Shown piece after piece: positions 1-64,000 of a stretch of 64,000 nt of DNA. Below the pieces are notes generated by a model. That model was not told the DNA's origin, searched no databases, and saw only the letters and a program-made list of their open reading frames with translations. The stretch covers positions 2,893 to 66,892 of the forward strand of contig JAYOTG010000003.1 of NCBI GenBank assembly GCA_038150305.1. Reading direction: 5' to 3'. The position numbers were made by a program, and so were the translations under genes. This stretch comes from Candidatus Poseidoniales archaeon (lineage in GTDB: Archaea > Thermoplasmatota > Poseidoniia > Poseidoniales > Poseidoniaceae). The number at the start of each line of letters is the position of its first letter. The first letter of the stretch is position 1.

Positions 1-3000
1 TCATCCTTGGGTGTCGACGCGATTGACGTCAACGTCGCCTCCTTCTTGACTTCGGGGCCACGTTGAACGGCCTGTCCAGTACCACTCGGAAGGAAGAATC
101 GACCTCCGACGGCCACAACTAGCAGGGACGCCAAGGCCCACAACCAGTCTCGCGTTCCGAGGTCAAGGGGACTTGGCCCTCGGTAGATGGCCGTCAGGCT
201 GTCGTCTGAGGGCGTGTCGTCCACGTCGAACGGGAGGTCACAACGCACTACGGCCGTGATGAGCGCATCCTCCTCAAAACCAAGATTGGTGAGGTCCACG
301 TTCAAGGTCGGGGCGAACGTGCCTGTCACGTCGATGAGGATGGATTTCGACGTCGAACCGTCGGTGAAGGTCAAGGCGCACGCCGTGTCTTGAATGAGGT
401 CCGTGCCTTGCCTTCGAACGCCGATGGAGGCCATGCCGTCGTCGATGTCGAACCGCTCGATGCCAAGGTTCCAACCCGCTGCCCTTGACGTGCCCGTCCA
501 TGCGCTTTGCTCTACCTCTGCACCCCTGGCGTCGTGCACGAACAACGTGACGTGAACGTTACCAGGCCCAGGCGACCAACCCGAGGCGTTGATCGACCAC
601 GACACGCTGCCGTTGTCGGTCACGATGAGGGACGTGGACGACAGCGGGACCGAGGCACCGTCTCTTGTTGTGGCAAACCACGTGATACGTTCGACGCTTG
701 TGCTGCTTGCCTCACAGGTCCACATCCGCTCAGATAAGGCCGCTCGCCCGAAGTCGTCTGGAGCATCTTCGCTGTCGCATGCAACCGTTACGGTCGGCGC
801 AGTGCGGCCAATCTGGTGGAGTTTGAGCCCTTCCTCGCCGATGGTCAAACCGTACGCTCCTGCAGTCATCGTGTGGAACACGTGCGTGCCGTCAGTCAGG
901 TCAACCGAGGCGGTGCCGCCTACGGTGCCCACGACCACCGGGCTACTGGCAAAGGCGACGTCGGCTTGCCGTACCTCCAGCGTCATGTCGATTGGGTCAA
1001 GGCGAGGGTGATCGATAGACACCGTGATGAGACGTCCCGTGCCGTCCCAGTCGCTTGACGGTTGGATGGAAATCGGGAGGCCTTGGACCTCACCAGGAGC
1101 GAGGACCATGCGGGTCTCGCCGCTGGTGGTCCAACCTTGGGGGAGCCCGCTTAGAGCGAGCTCGAGCGTGCTCAGATCGTTTCCGTCGTTGCGCACCCAC
1201 GCCGTTGGCATGCCTCCGGTGGTGCTGAGCATCCAGGGCCCCTCCACGCCGTGGGTGATGGCGGCCTCGGCTGACATGCGCACGGGGATCTGGTGCTGAC
1301 TGGATCCTGTTCCGTCTCCGTTTGAGATGCGAAGGTTGAGGGTCCCAACATCACCGGCCTCCGTGCCGTTTGGTGGCGTGACGTTGATTGTGACCGATGT
1401 TTGTCCGAAAGGCTCCACATCAGTGCCGTTTGCCGGAAGCGCGACAGGCCAACCCTCTGCGACCTTGGAGAACCATGGGTCTTGGTGGCTGTTCCCCAGG
1501 TGTTGGATTGGAACGGTGATGTTGCCACCGCTCGGGGGGACGACAAGGTCCACGCCGGTCAGGTTCACCGCCCATCCTGATGCACGTGCCACCACCATGT
1601 GGTGCGTCATGCTCGCAAGGACCTCATCGTTCCAGACCGCCTCGATGTGAAGCGCCAAGGTGGTGCCGTTCCAAGCATCGCTCGGAACGTCGTAGCTCGT
1701 TTCAATGGTCGTCGAGGTTCCAATTTGGATGACGCCGCTCTCCGCCGTGGTGGTCGCCCATGTGCTTTGATCGCCATCGATACGCTGAACTTCGGGGCGC
1801 AATCGAAGCGTGAAATTGTCCGCCGCGTTCCCCGTGTTTGCCGCGGTGACGTTCAACGCAATCGCGCTTGCCGGGAGCACCGCCATCGGGGGTTCACTCG
1901 TGTTCAGCCCCCAAGACCGGTCTGGAGCGGCTGCCACCGGGACGAGCACGCTGTCCGCGACGCTTCCGTTTTGCAAGGAGGTTGCAGTGAGTCGAAGGCC
2001 GAAGGCTTCCAACGCCGGCACGTCACCGTCCACCGTCACCGACATCGTCAGGAACGAGGATCCGCCTTGAGCGACGGCCTTGGTCGGCGTGGGGGTCGAC
2101 CACGACACGTTTCCTGCCGATGGGGCGGGGTCGAGCGAAGCCACAAAGCCATAGGTGTCGGCATCGTTGCCGGGGTTGCTCAACCTGACCGTCATGTCCT
2201 CAGATGCACCTACCTCGAGGACGGTGACGCTCGTGGTGCTGCTTGGTTCAACGAGCGTGAGGGACACGTCGTTCCGCTGCAACACGTGCAAGCTGAACGT
2301 CAGGTCACCTGATGCAACGTCATCGGTTGGCAGGCTCCAAGCGTGCCGTTGAGGTGGGGCATTGGCAGGCATCGTGACGTTCACCACGAAGTTGGTCACG
2401 GTGTTCGGTGTACCGATGACCTCCAGTGTGGTGGAATTGAGGCTGGCTCCCTCGGTTTCGAAGGTCCACGTGCTTGGGAGAGATGCGAAGACCGTGCTGT
2501 CCCATTGCACCGTTCCCGTGCTCGGCAGTTCAGCGTCCACCGTGTACGTCACCGTCACGTTGGGGAAGATCCGCTGGTGCGGAGGTTCGACGGTCGTCCG
2601 ACTGGCGTGGAAAGTCACTTCGAGCACGCGGCATAATTCTCCTTCCCCTTCGCCGATGCACACGGTGAGGTCCACCACGTTGGACGCTCCATATCCCACG
2701 TTGGAGGGAACGTCAACGCTCGCTCGGAGCATTTTGAATTCGTCGGGTTGGAGGGTGAGCGTGTACTGTTCCTGCCCTTCGGCGTCCTCAACCCGAGGGC
2801 TGCCCCACGTGCTCGTGGACCAATCGATGGAGGTGGTCGTCTCGGCAGCGTTGCCGAGGTTTTCGATGGAAAACCAAGCGGTGGCCACGTCACCGGGACG
2901 ACCGCCGCCCGTGCTGGTCGCTGTTCCATCCGGTCCTTCCAAGTCCAAGCCGCGTGTTCTGAGGACGTCGACCGGGACGCGTACCGTCGCGTTGGTCCCG

Positions 3001-5357
3001 AGGTCACCCACACGTTCGACCTTCACGTCGAACCAGCCTTCTTCGTCACCCAACGCCGAATTGGGTACGGTGAGGTCCCACGACATCGTGGTGATTTCAC
3101 CTGCGGTCAGGGAAAATTGAGTCGGGCTGGCCGCAGCCAGGGACCAACCTTCAGGCAAGTCCTCGTCGGTCCACGTCACTTGCCACGTGGCTTCACGCGT
3201 GCCCGTCGACCTGATCTCCACCTCCACGCGCTCGGCGGTTCCCGGTGCAACGGTTGGGGTTTCAACCGGCCCAGCCAGATCGACGGCATAGGGGGGGCGA
3301 ACGTTGAGCGTGAACGTGGCCACGTTGTTGTCTTCTCGAGCCTCGCTGATGTTGTTGTTCGGGTCCAAGATGAGTTCGAATTCAGAGGTTCCGAGCGAAG
3401 CCGTGAGGCCCACGGAAAAAGAGGCCGTGGTGCCTTCACCGCTCGGGTCAATCGGTTCCAAATCGTTCAACCTGTACCTCGAGATGACCGCACCGTCCTT
3501 CAGCAGCACCGCATCGACCTCGTCCAGCGCCGCTTCAGTCCCAACGTTTTCGAAACGTGCTGAAACCGTGTACGCCTCTCCAGGGTCTGGGTCTTCAGGC
3601 GTGAAAAACAGCGCACGACCGTCCGAAAGGGTCTGCAGGTCGGCTTGCCGCTGAGAGACGAGCATGTCACCAAGCAGGATGTCCAAGTGGCCGTCGCCGT
3701 CCATGTCGCCTGCGGCTGGCGCGGCCCACGTGCGGTGGGGGAGGGAGACAGGGTCTTCCCACGGCGTCGAGACGTCCGTTGGGGCTCCAGTTTCGCCGTC
3801 AAAGCAATGCAATTTCCGGCCAAAGGCCACCAGGAGTTCTGCGGGGCCGTCGCCGTCCACGTCAATCCACAGCGGTGGCGCGACGGCAATCTCGTCGTTG
3901 TCGTTGCCGCTGCCGCGTTCCATGGTTCGACTCCATTCCTTGACCGGAGGATCCGCGGTGATGTCGTGGCAACCCGCCATGCCTTGTCGATTGAAACTCG
4001 TTGCCGAGGTCGAGTACCACGTGACCCAACAGAGCCGGTCATGCACGCCGTCTTCATCGGTGTCAATCGGGAGCGGGGCGGCATCAGCATACCCGTTTGG
4101 CGCTCGGAAGGAAAACACCTCAGTGGTCGAGGTCAACTCCATCGCCACGAAGCGTGCTCCACTCCCTGAAGTTCGGCCGTTCGCGTCTGTTGGCACGGTG
4201 AGGATGACCTCGGGTTCAGCATCCGCGTCAAGCTGTACGATGACAGGTCCCGGTAGCTTGAGTCGGGGCGCATCTTGGTCAGAATCGGTTCCGGGGACAG
4301 GAGCCCGTTCCCAATCGAGGGCGCCGTTTCCGCCGTCCACCTTCCAGGCCCACATCGCTCCACTGGAGGCGTCGATGGTGGTCAACACCACGTGAACGTT
4401 TGACGCGTCCATGCGGACTGCGGTCGGATCAGAGGGATGCGTGCCGCGGTCAAGCGCCACCTCCCAAAGCAGTGCACCAGGCGTTGCGCCGCTCAGCGGG
4501 AGCCCAACGAGGGTGGGGTCATCGGTGGCTTCATCGATCACGGCGAGCACAAGATCAGGAGCACCGTCGAGGTCAACGTCCGTCAACAGCGGTTGCGTGA
4601 CTGCCCTGTGCCCACTTTGTGAGGAGGGCAAGTGAGGGGACGCTGCACTAAGGCTGTAATCTGAGTCGGACCACGTCCACAGGCGCTCATTGCTGTGCCC
4701 GGTCCGCACCCATCCTGACGCATCGCATTCCAATTGCGGTGACCAGGCTTGAACGTCCAATCCACTGCTCGTGTCTTTGCTCACGATGATTTCCACGTCA
4801 CCGTCGTCGTCGATGTCGGCCACCACCGGCGTGGAGCGAATGGTTTCTGACGTGCCAAGATTGACCTCCCAAGCGACTTTTGCTTCGTCGCCGGTGATCA
4901 ACCGCATGGTATGGTCCGAGCCATCCGGCGAATCGATGACGAGCGCAAACATGTCACCGGCCGCACAGCGTTCTTGTGCAGCCTCGCTGCGAACCACGTT
5001 CGCTGACAAATCCAAGATGAGGCTGCCGTAGGTGGTGACCCCTCCTTCCTCACTGCCGACCCAATTGATGACGGGGTCGTCGATGGTGCCAAGCACGGTC
5101 ACGTTGCTCGCAGCGCCCATACCCGGTCCGCCCGTGGGGGCGTGGTCGGGCATGGTCCCATTTTTGTTGGCTGAACCCATGTATTGAGACCAGGGTTGTG
5201 ACGGTGCATCGCCCCCCTCGCCTGCTCCGCTCGCTGCGGAAGGAGGAGGGAGGGCCTGCGGTTGCACGAGGCCCATGCCCAAAGGAAGGAGGAACATCAG
5301 GAGCAGGAGCGTAGCCACCCCCTTTGCATCCCACAACGTCCGAGGGGGGGCTTCCAT
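1..5357 (-). CDS. Giant cell-surface protein, C-terminus cut by the window edge. N-terminal signal/TM, FG-GAP/VCBS-like Ca-binding propeller repeats, multiple CARDB/Ig-like beta-sandwich modules, C-terminal TM helix. Possible S-layer or adhesin.
   Basis: Absent from the ORF track because it has no stop inside the window. The reverse frame with codons at plus coordinates 3k..3k+2 is open from the ATG (plus 5355-5357) down to position 3. An in-frame stop lies upstream at 5436-5438 with no other ATG/GTG/TTG between. The other five frames over these 5.3 kb carry only short junk ORFs. Hand translation begins MEAPPRTLWDAKGVATLLLLMFLLPLGMGLVQPQA. It contains DIDDDGDVEIIV, DVDLDGAPDLVLAV, DVDGDGPAELLVAFG and GDMDGDGHLDILLGD, then repeated modules like PGEAYTVSARFENVGTEAA. 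I count about 19 N-x-S/T sequons. It ends RDWLWALASLLVVAVGGRFFLPSG...TPKD and continues off-window. Confidence 0.8.
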   Translation of the reverse strand, partial: MEAPPRTLWDAKGVATLLLLMFLLPLGMGLVQPQALPPPSAASGAGEGGDAPSQPWSQYMGSANKNGTMPDHAPTGGPGMGAASNVTVLGTIDDPVINWVGSEEGGVTTYGSLILDLSANVVRSEAAQERCAAGDMFALVIDSPDGSDHTMRLITGDEAKVAWEVNLGTSETIRSTPVVADIDDDGDVEIIVSKDTSSGLDVQAWSPQLECDASGWVRTGHSNERLWTWSDSDYSLSAASPHLPSSQSGHRAVTQPLLTDVDLDGAPDLVLAVIDEATDDPTLVGLPLSGATPGALLWEVALDRGTHPSDPTAVRMDASNVHVVLTTIDASSGAMWAWKVDGGNGALDWERAPVPGTDSDQDAPRLKLPGPVIVQLDADAEPEVILTVPTDANGRTSGSGARFVAMELTSTTEVFSFRAPNGYADAAPLPIDTDEDGVHDRLCWVTWYSTSATSFNRQGMAGCHDITADPPVKEWSRTMERGSGNDNDEIAVAPPLWIDVDGDGPAELLVAFGRKLHCFDGETGAPTDVSTPWEDPVSLPHRTWAAPAAGDMDGDGHLDILLGDMLVSQRQADLQTLSDGRALFFTPEDPDPGEAYTVSARFENVGTEAALDEVDAVLLKDGAVISRYRLNDLEPIDPSGEGTTASFSVGLTASLGTSEFELILDPNNNISEAREDNNVATFTLNVRPPYAVDLAGPVETPTVAPGTAERVEVEIRSTGTREATWQVTWTDEDLPEGWSLAAASPTQFSLTAGEITTMSWDLTVPNSALGDEEGWFDVKVERVGDLGTNATVRVPVDVLRTRGLDLEGPDGTATSTGGGRPGDVATAWFSIENLGNAAETTTSIDWSTSTWGSPRVEDAEGQEQYTLTLQPDEFKMLRASVDVPSNVGYGASNVVDLTVCIGEGEGELCRVLEVTFHASRTTVEPPHQRIFPNVTVTYTVDAELPSTGTVQWDSTVFASLPSTWTFETEGASLNSTTLEVIGTPNTVTNFVVNVTMPANAPPQRHAWSLPTDDVASGDLTFSLHVLQRNDVSLTLVEPSSTTSVTVLEVGASEDMTVRLSNPGNDADTYGFVASLDPAPSAGNVSWSTPTPTKAVAQGGSSFLTMSVTVDGDVPALEAFGLRLTATSLQNGSVADSVLVPVAAAPDRSWGLNTSEPPMAVLPASAIALNVTAANTGNAADNFTLRLRPEVQRIDGDQSTWATTTAESGVIQIGTSTTIETSYDVPSDAWNGTTLALHIEAVWNDEVLASMTHHMVVARASGWAVNLTGVDLVVPPSGGNITVPIQHLGNSHQDPWFSKVAEGWPVALPANGTDVEPFGQTSVTINVTPPNGTEAGDVGTLNLRISNGDGTGSSQHQIPVRMSAEAAITHGVEGPWMLSTTGGMPTAWVRNDGNDLSTLELALSGLPQGWTTSGETRMVLAPGEVQGLPISIQPSSDWDGTGRLITVSIDHPRLDPIDMTLEVRQADVAFASSPVVVGTVGGTASVDLTDGTHVFHTMTAGAYGLTIGEEGLKLHQIGRTAPTVTVACDSEDAPDDFGRAALSERMWTCEASSTSVERITWFATTRDGASVPLSSTSLIVTDNGSVSWSINASGWSPGPGNVHVTLFVHDARGAEVEQSAWTGTSRAAGWNLGIERFDIDDGMASIGVRRQGTDLIQDTACALTFTDGSTSKSILIDVTGTFAPTLNVDLTNLGFEEDALITAVVRCDLPFDVDDTPSDDSLTAIYRGPSPLDLGTRDWLWALASLLVVAVGGRFFLPSGTGQAVQRGPEVKKEATLTSIASTPKD

Positions 5358-5571
5358 CAGGTGGAGTGGGCCGCGCGAGGTTGTTATGGGTTTGGTGTGA
5401 TGAGGCCAAAGAACGAGCGCCTGCGCGCCAAATCCTCAGCGCCGTCACCGTGCGCTTCATATACGGGGTGACGGACGGCAGAACGACTTCGGTCGCTCCC
5501 TCCAGAGGCATCCGCCTGTGACGGACGGAACCGGTTCCCGGCCCGTGGAGTGACCCGGGGGGGAACTTGCG

Positions 5572-6117
5572 ATGTACAAAATTGTCAGCAAAGAGGACAC
5601 CATCCGCATTCCTGCGGAGTACATGCGTCGTGGCGCTTCGCTCGACCAACACATCGACCGATTGGCGATGACCGCCTTTGAGGGTCGCTTCGACGAGCAG
5701 AACCGTTTCGTCCTCGTCACCTCCAACCACGAAGCCATCGGTCGTGGCCGCATCATTCACGGCGACGGCGCCATCTACCAGAAGGTCAAGTTCGATGCCG
5801 TCGTCTTCTGCATGGAAGACTACGAGGTCGTCGAGGGCGCTGTTTCTGAGATCAACGAATTCGGCGCGTTCATCCGCATCGGCCCGATGGAAGCCCTGCT
5901 CCACAAATCGCAGATCATGGAAGACATGGTCGATGTCAACGTTGGAGCCGGCATCATCGAAGGCCGCTCGGGCGGCAAGCGCTTGGCCGTTGGTTCACAC
6001 GTCCGTGCCCGCATCGTGTCCCTCTCCCCAGACACCACCGACCCCCGCCGGTCCAAGATCGGTTTGACCTGCAAGCAGCCCGGCCTTGGTAGCCAGGCAT
6101 GGGAGAAGGACAACTGA
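5572..6117 (+). CDS. rpoE: DNA-directed RNA polymerase subunit E' (Rpo7), with S1 domain
   Basis: 181-aa ORF starting MYKIVSKEDTIRIPAEYM, with VVEGAVSEINEFGAFIRIGPMEALLHKSQI as an S1 fold. First gene of the conserved archaeal rpoE'-spt4-S24e-S27ae cluster. Confidence 0.92.
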   Translation: MYKIVSKEDTIRIPAEYMRRGASLDQHIDRLAMTAFEGRFDEQNRFVLVTSNHEAIGRGRIIHGDGAIYQKVKFDAVVFCMEDYEVVEGAVSEINEFGAFIRIGPMEALLHKSQIMEDMVDVNVGAGIIEGRSGGKRLAVGSHVRARIVSLSPDTTDPRRSKIGLTCKQPGLGSQAWEKDN

Positions 6118-6123
6118 GGTGAT

Positions 6124-6330
6124 ATGATGCCAGCACAACCCTTTGCCTGCGGCGAATGTCACATGATTCTGGCCGACAAGGTCGACCAATGCCCTCGCTG
6201 CCCAAGCGCTCGCGTCTCCACCGACTGGCAGGGCTTTGTCATCATCATGCAGCCTGAGCGCTCGGAAATCGCCAAGCGTCTCCAGGTCAGTCAACCTGGG
6301 CAGTATGCCCTGAAGGTGAACGTCTACTGA
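6124..6330 (+). CDS. spt4: Transcription elongation factor Spt4 (RpoE'')
   Basis: 68 aa. Zn ribbon CGEC...CPRC followed by DWQGFVIIMQPERSEIAKRLQVSQPGQYALKV, the typical archaeal Spt4 C-terminus. Synteny supports the call. Confidence 0.9.
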   Translation: MMPAQPFACGECHMILADKVDQCPRCPSARVSTDWQGFVIIMQPERSEIAKRLQVSQPGQYALKVNVY

Positions 6331-6342
6331 GGAGAGATTGTC

Positions 6343-6666
6343 ATGGAAATCGTCAACCGTACTGAAAACAAGCTTCTCAACCGCGTGGAGATTGAATTCC
6401 GATGGAAGCACCCGAAGCAATCCACGCCGTCCCGACAGGCGGTCATTGAGATGGTCCGTGGGCTTGAACCCGGAGCCAACCCAGACTTGGTTATCGTCAA
6501 GGACTGCAACACGCGCTTTGGCATGGCCATGACCACGGGTCGTGCCTACGTTTACGCCAACGCTGAGGCCATGGCCGTCGAGCCAGCCTACATCCACAAG
6601 CGTCACGAGGACCTTCACGCCGGCTCCGCCGATTCCGCTGCAGAAGAGGACGGAGGTGAGGCCTGA
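6343..6666 (+). CDS. rps24e: 30S ribosomal protein S24e
   Basis: 107 aa, MEIVNRTENKLLNRVEIEFRWKHPKQSTPSRQAV...GRAYVYANAEAMAVEPAYIHKRH. A GGAGAG Shine-Dalgarno-like motif lies 8 nt upstream. Confidence 0.92.
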   Translation: MEIVNRTENKLLNRVEIEFRWKHPKQSTPSRQAVIEMVRGLEPGANPDLVIVKDCNTRFGMAMTTGRAYVYANAEAMAVEPAYIHKRHEDLHAGSADSAAEEDGGEA

Positions 6667-6842
6667 TGGGCGACAAGTGGCAGAAGGCCAAGGTGTCCAA
6701 GTTCGTGGTCGGTGAAAACGGCCTCGAAATCAAGGGCGAGTACTGCCCAGAGCCTCAGTGCGGCCCCGGCATTTTCCTTGCCGTTCACGGCAACCGCAAG
6801 TCCTGCGGTCGCTGCGGCTACACCGTGAAGAACGACGAATGA
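6666..6842 (+). CDS. rps27ae: 30S ribosomal protein S27ae (Zn ribbon)
   Basis: Not in the track because it is only 58 aa. The ATG overlaps the S24e stop (TGATG). Hand translation: MGDKWQKAKVSKFVVGENGLEIKGEYCPEPQCGPGIFLAVHGNRKSCGRCGYTVKNDE. CxxxxC...CxxC motif and conserved synteny. Confidence 0.88.
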   Translation: MGDKWQKAKVSKFVVGENGLEIKGEYCPEPQCGPGIFLAVHGNRKSCGRCGYTVKNDE

Positions 6843-7775
6843 TCACGCTTCGAAGGCACTCCACGTGCCGTCGTTGTCGACGATCATCACCTTCGACGCC
6901 TTCGAATAGACGGCAACGTCCACGTTGTTTTGCTCCGTCCGTTTGAACCCCGAAGATGAGAGCAGCACCCGCTCCCGCCATCCGGCAATCAGCCAGCCCT
7001 CGTGTTCGGACGACCACACCACCTGCCCGGGTGGCCCACTCAATCTGGCCGTCATTCGAACCGCGTCACCATCAAGCCACAATGCATCGTGGCTTTCGGT
7101 CAGGAGCAACCTCCCCTGCGGCCCATAGGCCACGTCACGGATGGGTTGGTCGGTTGGCGCTCGTCCGAGCGCTACAGCGGCCGAGCCCTCGAAGCTGACC
7201 CTGTGGCTGGAGCCATCACGCAGCGTAACCAGAACCGTATCATGGTCTTCGCTGTGCAGGTGCACGAGCCCAGCACCGAGTGAATCCTGAGGTTCTGGCA
7301 GGGTGGTCCGCGCCAGTTCGCGCCCCTCTGGATCGATCAGATACAGCGCATTTGGATGCAAAGCCAAGACGACGTTGCCATGGTGTTCGATGAGCGCCAA
7401 GGGTTCAGCGTCGAGTGCGTGCGACCACAGATGGCCTGAGGGATGAACGGCAGTGACTTCGCCACGCCGAACGGAAGCTCTGGACGGGCCAGCGACGAGT
7501 TCGTCCATGGACAAGGCGGCAAACCGAGCCATACGCAGCTCGTGATCCATCCAGGTGGCGAGCAAGCGTGAGCCAAGGACCACGCCATGCGTGAGGGCCA
7601 TGGGAAAGGGACACACGGGTTGGCCGAGGTGCTGGCCTTCACGGTTTGTGTTGAGCACCTCACCGTCCCGCCCCACCAAGAGCAGGCCGTCTTCGTGGGG
7701 TCGAATCCACGCGGGTGGAAACGGACAGGTCTGCACGGGCTGTCCTTTGCCTCGTCGCTCATGGACCTTCGCCAC
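6843..7775 (-). CDS. Hypothetical protein, possibly beta-propeller-like
   Basis: 310-aa ORF with a GTG start that fills the gap between S27ae and dtdA. High GC3. No motif I recognise. Confidence 0.6.
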   Translation of the reverse strand: MAKVHERRGKGQPVQTCPFPPAWIRPHEDGLLLVGRDGEVLNTNREGQHLGQPVCPFPMALTHGVVLGSRLLATWMDHELRMARFAALSMDELVAGPSRASVRRGEVTAVHPSGHLWSHALDAEPLALIEHHGNVVLALHPNALYLIDPEGRELARTTLPEPQDSLGAGLVHLHSEDHDTVLVTLRDGSSHRVSFEGSAAVALGRAPTDQPIRDVAYGPQGRLLLTESHDALWLDGDAVRMTARLSGPPGQVVWSSEHEGWLIAGWRERVLLSSSGFKRTEQNNVDVAVYSKASKVMIVDNDGTWSAFEA

Positions 7776-7808
7776 AAGGCAGGTCTAGGTGAAGCGCGTG
7801 CGGCAACC

Positions 7809-8753
7809 ATGCAGGCGGTGGTGCTGGTCGTGGCTTGCGCTGATGACGAGGCGTCCACCAGCATGCTCAACGCTCTGCTGAAGCGTGAGATGTTCGCCGA
7901 AGGTGAGCCTGTTGAATCTTCGCCGAGCTACCTCAAAGGCCGAGTTCGTGTTTGGAGCCGCTCCGGATTTCATCTCGATCAAGATCACCTTGACCGTCGA
8001 TGGACGGACGCCACGGGGGAGGAGGTCGAAGACGTGCTCTTTCTCTCCAAGCACGCCGCCGCAAGCGGTCGGCCTTGCTTGACCGTTCATCCGATTGGCG
8101 TGCCCCACCTTGAACCTGAAGAAACGCCTCCCTACGGAGGTCGAGCCGGCGAAGCACCACCGCCTTCTCCTCGTCTTGCCGCGTTTTGGCGTGCGCTTCA
8201 GCGCCATGCCAATGACGACAGGATTCCCGAGTTCGAGGTCAGCCTGGAGGTCACACATCATGGTCCATGGCAACACGGACCCGCCGCTTTCCTTGAGGTC
8301 GGTTCAACCTCAGCGACGTGGGCCCACGCAGGTGCGGCGGAGGTGTGGGCGGACGTGCTCCTCGACGTGCTCCGCCCTGAGCTGGAGGGAGAAAGGGCGC
8401 CAAGCGAGCCGTCGCACGTGCCTGTGTTGGTCACGCTTGGCGGAGGTCACTATGCGCCACGTGGCAACGCCATGGCGGGTCAAGACGGCGCCCTGCTCGG
8501 CCACATGCTCGCCAACCACTCCTTGCCGTTCTCCCGCTTGGAAGACGGAAGGGTGCAAGGTCGCTGGTCCCATGCCGTCGACAGGGCCATCGAGGCCACG
8601 CGTGTCGCTCACCCCGGCAGAACGGTCGTCATTAGCTTCGATCGGAAGTCCTTCCGTGGATGGGAGCGGCGTGCACTTTCCGAACATCTCGAGGCCAAGG
8701 GCATTGATGTGGTGGACTCCGCGAAGCATGCGAGCATGCTTGAGGACGCCTGA
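7809..8753 (+). CDS. dtdA: D-aminoacyl-tRNA deacylase, archaeal type (DtdA)
   Basis: Motifs LSKHAAASGRPCLTVHPIG and VTLGGGHYAP. The track ORF starts at 7587, but that would overlap the divergent gene. The internal ATG at 7809 (MQAVVLVVACADDEAS) is the likely start. Confidence 0.75.
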   Translation: MQAVVLVVACADDEASTSMLNALLKREMFAEGEPVESSPSYLKGRVRVWSRSGFHLDQDHLDRRWTDATGEEVEDVLFLSKHAAASGRPCLTVHPIGVPHLEPEETPPYGGRAGEAPPPSPRLAAFWRALQRHANDDRIPEFEVSLEVTHHGPWQHGPAAFLEVGSTSATWAHAGAAEVWADVLLDVLRPELEGERAPSEPSHVPVLVTLGGGHYAPRGNAMAGQDGALLGHMLANHSLPFSRLEDGRVQGRWSHAVDRAIEATRVAHPGRTVVISFDRKSFRGWERRALSEHLEAKGIDVVDSAKHASMLEDA

Positions 8754-8795
8754 TGGCCGAGGAAGCGTCAAGAAGCGCCGACCACAGGACAACGC

Positions 8796-9782
8796 ATGGC
8801 GAAAGCGGGCCCCATCTCACGGGCCATCGTGGCCATGACCGGGGTGATGCCCCGATGGTTTGTGCGGCACATCTCGCGCCGCTATGTCGCAGGTTCGACG
8901 CTCGATGACGCCGTCCGTGTCATGCATCGGTTGACCGAGCAAGGCGCGTGCTTCACCATCGACGTGCTTGGCGAGGAAATCACCTCGCTTGACGAGGCCA
9001 CCTACTTTCTCGAAGAATACCGTCGCGTGATGGCCCAAATTTTGGAGCATGGCTTCGACGCCAACTTGTCCATCAAACCCACAGCCTTCGGCCTTTTGAT
9101 CGATGAGACGGTCGGTTTGGAGAACATCCGAACCTTGGTTCGAGAAGCGGCCGAACACGAGATGTTCGTTCGTCTCGACATGGAAGATCATCGCGTCACG
9201 GACGCCACCATTGACGTGGTGTTGACCCTTCATGCAGAGGGCCTGGTGAACGTTGGCACGGTGCTTCAAGGACGCTTGCACCGCACCCTCGACGACATCG
9301 ACCGTATGGCCAACGCCATCGGTGTGGCCGCAGATCACCGCATCTGCAAAGGCATCTACCTTGAGCCCGAATCGATCGCTCATACGTCGCGCCAGGCCAT
9401 CACAGACGCCACCGTAGCGAGCGTGGTCCGTGGGCTCGAACGGGGCGCATATATTGGCATCGCATCGCACGACGACGCGGTGATCGATGCATCGCTTGCG
9501 GCGTTGAAGCAAGGCGGATGGACGCCCGGTGAGAACGCAGATCCTCGGCAGCCCGCACCGCCTGAACGCCTTGGAAAAGGGCCGGGGTACGAATTCCAGA
9601 TGCTGCTCGGTGTTCGTGGTCCCTTGCGCCGGGGCTTGCGCGCACAAGGTCACAGGACCCGGGTCTACATCCCCTACGGCGAGAAGTGGTACGAATACAG
9701 CATTCGTCGTCTGAAGGAGAACCCAACTGTGGCCACACAGGTCGCCAAGGCTTTCCTGATGCCGTGGACCAACCGGCCGTGA
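8796..9782 (+). CDS. Proline dehydrogenase (monofunctional PRODH)
   Basis: 328 aa. RRYVAGSTLDDAV, FTIDVLGEE, YEFQMLLGV and RVYIPYGEKWYEYSIRRLKENP are typical PutA-family PRODH barrel motifs. Confidence 0.85.
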   Translation: MAKAGPISRAIVAMTGVMPRWFVRHISRRYVAGSTLDDAVRVMHRLTEQGACFTIDVLGEEITSLDEATYFLEEYRRVMAQILEHGFDANLSIKPTAFGLLIDETVGLENIRTLVREAAEHEMFVRLDMEDHRVTDATIDVVLTLHAEGLVNVGTVLQGRLHRTLDDIDRMANAIGVAADHRICKGIYLEPESIAHTSRQAITDATVASVVRGLERGAYIGIASHDDAVIDASLAALKQGGWTPGENADPRQPAPPERLGKGPGYEFQMLLGVRGPLRRGLRAQGHRTRVYIPYGEKWYEYSIRRLKENPTVATQVAKAFLMPWTNRP

Positions 9783-10529
9783 TCAACGTCGTCCACGTTT
9801 CCGGCCTCGGTCCTCGGTTTGTCGAGGAACCACTGGATTTGGGTTGAACCCGAGACGGCCTTCCTTCCAAGCCTGCCTGCGCTCCCGTCCGCTCATGGGC
9901 TTCGTGGGTTCCGGTGCCGGCGGCTGGTGGAGGTACATGCGAACGATGCGGTTTGCGGGGACCGTTCCCTTGAGTGTCCTTCCACGGCCGGTGTGGATGG
10001 CCCGCAGGATCCACGTTCGGCCGCCATGATCGATCATGGTGCCGGCGGTGAAGGTCGTGTCCGGCTGACACACCATGTGGTCCGGCCGAGAGCGGTCTCC
10101 GACGGTCAGCGTGATGCGAACCCGGATGAGGTCTTCACGCAGAGCGACGACGCGCCGAACGTTCTCGGCCACACCGGTCGTGATGCTTTGCCCATCCGAA
10201 TCTTCGAGGTGCGTGACGCGCCACAGCATGCCGCCGTCTTCGAACACGTCGTCGAGGTCCAGCACCTCATCGGCGTCCAATTCCAAGGACACCATCTGGC
10301 TTTCTGGACCGTCCGTCAGCATGAACGGGACGACCACCGCCTTGGGTGGGCGCAGATGGACGGTGTAGACGTGGCCGCATCCTTGGCAACGCACGCGGTG
10401 GTCGTGGCCGCTTCCTTTTGGTTTGGAGGCAAGGATGTCGTGTCCTTCAAACTCGGCACACGAAGGGCAAATCATCGCGTTGTGGAGGACCTCTTCCTCC
10501 ACATCGAGGCCATCGTCCTCCTCGTCCAT
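9783..10529 (-). CDS. Conserved archaeal Zn-ribbon protein (COG1326 / HVO_0476-like), function unknown
   Basis: 248 aa. N-terminal CPSC...CQGCGHVY zinc ribbon, then two beta-rich repeats and a basic tail. Confidence 0.65.
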   Translation of the reverse strand: MDEEDDGLDVEEEVLHNAMICPSCAEFEGHDILASKPKGSGHDHRVRCQGCGHVYTVHLRPPKAVVVPFMLTDGPESQMVSLELDADEVLDLDDVFEDGGMLWRVTHLEDSDGQSITTGVAENVRRVVALREDLIRVRITLTVGDRSRPDHMVCQPDTTFTAGTMIDHGGRTWILRAIHTGRGRTLKGTVPANRIVRMYLHQPPAPEPTKPMSGRERRQAWKEGRLGFNPNPVVPRQTEDRGRKRGRR

Positions 10530-10538
10530 GACCCGGCC

Positions 10539-10556
10539 TCAAACCACGTGGTTTGA
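10539..10556. promoter_or_regulatory. 18-bp perfect palindrome TCAAACCACGTGGTTTGA in a divergent promoter region
   Basis: Read directly from the sequence. A third half-site, TCAAACC, lies at 10580-10586. Confidence 0.4.
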
Positions 10557-10607
10557 ACCCATCGGATGGAGGCTTAGGTTCAAACCGTGCTGCATGGACC
10601 CGCCGAC

Positions 10608-11345
10608 ATGGCGAACGGGGAGGCATCACCTTCGCCAGAAGATGCCTTTCGTGCCGCCTTGGGTGCTCGGCAAGACCTCGGTCGAGACGCCCCCGAAATC
10701 GCCGCGAACATTGGAGTGCAAATGGGCCACATGGGCCTTGACGTGCCGACGGTTTCCGTGGTCCGCCGGCTCAGGGACATCGTGGTGACCCTCCAGCCGC
10801 GCAGGGTGGCTGAGGTTGGAGCGGCCATCGGACACACCACGGCCTGGTTGCTCGATGCCTGGAGCAGGGACAACGTGGTGGCTCCGGATCTGTTCGACGT
10901 CATGGAGGAAGGAAACAGGTTCGCTGTCATCCTCGACCGCGTGCTCAAACGCTACGGGATGGAGGATGCCGGACGCGTGGTCGTGGGGACGGTCGACGAA
11001 CATGCGCCGCAAACCCGCGCATGGCGGCTGGCTCATTTGGCCAGCAAAGAGCGCCCACCGACCCTGATGGATGCCCTTGACGTGCTCGTCCTCCGTGGTG
11101 GCATCGATTCCCTCGGTGAGCGTGCATCGGCGGCGATGGACCTGCTTCGAAAAGGAGGCGTGCTGTTGCTGATCGAACCACCCGTTCCTGGAGAGGACAT
11201 CAGCGACAGCACCGAGGAAGGGGCCGCCGTCATTGCAGGATTCAACGCCTGGATTTCCTTCGTGCACCGCTGCTCAGAGGAACATGATCTGGCCTTTGTT
11301 CCGGTCCATGGGGGGACCATTGTGGCGGTCCGCAAACTGAGTTGA
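10608..11345 (+). CDS. Class I SAM-dependent O-methyltransferase-like protein (COG4122-like)
   Basis: VAEVGAAIGHTTAWLLDAW and DVLVLRGG motifs. The track ORF begins at GTG 10587; the first in-frame ATG is 10608. Confidence 0.55.
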   Translation: MANGEASPSPEDAFRAALGARQDLGRDAPEIAANIGVQMGHMGLDVPTVSVVRRLRDIVVTLQPRRVAEVGAAIGHTTAWLLDAWSRDNVVAPDLFDVMEEGNRFAVILDRVLKRYGMEDAGRVVVGTVDEHAPQTRAWRLAHLASKERPPTLMDALDVLVLRGGIDSLGERASAAMDLLRKGGVLLLIEPPVPGEDISDSTEEGAAVIAGFNAWISFVHRCSEEHDLAFVPVHGGTIVAVRKLS

Positions 11346-12470
11346 TCACGCGTAGGCTTCCAGCAAGCGGTCGATTTGGACGATGCCGTAACCGTATGCG
11401 TTGTCGTGTCCGTCTTGCCCGGGCAAGGGCCGCGCGGTTTCCATCAGCGTTGTCTTCACGTCTTCGATGGTTTGCTCTGCACTGTTGTTCACGTCACCGC
11501 TTCTCAGGTCGGGTCGTGCTTCGAGCAGGTGAGCGAGGGCCGCCGTGACGAAGACCGTCGCGGCACTCGTGCCGTTGACGAGGCTCCACGTGTTGCTGTC
11601 CGCGTTGACCACGGCCACACCGGCTCCGGGCGCCATGAGTTCCGGCTTCTTGTCAGGGTCTTGTCGAGGGAACAGGATTGGAAGCGGGAGCAGCCGTCCG
11701 TCGTTGTCACCGATGGATGAGCCGCTCCAATGTGCGCCGTCCATGTGCACGCCTCCGACCGAAATGGCGAGGTCGACGGACCCTGGGCTGGCCACATCTC
11801 CGTCGTCACCGCTCCCCCCGTCGTTGCCTGCTGCTGCCACGACGAAGATGCCCTGCGCCAGTGCTCGTTCGACGGCGGCTTCGCTGGCTCGACCGCCGCC
11901 AGGCAGGAAGGACAGCGCACCGGGCGCGCCGCCCAACGACAGCGAAATGATGTGTGCGCCCTGGTCGACGCACCAATCGATCGCATCCGAGAGATCTTGG
12001 TCGTCGCCTTCGCCGGTCGAGCTCAAACCTTTCACCACGTGGAGGTTCACGTCCGGCGCCAATCCGGTCAAACCGCCTTGCGCGACGAGAAGACCTGCCA
12101 TCGATGTGCCGTGCCCGTGATCGTCGTATGCGGCGGTGCCGTTGTCCACGACGTCAAGCCAGCCTGCCAACGTCACGTGATCCATGTCACGGTGTTGAAG
12201 ATCGATCCCCGAATCCACCATGCACACCTCGACACCAGCGCCCGTGTAGCCTTCTGTGGCCGCAACGAGTTGAGCTGCCTCTTCTTCAGCGTCAAGGGCA
12301 AGACGGGAGGGCTGAATCAACAGGTTGTTTTCAGGCAACAGGAGCACAACGGCGAGCACACCTGCGGAAAGGACGGCGAGGGCCACAAAGGCCGCCGTCA
12401 TTCCGGTGCCGGGCAGCGTGGCCTCCTCCGGTAGGAGAGGGGCCGGTGGGATATCTGAGGGCGGCTCCAT
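11346..12470 (-). CDS. Membrane-anchored subtilisin-like serine peptidase (S8)
   Basis: Catalytic triad motifs VCMVDSGID, HGHGTSMAG and NGTSAATVFVTAALAHL. N-terminal TM AAFVALAVLSAGVLAVVLLL. Confidence 0.88.
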   Translation of the reverse strand: MEPPSDIPPAPLLPEEATLPGTGMTAAFVALAVLSAGVLAVVLLLPENNLLIQPSRLALDAEEEAAQLVAATEGYTGAGVEVCMVDSGIDLQHRDMDHVTLAGWLDVVDNGTAAYDDHGHGTSMAGLLVAQGGLTGLAPDVNLHVVKGLSSTGEGDDQDLSDAIDWCVDQGAHIISLSLGGAPGALSFLPGGGRASEAAVERALAQGIFVVAAAGNDGGSGDDGDVASPGSVDLAISVGGVHMDGAHWSGSSIGDNDGRLLPLPILFPRQDPDKKPELMAPGAGVAVVNADSNTWSLVNGTSAATVFVTAALAHLLEARPDLRSGDVNNSAEQTIEDVKTTLMETARPLPGQDGHDNAYGYGIVQIDRLLEAYA

Positions 12471-12479
12471 GGTGCATCC

Positions 12480-13709
12480 TCAGGCTGCGTTGAAGGCGTT
12501 GACGGCCTCTGAAAAGACGTCAACAAAGCGTCGCGCATCCTCTTCCGAGGTGTAGAAGTACGCACTGGCCCGTAGCGAGTCCCCGCTGACGTCCCTGTGC
12601 TCAAACCATGAATGCACGCAGTGCCGTCCAGATCGAACCATGACGCCCGCGGCCTCATCAAGCAGGATGGCCAAGTCATGCGATGGAAGATGTTCGTCAA
12701 GCAGGATGGAGCAGATGCCGCCTCGGCGGCTTGCGTCCTCCGGTCCAATGATGGTCACGCCTTCCAAATCCCGAATGCCGTCGCTCATGATGCGGTTGAT
12801 CTTGGTCTCGTGCTCGTGCACGTCGTCGAGGTTGAGGTCCGAAAGGTAGGTCAACGCAGCTTCGGTTCCTGCGATGCCGGCATAGTGCCCGAGTCCGGCC
12901 TCAAAGCGTGCCGGCGGAGCCGCCCACTGCACGCCGTCGTAGGTGGAGGTGGCCACCGTGTGACCGCCGGTCAGGACCGGATGCATGGTCTCAAGCAGCT
13001 CCATGCGGCCCCACAGCGCCCCCATGCCAGAGGGGCCCATCATCTTGTGAATGGAGCATGCGAAGAAGTCGGCACCAAGGTCCTCGACGTCAATGGGCAT
13101 GTGTGGGGCCGATTGGGCCCCGTCCACGCAGACAAGGGCGCCGTGTTCATGGGCGATGCGTGCGATGTCCTTGACGGGTGCTGTGACGCCATCGAGGTTG
13201 CTCACGTGACCGACGGCGACCATCTTCAGCCGTTCGCCAACCTCGGCGCAGGTGGCCTCAAACGCTTCCAGATCGAAGGCGTTCTCTTCGGTCGACGGCA
13301 AGACTCTGTGGTCCACGCCGTGCGAGCGCTCAAGGTCAAGCCACGGCACGAGGTTGGAGTTGTGTTCCTTGTCTGTGGTGAGGATGACGTCGCCCTTGTT
13401 CCACGACAGGCCTTGTGCAACCTGATTGAGGGCGTGTGTGGCGTTTTTCATGAAGGCCACTTCGTTGACGTTGTGCGCTCCGATGTGCTGAGCGAGCAGG
13501 CGTCGTGACGACGCCATGGTTTGGGACACTGAGGTGCCCAATCGATGGACAGATCGACCACCGCAGGCCGGGCGCATGGTGTAATACTCGTTCACGGCTT
13601 GGATGACGACATCTGGCTTGAGCGTCACACAGGCGTTGTCAAGGTAGGCCGGGGCGCCGTCGTCCCTCAGCAGGGGGAAGTCTTCGCGTCGATGCAACAT
13701 CCTTACCAT
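12480..13709 (-). CDS. Cysteine desulfurase / class V aminotransferase (SufS/Csd-like)
   Basis: PLP-lysine motif ACSIHKMMGPSGMGALWG and catalytic Cys motif RSGRHCVH. The start is probably the ATG at 13709 or 13700, not 13796, which would overlap the upstream gene. Confidence 0.85.
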   Translation of the reverse strand: MVRMLHRREDFPLLRDDGAPAYLDNACVTLKPDVVIQAVNEYYTMRPACGGRSVHRLGTSVSQTMASSRRLLAQHIGAHNVNEVAFMKNATHALNQVAQGLSWNKGDVILTTDKEHNSNLVPWLDLERSHGVDHRVLPSTEENAFDLEAFEATCAEVGERLKMVAVGHVSNLDGVTAPVKDIARIAHEHGALVCVDGAQSAPHMPIDVEDLGADFFACSIHKMMGPSGMGALWGRMELLETMHPVLTGGHTVATSTYDGVQWAAPPARFEAGLGHYAGIAGTEAALTYLSDLNLDDVHEHETKINRIMSDGIRDLEGVTIIGPEDASRRGGICSILLDEHLPSHDLAILLDEAAGVMVRSGRHCVHSWFEHRDVSGDSLRASAYFYTSEEDARRFVDVFSEAVNAFNAA

Positions 13710-14815
13710 GCCTCTTTGCCGACCAGATAATCGTTCACGGTGGTGTTCAACCCGCACGACACACACGTCAACCGGCTTGCGGTTGGCGTTGAACATGCGT
13801 CACAGGTCCCGTCCAACTTGCCCCAGCCGTCACAGTCGCTGTTCATGCAACGCACGAAGACGTTGCCATCACGTCGCTCGAGGTCCTCGCTTTTGGCACC
13901 ACACGATGGGCACGACAAATCGCCTTCGAGCAGGTCCGCGTCCGGCGCTGAGCTTTGTTCCGCCAGGTGAGCGGCACGTGTCCTCACTTTGGCGTGCTGT
14001 CCAAGCATGCGTTGCGGGAACCACGCCACGATGAGCAGCCCGCCAAGCACCAGCGGTGCGGTCAGAACGTGCAGGGTCAGCACACCCCACCGGTCGGCAA
14101 AGCGATCCGAGACGAAATGGGCACCACTCCACGCGTTGATGACGACCACGATGCCCCAAACGACGAACAGGGCAGCCCAACCAAACAGCGAATGCTCCTC
14201 CATTTCTTCCGTCATCTTTCGAACGTCCTCGTGGAGGTGATTTTCTTCGACGTGAAGGTCGCGAGTTTCCCGAACGGCGGTGCTCAGCATGTAGAGCATG
14301 AACACGGCAACCACCGAAAGGAGGCCTCCAAAGGACAGTTGAGAGACGGTGGCCTCAAGGGGGAAATTTGGGTTCTCCACATGAAAGAGGAGTTGCGCGA
14401 AGAACAGCATGCCCCAGCTGACGAACATGGTGAGGGCGTGAACGCGCATCACGGGGTACGTCGTCCAGAGTCGAACGGCGAACCAAATCCACCCCGCCAA
14501 GGAAGCCAAGGTTTGCACGTATGCCGCCCCTGAAACGGTCGTCAGGCCCGTAATGGTGGGATCACCCCCACTGAACACCTCTCCACTCATGCTTCCTAAC
14601 AGGAAAGCAGCCATGCCAATCCCAAGGGTGATCGCGCCTTGCTTCCTGTCCTCGGCCTGGGTCAGCGCCGCGATAAAGGTCCATTCTCGACGGATGCGAT
14701 CGGTGGGCTCAGTGAGCGGACCCATGGACGGTGTGGCGCGCTTGAGTTTGACCTCGGAGAGGCGCAACCGATGGTCAGCAGGCGCGTCTTCTTCGCGCGC
14801 CGTGGCCTCGGCCAT
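13703..14815 (-). CDS. Polytopic membrane protein with C-terminal double Zn ribbon, function unknown
   Basis: 370 aa with about 6 hydrophobic helices. C-terminus is CPSCGAKSE...CMNSDCDGWG...CDAC...CVSCG. Confidence 0.65.
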   Translation of the reverse strand: MAEATAREEDAPADHRLRLSEVKLKRATPSMGPLTEPTDRIRREWTFIAALTQAEDRKQGAITLGIGMAAFLLGSMSGEVFSGGDPTITGLTTVSGAAYVQTLASLAGWIWFAVRLWTTYPVMRVHALTMFVSWGMLFFAQLLFHVENPNFPLEATVSQLSFGGLLSVVAVFMLYMLSTAVRETRDLHVEENHLHEDVRKMTEEMEEHSLFGWAALFVVWGIVVVINAWSGAHFVSDRFADRWGVLTLHVLTAPLVLGGLLIVAWFPQRMLGQHAKVRTRAAHLAEQSSAPDADLLEGDLSCPSCGAKSEDLERRDGNVFVRCMNSDCDGWGKLDGTCDACSTPTASRLTCVSCGLNTTVNDYLVGKEAW

Positions 14816-14878
14816 GGTGGGTGGTCGAGCGAGGCCATTTGAGGCCTTTCCCCTGCTGCCTGCGCCGAAGAGTGAGCG

Positions 14879-14884
14879 TTAAAC
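14879..14884 (+). promoter_or_regulatory. TATA-like box (TTAAAC) upstream of tRNA-Ser
   Basis: The only AT-rich hexamer in the spacer, centred about 27 nt upstream of the mature 5' end at 14909. Confidence 0.35.
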
Positions 14885-14908
14885 GTGGGTGGCCGCTAGG
14901 CGGGCTAA

Positions 14909-14994
14909 GCCGAGATCGCATAGCCTGGTAGTGCGCGCGACTGGAAATCGCGTGGGTCCGTCCCTCGGGAGTTCAAATCTCTCTCTCGGCGCCA
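14909..14994 (+). tRNA. tRNA-Ser (anticodon GGA), long variable arm, CCA encoded
   Basis: Hand-folded. Acceptor GCCGAGA/TCTCGGC, D stem GCAT/GTGC, anticodon stem CGCGA/TCGCG with loop CTGGAAA (GGA at 14943-14945). Variable arm TGGGTCCGTCCCTC, T arm GGGAG-TTCAAAT-CTCTC, discriminator G, then CCA. Confidence 0.93.
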
Positions 14995-15023
14995 AAAAGC
15001 GGTACATGTCCAGTCGAGAAGAG

Positions 15024-15076
15024 TTTGAACGAAGAACAGGTCCACTGTTCGAAGGTTCAAATCTCTCTCGGCGCCT
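15024..15076 (+). repeat. Diverged duplicate of the tRNA-Ser 3' half (variable arm + T arm + acceptor 3' strand) inside a 38-nt hairpin. Not a functional tRNA.
   Basis: GTTCAAATCTCTCTCGGCGCC (15055-15075) matches GTTCAAATCTCTCTCTCGGCGCC (14971-14993) apart from one TC unit. The GGTCC-to-GTTCAAATC spacing is the same (11 nt). The hairpin is TTTGAAC(15024-30)/GTTCAAA(15055-61) plus GAACAG(15034-39)/CTGTTC(15045-50) with loop GTCCA. No 5' half is present. Confidence 0.6.
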
Positions 15077-15077
15077 T

Positions 15078-16703
15078 TCACGACCACACGTCGACCTGCA
15101 CTTGGCATCCTTCCACCCAGGTCGCGCCGTCCACGAAAGGCGCTTCAACCGCTTCAAGCGGATTGGCTGCCGTGCCATCGGACCACGTTCCCATGGGGAG
15201 GAGGAGCTCATGATCGAGCAAGTGGGCTTCAGCAAACGATGCCGTGAACGTGTCGTTTCGCTGCATGGCGACCAGCCACTCTGCCTGTGCGTCGACGCGA
15301 CGGTAGAAGGCGTGGTCGGCCAAGGTGTCATGAACGGGCGTTGAAGCAAGATAGTGCGAGGCAATCAGCGGTGGAAACCCGTGTCGGTCACTCGGAATCT
15401 GCATGAGCACCACGTCGGTGATTTTGGCCTCGTGGTGCCACCGCATGGCGTGACCCACGCCATGGCACGCGTCCACGCTGGTGTCGTCTTCTGCAATGGC
15501 CACATGCACCAAGGTCGCGTTCGGACGAGCCGTAAGGGAGCCGTGGATGTTCTCGTCGCTGGCGTGTGTGTAGGACTGCTCAAGGTCGACAGCAAGGGCT
15601 TCAGTGGCCCATCCGCGGTCAAGGGCCGCGGCGGTGACCATCATGGCCATGCCAGCACCCAGACTGTGTCCGCCCACATAGAGGGCAGATGGGTCGACCA
15701 CGGCTCCCATCAGCCAACCTTTCGCATCAGCGTCTTGATTGAGCAGGAGTTCACCCTCGAGGACATCCATGGCCGCGACCATGGCGTCCATCCTGAGGGC
15801 ATGTTGGGGGTGATTCGAGCGTCCGCCCGACACGATGGGCTCCTCCTGCCCTTCGATGATCAGATGTGACGGATACGCGACGTGCACCACCACCATGCCC
15901 TTGGCCGCAAGGTGCTCGGTCCAGTCCGTGTAGTCCGAGGCAAGCGGGGCTCCAAATCCATGGAACACGAGTCCGAGGGGCACGCGCAGGCCGGGCGGTT
16001 CGACCGTGTAAACGGGCCATGTGACGGTCATGCGGGACACCACCGTTGGGTCCTCGTCGACAAGCACATCCACAACGTGCTGGGGCAGGTCATAGGACAG
16101 GGTCGTGGTTTCCGTGAGGAAGGGTCCTGGGACGGCGCCGTACCCTTGTGCGGGCGTCGGTGGGGGTGTCGGCATCAGGTTCATCGCAGCAGGGAGCGCG
16201 GGGGTGATGACCAGCAATACGACGACGCCCAGGACCACCGATCCTTGCTTCAGCGCACGTTTTCCTCCTGCGTCGAGGCCCCACATGAGCGCGATGGGCA
16301 ACAAGCCGAGCGCCATCGCTGCGGGCGCGAGGATGAAGGCGCCCCGGTAGAAACCCCAATCCAGGAGGATATGGGTGCCCAGCATGGCCAAGCACCACCC
16401 CATTAGGGCGACGCCGAACAAGCGGGTGAGGTCCTTCGTACGCCCCGACATCCGGCGCTCAACAAAGGCGAGCACGCCAACAAGACCGAGTCCGGCGAAG
16501 AGCAACAGCCCCTGTTCACGAAGGAGGAAATCCAGCCAAAGCGCACGGAGAGCGGAGGGCCAGAAGGCGTCAGCGGGCGGTTCCCCGTCGAGGAGCCTCA
16601 ACCCAATCGGAATCAATTCAACGCTCATGCCAACGAGCGCCGTCACCCACCACGCCCAGAAGGGCACGGGCGCATCAACCGGTTTGGGCGACGCTGGTTC
16701 CAT
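15078..16703 (-). CDS. Membrane-anchored alpha/beta hydrolase (chlorophyllase / PAF-acetylhydrolase-like esterase)
   Basis: The N-terminal third holds about 5-6 TM helices. The C-terminal domain has LVFHGFGAPLASDYTDWTEHLAAKGMVVV and the nucleophile elbow VGGHSLGAG. The track start at 16709 is TTG; the ATG is at 16703. Confidence 0.75.
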   Translation of the reverse strand: MEPASPKPVDAPVPFWAWWVTALVGMSVELIPIGLRLLDGEPPADAFWPSALRALWLDFLLREQGLLLFAGLGLVGVLAFVERRMSGRTKDLTRLFGVALMGWCLAMLGTHILLDWGFYRGAFILAPAAMALGLLPIALMWGLDAGGKRALKQGSVVLGVVVLLVITPALPAAMNLMPTPPPTPAQGYGAVPGPFLTETTTLSYDLPQHVVDVLVDEDPTVVSRMTVTWPVYTVEPPGLRVPLGLVFHGFGAPLASDYTDWTEHLAAKGMVVVHVAYPSHLIIEGQEEPIVSGGRSNHPQHALRMDAMVAAMDVLEGELLLNQDADAKGWLMGAVVDPSALYVGGHSLGAGMAMMVTAAALDRGWATEALAVDLEQSYTHASDENIHGSLTARPNATLVHVAIAEDDTSVDACHGVGHAMRWHHEAKITDVVLMQIPSDRHGFPPLIASHYLASTPVHDTLADHAFYRRVDAQAEWLVAMQRNDTFTASFAEAHLLDHELLLPMGTWSDGTAANPLEAVEAPFVDGATWVEGCQVQVDVWS

Positions 16704-16766
16704 GGACAAAACCGAATGCTTGTTGATTTGAACCCATGTTTCGCGGGTTTGGCCATCACGAAGCGG

Positions 16767-16772
16767 TTATAT
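16767..16772 (+). promoter_or_regulatory. TATA-like box (TTATAT) upstream of tRNA-Thr
   Basis: AT-rich hexamer centred about 28 nt upstream of the tRNA 5' end at 16798. Confidence 0.4.
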
Positions 16773-16797
16773 CCACCCTTCAGGTGGGCCGAATCAC

Positions 16798-16869
16798 GCC
16801 ACCGTGGCTTAGCGGTATAGCACCTCATTGGTAATGAGGAGGTCGCGAGTTCGATTCTCGCCGGTGGCT
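16798..16869 (+). tRNA. tRNA-Thr (anticodon GGU), no encoded CCA
   Basis: Acceptor GCCACCG/CGGTGGC, anticodon stem CCTCA/TGAGG with loop TTGGTAA (GGT at 16830-16832), T arm GCGAG-TTCGATT-CTCGC, discriminator T. Confidence 0.93.
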
Positions 16870-16976
16870 CCTTCTCCCTGAATCGGCTTCCTTCGAAGAT
16901 TCCATCATCAAGCATTAAGGTGCGATTTTTGGAAATGGCGTTCCGGAGGGGTCACCTCCTCCAGATGGGATGCACG

Positions 16977-17159
16977 ATGAACGAGCGCCAGCAAGGCATT
17001 GAGATGAAAAAACGAGTGAACGAACTGCAGACGCAGGTGGAGGACCTCAAGGCCCTCGTCAACACCTTGCTCAGCGTGATCTGCGAGGAACCGGATGGGG
17101 AGCACTCGGGTGCCGCCCCAAACCTCGCGGGCGGGCCGAGCACGGCGTACTGCATGTGA
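16977..17159 (+). CDS. Small hypothetical coiled-coil protein (60 aa)
   Basis: MNERQQGIEMKKRVNELQTQVEDLKALVNTLLSVICEE... has high GC3 and a heptad-like pattern. It fills the spacer between tRNA-Thr and the rtcB 3' end. Weak call. Confidence 0.35.
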   Translation: MNERQQGIEMKKRVNELQTQVEDLKALVNTLLSVICEEPDGEHSGAAPNLAGGPSTAYCM

Positions 17160-17162
17160 GGG

Positions 17163-18635
17163 TCAGCCCTTCACCACGACGCGCGGCGAAAGCCTCGCCA
17201 CGCGCCGCGCAAGTTCCGCACGCTCGGTGGCATCAACGACATCATCAACCGGTTTGTAGGCCTCAGGGGCTTCTTCGGCCAACCCGCGCTCGGTCCCGTG
17301 CTTGAGGTGTACTCCAGAGGCCTGCAAGCGCTCCATCACATCCTTCACGTCAACTTGCGCACGTGCTGCGGCCCGTGACAATCGCCGCCCTGCACCATGG
17401 CAGGACGAGCCAAAGGCCGGGTTCATGTCCTGCTTCGGGCCGGCCAGCAGCCATGATCCTGTGCCCATGTCGCCAGGGACGAGGACAGGTTGGCCCGTCG
17501 ATGTGTGCTCAGGGCAGAGTTCCTCATGCTGACCAGGGAAGGCTCGAGTCGCACCTTTTCGATGCACGCTGCACATGCACCGCTTCCCGTCAATGACGTG
17601 TTCCTCGTCCTTCGCGATGTTGTGCGCAACGTCGTAGACGGTGGTCCATTCGACGGCGGTTCGCGTATGAGCTTCCAACGCGGTGATGAGGCGCTGCGCC
17701 AAAACCGCCCTGTTTGCGAAGGCGTAGTTGGCCGCAGCACCCATCGCGCCAAGGTATGCCTCAGCCTCAGGGGAGTGCCGAGGTGCAGCGGCCAACTGAC
17801 GGTCTGGAATCCACCAGTCGTATCCTTCATGGCGCCACCCACCGTCTTCGGAGACGAATTGACGTTCGAGGTGCCTGACGTGGTCCGTGCACACCTGATG
17901 GCCAAGCCCTCGGCTCCCTGAGTGAATCATCGCGACGAGCTGGCCCTCGTAGAGCCCCCATGCCTCTGCCGTTTCACCGTCGACGACCTCTTCGACGGCT
18001 TGCAGTTCGGCGAAATGGTTGCCGCTGCCCAAGGTGCCCATGCTGGACATGCCGCGCTCTCGGGCCCGTGAAGACACAGCGTCAACGTCAGCGTCCAGGC
18101 GACCGTTGGACTCCAAACGCCGTAGATCGTCAACGGCGCCGAGCCCAAGGTCAGCCGCTGCGGCCGCACCTTCCTCGAGGACGTTCGTCAAATCCTGTGC
18201 GGAGAGGTCCACGCCGCCACGTCCTGACGTGCCTGAAGGGACACGGCCGCCGAGGCGTCGGGCGAATTTCGCAGGGTCGGGAAGGTCATCGGCCATCATG
18301 TCGAAGGACAGCATTCGAACGCCACAGTTGATGTCAAAACCGACCGCGCCAGGGCTGACCGCGCCGCCTTGCTCACCCGCGTCATGATCGGTGGCAAGGA
18401 CGCCACCGATGGGCAAGCCGTACCCGAAGTGGTGGTCGGCCATGGCCCACACACGACCCACTGCCCCCGGTAGGGATGCAGCGTTCACCAGTTGTTCTGG
18501 AGCCCGCTCATCACCGTCGAGCAGGGCTTGAAGATCCGAAGCGACGATGGCTGCATCGGTCACCATGCGTCCGTGCTTGGCGATGCCGATCACGCCGGGG
18601 CCCAAGGGCTCCACGTGATTCCGCCACTCCGCCAT
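17163..18635 (-). CDS. rtcB: RNA-splicing ligase RtcB
   Basis: 490 aa with GSGNHFAELQ, HSGSRGLGHQV, PGDMGTGSWLL and SSCHGAGRRLSR. Confidence 0.95.
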   Translation of the reverse strand: MAEWRNHVEPLGPGVIGIAKHGRMVTDAAIVASDLQALLDGDERAPEQLVNAASLPGAVGRVWAMADHHFGYGLPIGGVLATDHDAGEQGGAVSPGAVGFDINCGVRMLSFDMMADDLPDPAKFARRLGGRVPSGTSGRGGVDLSAQDLTNVLEEGAAAAADLGLGAVDDLRRLESNGRLDADVDAVSSRARERGMSSMGTLGSGNHFAELQAVEEVVDGETAEAWGLYEGQLVAMIHSGSRGLGHQVCTDHVRHLERQFVSEDGGWRHEGYDWWIPDRQLAAAPRHSPEAEAYLGAMGAAANYAFANRAVLAQRLITALEAHTRTAVEWTTVYDVAHNIAKDEEHVIDGKRCMCSVHRKGATRAFPGQHEELCPEHTSTGQPVLVPGDMGTGSWLLAGPKQDMNPAFGSSCHGAGRRLSRAAARAQVDVKDVMERLQASGVHLKHGTERGLAEEAPEAYKPVDDVVDATERAELARRVARLSPRVVVKG

Positions 18636-18722
18636 GGTCGGTGCTGTTCTCCCGCTGCCTTCACGCTTTGGACGGGCGAGGCTTCAAGGAGCGGTGGTGT
18701 GACCAAGCGTCGGGGAGCGACG

Positions 18723-21563
18723 ATGGACGGCCTCAAGTTCCAGACCCTCATCGACCGCGGCTACGACCGTCGGACCTGCGAGGTCAGCGGCTTGCCGTAC
18801 TGGTCAGTCGATCCGAACCGGACTACGAGCGGTGACACCGACCAGGACCCGTACACCTTCATCGGCCATCCGATCCTTCCCGGTTTCGATGAGCGTGGGC
18901 ATGCGCTCAAAGAGCGGATGCGTGAGGCCTTCCTCTCGGCCTTTGAAGCCACGGAACACACGCGTGTTGAACCCTATCCTGTCCTGGCACGGTGGCGCGA
19001 CGACATCCACCTGACGATCGCGTCCATCGCGGACTTCCAGCCTCACGTGACCAGCGGTCTCGCGGAACCGCCTGCCAATCCACTGACCATTTCCCAGCCG
19101 TGCATCCGCTTGACGGACGTCGACGCCGTCGGACGTTCTGGACGGCACCTGACCACCTTCGAAATGATGGCGCACCACGTCTTCAACCGGCCAGACGACG
19201 GCGTCGAGCATTACTGGATCGAGACGTGCGTTGACCTGTGCCACCGCCTGTTGACTGACACCTTTGGCATCGACCCAAACGAGGTCACCTACGTCGAGAA
19301 CCCTTGGAGCGGAGGCGGAAACGCAGGCGCTGCCGTTGAGGTGATTGTGGGAGGATTGGAGCTCGCAACGCTCGTGTTCATGGACCTCGAAGAGCATCCT
19401 GAGGGCGACGTCGAAATCAAGGGACTTCGCTACCGGACGATGCCACTGCAAATCATCGACACAGGGTATGGACTGGAACGCTTCTGCTGGGCGGCGGCAG
19501 GAACGCCAACCATCTACGAAGCCATCTATCCTGAATCCGTGACGTGGCTCAAGTCCTTGGCCCGCTTTGACGACGTTCTGGCTCAGCACCAAGGCATCGA
19601 TGTCGCTCGCCTGCTCGGAGAATTGAGCCGGTTGAACGGCATCATGAACATCGAAGCAGGTGTTGACGCTGATGCGCTACAAGCAACGCTGATCGAACGC
19701 TTGGCTGAATCCGGTGTTGACGTGGATCCAGAGGTCCTCTCCGCAGTGACCGAGCCCTTGGCCCGCATCTACGCGATCCCCGACCACCTCCATGCCTTGG
19801 CGCACATGCTCGGTGACGGTCTCGTGCCTTCAAACGCCAAGGACGGCTACCTTGCGCGCATGCTCGCTCGGCGGGTCCTGCGCATGGCGAACGAACTCGA
19901 ACTTGGCGTCACACTCGCGGATTTGATGGGCCACCACCTCGATCACCACCTCCCCAACCGGGAGATGAAGCAAACCCGCGAAGGCATGCTGCACATTCTG
20001 GACTTGGAGGAAGCCAGGTACAACGAAATGATGCGAAAGTCAGACCGTCTCGTCCGTAAGGCGTTGGAGTCCACCCCGCTGGACGCAACCGCGGTGCACG
20101 ATGACCTTCTGTTCGAACTCGCTGACGTGCACGGCTTGCAGCCGGAAATCGTGGTTGGTGTCGGTCGCAAGGCCGGTTGGGAACATCTTGTGCTTCGAGC
20201 AGGATTCGCAGCGGAAATGGCGGAGCGTCACGCCCGCTTGGCCAAGGAAGCGGCCTCTTCCACCAAGGACGCAGCTCTGGTCGAGGACCTGCCCGACCTC
20301 CCTGAGACCACGCTGCTCTTCTACGACGATGTGCACCTCACCGAAATGGAGGCCAGCGTCCTTGCCTGCAAACCACTTCCTCACAAGGCCGTCGAAGGCG
20401 CCACGCATGCGGTCATCTTGGACAAGACCTGCTTCTACCCTGAAGGCGGTGGCCAAGAGGGCGACCACGGTCGCCTGTCCACCGAAGCCACGGACCGACG
20501 CGTGGTGGACACCCGGAAGCAGGGTGAGCACGTGCTCCATCTTGTCGATGGGCCGATGGAGGTCGGCGACTTGGTGCAGGGCTCCCTCGATGCCGCGCGG
20601 CGCCAGCAATTGATGGATCACCACACCGCTGTTCACATCGTGGGCGGCGCTGCGCGCCGCATCCTAGGTCCCCACATTTTCCAGGCCGGAGCCAACAAAT
20701 CCGTCGACAGCGCACGTCTCGACATCACGCACCACACCCGTTTGCAGCGTGAGGACCTCGATGCGATTGAGCGCCTTGCCAACGACGTGCTGGCTCAGGT
20801 GCAGCGCACGGAGAAGACCGAACTTGACCGCCGTGACGCAGACCGGAAGCACGGGTTCGACCTCTATCAGGGCGGGGCACCGAAGGGCGCCTCGGTTCGA
20901 ATCCTGCGCATCGCCGACCACGACATTCAGGCGTGCGGTGGGACACACCACGACGAGCCCGGTCGCATTGGCTCGATTCGCATCGTGCGTTCCTCGGCCG
21001 TTCAGGACGGTGTGGAACGACTGACCATCGTTGCAGGCCAGGCCGCTTTGCGTTACGCGCGCCAACAAGATGCCCTGCTTCGGGCGGCATCGGAAGCCCT
21101 CAGCGTCACGCCCGAAGATTTGCCTCGAGCCGCTGAGCGGTTTTTCTCGGAGTGGAAGGACCAGCAAAAGCGCATCAAGCGGATGGAACAGGAAATTGCC
21201 AAGTTGCGGACCAGCGGCGGCGACGGCGGTTCCACGATGGTGGATGGCGTCCGCGTCATTGTCCAAGAGGTGGACGCCGACCTGAAACAGCTGACCAACA
21301 TGCTCGGTGCGATGACCCGTGATCCTGAACAACCGACGGTGGCGGTCTTGGGCTCCCGTGAAGGTGGCGGGAAACTCCTCGTCGCCGTGACGGAAGGGAC
21401 GATTGCAGCAGAACGTTACGATGCGGTGACGCTTCTTCGGGCCATTTCACCCCACATTCGTGGCGGTGGCGGCGGTCGTCCGACCTTTGCGCAAGGTGGC
21501 GGATCTCACCCTGACGGGCTTCCGGATGCGCTGGCGGAAGCCAAATCCATGCTCGATGCCTAA
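18723..21563 (+). CDS. alaS: Alanine--tRNA ligase (archaeal type)
   Basis: ISQPCIRLTDVDAVGRSGRHLTTFEMMAHH; editing-domain motifs HHTAVHIVGG and CGGTHHD. The likely start is ATG 18723 (MDGLKFQTLIDRGY). The track ORF extends to 18492 into the rtcB region. Confidence 0.93.
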   Translation: MDGLKFQTLIDRGYDRRTCEVSGLPYWSVDPNRTTSGDTDQDPYTFIGHPILPGFDERGHALKERMREAFLSAFEATEHTRVEPYPVLARWRDDIHLTIASIADFQPHVTSGLAEPPANPLTISQPCIRLTDVDAVGRSGRHLTTFEMMAHHVFNRPDDGVEHYWIETCVDLCHRLLTDTFGIDPNEVTYVENPWSGGGNAGAAVEVIVGGLELATLVFMDLEEHPEGDVEIKGLRYRTMPLQIIDTGYGLERFCWAAAGTPTIYEAIYPESVTWLKSLARFDDVLAQHQGIDVARLLGELSRLNGIMNIEAGVDADALQATLIERLAESGVDVDPEVLSAVTEPLARIYAIPDHLHALAHMLGDGLVPSNAKDGYLARMLARRVLRMANELELGVTLADLMGHHLDHHLPNREMKQTREGMLHILDLEEARYNEMMRKSDRLVRKALESTPLDATAVHDDLLFELADVHGLQPEIVVGVGRKAGWEHLVLRAGFAAEMAERHARLAKEAASSTKDAALVEDLPDLPETTLLFYDDVHLTEMEASVLACKPLPHKAVEGATHAVILDKTCFYPEGGGQEGDHGRLSTEATDRRVVDTRKQGEHVLHLVDGPMEVGDLVQGSLDAARRQQLMDHHTAVHIVGGAARRILGPHIFQAGANKSVDSARLDITHHTRLQREDLDAIERLANDVLAQVQRTEKTELDRRDADRKHGFDLYQGGAPKGASVRILRIADHDIQACGGTHHDEPGRIGSIRIVRSSAVQDGVERLTIVAGQAALRYARQQDALLRAASEALSVTPEDLPRAAERFFSEWKDQQKRIKRMEQEIAKLRTSGGDGGSTMVDGVRVIVQEVDADLKQLTNMLGAMTRDPEQPTVAVLGSREGGGKLLVAVTEGTIAAERYDAVTLLRAISPHIRGGGGGRPTFAQGGGSHPDGLPDALAEAKSMLDA

Positions 21564-22289
21564 TCAGCGCTCGACGTACGCTTTCAGCGCGGCCTTGTCG
21601 AAGTAGGAGACGGCTTGAGCATGGGCTTCCTCGGGTGTGAACCACGCGCCTTCCGCAATTTCCGAGGGTTCGACCTTGATGTCCTGACCTTCGGTTTCGG
21701 TGGACGTGTAGGTGAAGGACAGGAAGGAGAGGCCTCGCCCGTCGAACACGCGTTGGGTCACCACCGGCGCGTACGTGTCAAGGTCGATGTTCAGCCCGAA
21801 TTCCTCGAAGGCTTCGCGAATGCAACCTGCACGCGGGTGTTCATCGTGATCGAGGTATCCTCCAGGGAGCGTCCAGTGGCCCACAAAGTGGCCACGGGCG
21901 ACTCGGCCCATCAGCACTTTTCCATCCCCGTTGATCACAATGGCTTTGCTCACCACACGGTGCAGGCTTCGGTAGACGCTCTCACGGGCCACGGGATGAA
22001 CCGCATTGTCGCTGATGAGGTCGTCTTTCCACGGCCATGATTCGGGCCAGGCGATGTGTGGGTAGGCCTTGAGGACAGTGACGCCGTTCGTCACGTCGTC
22101 GAGGTTGATGCGCCGTGGAGATCCGTGCTCGATGCCCAACGCCTCGACTTCCGCGGGTGTTGGGAAACGAAGCGAAGGGGCATCCGCCAATCGTCCTCGA
22201 TGAGCCGCTTGCGGCCCACGGCCTTGGTCGTCCACCAACAGCACCTTGCCGTCGTGCTCAAGATGAACCACGACGGATGGATGGTCCAT
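21564..22289 (-). CDS. NUDIX hydrolase with an N-terminal extension
   Basis: Nudix box GHWTLPGGYLDHDEHPRAGCIREAFEEFGL. Start taken at ATG 22289 (MDHPSVVVHLEHDGKVLLV). Confidence 0.82.
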   Translation of the reverse strand: MDHPSVVVHLEHDGKVLLVDDQGRGPQAAHRGRLADAPSLRFPTPAEVEALGIEHGSPRRINLDDVTNGVTVLKAYPHIAWPESWPWKDDLISDNAVHPVARESVYRSLHRVVSKAIVINGDGKVLMGRVARGHFVGHWTLPGGYLDHDEHPRAGCIREAFEEFGLNIDLDTYAPVVTQRVFDGRGLSFLSFTYTSTETEGQDIKVEPSEIAEGAWFTPEEAHAQAVSYFDKAALKAYVER

Positions 22290-22371
22290 GAGGTGCTGTT
22301 GACCCCCACCGGCATGAACGATGCGGTCTGACCAGCGCCACCTTCTTGGACGGGACGGGGTATTGCACCGC

Positions 22372-23082
22372 ATGGGCGTCGAACAACTTCACGCGGACCG
22401 ATGGGCGAAGACCTACCTCATCGTTGACGAGGAGGCTGGGGTCGCGTCCTACGTCGACCCGGTGTGGGACACCATCGATGCCGACCTTGCGCTGATTGAA
22501 TCACGTGGGCTCAAGCTGTTGCACGCCATCGCCACGCACACGCATGCGGACCACATCACGGCTTGCTTCGCGATGCGAGAGCGCACGGGGTGCGACTACG
22601 TGATGTGGCATTCGACCGCCTCCCTTGGCGTGAACCGCTTGGTGGGCGAAGAGGATTCCCTGGCGGTTGGCGCGCATACAGTGCGTTTCCACCATGCGCC
22701 GGGTCACACCAACGATTCGATGATCGTCGACGTTGCAGGGCACATCATGACCGGTGACTTCCTGTTCACGGGCGATGGCGGCGTCGGTCGTGATGACCTT
22801 CCGAGCGGTCGTGTTGACGAGCACTGGGAGGCTTTGGCTGTCTTGTCCCGCTTCCCCGGCGAGGCCATCGTCTGCACCGGTCACGACCCACCGGGAACCA
22901 CCATGCAGAGTTTGGCTTGGAATCAAGCGAACAATCCCGTGTTGAACATGTCCTCGCTCGATGAATTTGCGGCGTGGCAATCGGAAACCAGCGCTCGTTT
23001 GGGCGGCGTTTCGAAAATCAAGACAGCGCTTCCTGCGAACATTTTCGCAGAGGTTCCTGAACATGTTCCTTGGCTGGAATGA
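22372..23082 (+). CDS. MBL-fold metallo-hydrolase (glyoxalase II / ETHE1-like)
   Basis: HxHxDH motif THTHADHIT, later APGHTNDS and TGHD. ATG at 22372. Confidence 0.8.
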   Translation: MGVEQLHADRWAKTYLIVDEEAGVASYVDPVWDTIDADLALIESRGLKLLHAIATHTHADHITACFAMRERTGCDYVMWHSTASLGVNRLVGEEDSLAVGAHTVRFHHAPGHTNDSMIVDVAGHIMTGDFLFTGDGGVGRDDLPSGRVDEHWEALAVLSRFPGEAIVCTGHDPPGTTMQSLAWNQANNPVLNMSSLDEFAAWQSETSARLGGVSKIKTALPANIFAEVPEHVPWLE

Positions 23083-23088
23083 GCGCCG

Positions 23089-25662
23089 ATGGCGAAGGGC
23101 TTTCAATCAGCGCACAGGCCCATTCACATGGCCGTTGACCTTCAACGAACCACAGCCGTGATGCTGTTGGCTCTGTTTGTGCTGATGACACTGAGTCCGT
23201 TGGCTGCTGGAAGCCAGACCATGGGTGACCATGAACGGATGGATGCCGCGCTCGAGGAAGCCCTTTGGTCCGCTGAACTCGATGAACGCCTTCCGGTCAT
23301 CGTCCAATTCGAATCCCCGGTCACCGCCAGTGACCGAGCCATGCTGGCACGCCTCGGTGCCACGGTGGAAGGCGAGGCTCCTCTCCTCCATGCCTTGCTC
23401 GTGGAGGCGAATCCTCACGCCACCCGCCAACTCAGCGGGTTCGATCGTGTGCATTACATGGAACTCGATCGTCTCTTGGAATACTTCTACCTCCCAACCG
23501 CGCCCGGAGGAGCACCAACTGGAGACGTTGGTGCTTTGATGCACGAAACCGTCCACGTGGTTGACGCCACCGACGCGTGGCACCGCGTCATTGTGCAACC
23601 TGATGGGTCCATCGCCTACGACCTTGACCTCGGATTCACAGAATGGGACGGAGACGGCACGGCCATTGTCGATCTTGACACCGGCGTGGATGCCGGGCAC
23701 CCTGACTACGACTACCTGGAACCGTGGACCGGTGAGAAGACGCTCTATTCCGCCAAGTGGACGCCGGGTGATGGGTGGGTCGAGACCAGAAATTCGGACA
23801 CCTCCTCCGGTCACGGCACCCACGTCGGTGGAACGATTGCAGGCAACGGTGACGCTTCTGCAGGTCGCCGCGCCGGCGTTGCAAAAGGCGGCCAACTCAT
23901 CGCTCTCGGTGCTGGAGATGGCGCGTCGATTTTCGCCGGTGTGCAGGGACTCGAGTGGACGTACGAGCATTCCCGCCCCGGGGCCAACGAATACCACATC
24001 CGCGTCGTTTCGAACTCATGGGGTTCTGACGGTGACTACGACCCAAACGGAGCGATTGCAACCCTGACGGACAAACTCACCTTCGAGCACAGCGTCGCCG
24101 TCATCTTTGCCGCCTCAAACTCTGGAGGTTCAGGTGCGGAATGCTCTGGAGACCTCCGCACGAACGTCTACGCCAACACGCCCTCTGCCATTTCAGTCGC
24201 GGCCCTCACCCACGACGGCTCCGCCGTGACGTCATTTTCCTCACGTGGCTGCATGGATCAGCAACACACCTGGCCCGATGTGGGCGCACCAGGCCGGGAC
24301 ATTTGGGCCACAGCCCCACGAGGCACGGCCATCGATGCCTCAACCCGAACACAGGGTGACTTGTACTACATGGCCATCTCTGGCACCTCCATGGCCACAC
24401 CGCACGTGGGTGGCATCGCAGGATTGCTCATCGACGTGGCTCCGTCCCTCGGTGTTGCGGACTACCACAGGGACGATCACGACGAAGGCTCAAGCCTGGT
24501 GAACGGTGAGAACGCAGCAGCTTACGGGCAATTCGAAGATTGGGACACCGCCAACTACTCTCGCGTGCACGAAGTGGAACTCATCCTCGAATTGACCTCG
24601 CGATACCAAGGCATGGCCAACAGTTGCGAAGACGGCAACGATGAGGACAGCTGCAACGACATCCCTGAAGCGTGCTACCTCTCAGCGACCGGGCAATGCC
24701 ACGATTGGCGTTTGGGTCACGGTTTAGTGGACGTCGACGCTGCCATGGGCTTGGCACGCACGCTGCAGCAATTGCGCGACCCCAACCTCGACGGCTTCGT
24801 TGACTTCCCTGAGTTCACGGTCTGGGACGCGGCAGAAATCAGCGACGTGATGCTGGGCGAGCGGACCATTCCGGTCAACACGGACCGCGTCAGGCACCAA
24901 TGGAAGGGCGATTGGAACCACTTCAACAACGGTCCCGGAGGGCTGCTTGGTGTGTACACCACCAACGATGCACACCACATGTTCATTCCCAACGGAACGA
25001 CCACCCTCGAGGCGTACTTCACACCGACCGAATACGAACTTGATACCGGTCAGGTCGGAGCCCTGCAACTTCGCATCGACATGGGCGAGGACGGGACCAA
25101 CGACGAGGGCGTAGGGACCCGCGAAAGCGACACGTGGATCTACACCCTTGATGTGGACCCCGCTGATTGGGGCACATGGACGGAGTTCGACGTTGAAGGC
25201 CAAGCCGTCACCGTCTGGGGCGCCGTGCAAGATTCAGAGTTCTTCGAATCGAGCGTCCCCTACACGGTCGATGTGGTGCTCACCCTCGACTTGAGCGAGC
25301 CACGCGACATCGCCTTTGACCAGCGCCCTGGGAGTTACTCTGACCTTGATCCGACCTCGCCGTCCTCTGGATACACTTCGGACATGGACGGACGGTTGAC
25401 GTTCACACGCGGCGTGTTTGACCAAGCCGCCGTCGCCGCTCTGGCCAACGGACTCATCGAGGATGCGACCAGTGAGGAGGACGTGGGCTTCTTTGGTGCC
25501 CTCGCCGACCTGATCATCACCTACACGGGTTCGAGTTTCGTGGCCCTGATGCTGGTCATCCTGCTGGCCCTTGGTGTCAGCACGCTGGTCAGGAACGCGC
25601 GCATCGATACGCCAATCCTGCTCAAGAGCGATGATCCTCTGGACGCGGAACTTGAGGACTGA
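23089..25662 (+). CDS. Secreted subtilisin-like serine peptidase (S8) with propeptide, large C-terminal extension and C-terminal TM anchor
   Basis: 857 aa. N-terminal signal/TM AVMLLALFVLMTLSPLAAG. Triad motifs VDLDTGVDAGHPD, SGHGTHVGGTIAG and SGTSMATPHVGGIAGLL. C-terminal helix FVALMLVILLALGVSTLV. Confidence 0.9.
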   Translation: MAKGFQSAHRPIHMAVDLQRTTAVMLLALFVLMTLSPLAAGSQTMGDHERMDAALEEALWSAELDERLPVIVQFESPVTASDRAMLARLGATVEGEAPLLHALLVEANPHATRQLSGFDRVHYMELDRLLEYFYLPTAPGGAPTGDVGALMHETVHVVDATDAWHRVIVQPDGSIAYDLDLGFTEWDGDGTAIVDLDTGVDAGHPDYDYLEPWTGEKTLYSAKWTPGDGWVETRNSDTSSGHGTHVGGTIAGNGDASAGRRAGVAKGGQLIALGAGDGASIFAGVQGLEWTYEHSRPGANEYHIRVVSNSWGSDGDYDPNGAIATLTDKLTFEHSVAVIFAASNSGGSGAECSGDLRTNVYANTPSAISVAALTHDGSAVTSFSSRGCMDQQHTWPDVGAPGRDIWATAPRGTAIDASTRTQGDLYYMAISGTSMATPHVGGIAGLLIDVAPSLGVADYHRDDHDEGSSLVNGENAAAYGQFEDWDTANYSRVHEVELILELTSRYQGMANSCEDGNDEDSCNDIPEACYLSATGQCHDWRLGHGLVDVDAAMGLARTLQQLRDPNLDGFVDFPEFTVWDAAEISDVMLGERTIPVNTDRVRHQWKGDWNHFNNGPGGLLGVYTTNDAHHMFIPNGTTTLEAYFTPTEYELDTGQVGALQLRIDMGEDGTNDEGVGTRESDTWIYTLDVDPADWGTWTEFDVEGQAVTVWGAVQDSEFFESSVPYTVDVVLTLDLSEPRDIAFDQRPGSYSDLDPTSPSSGYTSDMDGRLTFTRGVFDQAAVAALANGLIEDATSEEDVGFFGALADLIITYTGSSFVALMLVILLALGVSTLVRNARIDTPILLKSDDPLDAELED

Positions 25663-25745
25663 TTCAGCACTCCTGTGTTCTGTTCCGCTGCAAAGGGGAC
25701 CCACTGCACGACAGCGCGTGCTGTGGACGGTCGGATCTGAAGGCT

Positions 25746-26900
25746 TCAGATGGAGGGCCTCTTGGGAATCTCACCGGCCGTGTCCGAGCGGGGCAGGGCC
25801 TCAAGATCCGCAAAGGACATGCCGCCGCTGACCAATTCTTTGGATTGCTCCTTACGTTCGGCCATCGACATCTTTGCGCCAAACACCAGACGCCCCTCAG
25901 CGCGTGTCAGGTCGTAGGAAATCAGCGGTGCGAATTGGTCCATGGCTTGGGTTTCAAACACGTCTCGGACCGACTTCCCTCGGACCAAGGCATAGCCCCA
26001 CTGGTAGGCGAAACCCACCAAAGCCGCACCGTAGAGCACGGCGATGACCACCGCGGAGAAGAGCACGGGGTTGCCGTTCCGCGTTTCCTCCATCATCGCG
26101 CGGACCAGCAGGAGCACCAACCCGAATCCGACCACGGGTTTCAGCAGCGAATCAAGCCAGAGGTCAATGGGCGTCAGCGAAGCATTGGCCGGGTCGGCGA
26201 AGACGAGGTCGGTCTCGAACGCCGCCCCGAGCACGCCAACCAGCGCGAGGAGCACCACGTAGAGCAGGATGGCGATGAGCGCTTGGATGCCGGTCGAATC
26301 GATGCGGAAGGTCCACAGAACAACCAGCCACGCGAACAGGCCCAGGAACGCCAACCTTGGCGCGCCTTGGAAGTGGCGCAGATGATGCGAGAGTTCCATC
26401 ACGTGCTCACGCGATACCTCACCGGTGTCCAACGTCCGGGGGATGTGGATGATTTGCCAATTGGTGACCCGGCGCAAGATGTTCAACGCCGTAGCCAGAA
26501 GGTTGCGCCGGATGAGCAGGAACTCCGTGGCCATGAACACGGGAAAGGCCAGCAGGATGACCGGTGCAGCAAGCAGAAGCGCAATCGGGAAGACGAACAA
26601 GGCGGGAAGGAGGATGAAATGGCCCAGCCCAAGGGGGTAGATCGTGTCCGCCTCGAGGAGCCGCTGACGCTGCGGGCTGATGCCGGCTTCCCTTGCACGA
26701 TCATTGAGGGCCACCCGGAAAGCTTCCAGCGGCATCCCGGCGTGCAGGATTCGACGAACGTCGGCGCGGTAACTCATGTTGTCGATGGAGGAGCCGACCC
26801 GGAGTTGCCACGCGATTCGAAGTGGGAGCGCAAGGAGCACCGGTATGAGCAAAATGCCCAGTGCAGAAGCGAGGGCGTCGATGCCCGGCTCGGTGGCCAC
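25746..26900 (-). CDS. Polytopic integral membrane protein, function unknown
   Basis: 384 aa, GTG start, about 9 hydrophobic segments. The competing plus-strand ORF 25845-27131 is H/R/E/Q-rich, as expected for the antisense of a membrane protein. Confidence 0.65.
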   Translation of the reverse strand: MATEPGIDALASALGILLIPVLLALPLRIAWQLRVGSSIDNMSYRADVRRILHAGMPLEAFRVALNDRAREAGISPQRQRLLEADTIYPLGLGHFILLPALFVFPIALLLAAPVILLAFPVFMATEFLLIRRNLLATALNILRRVTNWQIIHIPRTLDTGEVSREHVMELSHHLRHFQGAPRLAFLGLFAWLVVLWTFRIDSTGIQALIAILLYVVLLALVGVLGAAFETDLVFADPANASLTPIDLWLDSLLKPVVGFGLVLLLVRAMMEETRNGNPVLFSAVVIAVLYGAALVGFAYQWGYALVRGKSVRDVFETQAMDQFAPLISYDLTRAEGRLVFGAKMSMAERKEQSKELVSGGMSFADLEALPRSDTAGEIPKRPSI

Positions 26901-26929
26901 GTGGCGCTCACAACCCCTCTCCCTCTGAA

Positions 26930-26964
26930 TGCATCGGATGCAACCTTCTTGTTCCGTCGGAACA
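26930..26964. promoter_or_regulatory. Two adjacent perfect palindromes, TGCATCGGATGCA and TGTTCCGTCGGAACA, upstream of the serA-like gene
   Basis: Coordinates 26930-26942 (6-1-6) and 26950-26964 (7-1-7), inside a 74-bp divergent spacer. Confidence 0.35.
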
Positions 26965-26974
26965 GGCCACCACC

Positions 26975-27949
26975 ATGCGCATCGCCATTACGGACGGCTT
27001 GCACCCTGACGCCATCGCCAAACTTCGTGCCGAATGCGGGGGTGAGGTGGCTGAACTCGAGCCGACATCGCTCGGCTCCGACGGCGGAGGTCCCATCACG
27101 GCGCTCATTGTGCGGAGCCGCACCAAGGTGACCGCGGACGTGCTGGCCTCCTTGCCGGATCTGAAGGTCGTCGGACGTGCGGGTGTTGGGGTGGACAACA
27201 TCGACCTCGAAGCAGCGACGGCCGCGGGCGTTCGCGTCGTCAACGCTCCGCGTGCGTCCACCCACTCCGTGGTGGAGTTGACCATGGCCCACTTGCTCGG
27301 CTCTGTCCGGTTCCTCGGCCCTTCTGACCGTGCCATGCGGGAAGGTCGCTGGATCAAGAAGGACGCAAAGGGTACCGAATTGTCCGGCAAGCGGCTCGGT
27401 TTGGTCGGCTACGGTCGCATCGCCCGCGGCGTGGCTGCCGTGGCCGTGGCCTTGGGGATGGAGGTGCACGCGTTTGACCCCTACCTTCCCGAAGGCCTGG
27501 ACATCGCGCCTGTCACCACCCTTCATGCAGACCTCGACGATTTGTTCCGTTCGTGCACCCACATCAGCCTGCATTGTGGCCTCACGCCGGAAACCCATCA
27601 CATGGTCGATGCGCGTCGGCTGAACCTGATGCCGCAGGTCGGTGCGGACGGCGTGGCGTGCGGGGCCCATTTGGTGAACTGTGCCCGCGGTGGTCTGGTC
27701 GACGAGTCTGCTGCATCCGAGGCGCTGAGCAACGGGACGCTCGCGAGCCTGGCCCTCGATGTGTTCGAAGAAGAACCGGTTGGGGCAGGTCATCCGCTGG
27801 TTGAACACGCGCGCTTCAGCGGCACGCCACACATCGGCGCATCCACGCACGAGGCCCAACGACGCGTCGGGATGGACATCGCAGCGGCCGTGCTTGAGAC
27901 CCTCGACACGGGGTCCTGTCCGACCGTGGTGAACCGTGACGTGCTCTGA
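26975..27949 (+). CDS. serA: D-isomer-specific 2-hydroxyacid dehydrogenase (phosphoglycerate dehydrogenase SerA-like, no ACT domain)
   Basis: MRIAITDGLHPDAIAKL; NAD motif GKRLGLVGYGRIARG; NCARGGLVDE; HIGAST. Confidence 0.8.
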   Translation: MRIAITDGLHPDAIAKLRAECGGEVAELEPTSLGSDGGGPITALIVRSRTKVTADVLASLPDLKVVGRAGVGVDNIDLEAATAAGVRVVNAPRASTHSVVELTMAHLLGSVRFLGPSDRAMREGRWIKKDAKGTELSGKRLGLVGYGRIARGVAAVAVALGMEVHAFDPYLPEGLDIAPVTTLHADLDDLFRSCTHISLHCGLTPETHHMVDARRLNLMPQVGADGVACGAHLVNCARGGLVDESAASEALSNGTLASLALDVFEEEPVGAGHPLVEHARFSGTPHIGASTHEAQRRVGMDIAAAVLETLDTGSCPTVVNRDVL

Positions 27950-28013
27950 TCACTTTGCGTTCATTCACCCCTCCCTCCGTTGCCTCCTCCATGCAGGCTG
28001 GCGTGGCCATGGC

Positions 28014-28271
28014 ATGGGTCGAAGTGTACCGACGTGGCGCATGCGCGTGGATCAAGAATTGCAAGCTTTGGCCCCGTACCGCCGTTTGCTGCCCCATGAT
28101 GAACAGGCTGTGTTTGATGACCTGCTCGCGCATTTGCGGCAGCGCCGTGGTGTGGCCGGCATGCTTCCTGCCCATGACCCTTGGACGCCTTTGCTGCTAA
28201 CGGCCCTGCTCGAGGCATGGGTCCGTCTTCGTTCCTTGGAAGATGCCTTGGAGGGACGGGATGCGGCCTAG
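28014..28271 (+). CDS. Small hypothetical helical protein overlapping the polB start
   Basis: 85 aa from ATG 28014 (MGRSVPTWRMRVDQELQALAPYRRLLPHDEQAVFDDLL...). The stop at 28269-28271 overlaps polB by 11-29 nt, suggesting translational coupling. No recognised motif. Confidence 0.4.
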   Translation: MGRSVPTWRMRVDQELQALAPYRRLLPHDEQAVFDDLLAHLRQRRGVAGMLPAHDPWTPLLLTALLEAWVRLRSLEDALEGRDAA

Positions 28272-30624
28272 TTGGTTGCTCGACGTGCACGACGAAGGCA
28301 CGGGCGTGCTCACGGCATGGGTGCGCCAAGAGCAGGGGTCGGCTCGCGCGCTGCGCTTTGTCACCCCGTGCTTGCTCCACATCACGGCCGCTCCTGAACG
28401 GCTTCGAGCGCTCCAGGTCTGGCTTGATCAGCCCGAAGTTCGGTTGCATCATGGCGTCCTTTCGAGCGACGCCATCGAAGCTCCCGTGGCGCTCGGCGGC
28501 CCCATGCACCCGGTGCTTGAGGTGACGCTTCGCCGCCCACGCGACCGTCTTCGTCTGGCCCGTACCATCGACGACCGTGGTTTTCATCGTCACCACACTT
28601 TGCTGTCGGTTGACGTCGATCCGGTGCAATCGTGGCTGACCTCGCACGGTGTCGAGCTTTTCGGCGGCGTGCAGGTCGTCGAGGATGCCCTCACGCCACG
28701 TCCTTTTTCGGACGTCATGGACGACGTGCGCGTCCTTCGCATGGAGGCCGAATGGGACGGTCCGTTGCACGATGGACGCCTGTTGGCGGTGCGTTTGACG
28801 CCGGTCGAGGCCGTCGGTATGGAGGCCGTTGGGCCAAGCGACGTGCTCCCCCTTGCGGGTCCAGGCGGAATGGAGCGCATGATGGAGGCTTTCGATCGCC
28901 ATGATCCAGACGTTGTGCTGACGGAAGGCGGCGATGCTCACCTGCTGCCTGCGCTGCGTCAGCGGGCCGAGGCATGGGGCGTTCACCTCCGTCTCGGGAG
29001 GTCATCGACGGTCCTGCCGACGCCCACGCGACGCTCCACCGTTCGGTCCTACGGTCGCTTGTTGCGACGAGGTGGGCACCACCGGCTCGAGGGCCGCGTG
29101 CACATCGATCTGGGCACGAGTTTCCTCGGACGTGAGGCAGGGTTGCCCGGGCTGATCGAATTGTCGCAAGCCTCCGGCCGGCCCCTCGATGCGGTGGCTC
29201 GACGCTCCCCGGGCGCGGTCATCAGCGCGATTCAGGTGCGCACGGCCATGCAAGACGGTGTGTTGATTCCGTGGCGGAAGAACCGACCCGAAGACACCAC
29301 GACGGGCTGGGACCTGTTGCATGCCGATCGTGGTGGTCTGCACCTCGATCCAAGACCGGGCATTCACGTGGACGTGTTTGAGCTGGATTTTGCCAGCCTC
29401 TTCCCAAGCCTCATCGCCACACGTAACATCTCCCCTGAAACCCTTGGATGCGCCTGTTGCGCAGGCAGCGGTCAAGCCTCGTTCGTCCCGCTTGACCCCG
29501 ACGAAGCGAAGCGGTGGTTTCGGAACCGTGATGTCAGTCAGCGCCTCGATCCTGCTCCGGATTCATCGCCAGCGGCGTTGAGCGTTCCCGGACTTGAGCT
29601 GCACACCTGCCTTCAGCACCACGGTTTGCTTGGCCGGGTCGTGGCTCCCCTCATCCGCCGTCGTTCTGAACTCAAAGCCCAACGGACAAGGCCTCGAGAC
29701 GATGCAGACCGGCGTCAATTGGCCCTGAAGTGGCTGCTCGTGACCTGTTTCGGATACACCGGTTACCGCAACGCCCGCTTCGGCCGCATCGAGGCGCACG
29801 AAGCGATTTGTGCATGGGCCCGCGAAGTCATGCTGGAAGGCATCGAAGCGGCCCGAGCGGACGGATGGGACGTTGTTCACGGCATCGTCGACAGTTTGTG
29901 GATCACCGACGTGTCAGGGCGTTCCAACGACGAGCGGGCGGTGGCGGCGCAACGTTTGGCGGATCGCCTCGGAGCCACGACCGGTATTCCTCTCGAAGTG
30001 GAAGGGCGATACCCCGTGTTGGCCATCCTTCCTCGCCGCTCCGACGGTGCAGGCGCGTTGACGAAGTATTGGGGCTGCGGCCTCGACGGTGTCAAGGTTC
30101 GCGGCATCGAGGCGAGGCAACACTCGACGAGTCCTTTCGTCAAGCGCTTCCAAAAGGAGACGCTGGAGGCATTGCGCCACCATGTCCTGACCCATGGGGT
30201 GGACGTGGAAGCCCTCGAAGCGCTGCTGCTTGAGGCCCACGACCGTGCCCGGACGTCGTTGATGAGCGGCCGCGTCCCCTTGGTCGATCTGCTCGTTGCC
30301 CAGCGGGTCGAGCGCGGCCTGGAGGAGCGCACCGTCAACACGGTGTTGCAGCGCGCCATGACCCGTTCCTCTCGTTTGGGATGGCCGGTTGCTCTTGGGT
30401 CGAGGCTGCGTTTTGTGGAGGTTGAGGGCAACGAAGACGGCGTCGTGTTGGCGGCCGAGTTGGACGATGGAGCCTCAACACGCTTCCGACCCGCCCTCGA
30501 CGTTCACGTCCGTCGCCTCGACCGCGCGGCATGGTCGCTGCTCGCACCGTTCGGTTGGGACTTGGAGCCGCTCCGGCGACCACTCGGCCAAGGTCGGTTG
30601 CCTGTGGTCCGAAACGTGACGTGA
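28243..30624 (+). CDS. polB: Family B DNA polymerase, divergent (PolB2/Dpo2-like). Exonuclease motifs look degenerate and motif C is atypical.
   Basis: 793 aa. N-terminus SWLLDVHDEGTGVLTAW; motif A FELDFASLFPSLI (D382); motif B LALKWLLVTCFGYTGYRNARFG; motif C VVHGIVDSLWI (VDS rather than DTDS); KxY as LTKYWG. The Exo I position reads VLRMEAEWDG. The Exo II position reads PDVVLTEGGDAHLLPAL, lacking N..FD. An alternative start is at ATG 28261. Confidence 0.85.
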   Translation: MPWRDGMRPSWLLDVHDEGTGVLTAWVRQEQGSARALRFVTPCLLHITAAPERLRALQVWLDQPEVRLHHGVLSSDAIEAPVALGGPMHPVLEVTLRRPRDRLRLARTIDDRGFHRHHTLLSVDVDPVQSWLTSHGVELFGGVQVVEDALTPRPFSDVMDDVRVLRMEAEWDGPLHDGRLLAVRLTPVEAVGMEAVGPSDVLPLAGPGGMERMMEAFDRHDPDVVLTEGGDAHLLPALRQRAEAWGVHLRLGRSSTVLPTPTRRSTVRSYGRLLRRGGHHRLEGRVHIDLGTSFLGREAGLPGLIELSQASGRPLDAVARRSPGAVISAIQVRTAMQDGVLIPWRKNRPEDTTTGWDLLHADRGGLHLDPRPGIHVDVFELDFASLFPSLIATRNISPETLGCACCAGSGQASFVPLDPDEAKRWFRNRDVSQRLDPAPDSSPAALSVPGLELHTCLQHHGLLGRVVAPLIRRRSELKAQRTRPRDDADRRQLALKWLLVTCFGYTGYRNARFGRIEAHEAICAWAREVMLEGIEAARADGWDVVHGIVDSLWITDVSGRSNDERAVAAQRLADRLGATTGIPLEVEGRYPVLAILPRRSDGAGALTKYWGCGLDGVKVRGIEARQHSTSPFVKRFQKETLEALRHHVLTHGVDVEALEALLLEAHDRARTSLMSGRVPLVDLLVAQRVERGLEERTVNTVLQRAMTRSSRLGWPVALGSRLRFVEVEGNEDGVVLAAELDDGASTRFRPALDVHVRRLDRAAWSLLAPFGWDLEPLRRPLGQGRLPVVRNVT

Positions 30625-31248
30625 ACGCAGCGGTTGGAGGAGACGCCACGGCGCTTGCCCGCGTCGAATCCTCAACCTTCCATCGCGTCCTGCGGTCACC
30701 TCCACGAGGCTTCGTGCCATGTGGGCCAGCCGTTGCGTTCGCCATCGGTGGGCCTTGGGCCCATGACGGCCATGGATCACGACGACCGTGGTGGCGTTGG
30801 CGTGTACCGTCTGTTCCAGATCATCGCAGAGGTGGCGCACCATGTCGCGTCGTTCGCGGGCACGGAGTTCGTCGTCGTCGAACATGGCCATGGGGGCGTC
30901 GACCACGACGAGCCGTGAACCGCTGCTCTGAACCTCGTTGGGAAGCCGGGCCACCATGGCCGCACACTGGTGCGCGGTGAACCCGCGCGCCACACGCAAC
31001 GAACGAAGGGCACGCGGTCCGACGCCCAGTTGCGCGAGCCAGGGGGAGAAGCGTCCAGGATCGAGCCGGCATGCTCCATCGATCCAGTGCACCACGTGGC
31101 CGCTGGCCAAGGCGAGGGCCACCCATGCTTCCGCCACAGGGCGCGCCCGCCTTCCATGCCGCCCATCGCCCATCAGCACGTGGACGCCCGGTTGGCGGGG
31201 GCGAAATTCAGCTGCGGCATGCGAGCGAAGCGTGGGTGCTGGATGCAT
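30475..31248 (-). CDS. RecA/RadB-fold-like protein with degenerate P-loop (ImuA/SulA-like architecture)
   Basis: 257 aa. GVHVLMGDGRHGRRA sits where a Walker A would be, but has no GK[ST]. Also HVVHWIDGACRLDPGRFSPWLAQLGV, the Walker-B-like strand SRLVVVDAPMAMF, and TTVVVIHG. High GC3. The last ~50 codons overlap the polB 3' end on the opposite strand. Confidence 0.6.
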   Translation of the reverse strand: MHPAPTLRSHAAAEFRPRQPGVHVLMGDGRHGRRARPVAEAWVALALASGHVVHWIDGACRLDPGRFSPWLAQLGVGPRALRSLRVARGFTAHQCAAMVARLPNEVQSSGSRLVVVDAPMAMFDDDELRARERRDMVRHLCDDLEQTVHANATTVVVIHGRHGPKAHRWRTQRLAHMARSLVEVTAGRDGRLRIRRGQAPWRLLQPLRSRHVSDHRQPTLAEWSPERLQVPTERCEQRPCRAVEATDVNVEGGSEAC

Positions 31249-31295
31249 GGTTTCACCGGACCTCTCCGTTCACCCGAGAGGGTGGTGAAGCCTGT

Positions 31296-31311
31296 CGACG
31301 ACCCGTCGTCG
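31296..31311. promoter_or_regulatory. Inverted repeat CGACGAC-CC-GTCGTCG between the divergent RecA-like and dinB genes
   Basis: Read directly from the sequence. It lies 47 nt upstream of the dinB GTG and 48 nt upstream of the RecA-like ATG, so it is almost centred in the 109-bp spacer. Confidence 0.3.
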
Positions 31312-31357
31312 GAAGTGAAGCGCAGGCCTCAAACACCTTCGACGCGGAAGACGGGGC

Positions 31358-32518
31358 GTGGACGGAGGAGGCAAGATCCTGGTCCATTGTGATTTGGACG
31401 CCTTCTATGCGGCCGTTGAAACGCTTCACCGAGGGCTGGATCCAAACGTTCCGCTGATCATCGGTGCAGATCCGAAATCCGGCCGCGGTCGAGGCATCGT
31501 CAGCACCTGCAATTATGCCGCTCGTGCCTACGGTGTCCGCTCGGCCATGCCGATTAGCGAAGCGTGGAGGCGTTGTCCGGCAGCGCCCGTCGGACCCGCC
31601 ACGTACGTGCGTGGATCACACCGGCTCTACGCACGCGCCTCGCGCCGTGTGATGAGCGTGCTCCGCGCGGTCGGCGGCCCCTTCGAACAAGCGAGCATCG
31701 ACGAAGCCTACCTCGATGTGACCGAAGCCACAGGAGCCGATTGGGACAAGGCCTTGGCCTTGTGCGAGGGCCTGCAACGGGAGATTGTTGAAGCCACGGG
31801 CCTGACGGCTTCCTTTGGCCTCGGCCCCACACGTCTGCTGGCGAAAATGAGCAGCGAGGAGCGGAAACCACAGGGGATCTTCCGCCTCATGCCAGGGGAC
31901 GCTTCTGCGTTCTTCGAAGGCCGATCGTTGAGGGAAATTCCCGGCATCGGTCCCGCAACGGCCACCACCATGCAAGAATGGGGCGTTCAGACGGTGGACG
32001 AGGCATACGGTCTCGGTGAATTGGCACTGGCTCGCATGGTAGGGCCACGCTTTGCTGCCTGGTTGATGGGGGTGGTCGAAGAGCGCACCAGCGACGACGT
32101 GAGCGTCTTGCGCTCTCGAAAGTCCATCGGAAAAGAGACCACGTTCGAGCGCGATCAGCACGACGAGGAGCAGGTCCTCGAGCACCTGCTTACCTTGGTC
32201 GAGCGTGTCGTGGAACGCGCCTCTGAACTGGGCGTCGTTGGGCGTTTGGGCGAGGTCAAATTGCGCTACAAAGGCTTTGAGACGCGTACGCATCGACGCT
32301 CGATACCTGTGGCCATGGACGACCCTTCGGTGTTCAAAAGCCTCGCCACGCGCTTGTTTGCCACCAGCCTCGAGCGTGAACGCCCCGTCCGTTTGGTTGG
32401 CTTCCGCCTCGGGGATTTGGAGGACCCTCCAACGCGCCAGGTGACCCTTGAGCGGTTCAAGGCGTCCTCAAGCGAGACGGTGCATGGACGTGAGGACGGG
32501 TCGGAAGGCCTCGAGTGA
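31358..32518 (+). CDS. dinB: Y-family DNA polymerase IV (DinB/Dpo4-like), catalytic residues intact
   Basis: GTG start. ILVHCDLDAFYAAVE, STCNYAARAYGVRSAMP, SIDEAYLDVT and LLAKMSSEERKPQG. Confidence 0.92.
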   Translation: MDGGGKILVHCDLDAFYAAVETLHRGLDPNVPLIIGADPKSGRGRGIVSTCNYAARAYGVRSAMPISEAWRRCPAAPVGPATYVRGSHRLYARASRRVMSVLRAVGGPFEQASIDEAYLDVTEATGADWDKALALCEGLQREIVEATGLTASFGLGPTRLLAKMSSEERKPQGIFRLMPGDASAFFEGRSLREIPGIGPATATTMQEWGVQTVDEAYGLGELALARMVGPRFAAWLMGVVEERTSDDVSVLRSRKSIGKETTFERDQHDEEQVLEHLLTLVERVVERASELGVVGRLGEVKLRYKGFETRTHRRSIPVAMDDPSVFKSLATRLFATSLERERPVRLVGFRLGDLEDPPTRQVTLERFKASSSETVHGREDGSEGLE

Positions 32519-34960
32519 GGCGGGAAGGTCCATGCCCTCAATGGGTTGATTCAACGCGACGCCTTGTTCCCGCTTCGTCGACCACACCAAGCTGTTGAAC
32601 GCGGTCAAATCACCGGTCAATTGACGCAACGCATCGCCTTCCTCTTGGCCTTCGCCAAGCGCATCGTCGACGTGAGCGGGGTAGGCCCTCGCGTCCACGC
32701 ACGAGGTGCCGTACACGGTGGTCGTGATGTGGTGGGTGAAGAAGGGGCAGATCGGCGTGAATGCGGTCAGCGTGTCTCGAACGACTCGGTGAAGCACCCA
32801 AGCCGCCGTGGTGTCCTCGTCGTAGAGCCGCGTTTTGACCATCTCAAGCCAGTGGCTTGGGAGCACGCCCGTCAGGAAATTCTTCAGGGCTTGCGTGGCG
32901 GTGTAGATGTCCAACGTCGCCCAAGCCTCACGCGACGTGGCCATGACCTTGTGGTGTTCAGCAAGGATCCAGCGGTCTTCGGGTTCAAGGTGTGAAGGAG
33001 CGCTTTCGAGGTCCTCAGGCACATCAAACTGCGAGGCGAAGCGTGCGACGTTGTAGACCTTGGTCAGCACGCCGAAGTATTTCTGCTCGATGTCCTCTGG
33101 ATTGATTTGGAAATCATCGCCGACTTGGGCGTCGCAGGCCTTCCACAAGCGGAAACATTCGCTTCCAATCTTGTTGGCCTTGAGGGCCACGGAGCCGTCG
33201 GGTCCCTTGATGCGCCAACTGCCCGTTCGGCCACCGGCACCACACTCGATCACGGAATCCGCATCGATGCCGTTGCCAAGGGATTTCGACATTTTTCTGC
33301 CCCAAGGGTCCATGCCCAAACCGTCGATCCAAACGTGTTTGAACGCAGGTCGGTCAAGCAGAAGCGCGCTCTTGAGCATGGTGTAGTACAACCACGTGCG
33401 AACAATCTCCTTTCCTTGCGGTCGCAGGGCGGTCGGGAAACACCGCTCGAAGCGACCGTCGTCTTCGAGCAGGCCACTCACGAAGAGGTTGGAATTTGAG
33501 GAATCCATCCACGTGTCAAACACCTTCTCTTCGCCCACGACGTCACTGAGCTCGGAGGCGAGGTCGTCCCACGTTCCGAGGAAGGTTCGGTCGTTTCGGT
33601 CGAGAACACGGCTTCCAGAGGGTGGGTCTTCGCGCCAAGGTTGCACGTAAGTCCCCTTCGGTGGGACGATGACCTTGGACCCGGAATCCGCATACCAAAC
33701 TGGAATCTCTGTGTGGTACCACCTGCGTCGTGAAATGGGCCAGTCGATGGAGATGTTGTCCATCCAATCCAGCAGGAATTGACGGTTCCTGGGCGGATGA
33801 AACTCCACCTCTTCCACGAGCTCCTTCAAGCGGTCCTGCATGTGCGTTTGCCGGACGTACCATTCCTTGAGCAGGATGATTTCAACGGGGTTCTTGCCAC
33901 GCTCCGAGACGGGAACCTCCTGATCCTTCTCGACCACGTTGGCGATGTTCCCATTCGATTCCAAGTGCTCGATGGCGGCCGCTCGGGCCTCGAGCACCGT
34001 CATTCCAGCGAGCGGCCCAGCGAGCGCGGTCATGCGACCATCAAGGTCGATGGCTTGGAAGGGGTCCAGCCCCAATTCCCGGAAGACGGCGACGTCATTT
34101 TGGTCGCCAAAAGAACAGACCATCAGGACGCCTGAACCGAACTCCATTTTGACCGAGGGGTGCGTGCGCACTTCGACCACGGCCTCACGACCGTCTGTTG
34201 GCATGGGCAAGGCGAGGGTTTGACCGACGAGGTTGCGGTAACGGTCATCGTCAGGGTGAACCACGATCACACCGCACGCACAGATCATCTCTGGGCGAGT
34301 GGTCGAGATGACCACCTCCTCGCCGTCCTTGGTGTGCCAACGGACGTCCACGAGCTTGGTTTTACGCGTGACCCGCTCAACCTCGGCATCGGCGATGGTC
34401 GTGCCTTCCACGGGGTCGTAGATGTTCGGGCGCAGGTCCTCGATCACGGCACCTTGTTCGAACAGATCGATGAAAATCGCCTGGGTGACGCTGCGGTAAT
34501 CTGGGGCATCGGTGAGGTATTCGCGGTCGAAATCACAGGACAGGCCGACGCGCTTTGCGGTGGTCCGCATGGCTTGTGTAAAGGTTTCAATGGTCGAGGC
34601 GCAGAGGTCCAGGAACTCGCCGCGGTCGTACGTTCGCATTTTGCGTTTCGTGTTCTTTTCCACGGTGAATTCGATGTTGATGCCGTTGCGGTCGACGCCC
34701 CACGGGAAGTAGACTTCCTTGCCAAGCAGGCGTTGGCAGCGGGCGATGACGTCGATCATGGAGTATTGCGCGACAGCACCGATGTGCCAGGTGCCTGAGG
34801 GGTAGGGTGGCGGGGTGTCGATGACGAAAGGCTCGCGTTCGCTTTGAGGATTGAAGGCATACCTTGCATTGTAGGCATCAGGGTCGCTGTAATGCTCTTC
34901 TTGGATGCGCTTTTCCAGGTCGATGCTCCACCGCTTCTCGTTGAGTCGTGGGGTGGGCAT
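32468..34960 (-). CDS. valS: Valine--tRNA ligase
   Basis: PPPYPSGTWHIGA (HIGH region), TTRPEMICACGVIVVHPDDDRY, KMSKSLGNGI. Likely start is ATG 34960 (MPTPRLNEKRW). ValRS is preferred over LeuRS/IleRS on length (830 aa) and the TTRPE motif. Confidence 0.85.
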   Translation of the reverse strand: MPTPRLNEKRWSIDLEKRIQEEHYSDPDAYNARYAFNPQSEREPFVIDTPPPYPSGTWHIGAVAQYSMIDVIARCQRLLGKEVYFPWGVDRNGINIEFTVEKNTKRKMRTYDRGEFLDLCASTIETFTQAMRTTAKRVGLSCDFDREYLTDAPDYRSVTQAIFIDLFEQGAVIEDLRPNIYDPVEGTTIADAEVERVTRKTKLVDVRWHTKDGEEVVISTTRPEMICACGVIVVHPDDDRYRNLVGQTLALPMPTDGREAVVEVRTHPSVKMEFGSGVLMVCSFGDQNDVAVFRELGLDPFQAIDLDGRMTALAGPLAGMTVLEARAAAIEHLESNGNIANVVEKDQEVPVSERGKNPVEIILLKEWYVRQTHMQDRLKELVEEVEFHPPRNRQFLLDWMDNISIDWPISRRRWYHTEIPVWYADSGSKVIVPPKGTYVQPWREDPPSGSRVLDRNDRTFLGTWDDLASELSDVVGEEKVFDTWMDSSNSNLFVSGLLEDDGRFERCFPTALRPQGKEIVRTWLYYTMLKSALLLDRPAFKHVWIDGLGMDPWGRKMSKSLGNGIDADSVIECGAGGRTGSWRIKGPDGSVALKANKIGSECFRLWKACDAQVGDDFQINPEDIEQKYFGVLTKVYNVARFASQFDVPEDLESAPSHLEPEDRWILAEHHKVMATSREAWATLDIYTATQALKNFLTGVLPSHWLEMVKTRLYDEDTTAAWVLHRVVRDTLTAFTPICPFFTHHITTTVYGTSCVDARAYPAHVDDALGEGQEEGDALRQLTGDLTAFNSLVWSTKREQGVALNQPIEGMDLPASLEAFRPVLTSMHRLA

Positions 34961-35095
34961 CGCGGTCACCTTGCCCAGAGGGCGGTGTGGCCTCGGGTCG
35001 CATCTCTTCAAGCCATCCCATCCCATCGTTGTTTGACGTGAACGGACACGCACCGGCAACAGACTTTCAAACGGCGTGCGCGGACCAACAACCGG

Positions 35096-38000
35096 ATGGG
35101 CAAGGACGAAGGGTTGGCCGGCGGCGAAGCCGCCTCGGAGGGTCGGCTTTCCGCTTTGCGTCGCGCAGGCCGCGCTTCGATGTCCCGACGGGCTTCAGAA
35201 GTCAGCGGCGCGGTCAAGAATTTCGACGCGAAGTCAGCGGTGGACGCCATGTTGGATGCTCCCTCGAGCCTTCGTCGGGAATGGCAACGCACCGGCGCGA
35301 TTGGGGCCATCACCCGCTTCCCGCTGCTGACCGTCCTCGCCTTCTTCGGCATGACCTTGTTCTTCGTCTCCCACTCGGGTTTCCTCGACAACACAGGGTT
35401 CGATCGAGACCCAGACAACCCCGCGCTCAACGTCAACGGGGACATGGAAGTGTACCTGCCTGACGGGTCCGACGTCAGTGCCCTCATCGCGAAAGTTGAA
35501 GAAGATTGGACGACCGACGTGATGGTCATTTACATCGAGTCGAACAAAAACAACATCACGGACCAACGCATCCTCCAAGAGATCAGTTACGTCGAGGAGA
35601 CCCTGAATCCCTACATTTCAGACGACGAACTGGACGACGTCATCTACATCCTGTCCCTGTCGACGGTCATCAAAGAGGTCAATTCCAGTGCGCCTCGTGT
35701 CCGTACTGCCCTCATTGAGGAACTTGGCGAATCTGCGTGCCCGCCGGACACGGACGATTGTGCCAGCAGAACAGCAGCGCAGGCGTTGAACGAAGTCCTT
35801 GCGTCCACCGACGTCGGCGCACGCGCCATCCCGACACAGGGCACCATCGATCTCATTGTGCGTGAAATGTACGAGGACGACGGATCGCCGACGCCGGGTT
35901 TGGATAAACTGGCGCGGAACACCAACCCGTGCACCCTCGCCGGTGGGCTGTGCGACAACGACGAGGATTCGCTCCTCGACCGTGCCGTGATGGCCATTGC
36001 GGTGACTGAGAACAAACCGGCGAAGCAAATCATTGAGGAGACCCAAGGCCAGTTGGACGAGATCTCGACCAAAAGCCGCCCTTGCCTGTACGACGAAAAC
36101 GGTGATCCGAACGCGGAAGCCGGACTGTGCACGTGGGACGATTTGGGATTGAACATGACCTTGACCGGGCCGGTGCCCATCACCAACGCGGTCACGGAGT
36201 TTTCCTTCCAGCTCTTTTGGGACATTTTCCCGATGGCCGTCGTTTTGGTCGCCCTTGGCTTGTTCGTCTTCCACTGCGATTTGCTTCAGACTGGACTGAC
36301 CGGCATCCGGCCCCTGCAGGGCATCAAGGTCGTCAGCATTGCAGGTCTTCCGACCTTGTGCGCCGTCTTTTGGACGATGGGCATCTTAGGTTGGACAAAT
36401 TTCGAGGTGACCATGACCGTCATCATCGTCGGGCCGATTTTGCTCGCGCTCGGCGTCTCGTACGGCCTTCACATCACCAACCGCTACGCGGAGGAAACTG
36501 GGACAAAGCAGGAGAAGATCCGTGCGGCCATGTCATCCACAGGTCGAGCCGTCTTTTTGTCCGCTGTGACCACCGTGATCGGCTTCGTCTCGCTTGTGTT
36601 CACGCCGATGGCGCCCATCCAGACCGTTGGCATCGCGCTGTCAGGTGGTATTGTCGTCGTGTACATTCTGACCATGTTCATGGTGCCGAACCTTACGCTC
36701 CTTCTCGATCTTGAGAAGCCCAAGCACCCACCGCTCTCCGCCTTCAACGTGGTCGTCGAGGTTCCAATCCGTCGCTCGAGTTGGGTGCTGGTGGTGTTCT
36801 TTGTGTTCATTCTCGTTTCCGCGACCGTGGGCCAAGCCAACGTCGAGGAGAACATCGACCTCCTTGGGATGGCGCCCGAGGACGAGCTCTCCGTCATCAA
36901 AATGAAGCAATACAGCGACGAATTCAACGCCGGTCAGGTCGGTATGGTCTTGGTGCATGCAAACGTGACTGGGAACATCAACGACGAAGATTCAAGCAAC
37001 GACGATCCGGCGGCCATCCTCGAGCAAATCGAGGTGCTGGAGACCAAGATCAACGAGGTTGAGAACGCCTCGGCCGTGTCGATTGTCTTCCTGATGAAAG
37101 CCACAGGTGTAGCGGTGTCCATCACCGGAGCCCCCATCGCAGAATTCATCGACGAAACACCCGGCATCCCTGATGAAGTCAAGGACACAGCGACCGCTTT
37201 GTTGAACCAAGAGATCATCGCCGACGCTTCGTTTTGGGATGTCTTGACCAACCCTTCGCAGTACAACATGCCCGGTGATCGCCAATCGCAGATTTTCCTG
37301 CTGAACGTCTTCTATGCCTCCATCACCGAGGAGACGTTGCAGGTGTTCATCAACGAGAATTACGACCGGACCCTCATCCTTGTGGACATGCCCTTCATTC
37401 CAGTGGCAGACACCTCGGTGAGCGTCGATGAAATCAACATCCAGGCGGCCGCTTTTGCCGGTCCAAAAGGCGAGTATGCAGAGGACATCACCGGCGTGGC
37501 CGCGACGGCCATCGAAGTGAACCAATTGATCGTCGGCTCCCAATGGCGCTCCCTTGCCTTCGCAGTTGTGTTGACCATCATCACGCTGGCCATCGTGTTC
37601 CGCGATCTGAAATACTCCTTGTTGACGACATCCCCCGTCATCGCCACCGTTGCCATGCAATGGTTGGTCATGTGGCAACTCGACGTTCCGCTGTCGCTGG
37701 TGACGGTGATGATCGGGTCCATCCTTGTGGGCGTCGGCGTGGACTTTTCGATTCACATTGCGAACCGCATTCGCGAACTCGGCGGTGGGATAGAGGCGAT
37801 TCGCACCGCAGCGGTCGGGACCGGTATGTCGCTCGCTGAGGCGGCCACCGTCACAAGTTTGGGCATGATGACGGCCTACCAAATCCCGATTCCAGAAATC
37901 AAACCCTTCCTCACGGTGATTTTGATCTTGTTGTGGGTGGCCGCTGCCGGAGCCCTCGTGCTCTTGCCTGCCATCTTCGTGGCCCTCGAAAAGGCCGGCG

Positions 38001-38122
38001 TGACCACGGTGGGTGGCCGCTCTGGTCTCGCGAACAAACTCGGTCTCGGTCGAAAGGCCGCTCCAGTTGAGGACGTGGTCTACGATGCCGTCATCGTGGA
38101 GCGCACCGGCGACGCGTGGTGA
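35096..38122 (+). CDS. RND-superfamily exporter (MMPL/COG1033-like), two 6-TM bundles with large extracytoplasmic domains
   Basis: 1008 aa. Two hydrophobic blocks (about aa 340-560 and 840-990) with SSD-like segments such as GILGWTNFEVTMTVIIVGPILLALGVSYGLHI and VMIGSILVGVGVDFSIHI. Confidence 0.75.
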   Translation: MGKDEGLAGGEAASEGRLSALRRAGRASMSRRASEVSGAVKNFDAKSAVDAMLDAPSSLRREWQRTGAIGAITRFPLLTVLAFFGMTLFFVSHSGFLDNTGFDRDPDNPALNVNGDMEVYLPDGSDVSALIAKVEEDWTTDVMVIYIESNKNNITDQRILQEISYVEETLNPYISDDELDDVIYILSLSTVIKEVNSSAPRVRTALIEELGESACPPDTDDCASRTAAQALNEVLASTDVGARAIPTQGTIDLIVREMYEDDGSPTPGLDKLARNTNPCTLAGGLCDNDEDSLLDRAVMAIAVTENKPAKQIIEETQGQLDEISTKSRPCLYDENGDPNAEAGLCTWDDLGLNMTLTGPVPITNAVTEFSFQLFWDIFPMAVVLVALGLFVFHCDLLQTGLTGIRPLQGIKVVSIAGLPTLCAVFWTMGILGWTNFEVTMTVIIVGPILLALGVSYGLHITNRYAEETGTKQEKIRAAMSSTGRAVFLSAVTTVIGFVSLVFTPMAPIQTVGIALSGGIVVVYILTMFMVPNLTLLLDLEKPKHPPLSAFNVVVEVPIRRSSWVLVVFFVFILVSATVGQANVEENIDLLGMAPEDELSVIKMKQYSDEFNAGQVGMVLVHANVTGNINDEDSSNDDPAAILEQIEVLETKINEVENASAVSIVFLMKATGVAVSITGAPIAEFIDETPGIPDEVKDTATALLNQEIIADASFWDVLTNPSQYNMPGDRQSQIFLLNVFYASITEETLQVFINENYDRTLILVDMPFIPVADTSVSVDEINIQAAAFAGPKGEYAEDITGVAATAIEVNQLIVGSQWRSLAFAVVLTIITLAIVFRDLKYSLLTTSPVIATVAMQWLVMWQLDVPLSLVTVMIGSILVGVGVDFSIHIANRIRELGGGIEAIRTAAVGTGMSLAEAATVTSLGMMTAYQIPIPEIKPFLTVILILLWVAAAGALVLLPAIFVALEKAGVTTVGGRSGLANKLGLGRKAAPVEDVVYDAVIVERTGDAW

Positions 38123-38160
38123 AGCGAGGATTCAATGACCGTGAGGCCTCCCCAGCCATC

Positions 38161-38646
38161 ATGAGGTCCCTCTGGCTCATGAAGTCCGAGCCCCACGTCT
38201 ATTCCTATGACGACCTGGTTGCTGACGGCCAGACGCACTGGGACGGGGTGCGGAATTACCAGGCAAGGAACATGATGCGTGACCAAATGAAGGTCGGCGA
38301 TCTCGTGCTGTACTACCACTCCAACACCAAGCCTCCACACGTCGCTGGCCTTGCTCGGGTCGTCCGCGAAGGCTATCCAGACCATACAGCCTTGGACCCC
38401 GATTCCAAGTACTTCGATGCGAAAGCCACCGCTGAAAATCCTCGTTGGAGCATGGTGGACCTCGCACCCGTGGCCGCTTGTCCGGAGGTGGTGTCGCTGG
38501 AGGCCATCAAGTCCGATCCTGCCTTCGAGGGGATGCTTCTGATTCGCCGTGGCCAACGTCTGTCGATTCAACCCGTGGAAGAACACCACTTCCGGCGCGT
38601 GCTCTCCTTGGCCGGCTTCGACGTGGATGCGATGATGGAGGCATGA
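38161..38646 (+). CDS. EVE (PUA-like, DUF55) domain protein
   Basis: MRSLWLMKSEPHVYSYDDLVADGQTHWDGVRNYQARNMMRDQMKVGDLVLYYHSN is the canonical EVE N-terminus. The track ORF starts at GTG 38116, overlapping the exporter stop. Confidence 0.85.
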   Translation: MRSLWLMKSEPHVYSYDDLVADGQTHWDGVRNYQARNMMRDQMKVGDLVLYYHSNTKPPHVAGLARVVREGYPDHTALDPDSKYFDAKATAENPRWSMVDLAPVAACPEVVSLEAIKSDPAFEGMLLIRRGQRLSIQPVEEHHFRRVLSLAGFDVDAMMEA

Positions 38647-39887
38647 CCATGGCGAAGGACGAGGTTCGTGCTGCGGCGAGGGCCCTGTCCATCGAGTACG
38701 CGATTCGTGATGTCGTGGTTCCCGCCACGGCCCTCGAAGCGGAAGGCCATGAGATCATCAAACTGAACATCGGCGACCCCATTGCCTACCCCGGCCTTCC
38801 GACCCCTCAACACATGGTTGACGCCTATGTTGAGGCCGTACAGCGCGGAAACAACGGATACTCGCCGTCGTACGGGCTTCCCGCGCTGCGCGAAGCTGTG
38901 GCCGAGGAGGAACGGAGCAAAGGTTGGCCCGCAAGGCCCGACGACATTTACGTCTGCCACGGCGTCACTGAAGCGCTGCAGCTGCTCTTTGCGGCGGTGC
39001 TCGAAGAGGGCGATGTCGTCCTGGCGCCTGGCCCGCACTATCCTCCGTATATGGCGTATCCACAGATGTACGGTGCGACGACGGTTGAGTACCGTCTTGA
39101 TCCAAACGACGGATGGAAGGTTGACCTCGCTGACCTTGAGGCGAAGATGAACGAGAAGGTCCGTTTTGTGGTGCTCATCAACCCCAACAACCCGACAGGA
39201 AACGTGGCCACACCAGAAGAGGTGGACGCCATGCTTCGCATCGTCAAGACGTGGCCTCAGTGCGTGATCATCGCCGACGAAATCTACGACGGATTGGACT
39301 TCACAGGGCATCATGTCTCTGTCGCAAGCCGTTCAAACGACGTTCCTGTCCTGACCTTGAACGGCGTGTCCAAGGTCTTCTTTGCACCAGGATGGCGCAT
39401 CGGTTGGTTCGGTCTTCACGACCCATCCGGGACCTTGGGTGGGGTCCGGGAGGCGCTTGAGCGCCTGCTTCGTTCACGGTTGTGCGCATCAACACCCGCC
39501 CAGCACGGCTACCTGGCGGGACTGACGGGGAACCGCGCCTGGTTGGGCCCTTACCTCGAGCGTGTCCAAGCACAACGGCAGAAATGCCTCGATCGCATTG
39601 CTACCATTGACGGTCTTGAGGTCGAGGCGCCGGGTGGAGCCTTCTACATGTTCATCCGCTTGACCGACGAGGTTTGGGCCAAGAACGACAAGCAATTCGT
39701 GTTGGATTTGCTCCACGAAGAACACGTCTTGCTGGTGCACGGAAGTGGGTTCAGTCCTGACTGTGGCCAGGGTCACGTCAGGTTGGTGTACCTGGCCGAC
39801 GTTGCTGTGTTGGACGAAGCCTTTGACCGCATCGAGCGCTTCCTCAATCGGCACCAAAATCGAGCCATGTTGGAGATGGATTCTTGA
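38643..39887 (+). CDS. Class I/II PLP aminotransferase (archaeal alanine aminotransferase-like)
   Basis: The ATG overlaps the EVE stop (ATGA). ALSIEYAIRDVVVPATALEAEGHEIIKLNIGDP, INPNNPTG, the LNGVSKVFFAPGWRIGW PLP lysine, and HGSGF. Confidence 0.85.
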   Translation: MTMAKDEVRAAARALSIEYAIRDVVVPATALEAEGHEIIKLNIGDPIAYPGLPTPQHMVDAYVEAVQRGNNGYSPSYGLPALREAVAEEERSKGWPARPDDIYVCHGVTEALQLLFAAVLEEGDVVLAPGPHYPPYMAYPQMYGATTVEYRLDPNDGWKVDLADLEAKMNEKVRFVVLINPNNPTGNVATPEEVDAMLRIVKTWPQCVIIADEIYDGLDFTGHHVSVASRSNDVPVLTLNGVSKVFFAPGWRIGWFGLHDPSGTLGGVREALERLLRSRLCASTPAQHGYLAGLTGNRAWLGPYLERVQAQRQKCLDRIATIDGLEVEAPGGAFYMFIRLTDEVWAKNDKQFVLDLLHEEHVLLVHGSGFSPDCGQGHVRLVYLADVAVLDEAFDRIERFLNRHQNRAMLEMDS

Positions 39888-39910
39888 GCAGGTCCTGACT
39901 CCATCCGGCC

Positions 39911-42900
39911 ATGAACCGCGCTCTAGCAATCATGCTGGGCATGGTTTGGCTTGCTCCTGCGGCAGCAGCCCAAGTGGTCATCGTCCAGCCGAGCGAGCCG
40001 AGCGCGGAACTTGCCATTCCCTTCAGCATCGCCGTTGTCGCGGCTCTCCTGCTTTGGCGTTGGTTTGTGCCGCGCCAACTTGCATCGCTCCAAGTGGCCT
40101 TCGAAATCGACGATGACCTCTACGAAGTCCACAGGATTTCCAAGACGGTGAAAGAAGCCCGAGAGCTCCTTGGTGAACGATCCGTCAGTCGAGGGGCGAT
40201 CCTGTACATGATGGGCATGACCGGAATTCTGCTCCTCATCGCGGAATTGATGTTCGATCCGAACACGTTCTATTTGCCGAATCTGTACATCATCGGGCTG
40301 CTCGTTGGCCTGCCTATCCTCGTTTCGCCGTGGGAGACCCTCAACGCGCAACTCATTGGTGTGGCGTCCTCCAGGGTGAAAGCGGGTTTGGCTTCGAGGT
40401 TGAGTCGCATCACCACCCTGCCTCTCCTGTTGGCGGCTTTGGTGAGCACGGTGTTTCTCGGCCTTCAACTCGAGGGCACGCTCACGCCTGAGTGGATTGC
40501 CATTGCCCTGTTGGTCTTCATGGGTCCGACCATCATCGCCTACGGTCGAATCATGGGGGCGTCCTGGAACGTGTTGCTGCTCAACAAGTGGAGGTCCTTC
40601 CGAGGCCAGACCACGGCGATTGATCCTGAGCAGCCACGCTTCGTGAACCGCGTGGTCGCGATCATCCTCGTCTTGTTCCTGTTCACCATGCCTTTGACGG
40701 CCTTGAACGGCATCGTCACGGTGATTTACGTCGTTTCCGTGGAGCCCACGAACACGGAGGCCATGCTCAACTACGGAGGCATCATTGGGTATTCCATCTA
40801 CTCCAACATCGACCTTATCATGGAAATCGTCGGCCAGTTGGAGGTTCTGAAGAGCCTCCCTCAGGTCCTTTCCTTGTACCTCTCGCTCAACGTCGCCATC
40901 GTGGGATTGGCCTTCATTTTCGAACTCACGAGAAACCTGCTCCTCGGTGGACAGTCGTTTGGTGGGACCTTCGGTGTGCAGCTTGCTCCGCCGCGTGACA
41001 TCCGCAGCGAAGTCGGCGTGCGAGGAAAACTCGTTGCGTTTTGCTTCGCTGGCTTCTCGGGCTACACCGTGCTCCTGTTGCTGCTTGTGTGCTACAAGGA
41101 ATTTGGTGACGTGATGCCGTACACCGATTGGCTAACGGCACAGGCCTTTGACGAAGAAATGCGTCTGCTGACAACGTGGATGTTCATCGCGGTCGGTCAA
41201 GCCATTTTCATGCTCACGTGGCTCGCGTCAATCAGTCAGTTTGGGCGGCTCCGAAGCCTGCGGTTCGACATCGACCCAGATCAACGGCGTGATGGTGCGG
41301 TCATGCTCACGGAAGGCAATAACCTGCGAATGATGATCGACAAGGCAGCCCAAAACGATGATTTGGACATGCTTCGCCGCCTCCAGTCCGCTGAATTCAC
41401 GGACGATGAGGCCCTGATCCGTCACGAGAAAGCACGAGCAAAGATGTGGGAATTGGCCCTTCGCGGCCTTTGGCCTCAAGCTTCGGAAGAGGCGAAGAAG
41501 GTGCTCGCCCAGTCGGGTGGAGACGACGATGAATCCCGCCTCCTCTTGGCCGCATCTTACCTCGCAAGCCGTCGGTTGGACGCAGCGCGCGAGGCCCTCT
41601 ACGGACTTGAGCAACCGGAAGGTTACGATGAACCAGAATTGATTTCATTCCTGTGCGAATGGCTGGACCCTTGGCACGGTCGTGTGGATGAGGACGACCT
41701 CTGGGATTGGGAGAACAACTCGACCATCGACCACCTTCAGGACATCATGAAGATGCTCGAATCGTGGGACCCCAATCCCGACACCATGAATCGCCACGAT
41801 GACCGCTTATCGCGCATCGGTCGCATTTCTCGCGTGGCCCTGCTGCGGGCCCAGCGTCGACACAAGGAGGCACTCGAACTCGCCCTCGATTGCGTTCGAG
41901 CCGATCCGACAGGTGTGCGCCCTCGGGTTGCGGTTTCCCTCTGCCTTGTTGATCAAGGCCGGTGGCACGAGGCCAGGACCGTGCTTGATGAGTTGAACGC
42001 AAGCGACCCCAACGACCCACGCGTGAAGAGCCTCATGGCGCTCATGGGTCACCACCCTGACATGGACGAATTCGAAGTGGCGATGGCCATGGAACCTCGG
42101 GCAAAGGGGCGAAATTACCTCGACGAAGCGCCCATCAATCCAATGGCAGGCGCCCTCATCAGAGGCGGTTTGGATGAGGCCTTGACCGCCAATGCCCTCA
42201 TTGTCGCCCACGAAGCCGTCAGGCGGGAGGTTGCCCCAGGTCACCGAACCTCGGCCATCACCTACCTGATCCACCTCGGGCTTGTCCTCCCACTCTGGGG
42301 CATGGGAGCCGCCTATTTGGCCACCTTGCGAGGAACCACCGTCGGTTTGGGCGCTGCCTTGGCCTTCGGGGGCTTGCACGTCATGTACCTTCGGCTGCTC
42401 CAACAACAACGGCATGTGGTGAAACAGCGGGACCAGCGCATGATGATTGAATTTGGTCGAAGGCTGAAGCGAAGGAAGGCCGTTCCGACGGAATCCAACA
42501 CGCCGATTGGAACCCATCTCATCTTGACTGGCCTCTTGCTGACCGTCAACGGTGTTGTGCTTGACATCGGTTTGCCGGCCTGGTTGGCGGCCAGAAACGA
42601 AGAGGTCTCGGACCGTTCCCTCCAAGCCCGACTCAAGCGAAGAGCAGCAAAGATGGAGCGCGCGAAATCCCCACGTACCAAGCCGCTTGGCCGCGGGTGG
42701 TGGCTCAAGCGCGAGGATCCCACCGACGGCGGCCCTGCGCTCGACGCACTCATTGGGCCGTCCGCCTACAGGGGTCGTGCAGCGGCAGAAGGCTTGAAGC
42801 AGAAAATCGGCGGCAGTATCAGCGGTGGACCGCCTCGTCGTCTCTCGGTTTCCGATTTGGACATGGCCGGTCGTGGCGCCCCCATGAACACCCGGAGGTC

Positions 42901-42934
42901 CGAACGATTTTCCGGTGTGAGCAGGCCTCGTTGA
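39911..42934 (+). CDS. Large polytopic membrane protein with a central TPR-like helical-repeat region and basic C-terminal tail, function unknown
   Basis: 1007 aa. About 10 N-terminal TM helices. A soluble helical region (aa ~470-760) with TPR-like pairs (LLLAASYLASRRLDAAREALYGL, ALELALDCVRADPTG, CLVDQGRWHEARTVLDEL). Then 3-4 more TM helices and an R/K-rich tail. Confidence 0.7.
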   Translation: MNRALAIMLGMVWLAPAAAAQVVIVQPSEPSAELAIPFSIAVVAALLLWRWFVPRQLASLQVAFEIDDDLYEVHRISKTVKEARELLGERSVSRGAILYMMGMTGILLLIAELMFDPNTFYLPNLYIIGLLVGLPILVSPWETLNAQLIGVASSRVKAGLASRLSRITTLPLLLAALVSTVFLGLQLEGTLTPEWIAIALLVFMGPTIIAYGRIMGASWNVLLLNKWRSFRGQTTAIDPEQPRFVNRVVAIILVLFLFTMPLTALNGIVTVIYVVSVEPTNTEAMLNYGGIIGYSIYSNIDLIMEIVGQLEVLKSLPQVLSLYLSLNVAIVGLAFIFELTRNLLLGGQSFGGTFGVQLAPPRDIRSEVGVRGKLVAFCFAGFSGYTVLLLLLVCYKEFGDVMPYTDWLTAQAFDEEMRLLTTWMFIAVGQAIFMLTWLASISQFGRLRSLRFDIDPDQRRDGAVMLTEGNNLRMMIDKAAQNDDLDMLRRLQSAEFTDDEALIRHEKARAKMWELALRGLWPQASEEAKKVLAQSGGDDDESRLLLAASYLASRRLDAAREALYGLEQPEGYDEPELISFLCEWLDPWHGRVDEDDLWDWENNSTIDHLQDIMKMLESWDPNPDTMNRHDDRLSRIGRISRVALLRAQRRHKEALELALDCVRADPTGVRPRVAVSLCLVDQGRWHEARTVLDELNASDPNDPRVKSLMALMGHHPDMDEFEVAMAMEPRAKGRNYLDEAPINPMAGALIRGGLDEALTANALIVAHEAVRREVAPGHRTSAITYLIHLGLVLPLWGMGAAYLATLRGTTVGLGAALAFGGLHVMYLRLLQQQRHVVKQRDQRMMIEFGRRLKRRKAVPTESNTPIGTHLILTGLLLTVNGVVLDIGLPAWLAARNEEVSDRSLQARLKRRAAKMERAKSPRTKPLGRGWWLKREDPTDGGPALDALIGPSAYRGRAAAEGLKQKIGGSISGGPPRRLSVSDLDMAGRGAPMNTRRSERFSGVSRPR

Positions 42935-43033
42935 AGGGCCCCTGAACGTGGCGCGGTGCGACGATTAACGTCGAACAAATCACGTGAAGTTCTATAACCG
43001 GCGCGAGGAACCGCAAGAACCGGGGTCTTAGCC

Positions 43034-46000
43034 ATGGCCATGAATCACAACCAGATGGCATACGTCGCCATCATCACGACGCTCATTTTCGGCTCCTTGT
43101 TCGTTGGAATCAGTGGATTCTGGCAAACCAACGAACGTATCGGGGACTTCGAAAGCGCTGCAGAAGAGGACATCTTCGGTGAAGGCACTGAATCTGCTGA
43201 GACCTTGGACTCCGATGGGGATGGACTTCCGGACACCCTTGAACAAACCCAGTACGGGACGCTCATCAACGACCCGGACACCGACGGTGACGGCATGTCG
43301 GACGGCTGGGAAGTGGCCCACGGCCTGAACCCGCTCGACAACGGTGAATCTGATGACGTCACGCTCGACCCGAGCGAAGCTGACACGGAGGACGCCACCA
43401 AAAAGAACGAGACCGATGCTTGGCCTGATCCCAACCAAGGTCCGAACGGTGACCCTGACCGGGACGGTTTGACCAACACGGTTGAACAAGACCTGGGCAC
43501 CGACCCTCAGCGCGCGGACACCGACAACGACGGATTGAACGACCGTTGGGAATCCCTGTACTCGACGGTCGTGACCACGGTCGGAGGCGACGTGACGCTG
43601 TTCGATCCACTCCGCGGAAACTGGGACTGCCTTCTCCTCGACGCCGGAACGGAGCAGGCTCTGGAGGATTACTACGACGACGCCAACGAGGAAGACCCTG
43701 CCAACCCCAGCTGGGACGACTTGGCCAACTCCGAGGGCAAGCACTCCTGTGACAGCGTGCTCGACACGGATGAGGACGGCCTGCCCAACTGGCTGGAGGA
43801 ACAATACGGAACGGACCCCACGTCCCGGGACTCGGACCAGGACCTCATCGATGACATCGTCGAAGTTTCCACTCAACTCGTGAACATCTTCGTCGGAACC
43901 GGCGAAGAGTGCAACGTTGCCCTCGTTCAATCCATCGACAGGGTGGCTCCCTTCCAGACCAAGGACGATGCGTGGTTCCTCGGCGACATGGACGGTGACG
44001 GCCTGCTCAACGGACCATCGGACTGGGACACGGACGGTGACGGCATGCCGGACGGGTTCGAGTACTGCTACTCGCACTTGACCGATCTCAGCGATGAGAT
44101 CGCCATCAACCAAGGCCTCGACACCTCCATGCTCCTTGACCCGGCCAACGCTTCCGATGCGTACGGCGACTGGGACGAGGACGGCTTGAACAACCTCGAA
44201 GAGTACCTCGTTGCGGAATCGTTCGGCCCGAGCAACTTCACCTCGCCATGGCGCATCGACACCGATTTGGATCAAATGCCCGACGGCTGGGAATCGAGCA
44301 ACGGCCTCCACCCCCGCGACGGTACGAACGGCGATGAAGACCCAGACCGAGACGGATGGGACGCTGACGGTGACGGCGCAGTCGTCTACGCGGAGCTGGT
44401 CAACAGCGTGACGGTCATTGGCGTCGACGTGGAACTGGACGACTGGGTCATCGCGAACCAAACCGTGGCGCGCGGTCAAATTACCCTCGCCGGCGGCAAC
44501 AAGCAAACGGTTTCGCTTGGCTCACCGGTTGACGGCTACGTCTACGACATCCACGTCGCAGTCGGCGACGTGATCGAATCTCGGCTTGACGTTTGGATGG
44601 ACATCGTCGAACCTGAGGAGCAATTCACCAACCTGATGGAATACAACGCACGCGACCGCGATGGCGACGGATTGGCCGACGGACGTTCGACTGACCCACT
44701 GGTCGCCGATACGGACGGCGACGGTCTCCGCGATGGCATCGAAGTGATGGGTTGGGAGATCCTTGTCGTCAACGTCGGTGTCCAGCGCATCATGGTGACC
44801 AGCGACCCCGGTCTCTACGACACCGACGCCGATGGTCTGTCCGACTTCATCGAATTCAGCGAATTGTGCGACACCGGTTCCAACGCCTCGAACCCCGACA
44901 CGGACGGCGACGGACTCGGCGACCAGGCCGAGGCACTGTCCGGGTTCACGTGGGAAGGCGAGTCCTACTTCACCGATGCCTGCATGTTCGACACCGACAA
45001 CGACGGCTTGGAGGACGGCGAGGAAGTCATCGCCGGTCAAGACAACTTCCTGACCCACGCCAACAACTCGGACACCGACGATGACGGGTTGAAGGACGGC
45101 AATGAGGTGCTTTTCGTGCCTCGACCTTTCCAAAAGCCGACCAACCCCCTCATCAATGACACCGACGCGGACGGCATGCTCGACGGTTGGGAGATGCAGG
45201 TTAAGTCGGCCGAGGACAACACGAACTCGCACAGCCTCTGGGTCGCTGCCAGTTCATGGTCGAGGCCCGGCTGTGAATCCACGCAGACCAACAACTGCCT
45301 GATGGAGCCTGGTGGCTACGTGTGGCAGAATTTCCTCGGTGGCTTCGTGCTTGAAGCCAAGTACGAGGTGTGGGAGATGAACCTCAGTGGATTCACCATC
45401 CCCACCAATCCTCTCTGTGACGGATGTTCCGGCCGCTGGGCCCTCGATCCTTCACTCGACTCCTTGGCCGACGCCAATTATGACGTCGACAACGATTCGC
45501 TGATGAATTCCGCAGAGGCTCCGGACCGCTGGAACACCAACCCCGTGGACGACGACACAGATCAAGACATGCTGCCCGACGGCTGGGAAGTGCTCTACAG
45601 TCAACTCGCGCTTGAGCGAGGTCTTGTCGACAACTTGTCGATTGCATCCTCTGGCGCCCGTGGCGTGATGGACCCCTCGATGGAGGACAGCGACCTCGAC
45701 GGCATTCCCGATGGACAGGAAGACCCTGACCGTGACGGACTGAACCGCAGCGGTTTGGTCAAGAAATACTGTCCCGGCTATGACGATCCCACAAACAGCC
45801 AGTGTCACATCAACCCCGACACCCCCGATGGCGTTCGTTTCTACAACAACCTGGAGAACTACACGAATTTCGAAGAATTCCAAAACGGCACGGACCCGGT
45901 CACCAACGACACCGACGGTGATGAATGGAACGACGGACCGGAGGTCTACTACCAAGACCACGACAACGACGGCATGGCCACGGGCTGGGAATACCACTTC

Positions 46001-46150
46001 GAATTCGACCCCTACGATGCAGCCGACCGCATGGTGGATACCGACGGTGACGGCCACGTCAACTACTGTGAATACAAGTGGGACACGAACCCAAGGAACC
46101 CCTTGTCGTTCCCAGGCCAGGGTCAATTGTGCGACCCGTTCGCTGAGTGA
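43034..46150 (+). CDS. N-terminally anchored surface protein made almost entirely of thrombospondin type-3-like Ca-binding repeats
   Basis: 1038 aa. N-terminal TM MAYVAIITTLIFGSLFVGISGFW. By eye, about 25 repeats of Dx[DN]xDGxxDxxE, e.g. DSDGDGLPDTLE, DTDGDGMSDGWE, DTDNDGLNDRWE, DTDADGMLDGWE, DTDGDGHVNYCE. Confidence 0.88.
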   Translation: MAMNHNQMAYVAIITTLIFGSLFVGISGFWQTNERIGDFESAAEEDIFGEGTESAETLDSDGDGLPDTLEQTQYGTLINDPDTDGDGMSDGWEVAHGLNPLDNGESDDVTLDPSEADTEDATKKNETDAWPDPNQGPNGDPDRDGLTNTVEQDLGTDPQRADTDNDGLNDRWESLYSTVVTTVGGDVTLFDPLRGNWDCLLLDAGTEQALEDYYDDANEEDPANPSWDDLANSEGKHSCDSVLDTDEDGLPNWLEEQYGTDPTSRDSDQDLIDDIVEVSTQLVNIFVGTGEECNVALVQSIDRVAPFQTKDDAWFLGDMDGDGLLNGPSDWDTDGDGMPDGFEYCYSHLTDLSDEIAINQGLDTSMLLDPANASDAYGDWDEDGLNNLEEYLVAESFGPSNFTSPWRIDTDLDQMPDGWESSNGLHPRDGTNGDEDPDRDGWDADGDGAVVYAELVNSVTVIGVDVELDDWVIANQTVARGQITLAGGNKQTVSLGSPVDGYVYDIHVAVGDVIESRLDVWMDIVEPEEQFTNLMEYNARDRDGDGLADGRSTDPLVADTDGDGLRDGIEVMGWEILVVNVGVQRIMVTSDPGLYDTDADGLSDFIEFSELCDTGSNASNPDTDGDGLGDQAEALSGFTWEGESYFTDACMFDTDNDGLEDGEEVIAGQDNFLTHANNSDTDDDGLKDGNEVLFVPRPFQKPTNPLINDTDADGMLDGWEMQVKSAEDNTNSHSLWVAASSWSRPGCESTQTNNCLMEPGGYVWQNFLGGFVLEAKYEVWEMNLSGFTIPTNPLCDGCSGRWALDPSLDSLADANYDVDNDSLMNSAEAPDRWNTNPVDDDTDQDMLPDGWEVLYSQLALERGLVDNLSIASSGARGVMDPSMEDSDLDGIPDGQEDPDRDGLNRSGLVKKYCPGYDDPTNSQCHINPDTPDGVRFYNNLENYTNFEEFQNGTDPVTNDTDGDEWNDGPEVYYQDHDNDGMATGWEYHFEFDPYDAADRMVDTDGDGHVNYCEYKWDTNPRNPLSFPGQGQLCDPFAE
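43208..46072 (+). repeat. Protein-level TSP3-like repeat array (about 25 units) within the CDS
   Basis: First unit is DSDGDGLPDTLE at aa 59. Last unit is DTDGDGHVNYCE at aa 1002-1013. Units are diverged at the DNA level and are not identical tandem repeats. Confidence 0.75.
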
Positions 46151-46162
46151 GCAGGCGGCGTC

Positions 46163-47602
46163 ATGATGGTCCATCCCCGGGTCATCGTGCTCATTGCTGT
46201 TCTTCTCCTGCCTTGCGTCCCTCTTGGCGCCGCGGATGCAGTCACCGCTGAAGCGTTCGTGTTCAATCACGATCACGGTGAGGCCCACGTTGACGGCACA
46301 GTCGAACTGACGGGTTCGTCAACGCAGCCGCTGAACGACCTCACATGGGAACTCATTGATGCATCAACAGGCGCGGTCTTGGTTACCGGCACATACCTGG
46401 ACAGCGTTTCGCCAAACGCCGACGGTTCGTGGTCGTGGTCCCACAACCTTTCCGTGGCCGAATCAGGATGTTCCTGCAGGTTTGTGGTGGATCTTGGTGC
46501 CGCGGAGCCTCAGCGGCATGAACTGGTGGTCTTCCTCGGCAGCGGCTTGTCGTGGGCTCCGGTTTGGTTGACGCAGCCCATCGATGACGTGGTGCTCACG
46601 GATGCAGGCAACCGCACCGTGGAACTCCCAATCGTCTTGCCTCCCGGTCGTGAAAACGGTTCGATGCTCGAAATGGAACGCTGTCCTGCGAGCAGCACCG
46701 GTGTGTGCAAGTCACCCTCCTCGCTCGTGACCGTTCCGCTCGTGACCGGTGGCATGTCCACAACGGTCGTCCTGAACCCGCTCGACTGGAGCCCCGAAGG
46801 GCATTGGTCCGTCCGCTCTTTGGTGGTGATCGATAACGTCCTCGCACGTTCCGATTCGGTGAATTGGCATGTGTTGCATGACACGACTCCACCTGAGGTG
46901 TTCATCGAATCGGCACCTACCGCCAACGAATCTGACCTCGTCTTGGTGGTGGTGAATGCGACAGACAGCACCGGTGACGTCGTTGAATTGGTGGAACTTC
47001 GGGCCACGTCGCCCGACGGTCGTGTGTCCGTTTTGGACGCAGGCGTGAACGATTCAGAATTTACCGTTCAGCCCGACAGCTCCGGAACTTGGACCGTTCA
47101 CGTCACCGTTCGTGATGGCGCAGGGTTGTCCCAAACGGCCAGCCATGTGATGCAGGTTTCCAACCTCCCTCCCGTGGCTGGTGTCAGGCTGAACGGTGCA
47201 TTGGTCGAAAACGGTGATGCCTTCCAAGTGAAAGTTGGGCAGCCTCTGCTCCTCGATGCCTCCATGTCGAGCGATACGGCCAGCGATGTCCTGGACCTCA
47301 ACCATGTCTGGTGGATTGGCGACGACGTGCGGTTGTCTGGTGTCGAGCGTCTGACCGAAGATCGATTCCAGAAGGCCGGCACCTTCGACGTACGGATGGA
47401 GGTTGTTGATGACGACGGGGCTTCGTCTGAGCTCGTGTTCACCCTTGATGTCGTGGATTCTACTGAACCCCTCGGAGATGCGGCGGTGGTTGGACCTGTA
47501 GTCATCCTGCTCATTGGGGTGGCCTTGGCGGGTGTCTTCCTCGTCCGCCAAAGAAAGGACAGCACAACCATCCCCACGTGGCCAGGTGAGGCTGAACCCT
47601 GA
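46163..47602 (+). CDS. Secreted Ig/PKD-like multi-domain protein with C-terminal TM anchor
   Basis: 479 aa. Signal peptide VIVLIAVLLLPCVPLGAADA. Beta-rich modules, one PKD-like (SSDTASDVLDLNHVWWIGDD...FDVRMEVVDDDGASSELVFTLDVV). C-terminal helix VVGPVVILLIGVALAGVFLV followed by RQRK. Lies 12 nt after the TSP3 gene. Confidence 0.75.
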   Translation: MMVHPRVIVLIAVLLLPCVPLGAADAVTAEAFVFNHDHGEAHVDGTVELTGSSTQPLNDLTWELIDASTGAVLVTGTYLDSVSPNADGSWSWSHNLSVAESGCSCRFVVDLGAAEPQRHELVVFLGSGLSWAPVWLTQPIDDVVLTDAGNRTVELPIVLPPGRENGSMLEMERCPASSTGVCKSPSSLVTVPLVTGGMSTTVVLNPLDWSPEGHWSVRSLVVIDNVLARSDSVNWHVLHDTTPPEVFIESAPTANESDLVLVVVNATDSTGDVVELVELRATSPDGRVSVLDAGVNDSEFTVQPDSSGTWTVHVTVRDGAGLSQTASHVMQVSNLPPVAGVRLNGALVENGDAFQVKVGQPLLLDASMSSDTASDVLDLNHVWWIGDDVRLSGVERLTEDRFQKAGTFDVRMEVVDDDGASSELVFTLDVVDSTEPLGDAAVVGPVVILLIGVALAGVFLVRQRKDSTTIPTWPGEAEP

Positions 47603-47604
47603 AC

Positions 47605-49011
47605 ATGCGTGCAACGCTTGATAGCATGTCGGCCCCTGCTCCCACCATGTTCAACGGGGTCTTCGACGACCTGCCCGCCGCACCGGCCGCGTTTACCAAC
47701 GCAGAGGTCCGGACCCGGCAAGCGAGGTTGACCTCTGGGTTGTCAACGGATACCCTCGTTCTGCTTCCTGCCCCCCAAGAGTCAACCCGATCAAACGACG
47801 TCCATTACCGCTACAGGTCCTCATCCGATCTGATGTACCTGACCGATTGGTCTGAACCCGAATCCATGGGGTATGCGTACCATGATGGAAGCGCTTGGGT
47901 CTGGGGCCTTTGCGTCCAACCGAAGGACACCCTCAAGGAAATCTGGGAGGGAAGACGCCTCGGCACCGAAGGGGTCCTCGCGCTCGGGATGGTCGACCGC
48001 ACCCATAGCATTCACGAACGCGATGGTGTGGTCCGAGACTTGCTGCAGAGCGCCAGTCGTGTTCTTCTCAGGCAAGGCATCGATGCTTCGCTGGACGCGT
48101 TGGTGCGCGTCGCGATGACGGAGCGCTCACGTCCACGCCAGCAATTCGGAACAGGTCCAGTGGTCCTCGAAGACCCGAGCGCCCGGATTGCCGAACTCCG
48201 CCTCAGGAAATCAAACGAGGAAGTGGCCGTGATGCGTCATGCTGCTGAGATTTCTGCCCGCGCTCACGTCGCTGCCATGAAGCTGCCTTCTGCGGGCCTT
48301 CACGAACGCCACATCCAAGCCGCGATTGAAGGCGGTTTTGTCTACGGCGGTGGCGACGGTTGGGCGTACCCTTCTATCGTCGGCTCAGGCGTGAACGCCA
48401 CCATCCTTCACTACACCGTGAACAATGCACCTTGCAACGTCGGAGACGTGGTGCTGATCGATGCTGGAACTGAATACCGTGGCTATGCCTCCGACATCAC
48501 CCGCTCATGGCCCGTCGGAGGTCAGTTTTCAGAAGCTCAACGGGAACTGTACACGATCGTGCTCGACGCACAAAAGGCAGCGATTGACGCATGCCGCGTC
48601 GGAGAACCCTACAACGCTCCCCACGACGCCGCACGTCGGGTTCTCGCCGAAGGGCTCATCCAACTTGGCGTCATCAAGCAAAGCCTGGATGAAGCACTCG
48701 ACCCTGAAACAGGGGAACTCCGCTGGTGGTACATGCACAACACCGGACATTGGTTGGGGCTCGACGTCCATGATGTCGGCGTGTACCGGCCCAACGGCGA
48801 ACCACGCCTCTTGGAGCCAGGTATGGTCCTCACCGTGGAACCGGGCTTGTACTTCGGTGCATGGCGGCCTGACGTGACGTGCCCTCCACGCTATGCCGAC
48901 ATTGGCATCAGGATCGAAGACGACGTCCTGGTGTCCGAGGCCGGTCCCGTGGTGCTCTCAGACGCATGTCCAAAGGAGTTGGATGACCTCGAGGCCATTG
49001 TCGGAGCGTGA
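47605..49011 (+). CDS. pepP: Xaa-Pro aminopeptidase (M24B, PepP-like)
   Basis: VVLIDAGTEYRGYASDITRSWPVGG, HNTGHWLGLDVHD, LTVEPGLYF and GIRIEDDVLV are the metal-ligand motifs of M24B. Confidence 0.88.
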   Translation: MRATLDSMSAPAPTMFNGVFDDLPAAPAAFTNAEVRTRQARLTSGLSTDTLVLLPAPQESTRSNDVHYRYRSSSDLMYLTDWSEPESMGYAYHDGSAWVWGLCVQPKDTLKEIWEGRRLGTEGVLALGMVDRTHSIHERDGVVRDLLQSASRVLLRQGIDASLDALVRVAMTERSRPRQQFGTGPVVLEDPSARIAELRLRKSNEEVAVMRHAAEISARAHVAAMKLPSAGLHERHIQAAIEGGFVYGGGDGWAYPSIVGSGVNATILHYTVNNAPCNVGDVVLIDAGTEYRGYASDITRSWPVGGQFSEAQRELYTIVLDAQKAAIDACRVGEPYNAPHDAARRVLAEGLIQLGVIKQSLDEALDPETGELRWWYMHNTGHWLGLDVHDVGVYRPNGEPRLLEPGMVLTVEPGLYFGAWRPDVTCPPRYADIGIRIEDDVLVSEAGPVVLSDACPKELDDLEAIVGA

Positions 49012-50188
49012 CGTTGTGTGGTCGGCCATTCTCGAGCGTCAGGCAGGGTGGACACCTGAAGATCCCACGGCCGTGCGCTTGTCGCCTGAGGACGCGGTGA
49101 TCCTGTACGAAACAGCGCCGCTTCACGCGCTGATGAGTGCGGCTTTGCTCCGACGGCAGCAGCAAGTTCCCGGTGGCGAGGTCACGTACCTCATCGACAG
49201 GAATGTGAATTACACCAATGCATGCACCATCAATTGCCAGTTTTGTTCCTTCTACCGGCCCATTGGCCATGATGAGGTCTACACGCAAACCATTGACGAG
49301 ATTTCACAGCGGTTCTCTGAGTTGGAGGCCATCGGAGGTGTTCGCGTGCTCATGCAGGGCGGCGTGAACCCCGACCTGCCCTTTTCGTGGTACACGGATG
49401 TCCTCCGGGAACTCCGTGTTCGTCACCCCTCCATCGACCTCGATTGCTTCAGTCCCATCGAGATTCAAGGGATGTCTGAGATCACTGGATTGAGTACCGT
49501 CGAGGTTCTCCGTGCGCTGAAGGACGCGGGGATGCACGGCTTGCCAGGTGGTGGCGCTGAGATGCTTGTGGAAGGGGTACGTCGCGATGTTTCGCCAAAG
49601 AAGGGTGGGCCGGAGCAATGGATTCGAATCATGCGTGAAGCGCAGTCCCTCGACCTCATCACCAGCGCCACCAACGTGTTTGGCTTCGGCGAGGGCGCCA
49701 TGGAACGGGTCGAGCACCTTGTCCGCGTGCGTGACATGCAGGATGAGGCCATCGCGCGAGGTGAGCGCCCGTTCACCTCGTTCATTGCATGGCCGGTCCA
49801 ACTCGAGACGAATTCCTTTGGTCGACGGAACCGAGGACAGAACCGTGTGGAACTTGGTGCTGGGCCGTCGGAATACCTTCGTCACGTGGCTGTGTCTCGT
49901 CTGATGCTCGACGTGGTCGATCACATCCAGGCGTCCTGGCCTACGATGGGCGTTGACGTGGCGCAGATGGCCCTCCTTGGTGGGGCGGACGACATCGGCT
50001 CCACCATGATGGAAGAGAACGTCGTCTCTGCATCAGGGACCTCGAAAATCTCGGCCAGCGAGCGTGAGCTGCAACGCTTGATCCGACGAGCCGGGTTGAC
50101 GCCTCGTCGACGGAACAGCCGGTACGAGTTGCTCGAGACCCCACACGACGACGAAGACCTCGCGGCCCCCGTGCCCATGCTGGCTTAG
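48983..50188 (+). CDS. Radical SAM enzyme of the MqnC/MqnE/CofH family (probable futalosine-pathway menaquinone biosynthesis)
   Basis: NVNYTNACTINCQFCSFYR (CxxxCxxC cluster), VLMQGGVNPDLPFSWY, and a C-terminal TIM-barrel extension. Start taken at ATG 48983, overlapping pepP by 29 nt. MqnC and MqnE cannot be told apart by eye. Confidence 0.75.
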   Translation: MTSRPLSERDVVWSAILERQAGWTPEDPTAVRLSPEDAVILYETAPLHALMSAALLRRQQQVPGGEVTYLIDRNVNYTNACTINCQFCSFYRPIGHDEVYTQTIDEISQRFSELEAIGGVRVLMQGGVNPDLPFSWYTDVLRELRVRHPSIDLDCFSPIEIQGMSEITGLSTVEVLRALKDAGMHGLPGGGAEMLVEGVRRDVSPKKGGPEQWIRIMREAQSLDLITSATNVFGFGEGAMERVEHLVRVRDMQDEAIARGERPFTSFIAWPVQLETNSFGRRNRGQNRVELGAGPSEYLRHVAVSRLMLDVVDHIQASWPTMGVDVAQMALLGGADDIGSTMMEENVVSASGTSKISASERELQRLIRRAGLTPRRRNSRYELLETPHDDEDLAAPVPMLA

Positions 50189-53100
50189 GCTCGCTCGGGC
50201 AGCGGCATGTCATACACCACCCAGATTTCGGCGTGGATGTTTCGACCACCAGTGGCCGATTCACCGGTCGGTTGGTATTCTGCGCCGTTGAACAAGCCGC
50301 GGTAACTCAGCGTTTCTGTCGCGCCAGGGGTCACCCAATCCGTGATGTCGTAGGTCCACTGCTTTACGTCCTGACCCGCACACCAACCCGCGCGTCCAAA
50401 GGGCCAGGAGCCAAACTGATTGGCCACGACACCCCGTGGGACTTCCTGTTCGCACCCTGTGTTGCTGTAGACGATCGGGTGCCACTCGTACGCCGTGTTG
50501 CTTCCGATCGTGAAATGGTGCTCATGATCGCAGAACTCGGCACAATTTGCGTCGTCCTTCTGGAAGCCGTGACCGGTGATGGTGGCAACGATGCGAACCC
50601 GCGAGGCGTCCACTGGGACGCTGAGGGTTCGTTCCCTTTCGTAGAGGGCAGGGTCGTTGTAACTCCCGTTGAATTGCCCACCAGTGAAGGCGAAGGTCGC
50701 TGATGAGGGGCGATGGTCGACGGTGCTCTCGCCCCACCTCGAAAAGAGCAAGGTGATGGTCAGGCTACCCCCGTTAGCACCTCGGTAGGTGAACCGACGG
50801 TCTTCGCCGTCATCGAGCATGAAGAGGTATGGTGAGAGGTCCGTTAGCCATCGTCCTTCTCGGCCGTAGGTGGTGATCCACCGTGCAAATTCTGTACCGC
50901 ATTTGGACGCGTTATCACGATCACAAATGCGGAGGTTTGCCTCGTAATCCCACTCGTGGCATCCCGCATACCCACCCGAAGGGGTCTGGTAACGGTCGCG
51001 TCGTTCAGAACATGCGTGCTCGTGGAACATCTCGAGGGTGTCGTAGGTCGCCAAATCGTGGTTGAGGTCGATGGTCGCGTTCATGGCGGTCGTGAAACCT
51101 CCGCCCCAGCCGCCTTGATGCTGGTCTTCCAACATCAAATCGACCGCTTCTACGGCTGGATCTGAACGTCGGATTTCCACCGGGTGCTCTGCATGCCACA
51201 TCCATGCCTCATGGGACATGTGCTGCGGGTCGTAGGTGGTGCTGGAGGTCCCCCACGTGTACGTCGAGCCGGTTTGCCTCAACCGCTGGAAGCGGTCGAT
51301 GCCGAAGGTCGTCGGCTCGCCTAGAGCGGAGAGCGCCTCGCCGAGTCCACCGGTGGCTCCGCTCAAGTCGAGGTCGAGGTAGTGGATGCGTCCTTCCCAT
51401 GCTTCTTCCTCATTGGCGTTGAGGCGTTGCTCGACGTCCGCCTTTCGGTCCGTGACTTGGGACCTGTAGGAACTGTCGTATGATCCGTACACCAGATGCG
51501 TGTCGTCCGGGAGGTTCCGGGTCAGGGTTCCTGGATTCATGGTGAAGGTCGAAGCGCTCGACCCACTGCTGGTGGTTTTCATCAAAATGAACAGGTACGT
51601 GCTGTTGCCGTCCCAAAGATCCGAGAAGGTCAAGGATCCCGACAGCGTCGGTACGGTGAATTCACCGACGGTCTGGAAAGGACCTGACACCGTCGGCGCT
51701 CCCTGCGTGCTGGTCCAAGGCACAGGCAACTGAACGACGGCGCAACCGTTCTCATCGATGGTCCAGCGTGTGGGGCTGGATGGACATTGGTCGTTTTGCA
51801 GATGCACGCCATCTCCGTCCACGTCCTCACAGCCTTGTTCATCGGTGGCGGTTGATGGCGGGGTGCCAAGGCAGAGGTCGTTGGCATCCACCACTCCATC
51901 TCCGTCGGTGTCGCGCTGATCGGCGGCACAACCGAACTCGTCCACGGCTGCACCGATGGTTGATTGTGGGCAGAGGTCCAGCATGGTGCCGTTCAAATCC
52001 ATGTCGTGGACGCCATCGTTGTCATCGTCTTCGTCTTCGGTGAGGTCCAAGCATCCATCCCGGTCCCAGTCTGTTGAATTATCTTGAAGCCACGCCGATT
52101 CGCCCTTTGGGCAGGCATCGTCAACGTCGAGGACCGTGTCGGAATCGTCGTCCTCGTCTTCCTCGCTGTCGATGCAACCGTCCAGATCCCAATCGAGTGA
52201 GCGCAGGCTGGTCCATCCCGTCATGCCTTGTGGGCACGCATCCTCCACGTCCCGACGTCCGTCGTTGTCGTCGTCGTCATCCTCGCTTGCATCACGGCAT
52301 CCATCGTTGTCATGATCCTCAAGCGCGCTGGACGTCCATCCGGGCTCCGAAAGACATCCGTCCAAGGCATCGTTGATCTCATCGTTGTCGTCGTCTTCGT
52401 CTTCATCGCGGTCCCTGCACCCGTCTCCATCGTGGTCCGTGGATCCTTTGCTGGTCCAACCTTCCGATTCTCCCACGCCGTTCGGGCAGAAATCAAGGTC
52501 ATCGTGCACGCCGTCTCCGTCAGCGTCGACCACAACCTCACTCAGGATGAGGCGAACGCTTCGTTCGTCCGTTGCCGAGTCGACAGGACCGACACACGTT
52601 GCCGTGAACACAAGAACAGGGGGGAGGCCCTCTTCCGCCCTGTTGATGTTGAACGAGCGGGCGTCATCAAGCATGACTTCCTCGAAGTCTGTATCAGGAC
52701 CGAGGTCCATTACTACACTGCACAACACCGAGTCGAGGTCCTGCTCAGGGCGGTCCCTGAGCGGCGCAACTTGACCCTGAATCGAGATGGTGCCCTCGTC
52801 CGCAACGGCGGCCACGGGAAGGACGAGGCGAACCCCTGCCTGGCCAATCTCAACCGTTGTCTCAAGCGTGAGGGGTCCGTCATCGAACAAGACATCCTCT
52901 TCTGGCATGAGGTCAACGCTGACCTGAACCACTCCGGTTGACGGGGCCACCATGGCCACGACGAGCACATCGGTGCGTGAGACCGCCACGTCGCGGACAA
53001 CTTCAGGTGCGCTCACGCCGTAGGTGGTCCGTACATCCCCGACGGCGACGCTCTCGAGATACTGGAGCGGAATGCCTTCTACCTCAAAGATGAGAAGGTC

Positions 53101-53274
53101 CCCAGCAACTGGATTACGAATGGACGATGCCGGGTTGAGTTCCCAGTTCACGGTGGCCAACGTGGGCGTCTTTGTTTCAACGGGTTCTGGTTCGACGATC
53201 TCCTCGCCAATCCCCAAACATCCGGCCATCAGCATGGTCAGGACCAAGGCCACGGCAATCAATGGTCTGCGCAT
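50185..53274 (-). CDS. Predicted lipoprotein: Ig-like N-terminal region, cysteine-containing TSP3 repeats, central beta-rich region, C-terminal PNGase F-like two-domain module
   Basis: The ATG at 53274 gives MRRPLIAVALVLTMLMAGCLG (lipobox-like MAGC). The track start at 53304 is TTG. Four ~40-aa units follow the pattern GWTS..DHDGDGCRD..EDEDDDNDEI.D..D.C. The C-terminus has GCHEWDYEANLRIC, ARWITTYGREGRW, ATITGHGFQKDDANCAEFCDHEHHF and GRAGWCAGQDV. From memory, these match Elizabethkingia PNGase F motifs CDEWDRYANVYV, GRFITPYW, TTISGWGH...GCAEWCFRTH and DRAGWCPG. Confidence 0.8.
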   Translation of the reverse strand: MRRPLIAVALVLTMLMAGCLGIGEEIVEPEPVETKTPTLATVNWELNPASSIRNPVAGDLLIFEVEGIPLQYLESVAVGDVRTTYGVSAPEVVRDVAVSRTDVLVVAMVAPSTGVVQVSVDLMPEEDVLFDDGPLTLETTVEIGQAGVRLVLPVAAVADEGTISIQGQVAPLRDRPEQDLDSVLCSVVMDLGPDTDFEEVMLDDARSFNINRAEEGLPPVLVFTATCVGPVDSATDERSVRLILSEVVVDADGDGVHDDLDFCPNGVGESEGWTSKGSTDHDGDGCRDRDEDEDDDNDEINDALDGCLSEPGWTSSALEDHDNDGCRDASEDDDDDNDGRRDVEDACPQGMTGWTSLRSLDWDLDGCIDSEEDEDDDSDTVLDVDDACPKGESAWLQDNSTDWDRDGCLDLTEDEDDDNDGVHDMDLNGTMLDLCPQSTIGAAVDEFGCAADQRDTDGDGVVDANDLCLGTPPSTATDEQGCEDVDGDGVHLQNDQCPSSPTRWTIDENGCAVVQLPVPWTSTQGAPTVSGPFQTVGEFTVPTLSGSLTFSDLWDGNSTYLFILMKTTSSGSSASTFTMNPGTLTRNLPDDTHLVYGSYDSSYRSQVTDRKADVEQRLNANEEEAWEGRIHYLDLDLSGATGGLGEALSALGEPTTFGIDRFQRLRQTGSTYTWGTSSTTYDPQHMSHEAWMWHAEHPVEIRRSDPAVEAVDLMLEDQHQGGWGGGFTTAMNATIDLNHDLATYDTLEMFHEHACSERRDRYQTPSGGYAGCHEWDYEANLRICDRDNASKCGTEFARWITTYGREGRWLTDLSPYLFMLDDGEDRRFTYRGANGGSLTITLLFSRWGESTVDHRPSSATFAFTGGQFNGSYNDPALYERERTLSVPVDASRVRIVATITGHGFQKDDANCAEFCDHEHHFTIGSNTAYEWHPIVYSNTGCEQEVPRGVVANQFGSWPFGRAGWCAGQDVKQWTYDITDWVTPGATETLSYRGLFNGAEYQPTGESATGGRNIHAEIWVVYDMPLPERA
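51775..52527 (-). repeat. Protein-level TSP3 (Cys-containing) repeat region within the lipoprotein CDS
   Basis: Spans aa ~260-510 (numbered from 53304): DADGDGVHDDLDFCPNG, DHDGDGCRDRDEDEDDDNDE, DHDNDGCRDASEDDDDDNDG, DWDLDGCIDSEEDEDDDSD, DWDRDGCLDLTEDEDDDNDG, DTDGDGVVDANDLC, DVDGDGVHLQNDQCP. Confidence 0.75.
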
Positions 53275-53300
53275 GACCGGGCAATGCGCGGCAAGGAACC

Positions 53301-54359
53301 TCAACGTGTCGGTGCAGGATGAGCGTGTTCAGCGCGCCCGTCGGTCAATTCGACGGTCAGTTTTGGAATGGGTGCTTGAGGCCACCGGGCTCGGACCGGC
53401 GTCACGTGGAGCATTCGACCGTGGACAGGATGGTCGCACGCCACGATGATTTCCCAGTGGATCCTGATGAGTGCATCGTACATGGTGCCTGGCCACGGAC
53501 CTGCCGGTGCCTCGACCTTGACGTTGCGGCCCGCCACGGGCGACCATGCCCCTCGGGCGGCTAGCCTCATGGGCCGAAGATAGACATCACCCGGCCAATC
53601 GTGACGTCCCATCGGCGATTCTTCTCCGAGGCCCGTCCCGTCGCCCATGGCGGGTTCCATGCCTTCCAAGGCGGTGGTCATCCCGGGCGGGGGCTGACGG
53701 TTCGGATGTCTGTGAAGGGCGCTGAGGATGTGGTGCCTTCGTGGTGCCAACACGCCACATTGGAGGCTTGCATACACGGCGTATTCAGCTGCACGCCCGC
53801 CAATGCTGATGCGGGTCGCTCCCTCGCTCCTGACCTCATCAATGTCGACCTCAAGGCGCAGCCGCTCGTCGGCCATGATGTTGGTTTGCCTGCGAAGGTC
53901 ACCCACGTTGACGGTCAAACGCAACACGAGAGGCAACAAGATCAGCGGGACAACGATCAGCCCGAGAAGTGGATAGTCCAAGAGACCTAACCGGACGCTA
54001 TTGGTCCCGAAGGTCGGGATGTTCAGGGCGTCAAAACCCGGTGCAAGCGCGAGATAGAGCAGGGTGAGCAACATCACGATGCCCACGCCATCCACCATGC
54101 GGCGAAGGCGCCGGTGGAGGGGGCGCGGCTCGAGGAACCACCCCGTTCGCTGAGCTTTGACGACACTGGGAAACGGCCTCGATTCAATGGATTCTCCCTG
54201 GACGTCGCCAAGTCCTCGTCGCTCGACAAACCAGCCTTCTGTGGTTTCAATGCGAAACTCTGAACCAAACGCGCGATCGATGGGGCCAACGACCGGGTCG
54301 AGTTCCGTCGGTTTCAGCCTTCGTGGGTCGAAGGGTGGATGGCGATACATCTCTTCCAT
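53301..54359 (-). CDS. Hypothetical membrane protein (two central TM helices)
   Basis: 352 aa. Helices GVGIVMLLTLLYLALAPGF and LLGLIVVPLILLPLVLRL. Tightly packed between the GGR gene and the lipoprotein gene. Confidence 0.6.
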   Translation of the reverse strand: MEEMYRHPPFDPRRLKPTELDPVVGPIDRAFGSEFRIETTEGWFVERRGLGDVQGESIESRPFPSVVKAQRTGWFLEPRPLHRRLRRMVDGVGIVMLLTLLYLALAPGFDALNIPTFGTNSVRLGLLDYPLLGLIVVPLILLPLVLRLTVNVGDLRRQTNIMADERLRLEVDIDEVRSEGATRISIGGRAAEYAVYASLQCGVLAPRRHHILSALHRHPNRQPPPGMTTALEGMEPAMGDGTGLGEESPMGRHDWPGDVYLRPMRLAARGAWSPVAGRNVKVEAPAGPWPGTMYDALIRIHWEIIVACDHPVHGRMLHVTPVRARWPQAPIPKLTVELTDGRAEHAHPAPTR

Positions 54360-54368
54360 GTCTTCACC

Positions 54369-55601
54369 TCATGCCGTTAACATGGCCCAGCCGGCCCTGA
54401 GGGCCAGCGGCCGGAAGGACGGTACCTTGCGGAGCATCTCGATTCCAAGAGGAACAGGGTGCTCGATGTCACCAAGCCTGTTGATCATCGCTGTCACTTC
54501 GGGTTGCGCAAACACCGCCACGTGACGCTCCAGCGTGTCGTCATCGCTTTCGGTCAAGAAGAGGTTTCTGAGGGCTCTCGCCCGGGTTTGATGACGCTTC
54601 AGATCGTCCCATGGCCGGGCGATTTTTTTCAAAGCGGTCTCCGAGAGCAGGTCGGCGTGGACGGCTTCAGCCAAGGCATCAGCCACCATGCTGACCTGTT
54701 TGAAGCCGGGTCCTATGCCGCCTCCTGTCGTCGGCTTCGCCAAGCCAGCCGCGTCGCCGAACAGCATGGCACGTTCCCTGACTGGCCGCCGAACCATGCC
54801 GCCGGGGATGGGGCCACAATACCGCGCGACGATTTGGCAGTCCGCGAACCGCTCGGCGTGGCGCGAGGTGTGCATGAGACCGTGCAAGAGCGCTTCAGGT
54901 GATGCATGTTCCAGGCGGTCGGGTGACGACCAAAGCCCAATTCGATGTGTGCCGAAGCCCGTTGGAATGGCCCATGCAAAGAAACCTGGGGCAATGGCCT
55001 CGCCTGTGAACATCTCAAGCCAGCGATTATCGGTATGGAACCCCGTGACCTCGACTTGGTTTCCGATCATGATTTCCTTCGGTCTTCCGCTGCGCAACCA
55101 GTGCCGAACGCGGCTGTGGGCGCCGTCTGCGCCAACCAGCAGGCGGCAGGTGGTGGTTCCGGTGGACGCGCCTTGCTGGTGATGAACCCGCCAACCCTTG
55201 CCTTCAACTGGCAAGACTCCCGTCGCTTTCGTCGAAAGCAACAACCTGCTTCCTGCCTTGATGGCCTGCTGGACGACGCCCTCATCGAACCTGTTTCTAC
55301 ACACGGCACTGGTTCGGGTCTCTCCGGGAACACCTACAGTGACGGATGCCCGGTGTGGTCCGTGAATCGTGGCGCCATCGATGTCTTGGAGCACGGTGTG
55401 TTGCAACCCCACTTGAGCCATGGACCACGGGTTGACCAAGCCGGCGCACTGGAAAGGTCGGCCGATGGACGCGTGCTCTTCCATCAACAAGACATCGACG
55501 CCCCGTTCAGCGAGAACGGTGGCCAACCGTGCACCGACGGGGCCGGCGCCGACGACGATGACGTCGTGGTCCATGGCGTGAATCCGGGGGGTGTACCCCA
55601 T
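54369..55601 (-). CDS. Geranylgeranyl reductase family FAD-dependent oxidoreductase (digeranylgeranylglycerophospholipid reductase-like)
   Basis: DVIVVGAGPVGARLATVLAERGVDVLLMEE (Rossmann FAD motif), LLVGADGAHSRVR and FGDAAGLAKPTTGGGI. Start could instead be ATG 55574 (MDHDVIVVGAGP). Confidence 0.85.
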   Translation of the reverse strand: MGYTPRIHAMDHDVIVVGAGPVGARLATVLAERGVDVLLMEEHASIGRPFQCAGLVNPWSMAQVGLQHTVLQDIDGATIHGPHRASVTVGVPGETRTSAVCRNRFDEGVVQQAIKAGSRLLLSTKATGVLPVEGKGWRVHHQQGASTGTTTCRLLVGADGAHSRVRHWLRSGRPKEIMIGNQVEVTGFHTDNRWLEMFTGEAIAPGFFAWAIPTGFGTHRIGLWSSPDRLEHASPEALLHGLMHTSRHAERFADCQIVARYCGPIPGGMVRRPVRERAMLFGDAAGLAKPTTGGGIGPGFKQVSMVADALAEAVHADLLSETALKKIARPWDDLKRHQTRARALRNLFLTESDDDTLERHVAVFAQPEVTAMINRLGDIEHPVPLGIEMLRKVPSFRPLALRAGWAMLTA

Positions 55602-55613
55602 GAAGCATACGCT

Positions 55614-58355
55614 TCATTCCTTCTTTGCGAAGCGGTAACGCACCTGTTGTGCTTTGTTCAGGTAGAGGATGGCGGTGAACGGGTTGCCCTTCTTTGAGAT
55701 GAGGTCGGAAAAGGGCCCAACTTGCCCTTCGGTGATCAACGTGGCTGCTTCTTCACGGGTCAACTCGCGCTTTGAGATTTCACGGGCGATCTGAATCTTG
55801 CATCCGGTCCCGGCTTCTTCGGGTTGGTAATGCGTCGGGGTTTCCACAATCGCGGCATTGGTCTTGGGGCAAACCGCGACGACGCCGGGTGTCACGTCAA
55901 ACTTCGTTGCATCTGCTGCGGCCTGGCGCGGCGGGAAGTCGTATTCGATTTTCTTCCCGTTCAGGACCAGGTAGGCGCTGAAGGGTTTTCCTCGTCGAGA
56001 AATGAATCCCTCAAGGAGGGCAGATCGTCCATCCGTCAGGATGGCTCGTGCTTCTTCGACCGTGATGGGCCGCTGGCACATTTCGGCCCGAATGCCGCGG
56101 AACGTGCATTCATCGCTGTCGCACGCATACCCGTCGTGACCTTGTCGCACGGTGCCTGATTCGCAGACTGGACAGGTTGCAATCGGCTCATCGGTGATCT
56201 CAACGCTGCCTGCGCCGTTGCCCTTCGTGGTGACCTTTCCTGCGTCGCTCAGCGTCACCGACGCGGCGTATTCCTCACCCGTCCGGCTGAAGAATCCGTG
56301 AAGGTCGTCGAGGGCCTTGGATTCGATGAGGCGAGCAGCCGTGCTTCGATCAAACCATCGACCTGAGGTGTCCTTCCAGAAGATGAAGTTACATCCTTCA
56401 TCCGCACCCAAATTGGCCACGCACTGGTAGGCCAAGGTGGTCTCACGAACCGGCTCGTTGCAGGAGGGGCATGCAGCGATGTCATCTTCGTCCGCGTACA
56501 ACACAGACCTGTCATGGTCTTTGATCCGATGCACCATCGTGCTGGTTCGCTCGATGATGTCGTTCATGTATGCGCTTCGTTCGACCTCACCCCGCTGAAC
56601 CTGCAGCAAGCGGTGTTCCATCTCTCCGGTCAACTCGGGCGAAGTGATCCAATCCACGCCAATACGGCGAAGCATGTCGATGAGTCGCATGCCAATGGCG
56701 GTGGCGCTAAGCTGCCCGCTGCGTGCGCGCCTGATGTAATTCCGATCGATGAGCTTCTCGATGGTTTCGGCGCGCGTGGCTGGCGTTCCAAGCCCCGTAT
56801 CCTTCAGCGCTTCAGAGAAATCGTCGTCCTCGACGTGACGTCCGGCGTTCTCCATGAGCGAGAGCAAACGAGCTTCCTTCAAACGACTGGGCGGCTTTGA
56901 CATCTCTTCGTGGAAGGTCACATCATCGAGGCTTCCTTCTGCTCCAGTCGAGACGTTCCCCCACTGTTCAGGGATGCTTTCCTTCTTGGTTTCGATGTGG
57001 CGGAAGCCTGGGTCAACGAGGTGCTCCACGCTCTTGACGAAGTCTTGGGACCCCGCCGTAGCGGTCCGCGTTTCGACCCGCCATGTTGAGCGGTCGGACC
57101 ATGAGGCAAGGAAGCGCCGGGAGATCAGGTCGAACAGCTTGGCATGGTCCGCAGGAAGCGCCTCGCTTGGCAGCACGCCAGTAGGGACGATTGCGTAGTG
57201 GTCGCTGACTTTCGCGTCATTGAAATTACGGTCCGTGTTTCGAAGACCCTCGGATTGCAGTCGGTTCACGTGGGCGGAATATTCCTTGATGTCGCCCAGC
57301 GTTTCGATGATTTCGTTCACCTTTTCCGTCATGTCAGAGGGCAGGTACTGGGAGTCTGTACGCGGGTAGGTGGTGACCTTGTAGCGGTCGTAGAGGTCTT
57401 GAGCGACGCTGAGCGTCCTGCGTGAGGGCCACGACCAAAGGCTGTTGGCTATGCGCTGCAAACTCGTGAGGTCAAAATTGAGTGGGACGCGCTCGTGCTT
57501 TGGTCGCTCCTCAACGGTGACGGTGATGGATTTTGCTGCCGCAATGTCAGTTTCGACGGCGTTCTTCTCTTCCACGTCGAGGATGCGATTGGCCTTGTAT
57601 TCAGGCCGGTTTTCATCCGACGTGTGATCGCGTCGAATCCAGCGCGCCGACCATACCGAATCGCCAACATGGACGTCAGCGGTAATGTTCCAGAAGGGCT
57701 CTGGCACGTAACTGAGAATTTTCTTTTCTTCGTCAGCGATCATGGCCAGAGTAGCGGTTTGGACCCGGCCGAGGCTGATGGTGGTGCGTTCACGTCGTCC
57801 CTTCAGGAAGGTGTTCCCGACACGTGATCCGTTCATGCCGATGATCCAATCGGCTTCAGAGCGAGAACGCGCAGCGGCCCCCAGGTTGTCGTATGTCCCG
57901 CTAGGTTGGCGTCCTTCCCACGCCGTTTGGATGGCACCAGCGGTCATGGATTGAAGCCACATCCTTGACGTGGGTGCCTTGGCCTTTGTGTGCTCGATGA
58001 TGCTCCTGAAAATGAGTTCACCCTCGCGGGCGGCGTCACAGGCATTGACGATCTCGGTGACGTCTTTGGCCGAAACGCGCTTCTTGATGGCGGAGAGGAC
58101 CTTCCTGTTTCGGCCACCTTTTGCCTTGTACTCGAAAGGATCCGGAACGATGGGAAGCCTGTCGATGGTCTTCCTCCAGTTCTTGAATTCCGGGTCATAG
58201 TCCTCCGGGAACTTCTGTTCGACGAGATGGCCGATGGCCCACGTGACAACGAGTTCGTCGCCCAACCACGCGTCGTCGGCTTTTTTTGTCGCGCCAAGGA
58301 CCTTGGCGATGTCGTCGGCAACGCTGGGTTTCTCCGCGATGACAACGACGGTCAT
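55614..58355 (-). CDS. topA: Type IA DNA topoisomerase (TopA / topoisomerase III-like) with multiple C-terminal Zn ribbons
   Basis: MTVVVIAEKPSVADDIAKVLG (Toprim), active-site Tyr motif VTTYPRTDSQYL, and C-terminal CPSCNEP...C, CPVCESG...C and CPKT...C fingers. The track ORF extends to 58514, but ATG 58355 gives the canonical N-terminus. Confidence 0.92.
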   Translation of the reverse strand: MTVVVIAEKPSVADDIAKVLGATKKADDAWLGDELVVTWAIGHLVEQKFPEDYDPEFKNWRKTIDRLPIVPDPFEYKAKGGRNRKVLSAIKKRVSAKDVTEIVNACDAAREGELIFRSIIEHTKAKAPTSRMWLQSMTAGAIQTAWEGRQPSGTYDNLGAAARSRSEADWIIGMNGSRVGNTFLKGRRERTTISLGRVQTATLAMIADEEKKILSYVPEPFWNITADVHVGDSVWSARWIRRDHTSDENRPEYKANRILDVEEKNAVETDIAAAKSITVTVEERPKHERVPLNFDLTSLQRIANSLWSWPSRRTLSVAQDLYDRYKVTTYPRTDSQYLPSDMTEKVNEIIETLGDIKEYSAHVNRLQSEGLRNTDRNFNDAKVSDHYAIVPTGVLPSEALPADHAKLFDLISRRFLASWSDRSTWRVETRTATAGSQDFVKSVEHLVDPGFRHIETKKESIPEQWGNVSTGAEGSLDDVTFHEEMSKPPSRLKEARLLSLMENAGRHVEDDDFSEALKDTGLGTPATRAETIEKLIDRNYIRRARSGQLSATAIGMRLIDMLRRIGVDWITSPELTGEMEHRLLQVQRGEVERSAYMNDIIERTSTMVHRIKDHDRSVLYADEDDIAACPSCNEPVRETTLAYQCVANLGADEGCNFIFWKDTSGRWFDRSTAARLIESKALDDLHGFFSRTGEEYAASVTLSDAGKVTTKGNGAGSVEITDEPIATCPVCESGTVRQGHDGYACDSDECTFRGIRAEMCQRPITVEEARAILTDGRSALLEGFISRRGKPFSAYLVLNGKKIEYDFPPRQAAADATKFDVTPGVVAVCPKTNAAIVETPTHYQPEEAGTGCKIQIAREISKRELTREEAATLITEGQVGPFSDLISKKGNPFTAILYLNKAQQVRYRFAKKE

Positions 58356-58377
58356 GAGTGGGTCGGCCCCGTCGAGC

Positions 58378-58806
58378 CTACTTGAACGATGTTGTGACCT
58401 GCCGACTCCGCCAAGCCTCCTCGTCCCACGAATCCTCCAACCCAGGTCCACCGCATCCCAAGCAACCCGGATATCCCGCCTCGAGCAGTGAGAGCGCCAT
58501 GGCTGCAACGTCATGAAAACTCACGCTGAGTGCACCCTTCGATTGGAACAACAACGTTCGCACATCATGGGACAAGTCCCAAGCCACGAGGAGAACATCC
58601 GCTTCCGCGTTCCAAATCAGGGTATTGTGCGCGGTACGGACTTCGGGAAGCAACAACTGAGCAGGATTCGCGTTGCTGATGGCAGAGACCAATCGATGTG
58701 CAGTGTCCAGATCATTTTCATTGACGTCCATGACCACCTTTCGCGTGCGCAGGATGCGCCTTGCGGCCTCCCTGACCGCCGGCCATCGCACGTCATCTGG
58801 GCGCAT
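58378..58806 (-). CDS. Hypothetical protein upstream of topA
   Basis: The ORF is open to 58893, but that start would overlap the divergent pyrD start. The in-frame ATG at 58806 (MRPDDVRWPAVREAARRIL) avoids the overlap. No motif recognised. Confidence 0.5.
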   Translation of the reverse strand: MRPDDVRWPAVREAARRILRTRKVVMDVNENDLDTAHRLVSAISNANPAQLLLPEVRTAHNTLIWNAEADVLLVAWDLSHDVRTLLFQSKGALSVSFHDVAAMALSLLEAGYPGCLGCGGPGLEDSWDEEAWRSRQVTTSFK

Positions 58807-58859
58807 ATCACCACCACAAGCCCGTAAGGCTTGAAGGATGCCCGTGAGCGAGGGTGCAC

Positions 58860-59930
58860 ATGGGTTGGCCATACCGTACCTTCGTGCGGCCAATTCAGCG
58901 GCTCCAGTCCAGCGAAGGAGCGCATGGCCGGGCCTTGCGGATGCTCAGGCTTGCCTCCGCGACGGCACCAGGACGAGCCATGCTTCGTTTGCTCTACCGA
59001 CCTAAGAAAGGTGAGGCCGTTCAGGTGTGGGGCTTGGACTTCCCGAACAGATTCGGACTCGCTGCAGGCATGGACAAGCGTGCTGAAGCCCTTCGTGGCT
59101 GGTCCAGCATCGGGTTTGGCTTCATTGAGATTGGCGGGGTGACCATGCACGCGCAAGCGGGGAATCCGAAGCCTCGCATGTTCCGTGACGACCGCTCACG
59201 CTCGCTCATCAACCGGATGGGCTTCAACAACGACGGGTCTGAGGCGGTGGCTGAGCGGATTCGTCGGCACATTCGCCAGAAAGGCCCCTTGCCTTGTCCT
59301 CTTCTGGCGAACCTCGGGAAATCAAAGATCACGCCAAACGAAGAGGCCCTGCTGGACTACGCGACGTCGATGGGACGCTTGCACGACGTCGTTGACGGCT
59401 TTGTCGTGAACGTCTCTTCGCCGAACACGCCGAACCTACGTGACCTCCAACATGAAGAGGCGTTGAAGGGATTGTTGGAGGGCCTCGCCCTCAGGTTGGA
59501 CGGCTTGAACAGCGGTCACTCAACCCCCCGGCCCATGCTGGTCAAGTTCGCACCGGACCTTTCCGAAGGAGCCCTGCTTCGCATGGTGGATGTCGCTCGT
59601 GCTGCCGGTGCCGATGGTGTGGTGTTGACCAACACCACCGTGCAGAGGGAGGCTCCAACCCATCCCGCTCAGGCCGCATTTTTGGCGGAATCTGGGGGCC
59701 TTTCTGGGGCTCCGCTCAAAGACCGTAGCACGGCGATGATCCGTGCGGTGCATGAGCACACCAACGGGACATGGCCCATCATTGGCGTTGGGGGCATTTC
59801 CACGGCAGCGGACGCCCGTGAGAAATTGGAGGCGGGTGCCACGCTGCTCCAGGCCTACTCGGCCTTTGTTTTCGAAGGGCCCTCCTTGGTCCGCAACGTC
59901 GTGGACGGTCTGGGAAAAACGTCGCTTTGA
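58860..59930 (+). CDS. pyrD: Dihydroorotate dehydrogenase (quinone), class 2
   Basis: GLAAGMDK, FIEIGGVT, LINRMGFNNDG, NVSSPNTPNLRDLQ and IIGVGGIST. The N-terminal helices (WPYRTFVRPIQRL...AHGRAL) align with the class-2 membrane-association domain, so an early start is required (ATG 58860 or GTG 58854). Confidence 0.92.
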   Translation: MGWPYRTFVRPIQRLQSSEGAHGRALRMLRLASATAPGRAMLRLLYRPKKGEAVQVWGLDFPNRFGLAAGMDKRAEALRGWSSIGFGFIEIGGVTMHAQAGNPKPRMFRDDRSRSLINRMGFNNDGSEAVAERIRRHIRQKGPLPCPLLANLGKSKITPNEEALLDYATSMGRLHDVVDGFVVNVSSPNTPNLRDLQHEEALKGLLEGLALRLDGLNSGHSTPRPMLVKFAPDLSEGALLRMVDVARAAGADGVVLTNTTVQREAPTHPAQAAFLAESGGLSGAPLKDRSTAMIRAVHEHTNGTWPIIGVGGISTAADAREKLEAGATLLQAYSAFVFEGPSLVRNVVDGLGKTSL

Positions 59931-59955
59931 TAGCGGGCTCCTTCGACCGTTGGAC

Positions 59956-60342
59956 ATGCTGACCCGCCGGGTCAAATTGCTCCTCGTCGGGGCGGCCATC
60001 ACCGTGGGCCTTTTTGCAACGCTATTGGTTGATGCCCCCGCGCCTACCATGACCGTGGACGATCTGCTCGCGGAGGCCAGGGACGGCCGTGATGTCGCTG
60101 TGCGAGGCGAGGTGTTGGACGGCAGCATCGACAACGGGACGTCGACCTTCGTTTTGGAAGGCGAGTCGACGACGTTGACCATCTCCTTCCTCGACGCGAC
60201 CGTTTCCAACGGCTTGGGGGACAACCGCACCGTGTATGCCGAGGGCACGCTCAAGGAAACCGAGGGAGGTTGGGTGCTTGAAGCGACGACGATCAAGACA
60301 TCTTGCCCTTCGAAGTACGAAGAAGAAACGACGACTGATTGA
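59956..60342 (+). CDS. ccmE: CcmE-like heme chaperone, archaeal CxxxY variant
   Basis: 128 aa. MLTRRVKLLLVGAAITVGLFATLL (basic N-terminus plus TM), OB-fold-like VAVRGEVLDGSIDNGTSTFVLEG...VYAEGTLKE..WVLEATTIKTS, then CPSKY, where bacterial CcmE has HDENY. Confidence 0.65.
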   Translation: MLTRRVKLLLVGAAITVGLFATLLVDAPAPTMTVDDLLAEARDGRDVAVRGEVLDGSIDNGTSTFVLEGESTTLTISFLDATVSNGLGDNRTVYAEGTLKETEGGWVLEATTIKTSCPSKYEEETTTD

Positions 60343-60347
60343 AATAG
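60339..60347 (+). promoter_or_regulatory. TATA-like element (TTGAAATAG) upstream of the SRP RNA
   Basis: AT-rich nonamer overlapping the ccmE stop, centred about 26 nt upstream of the proposed SRP RNA 5' end. Confidence 0.35.
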
Positions 60348-60367
60348 AGTCAGCATGACCCGCCATC

Positions 60368-60672
60368 GGGATAGGTGGGGGGCTCGGCGTACCCTGTACC
60401 GCACATCGTCGTTATGGCGGACCGAATGCCCCGGGGCGGCGAACCCGACCCGTGGTCTCCCGCTTGCGGACGTTGATGTCTCGCCCCCACATGACCCGGG
60501 TGCCATGAACCGTCTCCGGAGGGAGACGGGAATCGGATAACCGGGGGAACAGGTCAGGCCGGGAACGGAGCAGCCCTACCTGGGGCCATGGGTGCTGTGG
60601 GGACCCGGGACGGAGGAAGCGAGCGGACCAGGGCCATGGGGACGAGCGTCCACCCGGGGCGCGCCCACCTCA
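60368..60672 (+). ncRNA. Signal recognition particle RNA (archaeal 7S, about 305 nt). Ends approximate, +/- 5 nt.
   Basis: The helix-8 signature CAGGUCAGGCC-GGAA-CGGAGCAGCC (60550-60575) has a GGAA tetraloop closed by G-C and the conserved symmetric-loop residues. Alu-domain-like 5' end GGUGGGGGGCUCGGCGUACCCUGUACC. The 5' GGUGGG (60374-79) pairs with the 3' CCCACC (60664-69). The short ORFs listed here in the track are spurious. Confidence 0.9.
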
Positions 60673-61158
60673 CACATCGAGCAAGACATCGGCGTACCAA
60701 GCCGGTCCCTGAAGTGCAGGCATGCCCTCTCCTCGCCCTGGCAGGACCTCACCCTGTGCGAGAGACGACAACGTGAGGCCGTGGCTGCTGACCGCCTTGA
60801 CTTCAACGCCGCGCTCGAGCTCGTCAGCGGCCACGTACGTGACCATGGCATGCACTCCAGCATGATCTCTGTCCCTCGTCAGTTGTACTTCTGCGCTGAG
60901 CATCCATCGCCCTTGTGTTTGGGCTTGATACAGCACTTCGTCAAGCCAAGCGAGCAGGAGGACGTCATCGTCCACGCGTCCATCCGTCGTCTTCAACACC
61001 GCATTCCACTCGCCATGCATGAGGCGTGATGTTGGCGTCCCGGTCACGTCCATGGCGCCCAAAAGCCCGAGTCCGGCCTCTGCAAAAACGCGTTCCTTGG
61101 TTGGCGCCATCGCACGCAGGCCGAGGTCTGCCGTGGTCGGCCAGATCCAGTGGCTCAC
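60670..61158 (-). CDS. Archease (RtcB activator/chaperone)
   Basis: 162 aa, GTG start. The N-terminal WPTTADLGLRA corresponds to the HTAD.G.R motif. The C-terminal VEVKAVSSHGLTL...PAWYADVLLDV matches the archease C-terminus. Confidence 0.8.
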   Translation of the reverse strand: MSHWIWPTTADLGLRAMAPTKERVFAEAGLGLLGAMDVTGTPTSRLMHGEWNAVLKTTDGRVDDDVLLLAWLDEVLYQAQTQGRWMLSAEVQLTRDRDHAGVHAMVTYVAADELERGVEVKAVSSHGLTLSSLAQGEVLPGRGEGMPALQGPAWYADVLLDV

Positions 61159-61162
61159 GTGC

Positions 61163-62224
61163 TCACCGCTTCGAAATTTGCAAGTTCCAGGCGGTTTCCC
61201 TCATCCGCTCGATGAGATCGTCTCTGGTCAAGACGAATCGCTCAGTTCGATCCGCACCGAGGATGCATTCGGAAGCGGCGTTGGCAAGGAGGGCGGTGGC
61301 TTGTACGTCTAATCCAGTGGCCACAGCTGCGGTGATGGCGACGGCCGCCGCATCGATGAGCCCGATCATCTGCTTCAGTTCAGTCAGCGTGCAATCCACG
61401 TGAGCGTCTTCGCCTTCACGGCTGTAGATGGTCACGCCGGTCGAACCTTCCAGCACAAGGAGATGACCCCAGCCATGCTCGGCGAGGAGACCATGGGCGG
61501 CCTGAGCAGGGTTGTCTGCGCCGAGCCTTCGCCGCATCAATTCCAAGCCTTGGGATTGCATCACGACCCATGCCACGCCTTGGGTGCGATGGAAGCCGGT
61601 CAGCTTCGGATCGGCGATGACAGGCACCCCTGATGCGTTGGCGCGCTCGATCAACCGGGCAGCGCCTTCGTCGGTCACCACGCCTTGTCCATAATCGGAA
61701 AGAATGACTGCAGCGGCTCCGTCCACTTGTTCACACGCCATGTCATACATCGCATCCAGCGCCTCGGATGGCATGGGCTCATCGGCTTCAATGTCCCATC
61801 TGAGCATCAATTGTTCATCGCGAACAAGGTTCTGGCGGGTGGCCAACAACCTCGTTTTGACCGTCGTCGTACGGCCTTCGACGATGCTGATGGTGTCGGT
61901 GTTGACGCCTTCTTCTGTGAGATAGTCAAGGACGCTCACGCCTGCTCCGTCATCACCAACCACGCCAAAGAGGCATGGATTCAGTCCCAGCGATACCAAG
62001 CCGCGGGCCACGTGGGCTGCTGCTCCAACGGCCTCCTCTCGACGTGTTTCCTTGAGCACAGGGACCGGAGCTCTGGTGTTCAAGTTGTCCGCGAATCCGT
62101 GGATGTAGCGATCCATCATGATGTCGCCCACGAGAACGACGTTTTTGGACGGCAAGTTGGCAAGGGTCGCAATGATGTCGGTCAAACGGTCATGCGCATC
62201 CATTTCCGAATCCGTCATTCCCAT
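61163..62224 (-). CDS. PfkB-family carbohydrate kinase (RfaE/HldE kinase-domain-like)
   Basis: VVLVGDIMMDRYIHG...NTRAPVPVLK resembles the HldE domain I N-terminus. Also ILSDYGQGV and a C-terminal GLIDAAAVAITAA anion-hole-like segment. Confidence 0.7.
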   Translation of the reverse strand: MGMTDSEMDAHDRLTDIIATLANLPSKNVVLVGDIMMDRYIHGFADNLNTRAPVPVLKETRREEAVGAAAHVARGLVSLGLNPCLFGVVGDDGAGVSVLDYLTEEGVNTDTISIVEGRTTTVKTRLLATRQNLVRDEQLMLRWDIEADEPMPSEALDAMYDMACEQVDGAAAVILSDYGQGVVTDEGAARLIERANASGVPVIADPKLTGFHRTQGVAWVVMQSQGLELMRRRLGADNPAQAAHGLLAEHGWGHLLVLEGSTGVTIYSREGEDAHVDCTLTELKQMIGLIDAAAVAITAAVATGLDVQATALLANAASECILGADRTERFVLTRDDLIERMRETAWNLQISKR

Positions 62225-62245
62225 GGTGGACGTCCTGCGCCCACA

Positions 62246-62959
62246 TCATTTCATCATGTCGTGGAGGACCGTGGCCACGTGGGCGTTCAAGGACGGACCA
62301 AACGGCCCGAGTTCTGTGCGTAAGGTGGTCAGCAAGGCCTCCTCATCGACGGAGATCACGCCGTCGCTGAGGGCCATGTCCAAGCAGGACAAAAACACGG
62401 CTTCGACGGCGTCGAGCTTCGCCGGGTTCGGCCATGTCGTCGCCCGGCTTTGTTCGATGAGCAGATGGAGGTCTTCGGGCGCACAACCGAGCAACCGTGC
62501 TGCAAGTTGGATTGGATGCGCTTTCAGGTCGTCCCCCTCGCTCTCCTTCTCCCTTGCGCCGGCCGTATGGAGTTCCACAATGCGTCCTGCATCGACCAAA
62601 TCCAACACCATCTCGCGCCCGTTGACCGTGTCGATCACCGCGCTTTGGTGGTGCTCACGAAGACGCTTGACCTCCTGCTGTCCCGTCGCTGACAACACGT
62701 ACACACGGAGGCGTTGGCGATGGCCATCCACACGTACGAGTTCGAGCGTAATCCATCCTTCTTCCACGAGACGACGAAGGGCGCGTGGAACGTGCTTCCG
62801 CTGAATGCCGATGGCGGTCGAAATCCCGGTCTGCGTTTGATGTTCTGGCGAATCTGCGCGACCTAGAGGGTCCATCCGTGCAAGATGAAACAGAAGCCGC
62901 TCGAGCACGGGAAGACCTTCGACGGTGGTTCCCATGTCCGGGAGGCCCCTTGCTGGCAT
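62246..62959 (-). CDS. Winged-helix transcriptional regulator with a C-terminal helical (TerB-like?) domain
   Basis: 237 aa. The wHTH-like segment is TQTGISTAIGIQRKHVPRALRRLVEEGWITLELVRVDGHRQRLRVYVLSATG. The C-terminus has ALSDGVISVDEEALL. Confidence 0.55.
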   Translation of the reverse strand: MPARGLPDMGTTVEGLPVLERLLFHLARMDPLGRADSPEHQTQTGISTAIGIQRKHVPRALRRLVEEGWITLELVRVDGHRQRLRVYVLSATGQQEVKRLREHHQSAVIDTVNGREMVLDLVDAGRIVELHTAGAREKESEGDDLKAHPIQLAARLLGCAPEDLHLLIEQSRATTWPNPAKLDAVEAVFLSCLDMALSDGVISVDEEALLTTLRTELGPFGPSLNAHVATVLHDMMK

Positions 62960-63008
62960 AGGAATCTTCCTCCGTTTCGTCTATGTGGGTGGGCCGGCAG
63001 GCGTGAAC

Positions 63009-64000
63009 ATGGCGGGTCGTGACCTTCGACCTCGACCCCGGCCTCAGCGACCGCTTGGAAGCCGCCCAGAAGGACCGCGAGAGCGTTGGGCTCCTCCCGT
63101 GGCGCACGAAGGAGGCTGGACCGTCCCCGCCAAACTCGGTCAGCGCTTGCATGAAAAGAGCAAGTTGGGCCAACTCGACGGCAACGGCAACCTCGTCCTG
63201 TCATCTGAGGAAGTGCTGTTTTGCCATTGGAACCGTCACGTTTCCCTGCCATCGGATGCATGGCTCGAACAGGAACTGGTGGGCGATCCTAGCCTGCTCC
63301 AACGTGCGGTGATTTTGGACGTGGCTCGCTCTGGTGGCGAGATCCTCGTTCTCAACGAGATGGAAGACACTCGATGGGGCCTTCGTTGGTCCCGTCATGA
63401 GAAACCACCAGCCCCTCCGCAAGCCGTGGCTGACTGGTCCACGGCTGCAGCCGATGTCGATTGGTCAACGCTTCTCACACGCGCCATGCAAGACGATGCC
63501 GAACACCGGCTGACTGAGTGGTACATCATTGATGAGGAGTTTGATGTCACCATGTACCACGTTCACCCGGTCACATTCTCGGGTGCCCTCACGCCATGGT
63601 CGCAACTTGCGGATCGACAGCGTGACCGTCTGCGCCATGCTTGGAGCGTCAAAGTCCCTTGCGGTGACGGTTACCGGCTCCCACTCATCGACGGTTCCTG
63701 GCCCTGGACACAGGTTGGGACAACGCATGCCTCCGGTCGGCAGCTCAACGCCGAGGAATCTTCGATCATGGCGCATTTGGTCGAGGGGACTGGCCTGACC
63801 TCAATTTCCGCCAAGGCCCAACGCCTCATGGACGCGGGTGTGATGCTCCGCCCTGGCTTCAAGTACGGCTGTCGATGGCGGGCATACGACAACGAGATTG
63901 ACGTTGCTCATGCCCCTTGGTTGGTCCAAACCGAAGACCAGCGGCCTGAGCGGTGGCAAGAGGTGTGCCTCGCCGTCCGACTTGCCGAGGGCGTCAACAA
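63009..64000 (+). CDS. endA: tRNA-splicing endonuclease EndA (long, two-repeat alpha2-type), 3' end beyond the window
   Basis: Not in the track because there is no stop before the window end. The frame is open from ATG 63009 to 64000. Hand translation ends ...AQRLMDAGVMLRPGFKYGCRWRAYDNEIDVAHAPWLVQTEDQRPERWQEVCLAVRLAEGVN, which is the catalytic G.K.G..FR.Y....HA..LV signature. The N-terminal repeat has GGWTVPAKLGQRL...NLVLSSEEVLFCHW. The true start may be GTG 63099. Confidence 0.82.
   Translation, partial: MAGRDLRPRPRPQRPLGSRPEGPRERWAPPVAHEGGWTVPAKLGQRLHEKSKLGQLDGNGNLVLSSEEVLFCHWNRHVSLPSDAWLEQELVGDPSLLQRAVILDVARSGGEILVLNEMEDTRWGLRWSRHEKPPAPPQAVADWSTAAADVDWSTLLTRAMQDDAEHRLTEWYIIDEEFDVTMYHVHPVTFSGALTPWSQLADRQRDRLRHAWSVKVPCGDGYRLPLIDGSWPWTQVGTTHASGRQLNAEESSIMAHLVEGTGLTSISAKAQRLMDAGVMLRPGFKYGCRWRAYDNEIDVAHAPWLVQTEDQRPERWQEVCLAVRLAEGVN

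Follow-up and report, generated by a model that had tools for sequence, protein, structure and literature searches.

A probable PolB2 mutasome locus with a neighbouring DinB gene in a Candidatus Poseidoniales archaeon

Four adjacent genes of a Candidatus Poseidoniales archaeon, two of which encode DNA polymerases, raise the question of whether they constitute a single translesion synthesis system, and of what kind. A preliminary description had read the cluster as a multi-subunit translesion ("mutasome") cassette composed of an exonuclease-dead B-family polymerase, an ATPase-dead RecA-superfamily protein and a small helical partner, and this general reading is borne out by our analysis. Very probably, the first three genes constitute the archaeal PolB2 mutasome, and the DinB gene beside them is an ordinary, intact Pol IV-type neighbour. 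The genes are listed below in coordinates of the window, by which we mean the whole stretch of 64,000 nucleotides that was analysed.

28014-28271, plus strand: PPB2 (arCOG07300), 85 aa, from an internal ATG at 28014 in an open reading frame of 27936-28271
28243-30624, plus strand: PolB2, a Dpo2-type family-B polymerase, 793 aa
30475-31248, minus strand: iRadA, an inactivated RadA/Rad51 ATPase-core protein, 257 aa
31358-32518, plus strand: DinB, a Pol IV-type Y-family polymerase, 386 aa

The module had been supposed to be undescribed, which is not the case. An operon of PolB2, arCOG07300 and an inactivated RadA was reported in 2013/2014 by Makarova and Koonin and then by Makarova et al. (PMC4104785), and the PolB2-iRadA-PPB2x3 mutasome (a heteropentamer) was modelled by Timinskas, Timinskas and Venclovas in 2025 (PMC11791011), whose dataset already holds Poseidoniales loci of the same gene order, designated group 3b. 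As a system, then, the locus offers nothing new, the mutasome having been published and loci of the same layout being present in the census. The main text of the latter paper does not discuss the convergent orientation, the 3' overlap, the TTCACTT(T/C) element or the DinB neighbour, the last of which figures solely as a count in a supplementary table (PMC11791011). What appear to be undescribed are the occurrence of TTCACTT(T/C) before both transcription units, the 150-bp 3' overlap, and the placement of QPTLAEW antisense to QGRL.

All four open reading frames lie where they had first been placed, and each of the motifs quoted for them was located: LDFASLFPSL, KWLLVTCFGYTGY, HGIVDS, TKY, RMEAEW and LTEGGDAHLLPAL in the polymerase; GDGRHGRR, WIDGACRLDP and RLVVVDAP in the 257-aa protein; and DLDAFYAAVE and SIDEAYLD in DinB. 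The stop of the small gene does overlap the polymerase start, by 29 nt if the latter is taken at 28243 and by 11 nt if it is taken at the alternative ATG at 28261, the position where close relatives begin. The polymerase and 257-aa genes are convergent, as described, and they do more than abut, sharing 150 bp (30475-30624). The arrangement is not due to chance, PPB2, polB2 and iRadA being adjacent in all of the approximately 70 related loci examined, wherever the contig is long enough to show it. In these loci the PPB2 gene is always directly 5' of polB2 and the iRadA gene always adjoins polB2, the trio being convergent in Poseidoniales and carried on the same strand, as iRadA-PPB2-PolB2, in Methanomassiliicoccales/Thermoplasmata. 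A mobile-element or genomic-island origin was considered and rejected, given that the GC content is barely raised (0.64-0.65 vs ~0.61) and the flanks are conserved housekeeping genes.

Residues 333-731 of the polymerase match PF00136 (DNA_pol_B, E 7.4e-16), and PDB structures of PolB match it at E 1e-25. NF004418 leads the NCBIfam models with 350 bits, followed by NF004416 with 310 bits, scores that fall short of the curated cut-offs of these lineage-specific models; other PolB models give at most 88 bits (PolB1/B3-type) and 47 bits (Pol II). The window protein can be aligned at E 3e-30 to a published haloarchaeal PolB2 fragment, for which NF004418 gives 812 bits. On such scores, PolB2 would be the nearest group for the polymerase, ahead of PolB1, PolB3 and Pol II. 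The earlier impression of an atypical B-family enzyme, with an altered motif C and a dead exonuclease, is sustained. The exonuclease domain PF03104 was not detected in Pfam/NCBIfam scans, and at Exo II the YNGDSFDLPYL of 5h12 aligns to TEGGDAHLLPAL, such that N..FD has become G..HL and the N, F and D are all replaced; Exo I and Exo III were judged by sequence alone. Motif C is HGIVDS (IVD instead of DxD), in which the first Asp is substituted and the second, D550, retained, and an IVD class of motif C is listed for haloarchaeal PolB2 in the supplement of PMC11791011. D382 (the motif A Asp) and D550 are invariant in 14 Poseidoniales sequences, as are the motif B K...Y.G block and KxY. Furthermore, the segment S269-Y270-G271...G284-R285-x-H287-x-D289 is invariant; iRadA is predicted to bind a PolB2 loop that mimics the RadA oligomerisation motif. 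The published D(K/R) loop motif of PolB2 is D-L in Poseidoniales.

For the 257-aa protein, a RecA-superfamily fold and a dead ATPase had been proposed, and both proposals stand. A single-sequence search of the PDB returned only noise, a family profile being required; with the profile, RadA is matched at E 8.2e-5, and the family takes in 329 representative clusters at E<=1e-3. Foldseek of an AF2 model (pLDDT 74, with a disordered C-terminal tail) gives RadA/Rad51 cores as best matches (E 2e-10, TM 0.68-0.70). Walker A reads GDGRHGRR, without Lys or Thr; IDGA stands where RadA has IDTE, with loss of the catalytic Glu; and the N-terminal helical domain is absent, the core beginning at about residue 20 of 257. 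The epithet "lysine-less" was inexact, the protein containing one Lys and 38 Arg, and it is the Walker A Lys only that is missing.

The small protein begins with the arm MGRSVPTWR, in agreement with the published description of PPB2, in which an MGRT arm carries R3 and R9 (PMC11791011), and MGR[ST] with R9 is found in 71 of 74 loci. Its AF2 model (pLDDT 68) comprises three helices (8-25, 28-48 and 57-84); Foldseek of this small, helical, low-confidence model against the PDB gave nothing below E 3.9. All PPB2 homologues carry a precomputed match to PF26485 (DUF8156), which was not reproduced in a local Pfam hmmscan of PPB2 and four homologues, where no family was matched at E<=10.

The convergent arrangement brings the 3' ends of polB2 and iRadA into overlap, and within this region both strands encode motifs of clamp-binding type.

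30475-30624, both strands: overlap of the polB2 and iRadA 3' ends, 150 bp, set by both stop codons
30580-30600, minus strand: PIP-like motif QPTLAEW, iRadA aa 217-223, of putative PCNA-binding type

Related loci range from no overlap to one of 219 bp. The codons of QPTLAEW, which sits in the disordered tail of iRadA, are exactly antisense, codon for codon, to PolB2 PLGQGRL (aa 780-786, with a degenerate QGRL), and the core CAG..CTG specifies Q-x-x-L whichever strand is read, the register being common to the two. Q217, L220 and W223 of iRadA do not vary among 14 homologues, which reach down to 47% identity, and the PolB2 Pro codon opposite the motif is CCA in 5/5 loci, nearby Pro codons varying at the third position; as a supporting point, the PIP-like motif is probably under selection. 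PolB2 C-termini are of QPSLLDF type in other Poseidoniales, vs QGRLPVV in the clade of the window. A "shuttling" clamp motif has been described for PolB2 mutasomes, and a C-terminal clamp-binding motif on iRadA is frequent in the family, not obligatory (PMC11791011). In this lineage, the putative clamp-binding-type motif resides on iRadA and not on PolB2.

A second feature of the layout concerns the DNA 5' of the two convergent units, where the following were noted.

27950-27963, plus strand: upstream element TCACTTTGCGTTCA, ~64 nt 5' of the PPB2 start, the window version of TTCACTT(T/C)
31312-31319, minus strand: element TTCACTTC, ~64-70 nt 5' of the iRadA start, in iRadA orientation
31296-31311, no strand assigned: palindrome CGACGAC-cc-GTCGTCG, central in the iRadA-dinB spacer, the inverted repeat noted previously

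TTCACTT(T/C) lies 5' of PPB2 in 45 of 59 convergent loci vs 2.5 expected, clustered from -56 to -76, and 5' of iRadA in 46 of the 59 vs 3.2 expected; the loci are phylogenetically related, so these counts overstate the number of independent observations. The block 5' of PPB2 is kept in 5/5 members of the clade of the window, its pattern occurring once in the window, and GAAGTGAA, in the iRadA-dinB spacer, is invariant in all five. Sense-orientation controls were empty for DinB (0/38), HacidDH (0/37) and aaRS (0/33), and no obvious copy of the motif was seen in same-strand Methanomassiliicoccales operons. A search of the window for further TTCACTTY copies, as a hint of a regulon, gave one, inside an MMPL ORF and within chance expectation. 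It is plausible that the same conserved element before both convergent units would serve as a means of co-expression. The centred inverted repeat is indeed present in the 109-bp spacer (31249-31357), with a single occurrence in the window vs 0.08 expected; its conservation does not extend beyond relatives at least 97% identical, it being kept in those at 97-98% and decayed at 78%. As a shared operator the palindrome was rejected, there being one copy in the window, none 5' of PPB2, and no conservation below 97% identity.

The Y-family polymerase is intact, as had been thought, with both of its domains complete (IMS PF00817, E 6e-38; IMS_C PF11799, E 5e-23), the DLDAFY and SIDEAY motifs in place, and a score of 250 bits on the Pol IV equivalog NF002677, of which the cut-off is 256; it carries a C-terminal QVTLERF at 32438-32458. 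Of 63 Poseidoniales loci that could be tested, 38 have it adjoining iRadA, in each case accompanied by one set of housekeeping flanks (HacidDH and an aminoacyl-tRNA-synthetase), without which it is never near the trio; it is absent from beside the trio in the other genomic contexts, i.e. 25 testable loci, including a subclade nested in the DinB-linked clade. The published census is of a kind with this, IMS being near polB2 in 46/95 group-3b loci vs 4/1375 of group 1a, with 2-Hacid_dh_C at 45/95 in group 3b and tRNA-synt_1 in 48 loci overall (PMC11791011). The preliminary description had counted DinB as a fourth member of the cassette, but it is no consistent partner, being adjacent only in one Poseidoniales clade and with unrelated housekeeping flanks. 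As its occurrence only with fixed flanks looks like lineage synteny, DinB looks like a neighbour of the PolB2 module and not a core component; the best explanation is that DinB and iRadA have been neighbours since the ancestor of one Poseidoniales clade.

Other readings of the locus deserve consideration. One would regard PolB2 as catalytically dead, a structural or regulatory paralogue in replication control, as in the "inactivated PolB" hypothesis of Makarova et al. 2014 (PMC4104785), and the loss of the first motif C Asp together with the degenerate exonuclease is in keeping with it. However, the Dpo2 enzymes of S. islandicus and S. solfataricus, with a substitution of the same type (IID), are robust polymerases (PMC8764526), and the invariance of D382, D550, KxY and the motif B block in the 14 sequences argues for retained catalysis, such that we regard a dead PolB2 as very unlikely. 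Another reading, that of the preliminary description, would make the 257-aa protein one of ImuA/SulA type and the cluster an archaeal counterpart of ImuA-ImuB-DnaE2 with the roles redistributed. The RecA-superfamily fold, the dead P-loop and the adjoining error-prone polymerases speak in its favour, and the analogy to a bacterial mutasome, drawn for Pol V in PMC11791011, is functionally reasonable. Nonetheless, the NCBIfam models (ImuA's included) find no match in the protein at E<=1; archaeal RadA and eukaryotic Rad51/Dmc1 are the top profile and fold matches, with RecA lower; across archaea the iRadA family keeps its synteny with PPB2 and PolB2; and the cluster has neither an ImuB-like dead Y-family gene nor DnaE2, or indeed any C-family polymerase, its DinB being catalytically intact. 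ImuA membership was rejected on these grounds, and we hold it to be extremely improbable; by profile and predicted fold, the protein is a RadA/Rad51 derivative and no relative of ImuA.

A further possibility is that all four genes form one two-polymerase locus, in which DinB would insert, the PolB2 mutasome would extend, and the 109-bp spacer would serve to co-regulate iRadA and dinB. That the divergent iRadA-dinB pair persists from 98% down to ~40% PolB2 identity is in accord with this, as is the conservation in the clade of a ~32-nt block 5' of dinB and of TTCACTTC, which lies 40-47 nt 5' of the dinB GTG, though its orientation is antisense to that gene. Moreover, both DinB and iRadA have Q..L..[FW] motifs in this clade, and PolB2 is an extender for which a partner inserter has been postulated (PMC8764526). 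Yet the tie of DinB to its HacidDH/aminoacyl-tRNA-synthetase flanks, and its absence from the 25 testable loci, mean that one ancestral event could account for the adjacency; no more than 4 of the 1375 group-1a operons have IMS near polB2 (PMC11791011), the motif does not occur 5' of dinB in the sense orientation, and the Dpo4 of S. islandicus is not damage-induced and is dispensable for targeted mutagenesis (PMC8764526). We therefore consider such a four-gene locus doubtful, and favour a three-gene PolB2 mutasome beside an ordinary DinB.

How the PolB2 mutasome might operate can be postulated by homology. PolB2 would act as a B-family polymerase without proofreading, its two essential carboxylates (D382 and D550) having been kept, and one iRadA and a PPB2 trimer would assemble upon it, with the MGR[ST] arm of PPB2 predicted to reach into the cleft beside the DNA, between PolB2 and iRadA. 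The complex would extend mispaired or lesion-opposed primer ends; in Sulfolobales, the only group for which Dpo2 is known to be active, damage-inducible and an extender (PMC8764526), it is damage-induced, and a comparable working may be presumed here. Expression would proceed from two convergent units, PPB2-polB2 and iRadA, with overlapping 3' ends and each behind TTCACTT(T/C). DinB may supply the insertion step prior to PolB2 extension, though the genomic evidence does not require it.

A bolder proposal, which we judge rather improbable, is that the Poseidoniaceae PolB2 mutasome and DinB are one damage-responsive two-polymerase locus, in which both convergent units would be driven by a DDRE-like TTCACTTTCA that would also lie in the divergent iRadA-dinB spacer, and antisense overprinting would have transferred the PCNA-binding motif from PolB2 to iRadA. 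If true, such overprinting would explain in concrete terms how the published clamp motif comes to "shuttle". The 3' overlap is in any event a neat example of coding on two strands, one clamp-binding-type motif being encoded atop another. The candidate common cis-element may represent an archaeal damage-response promoter outside Crenarchaeota, and abundant, UV-exposed archaea of the surface ocean carry the PolB2 module beside an intact DinB.

The closest known system is the group 3b PolB2 operon, which has the same three proteins in the same PPB2-PolB2-iRadA order, from the same archaeal order Poseidoniales. It has in common with the window the R3- and R9-bearing MGR[ST] arm, the IVD motif C, the dead exonuclease, the RadA core that lacks both ATPase residues and N-terminal domain, and the clamp-binding-type motif on iRadA, as well as the flanking Pfam families 2-Hacid_dh_C, IMS and tRNA-synt_1. 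Nothing essential differs from the published operon, the D(K/R) loop being D-L in the window.

The Sulfolobales Dpo2 system (S. islandicus dpo2 with PPB2 and radA-like neighbours) provides a homologous polymerase class with the same active-site substitutions, and presumably the same extender role. In S. islandicus it is regulated by Orc1-2 through a 5'-ANTTTC-3' DDRE. The upstream motif of low-GC Poseidoniales contains ACTTTC, which fits ANTTTC, whereas the window copies read ACTTTG and ACTTCC and as such do not; no orc1/cdc6 gene was found near the window locus, and the Sulfolobales genes are co-oriented where the window units are convergent. Bacterial Pol V (UmuD'2C-RecA) and ImuA-ImuB-DnaE2 have a like architecture, in that an error-tolerant polymerase meets a RecA-superfamily protein and a small or adaptor subunit at the sliding clamp. 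Their polymerases, however, are of the Y or C family and that of the window is of the B family, with a RecA-like subunit that appears RadA-derived and without ATPase, and with no ImuB-like dead Y-family protein; the likeness is one of analogy, not membership. Last, eukaryotic Pol zeta, which is made up of Rev3-Rev7 and Pol31/Pol32 and takes over from Y-family inserters, is, as PolB2 is, a multi-subunit B-family extender with an inactive exonuclease, and while its accessory subunits are unrelated, the Y-family polymerase encoded beside PolB2 in the window recalls it.

The ORF list confirms the four adjacent genes reported in the preliminary description, and every peptide motif quoted from them was found in the ORF translations. 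The features discussed here are as follows.

27936-28271, plus strand: ORF of PPB2, a small helical arCOG07300 protein; read from the internal ATG at 28014, the protein has 85 aa and the N-terminus MGRSVPTWR (ORF list)
28243-30624, plus strand: PolB2, a Dpo2-type family-B polymerase, 793 aa (DNA_pol_B in Pfam and NCBIfam)
30475-31248, minus strand: iRadA, an inactivated RadA, 257 aa (ORF list)
31358-32518: DinB, a Y-family polymerase, 386 aa, with complete IMS and IMS_C domains and matches to Pol IV models (Pfam, NCBIfam)
27950-27963, plus strand, and 31312-31319, minus strand: copies of the element TTCACTT(T/C), at equivalent positions in related loci L005-L074
31296-31311: palindrome CGACGAC-cc-GTCGTCG, single copy in the window
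30580-30600, within the 30475-30624 overlap: PIP-like QPTLAEW (iRadA residues 217-223), codon-for-codon antisense to PLGQGRL (PolB2 residues 780-786)

The main finding, a cassette of PolB2, iRadA and PPB2, is already known: Makarova et al. 2014 (PMC4104785) described, across archaea, predicted operons in which PolB2 is joined by the small helical protein arCOG07300 and by inactivated paralogues of RadA. The window's polymerase scores best on the NCBIfam models NF004418 (350 bits) and NF004416 (310 bits), with at most 88 bits on PolB1/B3-type models and 47 bits on Pol II; a haloarchaeal PolB2 fragment (supplement of PMC11791011) scores 812 bits on NF004418 and aligns to the window protein with an E of 3e-30. 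Its start may lie at 28261, matching that in close relatives. Motif C reads IVD; D550 and the motif A residue D382 do not vary. The exonuclease is indeed degenerate, as had been proposed, in that the N..FD of Exo II is replaced by other residues and no exonuclease domain was detected in the window protein with Pfam or NCBIfam. The PPB2 N-terminus reads MGR[ST]VPTWR in 71 of 74 loci, and its AF2 model has three helices; in the published family an N-terminal 'MGRT' arm that includes Arg3 and Arg9 is conserved (PMC11791011). For each sequence-level defining feature testable here the trio conforms, its complex and enzymatic activity being predictions. The window also holds tRNA-Ser(GGA) (14909-14994), tRNA-Thr(GGT) (16798-16871) and an archaeal SRP RNA (60365-60670), consistent with an ordinary chromosomal region.

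The 257-aa protein had been described as lysine-less and ImuA-like. The Walker A lysine is gone, although one lysine persists elsewhere in the protein; GDGRHGRR stands at Walker A, and IDGA at the position of the RadA catalytic Glu. Nineteen word-indexed homologues were found, with identity down to 47%, and a family profile built from 14 of them reached 329 representative clusters in a 1.84-billion-protein library and, in the PDB, RadA/Rad51 (best E 8.2e-5). The AlphaFold model (pLDDT 74) is ordered over a core of residues 10-206 and ends in a disordered tail, and the Foldseek check proposed earlier places RadA/Rad51/Dmc1 ATPase cores at the top (E 2e-10, TM ~0.7), with RecA lower. No NCBIfam model, the ImuA model included, matched at E<=1. 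The profile, the fold, the loss of Walker A and Glu and the lack of an ImuA match together identify the protein as an inactivated RadA; the notion of a RecA-like protein without a functional Walker A thus stands, but membership of the ImuA family is rejected.

It had also been supposed that DinB belongs to the cassette. We scanned one genome per GTDB species, and the best 80 of 573 relatives were annotated with profiles of PPB2, PolB2, iRadA and the window's flanking proteins; the nearest were two Candidatus Poseidoniales MAG contigs, 97-98% identical. Among these 80, every Poseidoniales locus keeps PPB2(+) PolB2(+) iRadA(-), but DinB, which follows iRadA in 38 loci, is missing in 25 testable ones. 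In Methanomassiliicoccales and other Thermoplasmata the three genes mostly share a strand, in the order iRadA-PPB2-PolB2, a single locus (L081) being convergent. In the PolB2 tree, wherever DinB is adjacent the locus is also flanked by the 2-hydroxyacid dehydrogenase and the aminoacyl-tRNA synthetase. The trio sits in different surroundings, DinB being absent, in a subclade nested inside the DinB-linked clade and in the second major Poseidoniales clade, which includes a Thalassarchaeaceae-labelled contig. Since the trio persists in other contexts without DinB, it behaves as the unit, and the position of DinB beside iRadA is best explained by synteny inherited within one clade. DinB and PolB2 may still work together as inserter and extender, though the data do not require it.

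Several loci show peculiarities of their own. L041, in a Poseidoniales subclade without a DinB neighbour, has a 603-aa ORF directly upstream of PPB2 (3840-5651, plus strand) whose sequence reads as that of a putative photolyase/cryptochrome. In L031 and L059 a pair of genes for predicted membrane proteins (368 and 262 aa; 8412-10664) lies between polB2 and iRadA and abolishes the usual 3' overlap, with DinB still adjoining iRadA. L049 (NZEQ01000045.1) bears a Verrucomicrobiales bacterium MAG label, yet is a typical Poseidoniales PolB2-iRadA-DinB-aaRS locus; the contig is probably mis-binned. Across L009-L067, RQTTLFEEE, with a short Q..LF ending, forms the C-terminus of most Poseidoniaceae DinB proteins; those of the window's clade have QVTLERF (window 32438-32458) or QTTLMRY, then a ~20-residue tail.

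The polB2 and iRadA genes are convergent, as described, but their 3' ends share 150 bp (30475-30624). CAG pairs with CTG, so that in this register the Q-x-x-L of the PIP-like motif is its own antisense. PolB2 of other Poseidoniales ends in QPSLLDF-type motifs; the window's clade has QGRLPVV, the aromatics lost. Q..L..W of iRadA is invariant in 14 homologues, and its tail past QPTLAEW varies in sequence and length. The PolB2 Pro codon facing the Trp is CCA in 5 of 5 loci with DNA while nearby Pro codons have variable third positions, a sign that the iRadA frame is under selection at the Trp position. Within the 22-codon block, variable sites number 8, 5 and 16 at PolB2 positions 1, 2 and 3, mostly third positions, so PolB2 dominates elsewhere in the overlap.

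In 45 of 59 convergent loci (2.5 expected) TTCACTT(T/C), often as TTTCACTTTCA, precedes the PPB2 start by 56-76 nt, and in 46 of 59 (3.2 expected) it precedes iRadA, in iRadA orientation; 38 loci have both copies. These loci are related to one another and the counts do not represent independent events; around the element, the intergenic sequence cannot otherwise be aligned between loci. In sense orientation it was absent upstream of the dehydrogenase (0/37), the synthetase (0/33) and DinB (0/38). The shared element plausibly serves to co-express subunits whose genes lie on opposite strands. The Sulfolobales Orc1-2 damage-response element is ANTTTC (PMC6061795), matched by the core ACTTTC in low-GC relatives, but the window copies, ACTTTG and ACTTCC, do not fit, and the link is only a lead. 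In the iRadA-dinB spacer the centred inverted repeat does exist, with no second copy in the window, but its conservation is limited to the 97-98% identical relatives; conserved across the window's clade are a GAAGTGAA element, a block of ~32 nt before dinB and a Shine-Dalgarno-like GGTGA 4 nt before the iRadA ATG (31246-31262, minus strand), the last implying a leadered iRadA transcript. The main text of PMC11791011 discusses neither the element nor the antisense PIP-like motif, and the shared promoter element and clamp-motif overlap would be minor, tentative additions.

A mutasome-type translesion cassette was thus right in kind, but its RecA-like member is iRadA, DinB is a lineage-specific neighbour, and the module, thought undescribed, has been published, Poseidoniales included. 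Timinskas et al. 2025 (PMC11791011) named PPB2 and iRadA, modelled a PolB2-iRadA-PPB2x3 heteropentamer and noted a clamp-binding motif that 'shuttles' between PolB2 and iRadA. In Sulfolobus, PolB2 (Dpo2) is an active polymerase that is induced by damage and acts as an extender; targeted mutagenesis depends on it alone (PMC8764526). In the PMC11791011 dataset Poseidoniales loci are assigned to operon group '3b (PPB2-PolB2-iRadA)', whose 95 neighbourhoods hold IMS in 46, 2-Hacid_dh_C in 45 and Lactamase_B in 32 (Supplementary Table S1), with IMS in just 4 of 1375 group-1a neighbourhoods; these group-3b families are the window's own neighbours.

Follow-up and report, generated by a model that had tools for sequence, protein, structure and literature searches.

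The window analysed here, a stretch of 64,000 nucleotides from a Poseidoniales (Marine Group II, MGII) archaeon, carries on its minus strand a gene whose product ends in a module resembling the bacterial peptide:N-glycanase (PNGase) F, the namesake of a family of enzymes that remove N-linked sugars from proteins. The locus raises the question of whether this archaeal lipoprotein is an enzyme, to which relatives it belongs, what it would act on, and whether the membrane protein encoded directly upstream is its partner. In the surface ocean, Poseidoniaceae rank among the most abundant archaea.

Domain Architecture of the Predicted Lipoprotein

The first-pass annotation had read from this locus a PNGase F-like module fused to cysteine-containing repeats behind a lipobox. 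All motifs it quoted, GCHEWDYEAN, ARWITTYGREGRW, ATITGHGF, NCAEFCDHEHHF and GRAGWCAGQDV as well as LMAGC, are present in the translation of the longer reading frame, 50185..53304(−), which we confirmed in the window and which underlies the 1039-aa ORF numbering. Its alternative starts are TTG 53304 and ATG 53274: The database gene models for the lipoprotein comprise 1029 aa, and a comparison of starts revealed an M-(basic)-hydrophobic-[AGS]GC N-terminus in 64/64 full-length orthologues. On these comparisons we take ATG 53274, which had already been proposed, and not TTG 53304, to be the start codon. The resulting 1029-aa protein begins with a lipobox signal, followed by two Ig-like domains, a thrombospondin type-3 (TSP3) region and a thioredoxin-like domain without cysteines, and ends in a PNGase F-superfamily domain. 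Its AlphaFold (AF2) model, computed from an input alignment of 141 sequences, has a pLDDT of 82.3. The features are as follows.

50185..53274 (−): PNGase lipoprotein CDS, complete (1029 aa + stop); ATG 53274 start, 98% identity to the 1029-aa database models
53218..53274 (−): signal peptide with lipobox (MRRPLIAVALVLTMLMAG, followed by Cys); motif kept in the orthologues, AF2 helix at residues 4–16
52546..53172 (−): two tandem Ig/FN3-like β-sandwich domains, residues 35–243; AF2 strands (pLDDT about 85–90), Foldseek
51670..52542 (−): acidic TSP3 repeat region, residues 245–535; PF02412, NF047638 throspo3, motif and Cys list
51160..51669 (−): cysteine-free thioredoxin-like α/β domain, residues 536–705; AF2 β-α-β (pLDDT about 90), Foldseek
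50188..51159 (−): PNGase F-superfamily domain, residues 706–1029, two jelly-roll subdomains, eight conserved Cys; HMM, phmmer, AF2, Foldseek
50947..50949 (−): codon of Asp776 (Asp786 in ORF numbering), aligned with PNGase F Asp60 and Ngly2 Asp421
50536..50538 (−): codon of Glu913 (Glu923 in ORF numbering), aligned with PNGase F Glu206 and Ngly2 Glu555
53301..54359 (−): 352-aa membrane protein, two-TM hairpin; ORF, hydrophobic segments at about residues 88–110 and 124–150

In GenBank/NCBI these archaeal proteins are already named "peptide-N-glycosidase F-related protein". We found no paper that deals with them.

The signal peptide is of the Sec type and ends in a lipobox: The consensus [L/V/I][A/S/T/V/I][G/A/S]C following an n-region and an h-region (PMC12462473) appears here as LMAGC and has an equivalent in each of the 64 orthologues. 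Archaeal lipidation is AliA/AliB-dependent, and the distribution of AliA (arCOG02177) has gaps in Thermoplasmata (PMC12462473). The residue predicted to be lipidated is Cys19, and the protein is probably lipid-anchored at the cell surface; the earlier reading as a surface enzyme holds.

The C-Terminal Domain Resembles Ngly2

Profile searches, sequence searches against the PDB and the predicted fold agree that the C-terminal module is, as first suggested, a genuine member of the PNGase F superfamily. Of the two Pfam families to which the first-pass annotation had pointed, PF09113 (N-glycanase_C) matches with 65.2 bits against a cut-off of 25 (E 6.8e-18; 67.6 bits for the excised domain), while PF09112 (N-glycanase_N) finds no match even at E ≤ 10 in either the full protein or the excised domain. 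The N-terminal subdomain is aligned by phmmer with residues 2–140 of PNGase F and is also present in the AF2 model, where the tandem eight-stranded β jelly-roll fold is predicted with a pLDDT of about 90. Against the PDB, phmmer covers both subdomains and retrieves zebrafish Ngly2 (E 5.7e-42) and PNGase F (E 2.6e-6); the structural comparison that had likewise been proposed matches the AF2 model to the same two enzymes (Foldseek: 9lwg_A, E 9e-34 over 646 columns; 1png, TM 0.76, E 7e-16). By the PF09113 and phmmer scores, the PNGase signal is far beyond chance.

The closest solved relative is Ngly2, the lysosomal acid PNGase of zebrafish (PDB 9LWG; Honda et al., J Biol Chem 2025, PMC12753239), with 34.5% identity over 278 aa. 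Both proteins combine a thioredoxin-like with a PNGase module, and they have in common the two catalytic acids, the His corresponding to H546, an extra disulfide (C794–C802 in the ORF numbering of the archaeal protein) and the absence of the E118/W120 loop. Unlike the archaeal protein, Ngly2 has a protease-associated (PA) domain beside its active-site cleft; here Pfam finds no such domain, and the stretch from the thioredoxin-like to the PNGase domain is continuous in the AF2 model. Where Ngly2 has a lysosomal targeting context, the archaeal protein carries an N-terminal lipobox, the Ig-like pair and about 290 aa of TSP3 sequence. PNGase F from Elizabethkingia meningoseptica (PDB 1PNF/1PNG/1PGS; EC 3.5.1.52) has the same two-jelly-roll fold (TM 0.74–0.76), and its W59, D60, Y85, E206, R248 and W251 as well as three disulfides are kept in the archaeal domain. 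Its identity to that domain is only 25%, however: W191 is replaced by His, R61 by Tyr and W207 by Phe, and the E118/W120 loop has no counterpart. PNGase F itself is secreted as a free 314-aa enzyme that lacks the thioredoxin-like, TSP3 and Ig modules of the archaeal protein. Much more distant are PNGase F-II (PDB 4R4X) and the putative Bacteroides PNGases (3KS7, 4QHB, 7ZGN), which share the superfamily fold (Foldseek E 1e-12 to 1e-10) at 9–14% identity and have different accessory domains.

Conservation of the active site was assessed in two sets, a homologue alignment of archaeal and bacterial sequences (n = 141) and a set of PNGase family domains (n = 116). Asp776 occurs in 141/141 homologues and 115/116 family domains, the sole exception being a gap, and Glu913 is found without exception in both sets; mutation of their counterparts in Ngly2 (D421A, E555A) yields dead enzyme (PMC12753239). 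The first-pass annotation had judged both acids to be conserved and the E118 position to be substituted; the pair is indeed invariant across the homologues, and the E118 position is gapped. The six Cys of the disulfides C51–C56, C204–C208 and C231–C252 are aligned and about invariant, with the bonds themselves being predicted. The E118/W120 loop is gapped not only here but in about 100/116 family members; in Ngly2 the Glu118 position is occupied by Ala, and Trp120 falls in a gap. Since the loop is thus gapped in most of the family and altered in Ngly2, it is not needed for activity in the Ngly2-type branch, and its loss is no argument against activity because the experimentally active Ngly2 also lacks E118 (PMC12753239). 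Together with the exchange of Arg61 for Tyr, the missing loop points to a remodelled glycan subsite, and the domain may consequently act on substrates other than classical chitobiose-core N-glycans. In Ngly2, His422 and His546 are the proposed basis of the acid pH optimum: The archaeal protein has Tyr at the former position, as have 76/116 family domains, and His at the latter, as have 116/116. For a protein that would be extracellular in seawater of about pH 8, an acid optimum is not expected.

Accessory Regions: Spacer or Adhesin?

The two Ig-like domains find their Foldseek matches in Ig/FN3 pairs of titin and contactin. They are weakly conserved between genera: The homologue alignment has no consensus there, and many orthologues align only from about residue 235 onward. 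The adjoining TSP3 region comprises nine DxDxDG motifs, 24% Asp and paired Cys, with 16 Cys in all; among the nine motifs lie the four GW(T/L)x-DxDxDGC-acidic repeats noticed at the outset. It matches PF02412 in five stretches (26.0 bits against a cut-off of 25) as well as the NF047638 throspo3 profile, is devoid of regular secondary structure in the AF2 model, and by its composition may bind Ca. The thioredoxin-like domain has no Pfam match; the 646-column Foldseek alignment to 9lwg_A extends well past the PNGase domain into it. Residues 521–765 of the translated ORF contain no Cys, and the domain is, judged from this sequence, redox-inactive. Bacterial homologues of about 550 aa have the same N-terminal motif and likewise a thioredoxin-like domain before the PNGase domain.

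Modules of the Ig-like and TSP3 kinds are characteristic of adhesins, and Rinke et al. list the thrombospondin genes of Poseidoniales among their adhesion traits (PMC6461757). One might therefore regard the whole protein as an adhesin whose PNGase domain binds glycans like a lectin and has no catalytic activity, for which the missing E118/W120 loop and the Tyr in place of R61 could also be invoked. Ngly2, a proven enzyme, differs from PNGase F in the same ways, however, and domains that only bind tend to lose their catalytic pair, whereas here both acids, R248 and every disulfide Cys are invariant in about 140 archaeal and bacterial sequences. We consequently regard an adhesin as improbable.

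Distribution and Origin

The first-pass annotation considered an archaeal version unusual. Among 201 Poseidoniales genomes sampled, 115 carry the gene as a single copy with intact ORFs of about 1000 aa, which we count as a sign of selection and in favour of the enzyme reading. Nearly all MGIIa genomes and the MGIIb genera with larger genomes have it in one fixed syntenic slot; in streamlined MGIIb it is cleanly missing from the same slot while the neighbouring genes are kept. The gene is thus no oddity but a near-universal single-copy syntenic gene of MGIIa, which was present early in Poseidoniales and was later lost from its slot in streamlined MGIIb genera.

An origin from the PNGase F of Bacteroidota did not survive tree reconstruction: The archaeal sequences form a clade nested within lipoproteins of the Ngly2 type, with PNGase F as a long-branch outgroup. 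The Ngly2-type family, in which a thioredoxin-like domain stands ahead of the PNGase domain, has many members in Myxococcota-like bacteria and occurs in aquatic animals as well; homologues with a taxon name are mostly from Myxococcota or Deltaproteobacteria. The bacterial lipoproteins of about 550 aa ("peptide-N-glycosidase F-related protein"), whose named records are Myxococcota or 'Deltaproteobacteria' MAGs, resemble the archaeal protein in their Cys-containing N-terminal signal peptides and share 30–35% identity over the thioredoxin-like and PNGase domains and 40–46% within the latter. Unlike it, they have no Ig-like pair and mostly no TSP3 stalk, although one Acidobacteriota homologue carries 20 TSP3 motifs, and their gene neighbourhoods are not conserved.

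Proposed Function

From the sequence and model comparisons we consider it rather likely that the gene product acts at the cell surface as an Ngly2-type peptide:N-glycanase (PNGase F superfamily) and unmasks scavenged glycoproteins. If Cys19 is lipid-modified, it would hold the N-terminus on the membrane, and the Ca-loaded TSP3 region would act as a spacer between cell and enzyme. The enzyme would cleave the Asn–GlcNAc amide bond in N-glycoproteins and glycopeptides of seawater, for example from phytoplankton exudates or debris, and deglycosylation would expose the peptides to the archaeon's own peptidases and transporters. Every Poseidoniales genus is inferred to live on protein degradation (PMC6461757). 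The target is probably the peptide rather than the sugar: A search of the window's own genome (about 86% complete) for the glycosidase families GH20, GH92 and GH38 found none. Points that weigh against the enzyme reading are the silent PF09112 profile, the altered glycan subsite, the gaps in AliA distribution and the incomplete genome behind the three-family glycosidase search.

The same lack of glycan-catabolic enzymes would also suit an enzyme that trims or recycles N-glycans of the archaeon's own S-layer or surface glycoproteins in turnover, remodelling or release of attached cells, as would the predicted tether to its own surface and the fact that the single-copy gene belongs to the conserved core and lies in a housekeeping-like syntenic block. 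The clean loss from whole MGIIb genera with retention of the neighbours fits an accessory nutritional trait more easily, however, and the long modelled spacer would hold the enzyme at a distance from the membrane, as befits external substrates; we deem a role on the own surface unlikely.

Whether Poseidoniaceae carry with this core gene the first archaeal peptide:N-glycanase in the full sense, namely a lipid-anchored, Ca-stalk-tethered Ngly2-type ecto-enzyme that strips phytoplankton glycoproteins at seawater pH and whose loss in streamlined MGIIb reflects a niche split, appears to us evenly balanced. If so, its absence from the same slot would mark a split of nutritional niches, and an unrecognised step would be added to marine glycoprotein remineralisation.

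The Upstream Membrane Protein

The 352-aa ORF ends, as stated in the first-pass annotation, 26 nt before ATG 53274 and encodes two TM segments; the suggested partnership with the lipoprotein fared less well. A dedicated two-gene system, with the TM protein as anchor, export helper or signal transducer, would account for the common strand, the intergenic gap of 25–70 nt in 60 loci and the adjacency in all MGIIa and most MGIIb loci examined. Yet the entire six-gene block is syntenic, and the adjacency therefore says little. Moreover, the TM family is found in 181/201 genomes, including the PF09113-less genera g14–17, 19, 23 and 24, while in the same survey it was not detected in f2/g11, g18 and g22, which carry the PNGase gene; bacterial PNGase homologues have no such neighbour. 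In PNGase-less genomes the TM gene is intact and directly abuts the MqnC-like next gene. Because it persists where the PNGase gene is absent, the 352-aa protein is a core Poseidoniales gene product and a neighbour, not an obligate partner, and a dedicated system is very unlikely. Both termini of the protein are predicted to be cytoplasmic, the positive-inside rule placing its two soluble parts in the cytoplasm, which likewise speaks against a dedicated system.

Identification of a Probable Surface Lipoprotein of the PNGase F Superfamily

The ORF analyzed here is real, and its product is an uncharacterized archaeal representative of an established family of enzymes, which combines an elaborated surface-tether architecture with a PNGase activity predicted from its sequence. 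Family, fold, and catalytic residues are known already and a database annotation exists: AIF05981.1 in GenBank is a 'putative N-glycosidase F [uncultured marine group II/III euryarchaeote KM3_18_D06]', and the PGAP name is 'peptide-N-glycosidase F-related protein [Candidatus Poseidoniaceae archaeon]'. Within the library searched, no paper links PNGase with MGII or Poseidoniales or takes up this protein. New here are a test of the neighboring gene by phyletic pattern and empty sites, a tree of the family, and a check for glycosidases. The genes concerned are the following:

47605-49011: M24 Xaa-Pro aminopeptidase ORF
48893-50188, plus strand: MqnC/CofH-like radical-SAM ORF
50185-53274, minus strand: PNGase protein, 1029 aa, a single copy in this genome
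53301-54359, minus strand: membrane protein of 352 aa

In the six-frame ORF list, the PNGase gene appears as a 1039-aa frame (50185..53304(-)), with the 352-aa frame ahead of it on that strand. We assign the start to ATG 53274, because an N-terminus of the form M-(K/R-rich)-hydrophobic-[AGS]GC is conserved in 64/64 full-length orthologues and the database gene models comprise 1029 aa; the stop of the 352-aa gene lies 26 nt upstream of this codon, as originally proposed. Residue numbers refer to the 1029-aa protein (+10 gives ORF numbering). At the other end, the stop codons of the PNGase gene (50185-50187, minus) and the convergent MqnC/CofH-like gene (50186-50188, plus) overlap, which leaves zero intergenic room for a terminator. 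The MqnC/CofH-like ORF as listed also shares about 119 nt with the end of the aminopeptidase ORF; the true MqnC/CofH-like start is probably downstream, since orthologue matches to MqnC begin at ~residue 40-43.

Fold and Active Site of the PNGase Module

The first-pass annotation had recognized a PNGase F-like module by short motifs, all of which we found in the ORF translation. PF09113 (N-glycanase_C) was the sole significant Pfam family in the whole protein at first scan (65 bits vs a cut-off of 25), while the companion family PF09112 (N-glycanase_N) gave no match. A phmmer search against all PDB sequences retrieved the zebrafish acid PNGase Ngly2 (9LWG, E 5.7e-42) and three entries of Elizabethkingia meningoseptica PNGase F (~3e-6), with pairwise identities of 34.5% and 24.8%, respectively; as the alignment spans PNGase F residues 2-277, both subdomains are covered. 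Ngly2 is a fish enzyme identified in 2025, whose mutants D421A and E555A are inactive (PMC12753239). Foldseek comparison of an AlphaFold model with PDB structures placed 9lwg_A at the top (E 9e-34), followed by PNGase F (TM 0.74-0.76) and then PNGase F-II and Bacteroides PNGase-like structures; with 646 aligned columns, the 9lwg_A match includes the thioredoxin-like domain.

Active-site residues mapped from the family alignment (n=116)
Residue; equivalent; conservation
Asp776; PNGase F D60, Ngly2 D421; kept 115/116 (one gap)
Glu913; PNGase F E206, Ngly2 E555; kept 116/116
Arg961; PNGase F R248; kept 115/116
Trp964; PNGase F W251; kept 116/116
Trp775; PNGase F W59; kept 112/116
Tyr803; PNGase F Y85; kept 112/116
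His902; PNGase F W191, Ngly2 H546; His in 116/116
Tyr777; PNGase F R61, Ngly2 H422; Tyr in 76/116

The equivalents of the catalytic acids D60 and E206, both of which had appeared conserved, are indeed an invariant Asp and Glu in an alignment of 141 archaeal and bacterial homologues, throughout which all eight Cys are invariant as well; the three disulfide pairs of PNGase F are kept. The suspected difference at E118 is also real: Almost all members of the family lack the E118/W120 loop, the active enzyme Ngly2 among them. Rinke et al. mention 'thrombospondin genes' alone, as adhesion traits (PMC6461757); that the present protein is a non-catalytic adhesin is disfavored by the invariant catalytic pair and appears very unlikely to us.

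Architecture of the Whole Protein

The AlphaFold model, built on the 141-row alignment (pLDDT 82.3), divides the protein into five parts.

Domain order of the PNGase protein
Part; position; basis
Signal helix; N-terminus; AlphaFold model
Two beta-sandwich domains; residues 35-243, window 52546-53172; AlphaFold, Foldseek matches to Ig/FN3 tandems
TSP3 repeats, region without regular secondary structure; residues 245-535; AlphaFold, PF02412 just above threshold
Alpha/beta domain with zero cysteine; residues 536-705; AlphaFold
Two jelly rolls; residues 706-1029; AlphaFold

The cysteine-containing repeats of ~40 aa described earlier were recovered as four units GW(T/L)x...DxDxDGCxD...(E/D)DDD(N/S)D among nine DxDxDG motifs. 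A thioredoxin-like domain followed by the PNGase module is common to this protein and Ngly2, whereas Ngly2 has a PA domain without counterpart here and the lipobox, the Ig-like pair, and the TSP3 region are additions in the archaeal protein. The membrane-proximal Ig-like pair is nearly unconserved between genera, many orthologues aligning only from ~residue 235, unlike the conserved TSP3, thioredoxin-like, and PNGase parts.

Proposed Function

The highly abundant archaea of Marine Group II have no cultured representatives and are regarded as heterotrophs mainly on account of their peptidase genes, and much of the dissolved and particulate protein in the sea is glycosylated. The protein possesses a signal peptide with lipobox, a defined domain order, and an intact PNGase active site, and is under purifying conservation. 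We envisage that Cys19 would be lipid-anchored, lipidation at an archaeal lipobox having been demonstrated in Haloferax only (PMC12462473), that a Ca-stiffened TSP3 spacer would keep the catalytic module off the cell, and that the module would hydrolyze the Asn-linked glycans of glycoproteins outside the cell. We consider it unlikely that the protein acts instead on surface glycoproteins of the cell itself. For external glycoproteins, we favor an unmasking of peptides over glycan foraging, because all Poseidoniales genera are inferred protein degraders (PMC6461757) and no GH20, GH92, or GH38 was found in the genome (86% complete). If true, a conserved surface N-glycanase would explain the access of MGII to glycosylated protein; no PNGase would have come from Archaea before it, and it might serve as a new reagent in glycobiology. 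Its roughly neutral-to-alkaline seawater setting, as opposed to that of the acid lysosomal Ngly2, the nearest relative characterized so far, would offer a natural experiment on the pH optimum of the family.

Distribution and the Neighboring Gene

PF09113 is present in 115/201 sampled Poseidoniales genomes, including ~89/100 from MGIIa, the family of the window; in the other main family, MGIIb, it occurs only in larger-genome genera, and it is missing from the 1.3-1.5 Mb genera of this sample. Within the phylum, Poseidoniia is the only class that has it, small-genome family f4 included. A scan of species-representative genomes yielded 79 loci (43-93% identity), the titles of which name Poseidoniales, Poseidoniaceae, or MGII MAGs in almost every case. 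Wherever a locus extends far enough, the gene order is the same: topoisomerase, geranylgeranyl reductase (GGR), 352-aa protein, PNGase protein, and, convergently, MqnC/CofH-like radical-SAM and M24 aminopeptidase. Three PNGase-less genomes keep this block, and in these the 352-aa gene is the immediate neighbor of the MqnC-like gene, so that the PNGase gene is either cleanly present or cleanly absent at a single slot. This is explained most economically if the ancestor of Poseidoniales had the gene and the streamlined genera lost it.

At the empty slots of streamlined MGIIb (loci L088, G023:C4:117000-131000, L089, and L090), 22-160 nt separate the end of the 352-aa gene from the MqnC-like gene and the flanks are contiguous (topoisomerase, GGR, 352-aa protein, MqnC-like, M24 peptidase). 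This clean indel polymorphism is of use in dating the loss. The f4-type proteins (loci L083-L085 in genomes G373, G461, and G340; same class, 1.0-1.3 Mb) comprise 853-898 aa at ~31% identity, carry TSP3-like repeats directly after the lipobox without the Ig-like pair, and are encoded outside the Poseidoniales syntenic block; the PNGase of this small-genome sister family could reflect a separate history or deep divergence.

The 352-aa protein, which the first-pass annotation had considered a possible partner, has two hydrophobic segments with K/R-rich outer flanks (6 and 5 vs 1 in the loop), from which we predict an in-in hairpin whose two soluble parts lie in the cytoplasm. Conservation is strong in the C-terminal part of the protein (QPPPG..T..DDGTG.GE..PM...WPG...IHWE), and neither a profile search against PDB nor Pfam scans of 35 members found a relative. 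The gap to the PNGase gene measures 25-70 nt at 60 loci, so co-transcription is possible. The phyletic pattern, the empty-site loci, and the bacterial gene contexts nonetheless led us to reject an obligate link: The 352-aa family occurs in 181/201 genomes, all PNGase-less genera included, where the gene is intact; it was not detected in three PNGase-bearing genera of this sample, and the gene contexts of bacterial PNGase homologues contain no neighbor of this type. It is a core Poseidoniales gene, adjacent by chance. Apparent internal stops in the family of one MGIIb genus turned out to be terminal stop codons.

Origin and Relatives

When 1.8 billion cluster representatives were searched exhaustively with HMMER, 1281 clusters matched at E<=1e-3, of which 202 reached E<=1e-30. 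Most are lipoprotein-like proteins of ~500-750 aa with a C-terminal PNGase domain; those with a taxon name come from MAGs of Myxococcota or 'Deltaproteobacteria' and from a marine fosmid bacterium, and one is a TSP3 protein of Acidobacteriota. In maximum-likelihood trees of 117-122 domains, families f1-f3 of Poseidoniales are united in a single clade (SH-aLRT 100), which lies inside this lipoprotein radiation. Three metagenome proteins cluster with the f4 copies, a group that is weakly sister to the Poseidoniales clade (43). Since PNGase F, at 25% identity, is a long-branch outgroup to the radiation in which the Poseidoniales nest, the suggested horizontal transfer from Bacteroidota is unsupported; that the gene was acquired once, long ago, from bacteria is plausible, a reading that rests on the long-branch root.

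Fish Ngly2 (P0149 in the tree) nests inside a bacterial radiation of thioredoxin-like plus PNGase proteins, and its neighboring group contains proteins of Myxococcota/'Deltaproteobacteria' MAGs (SH-aLRT 85), which in this quick tree, rooted on a long branch, hints that metazoan Ngly2 derived from a bacterial gene. The metagenome protein P0005 (1392 aa) carries two complete tandem PNGase-type domains (residues ~456-733 and ~1082-1388), which fall in different places of the tree.
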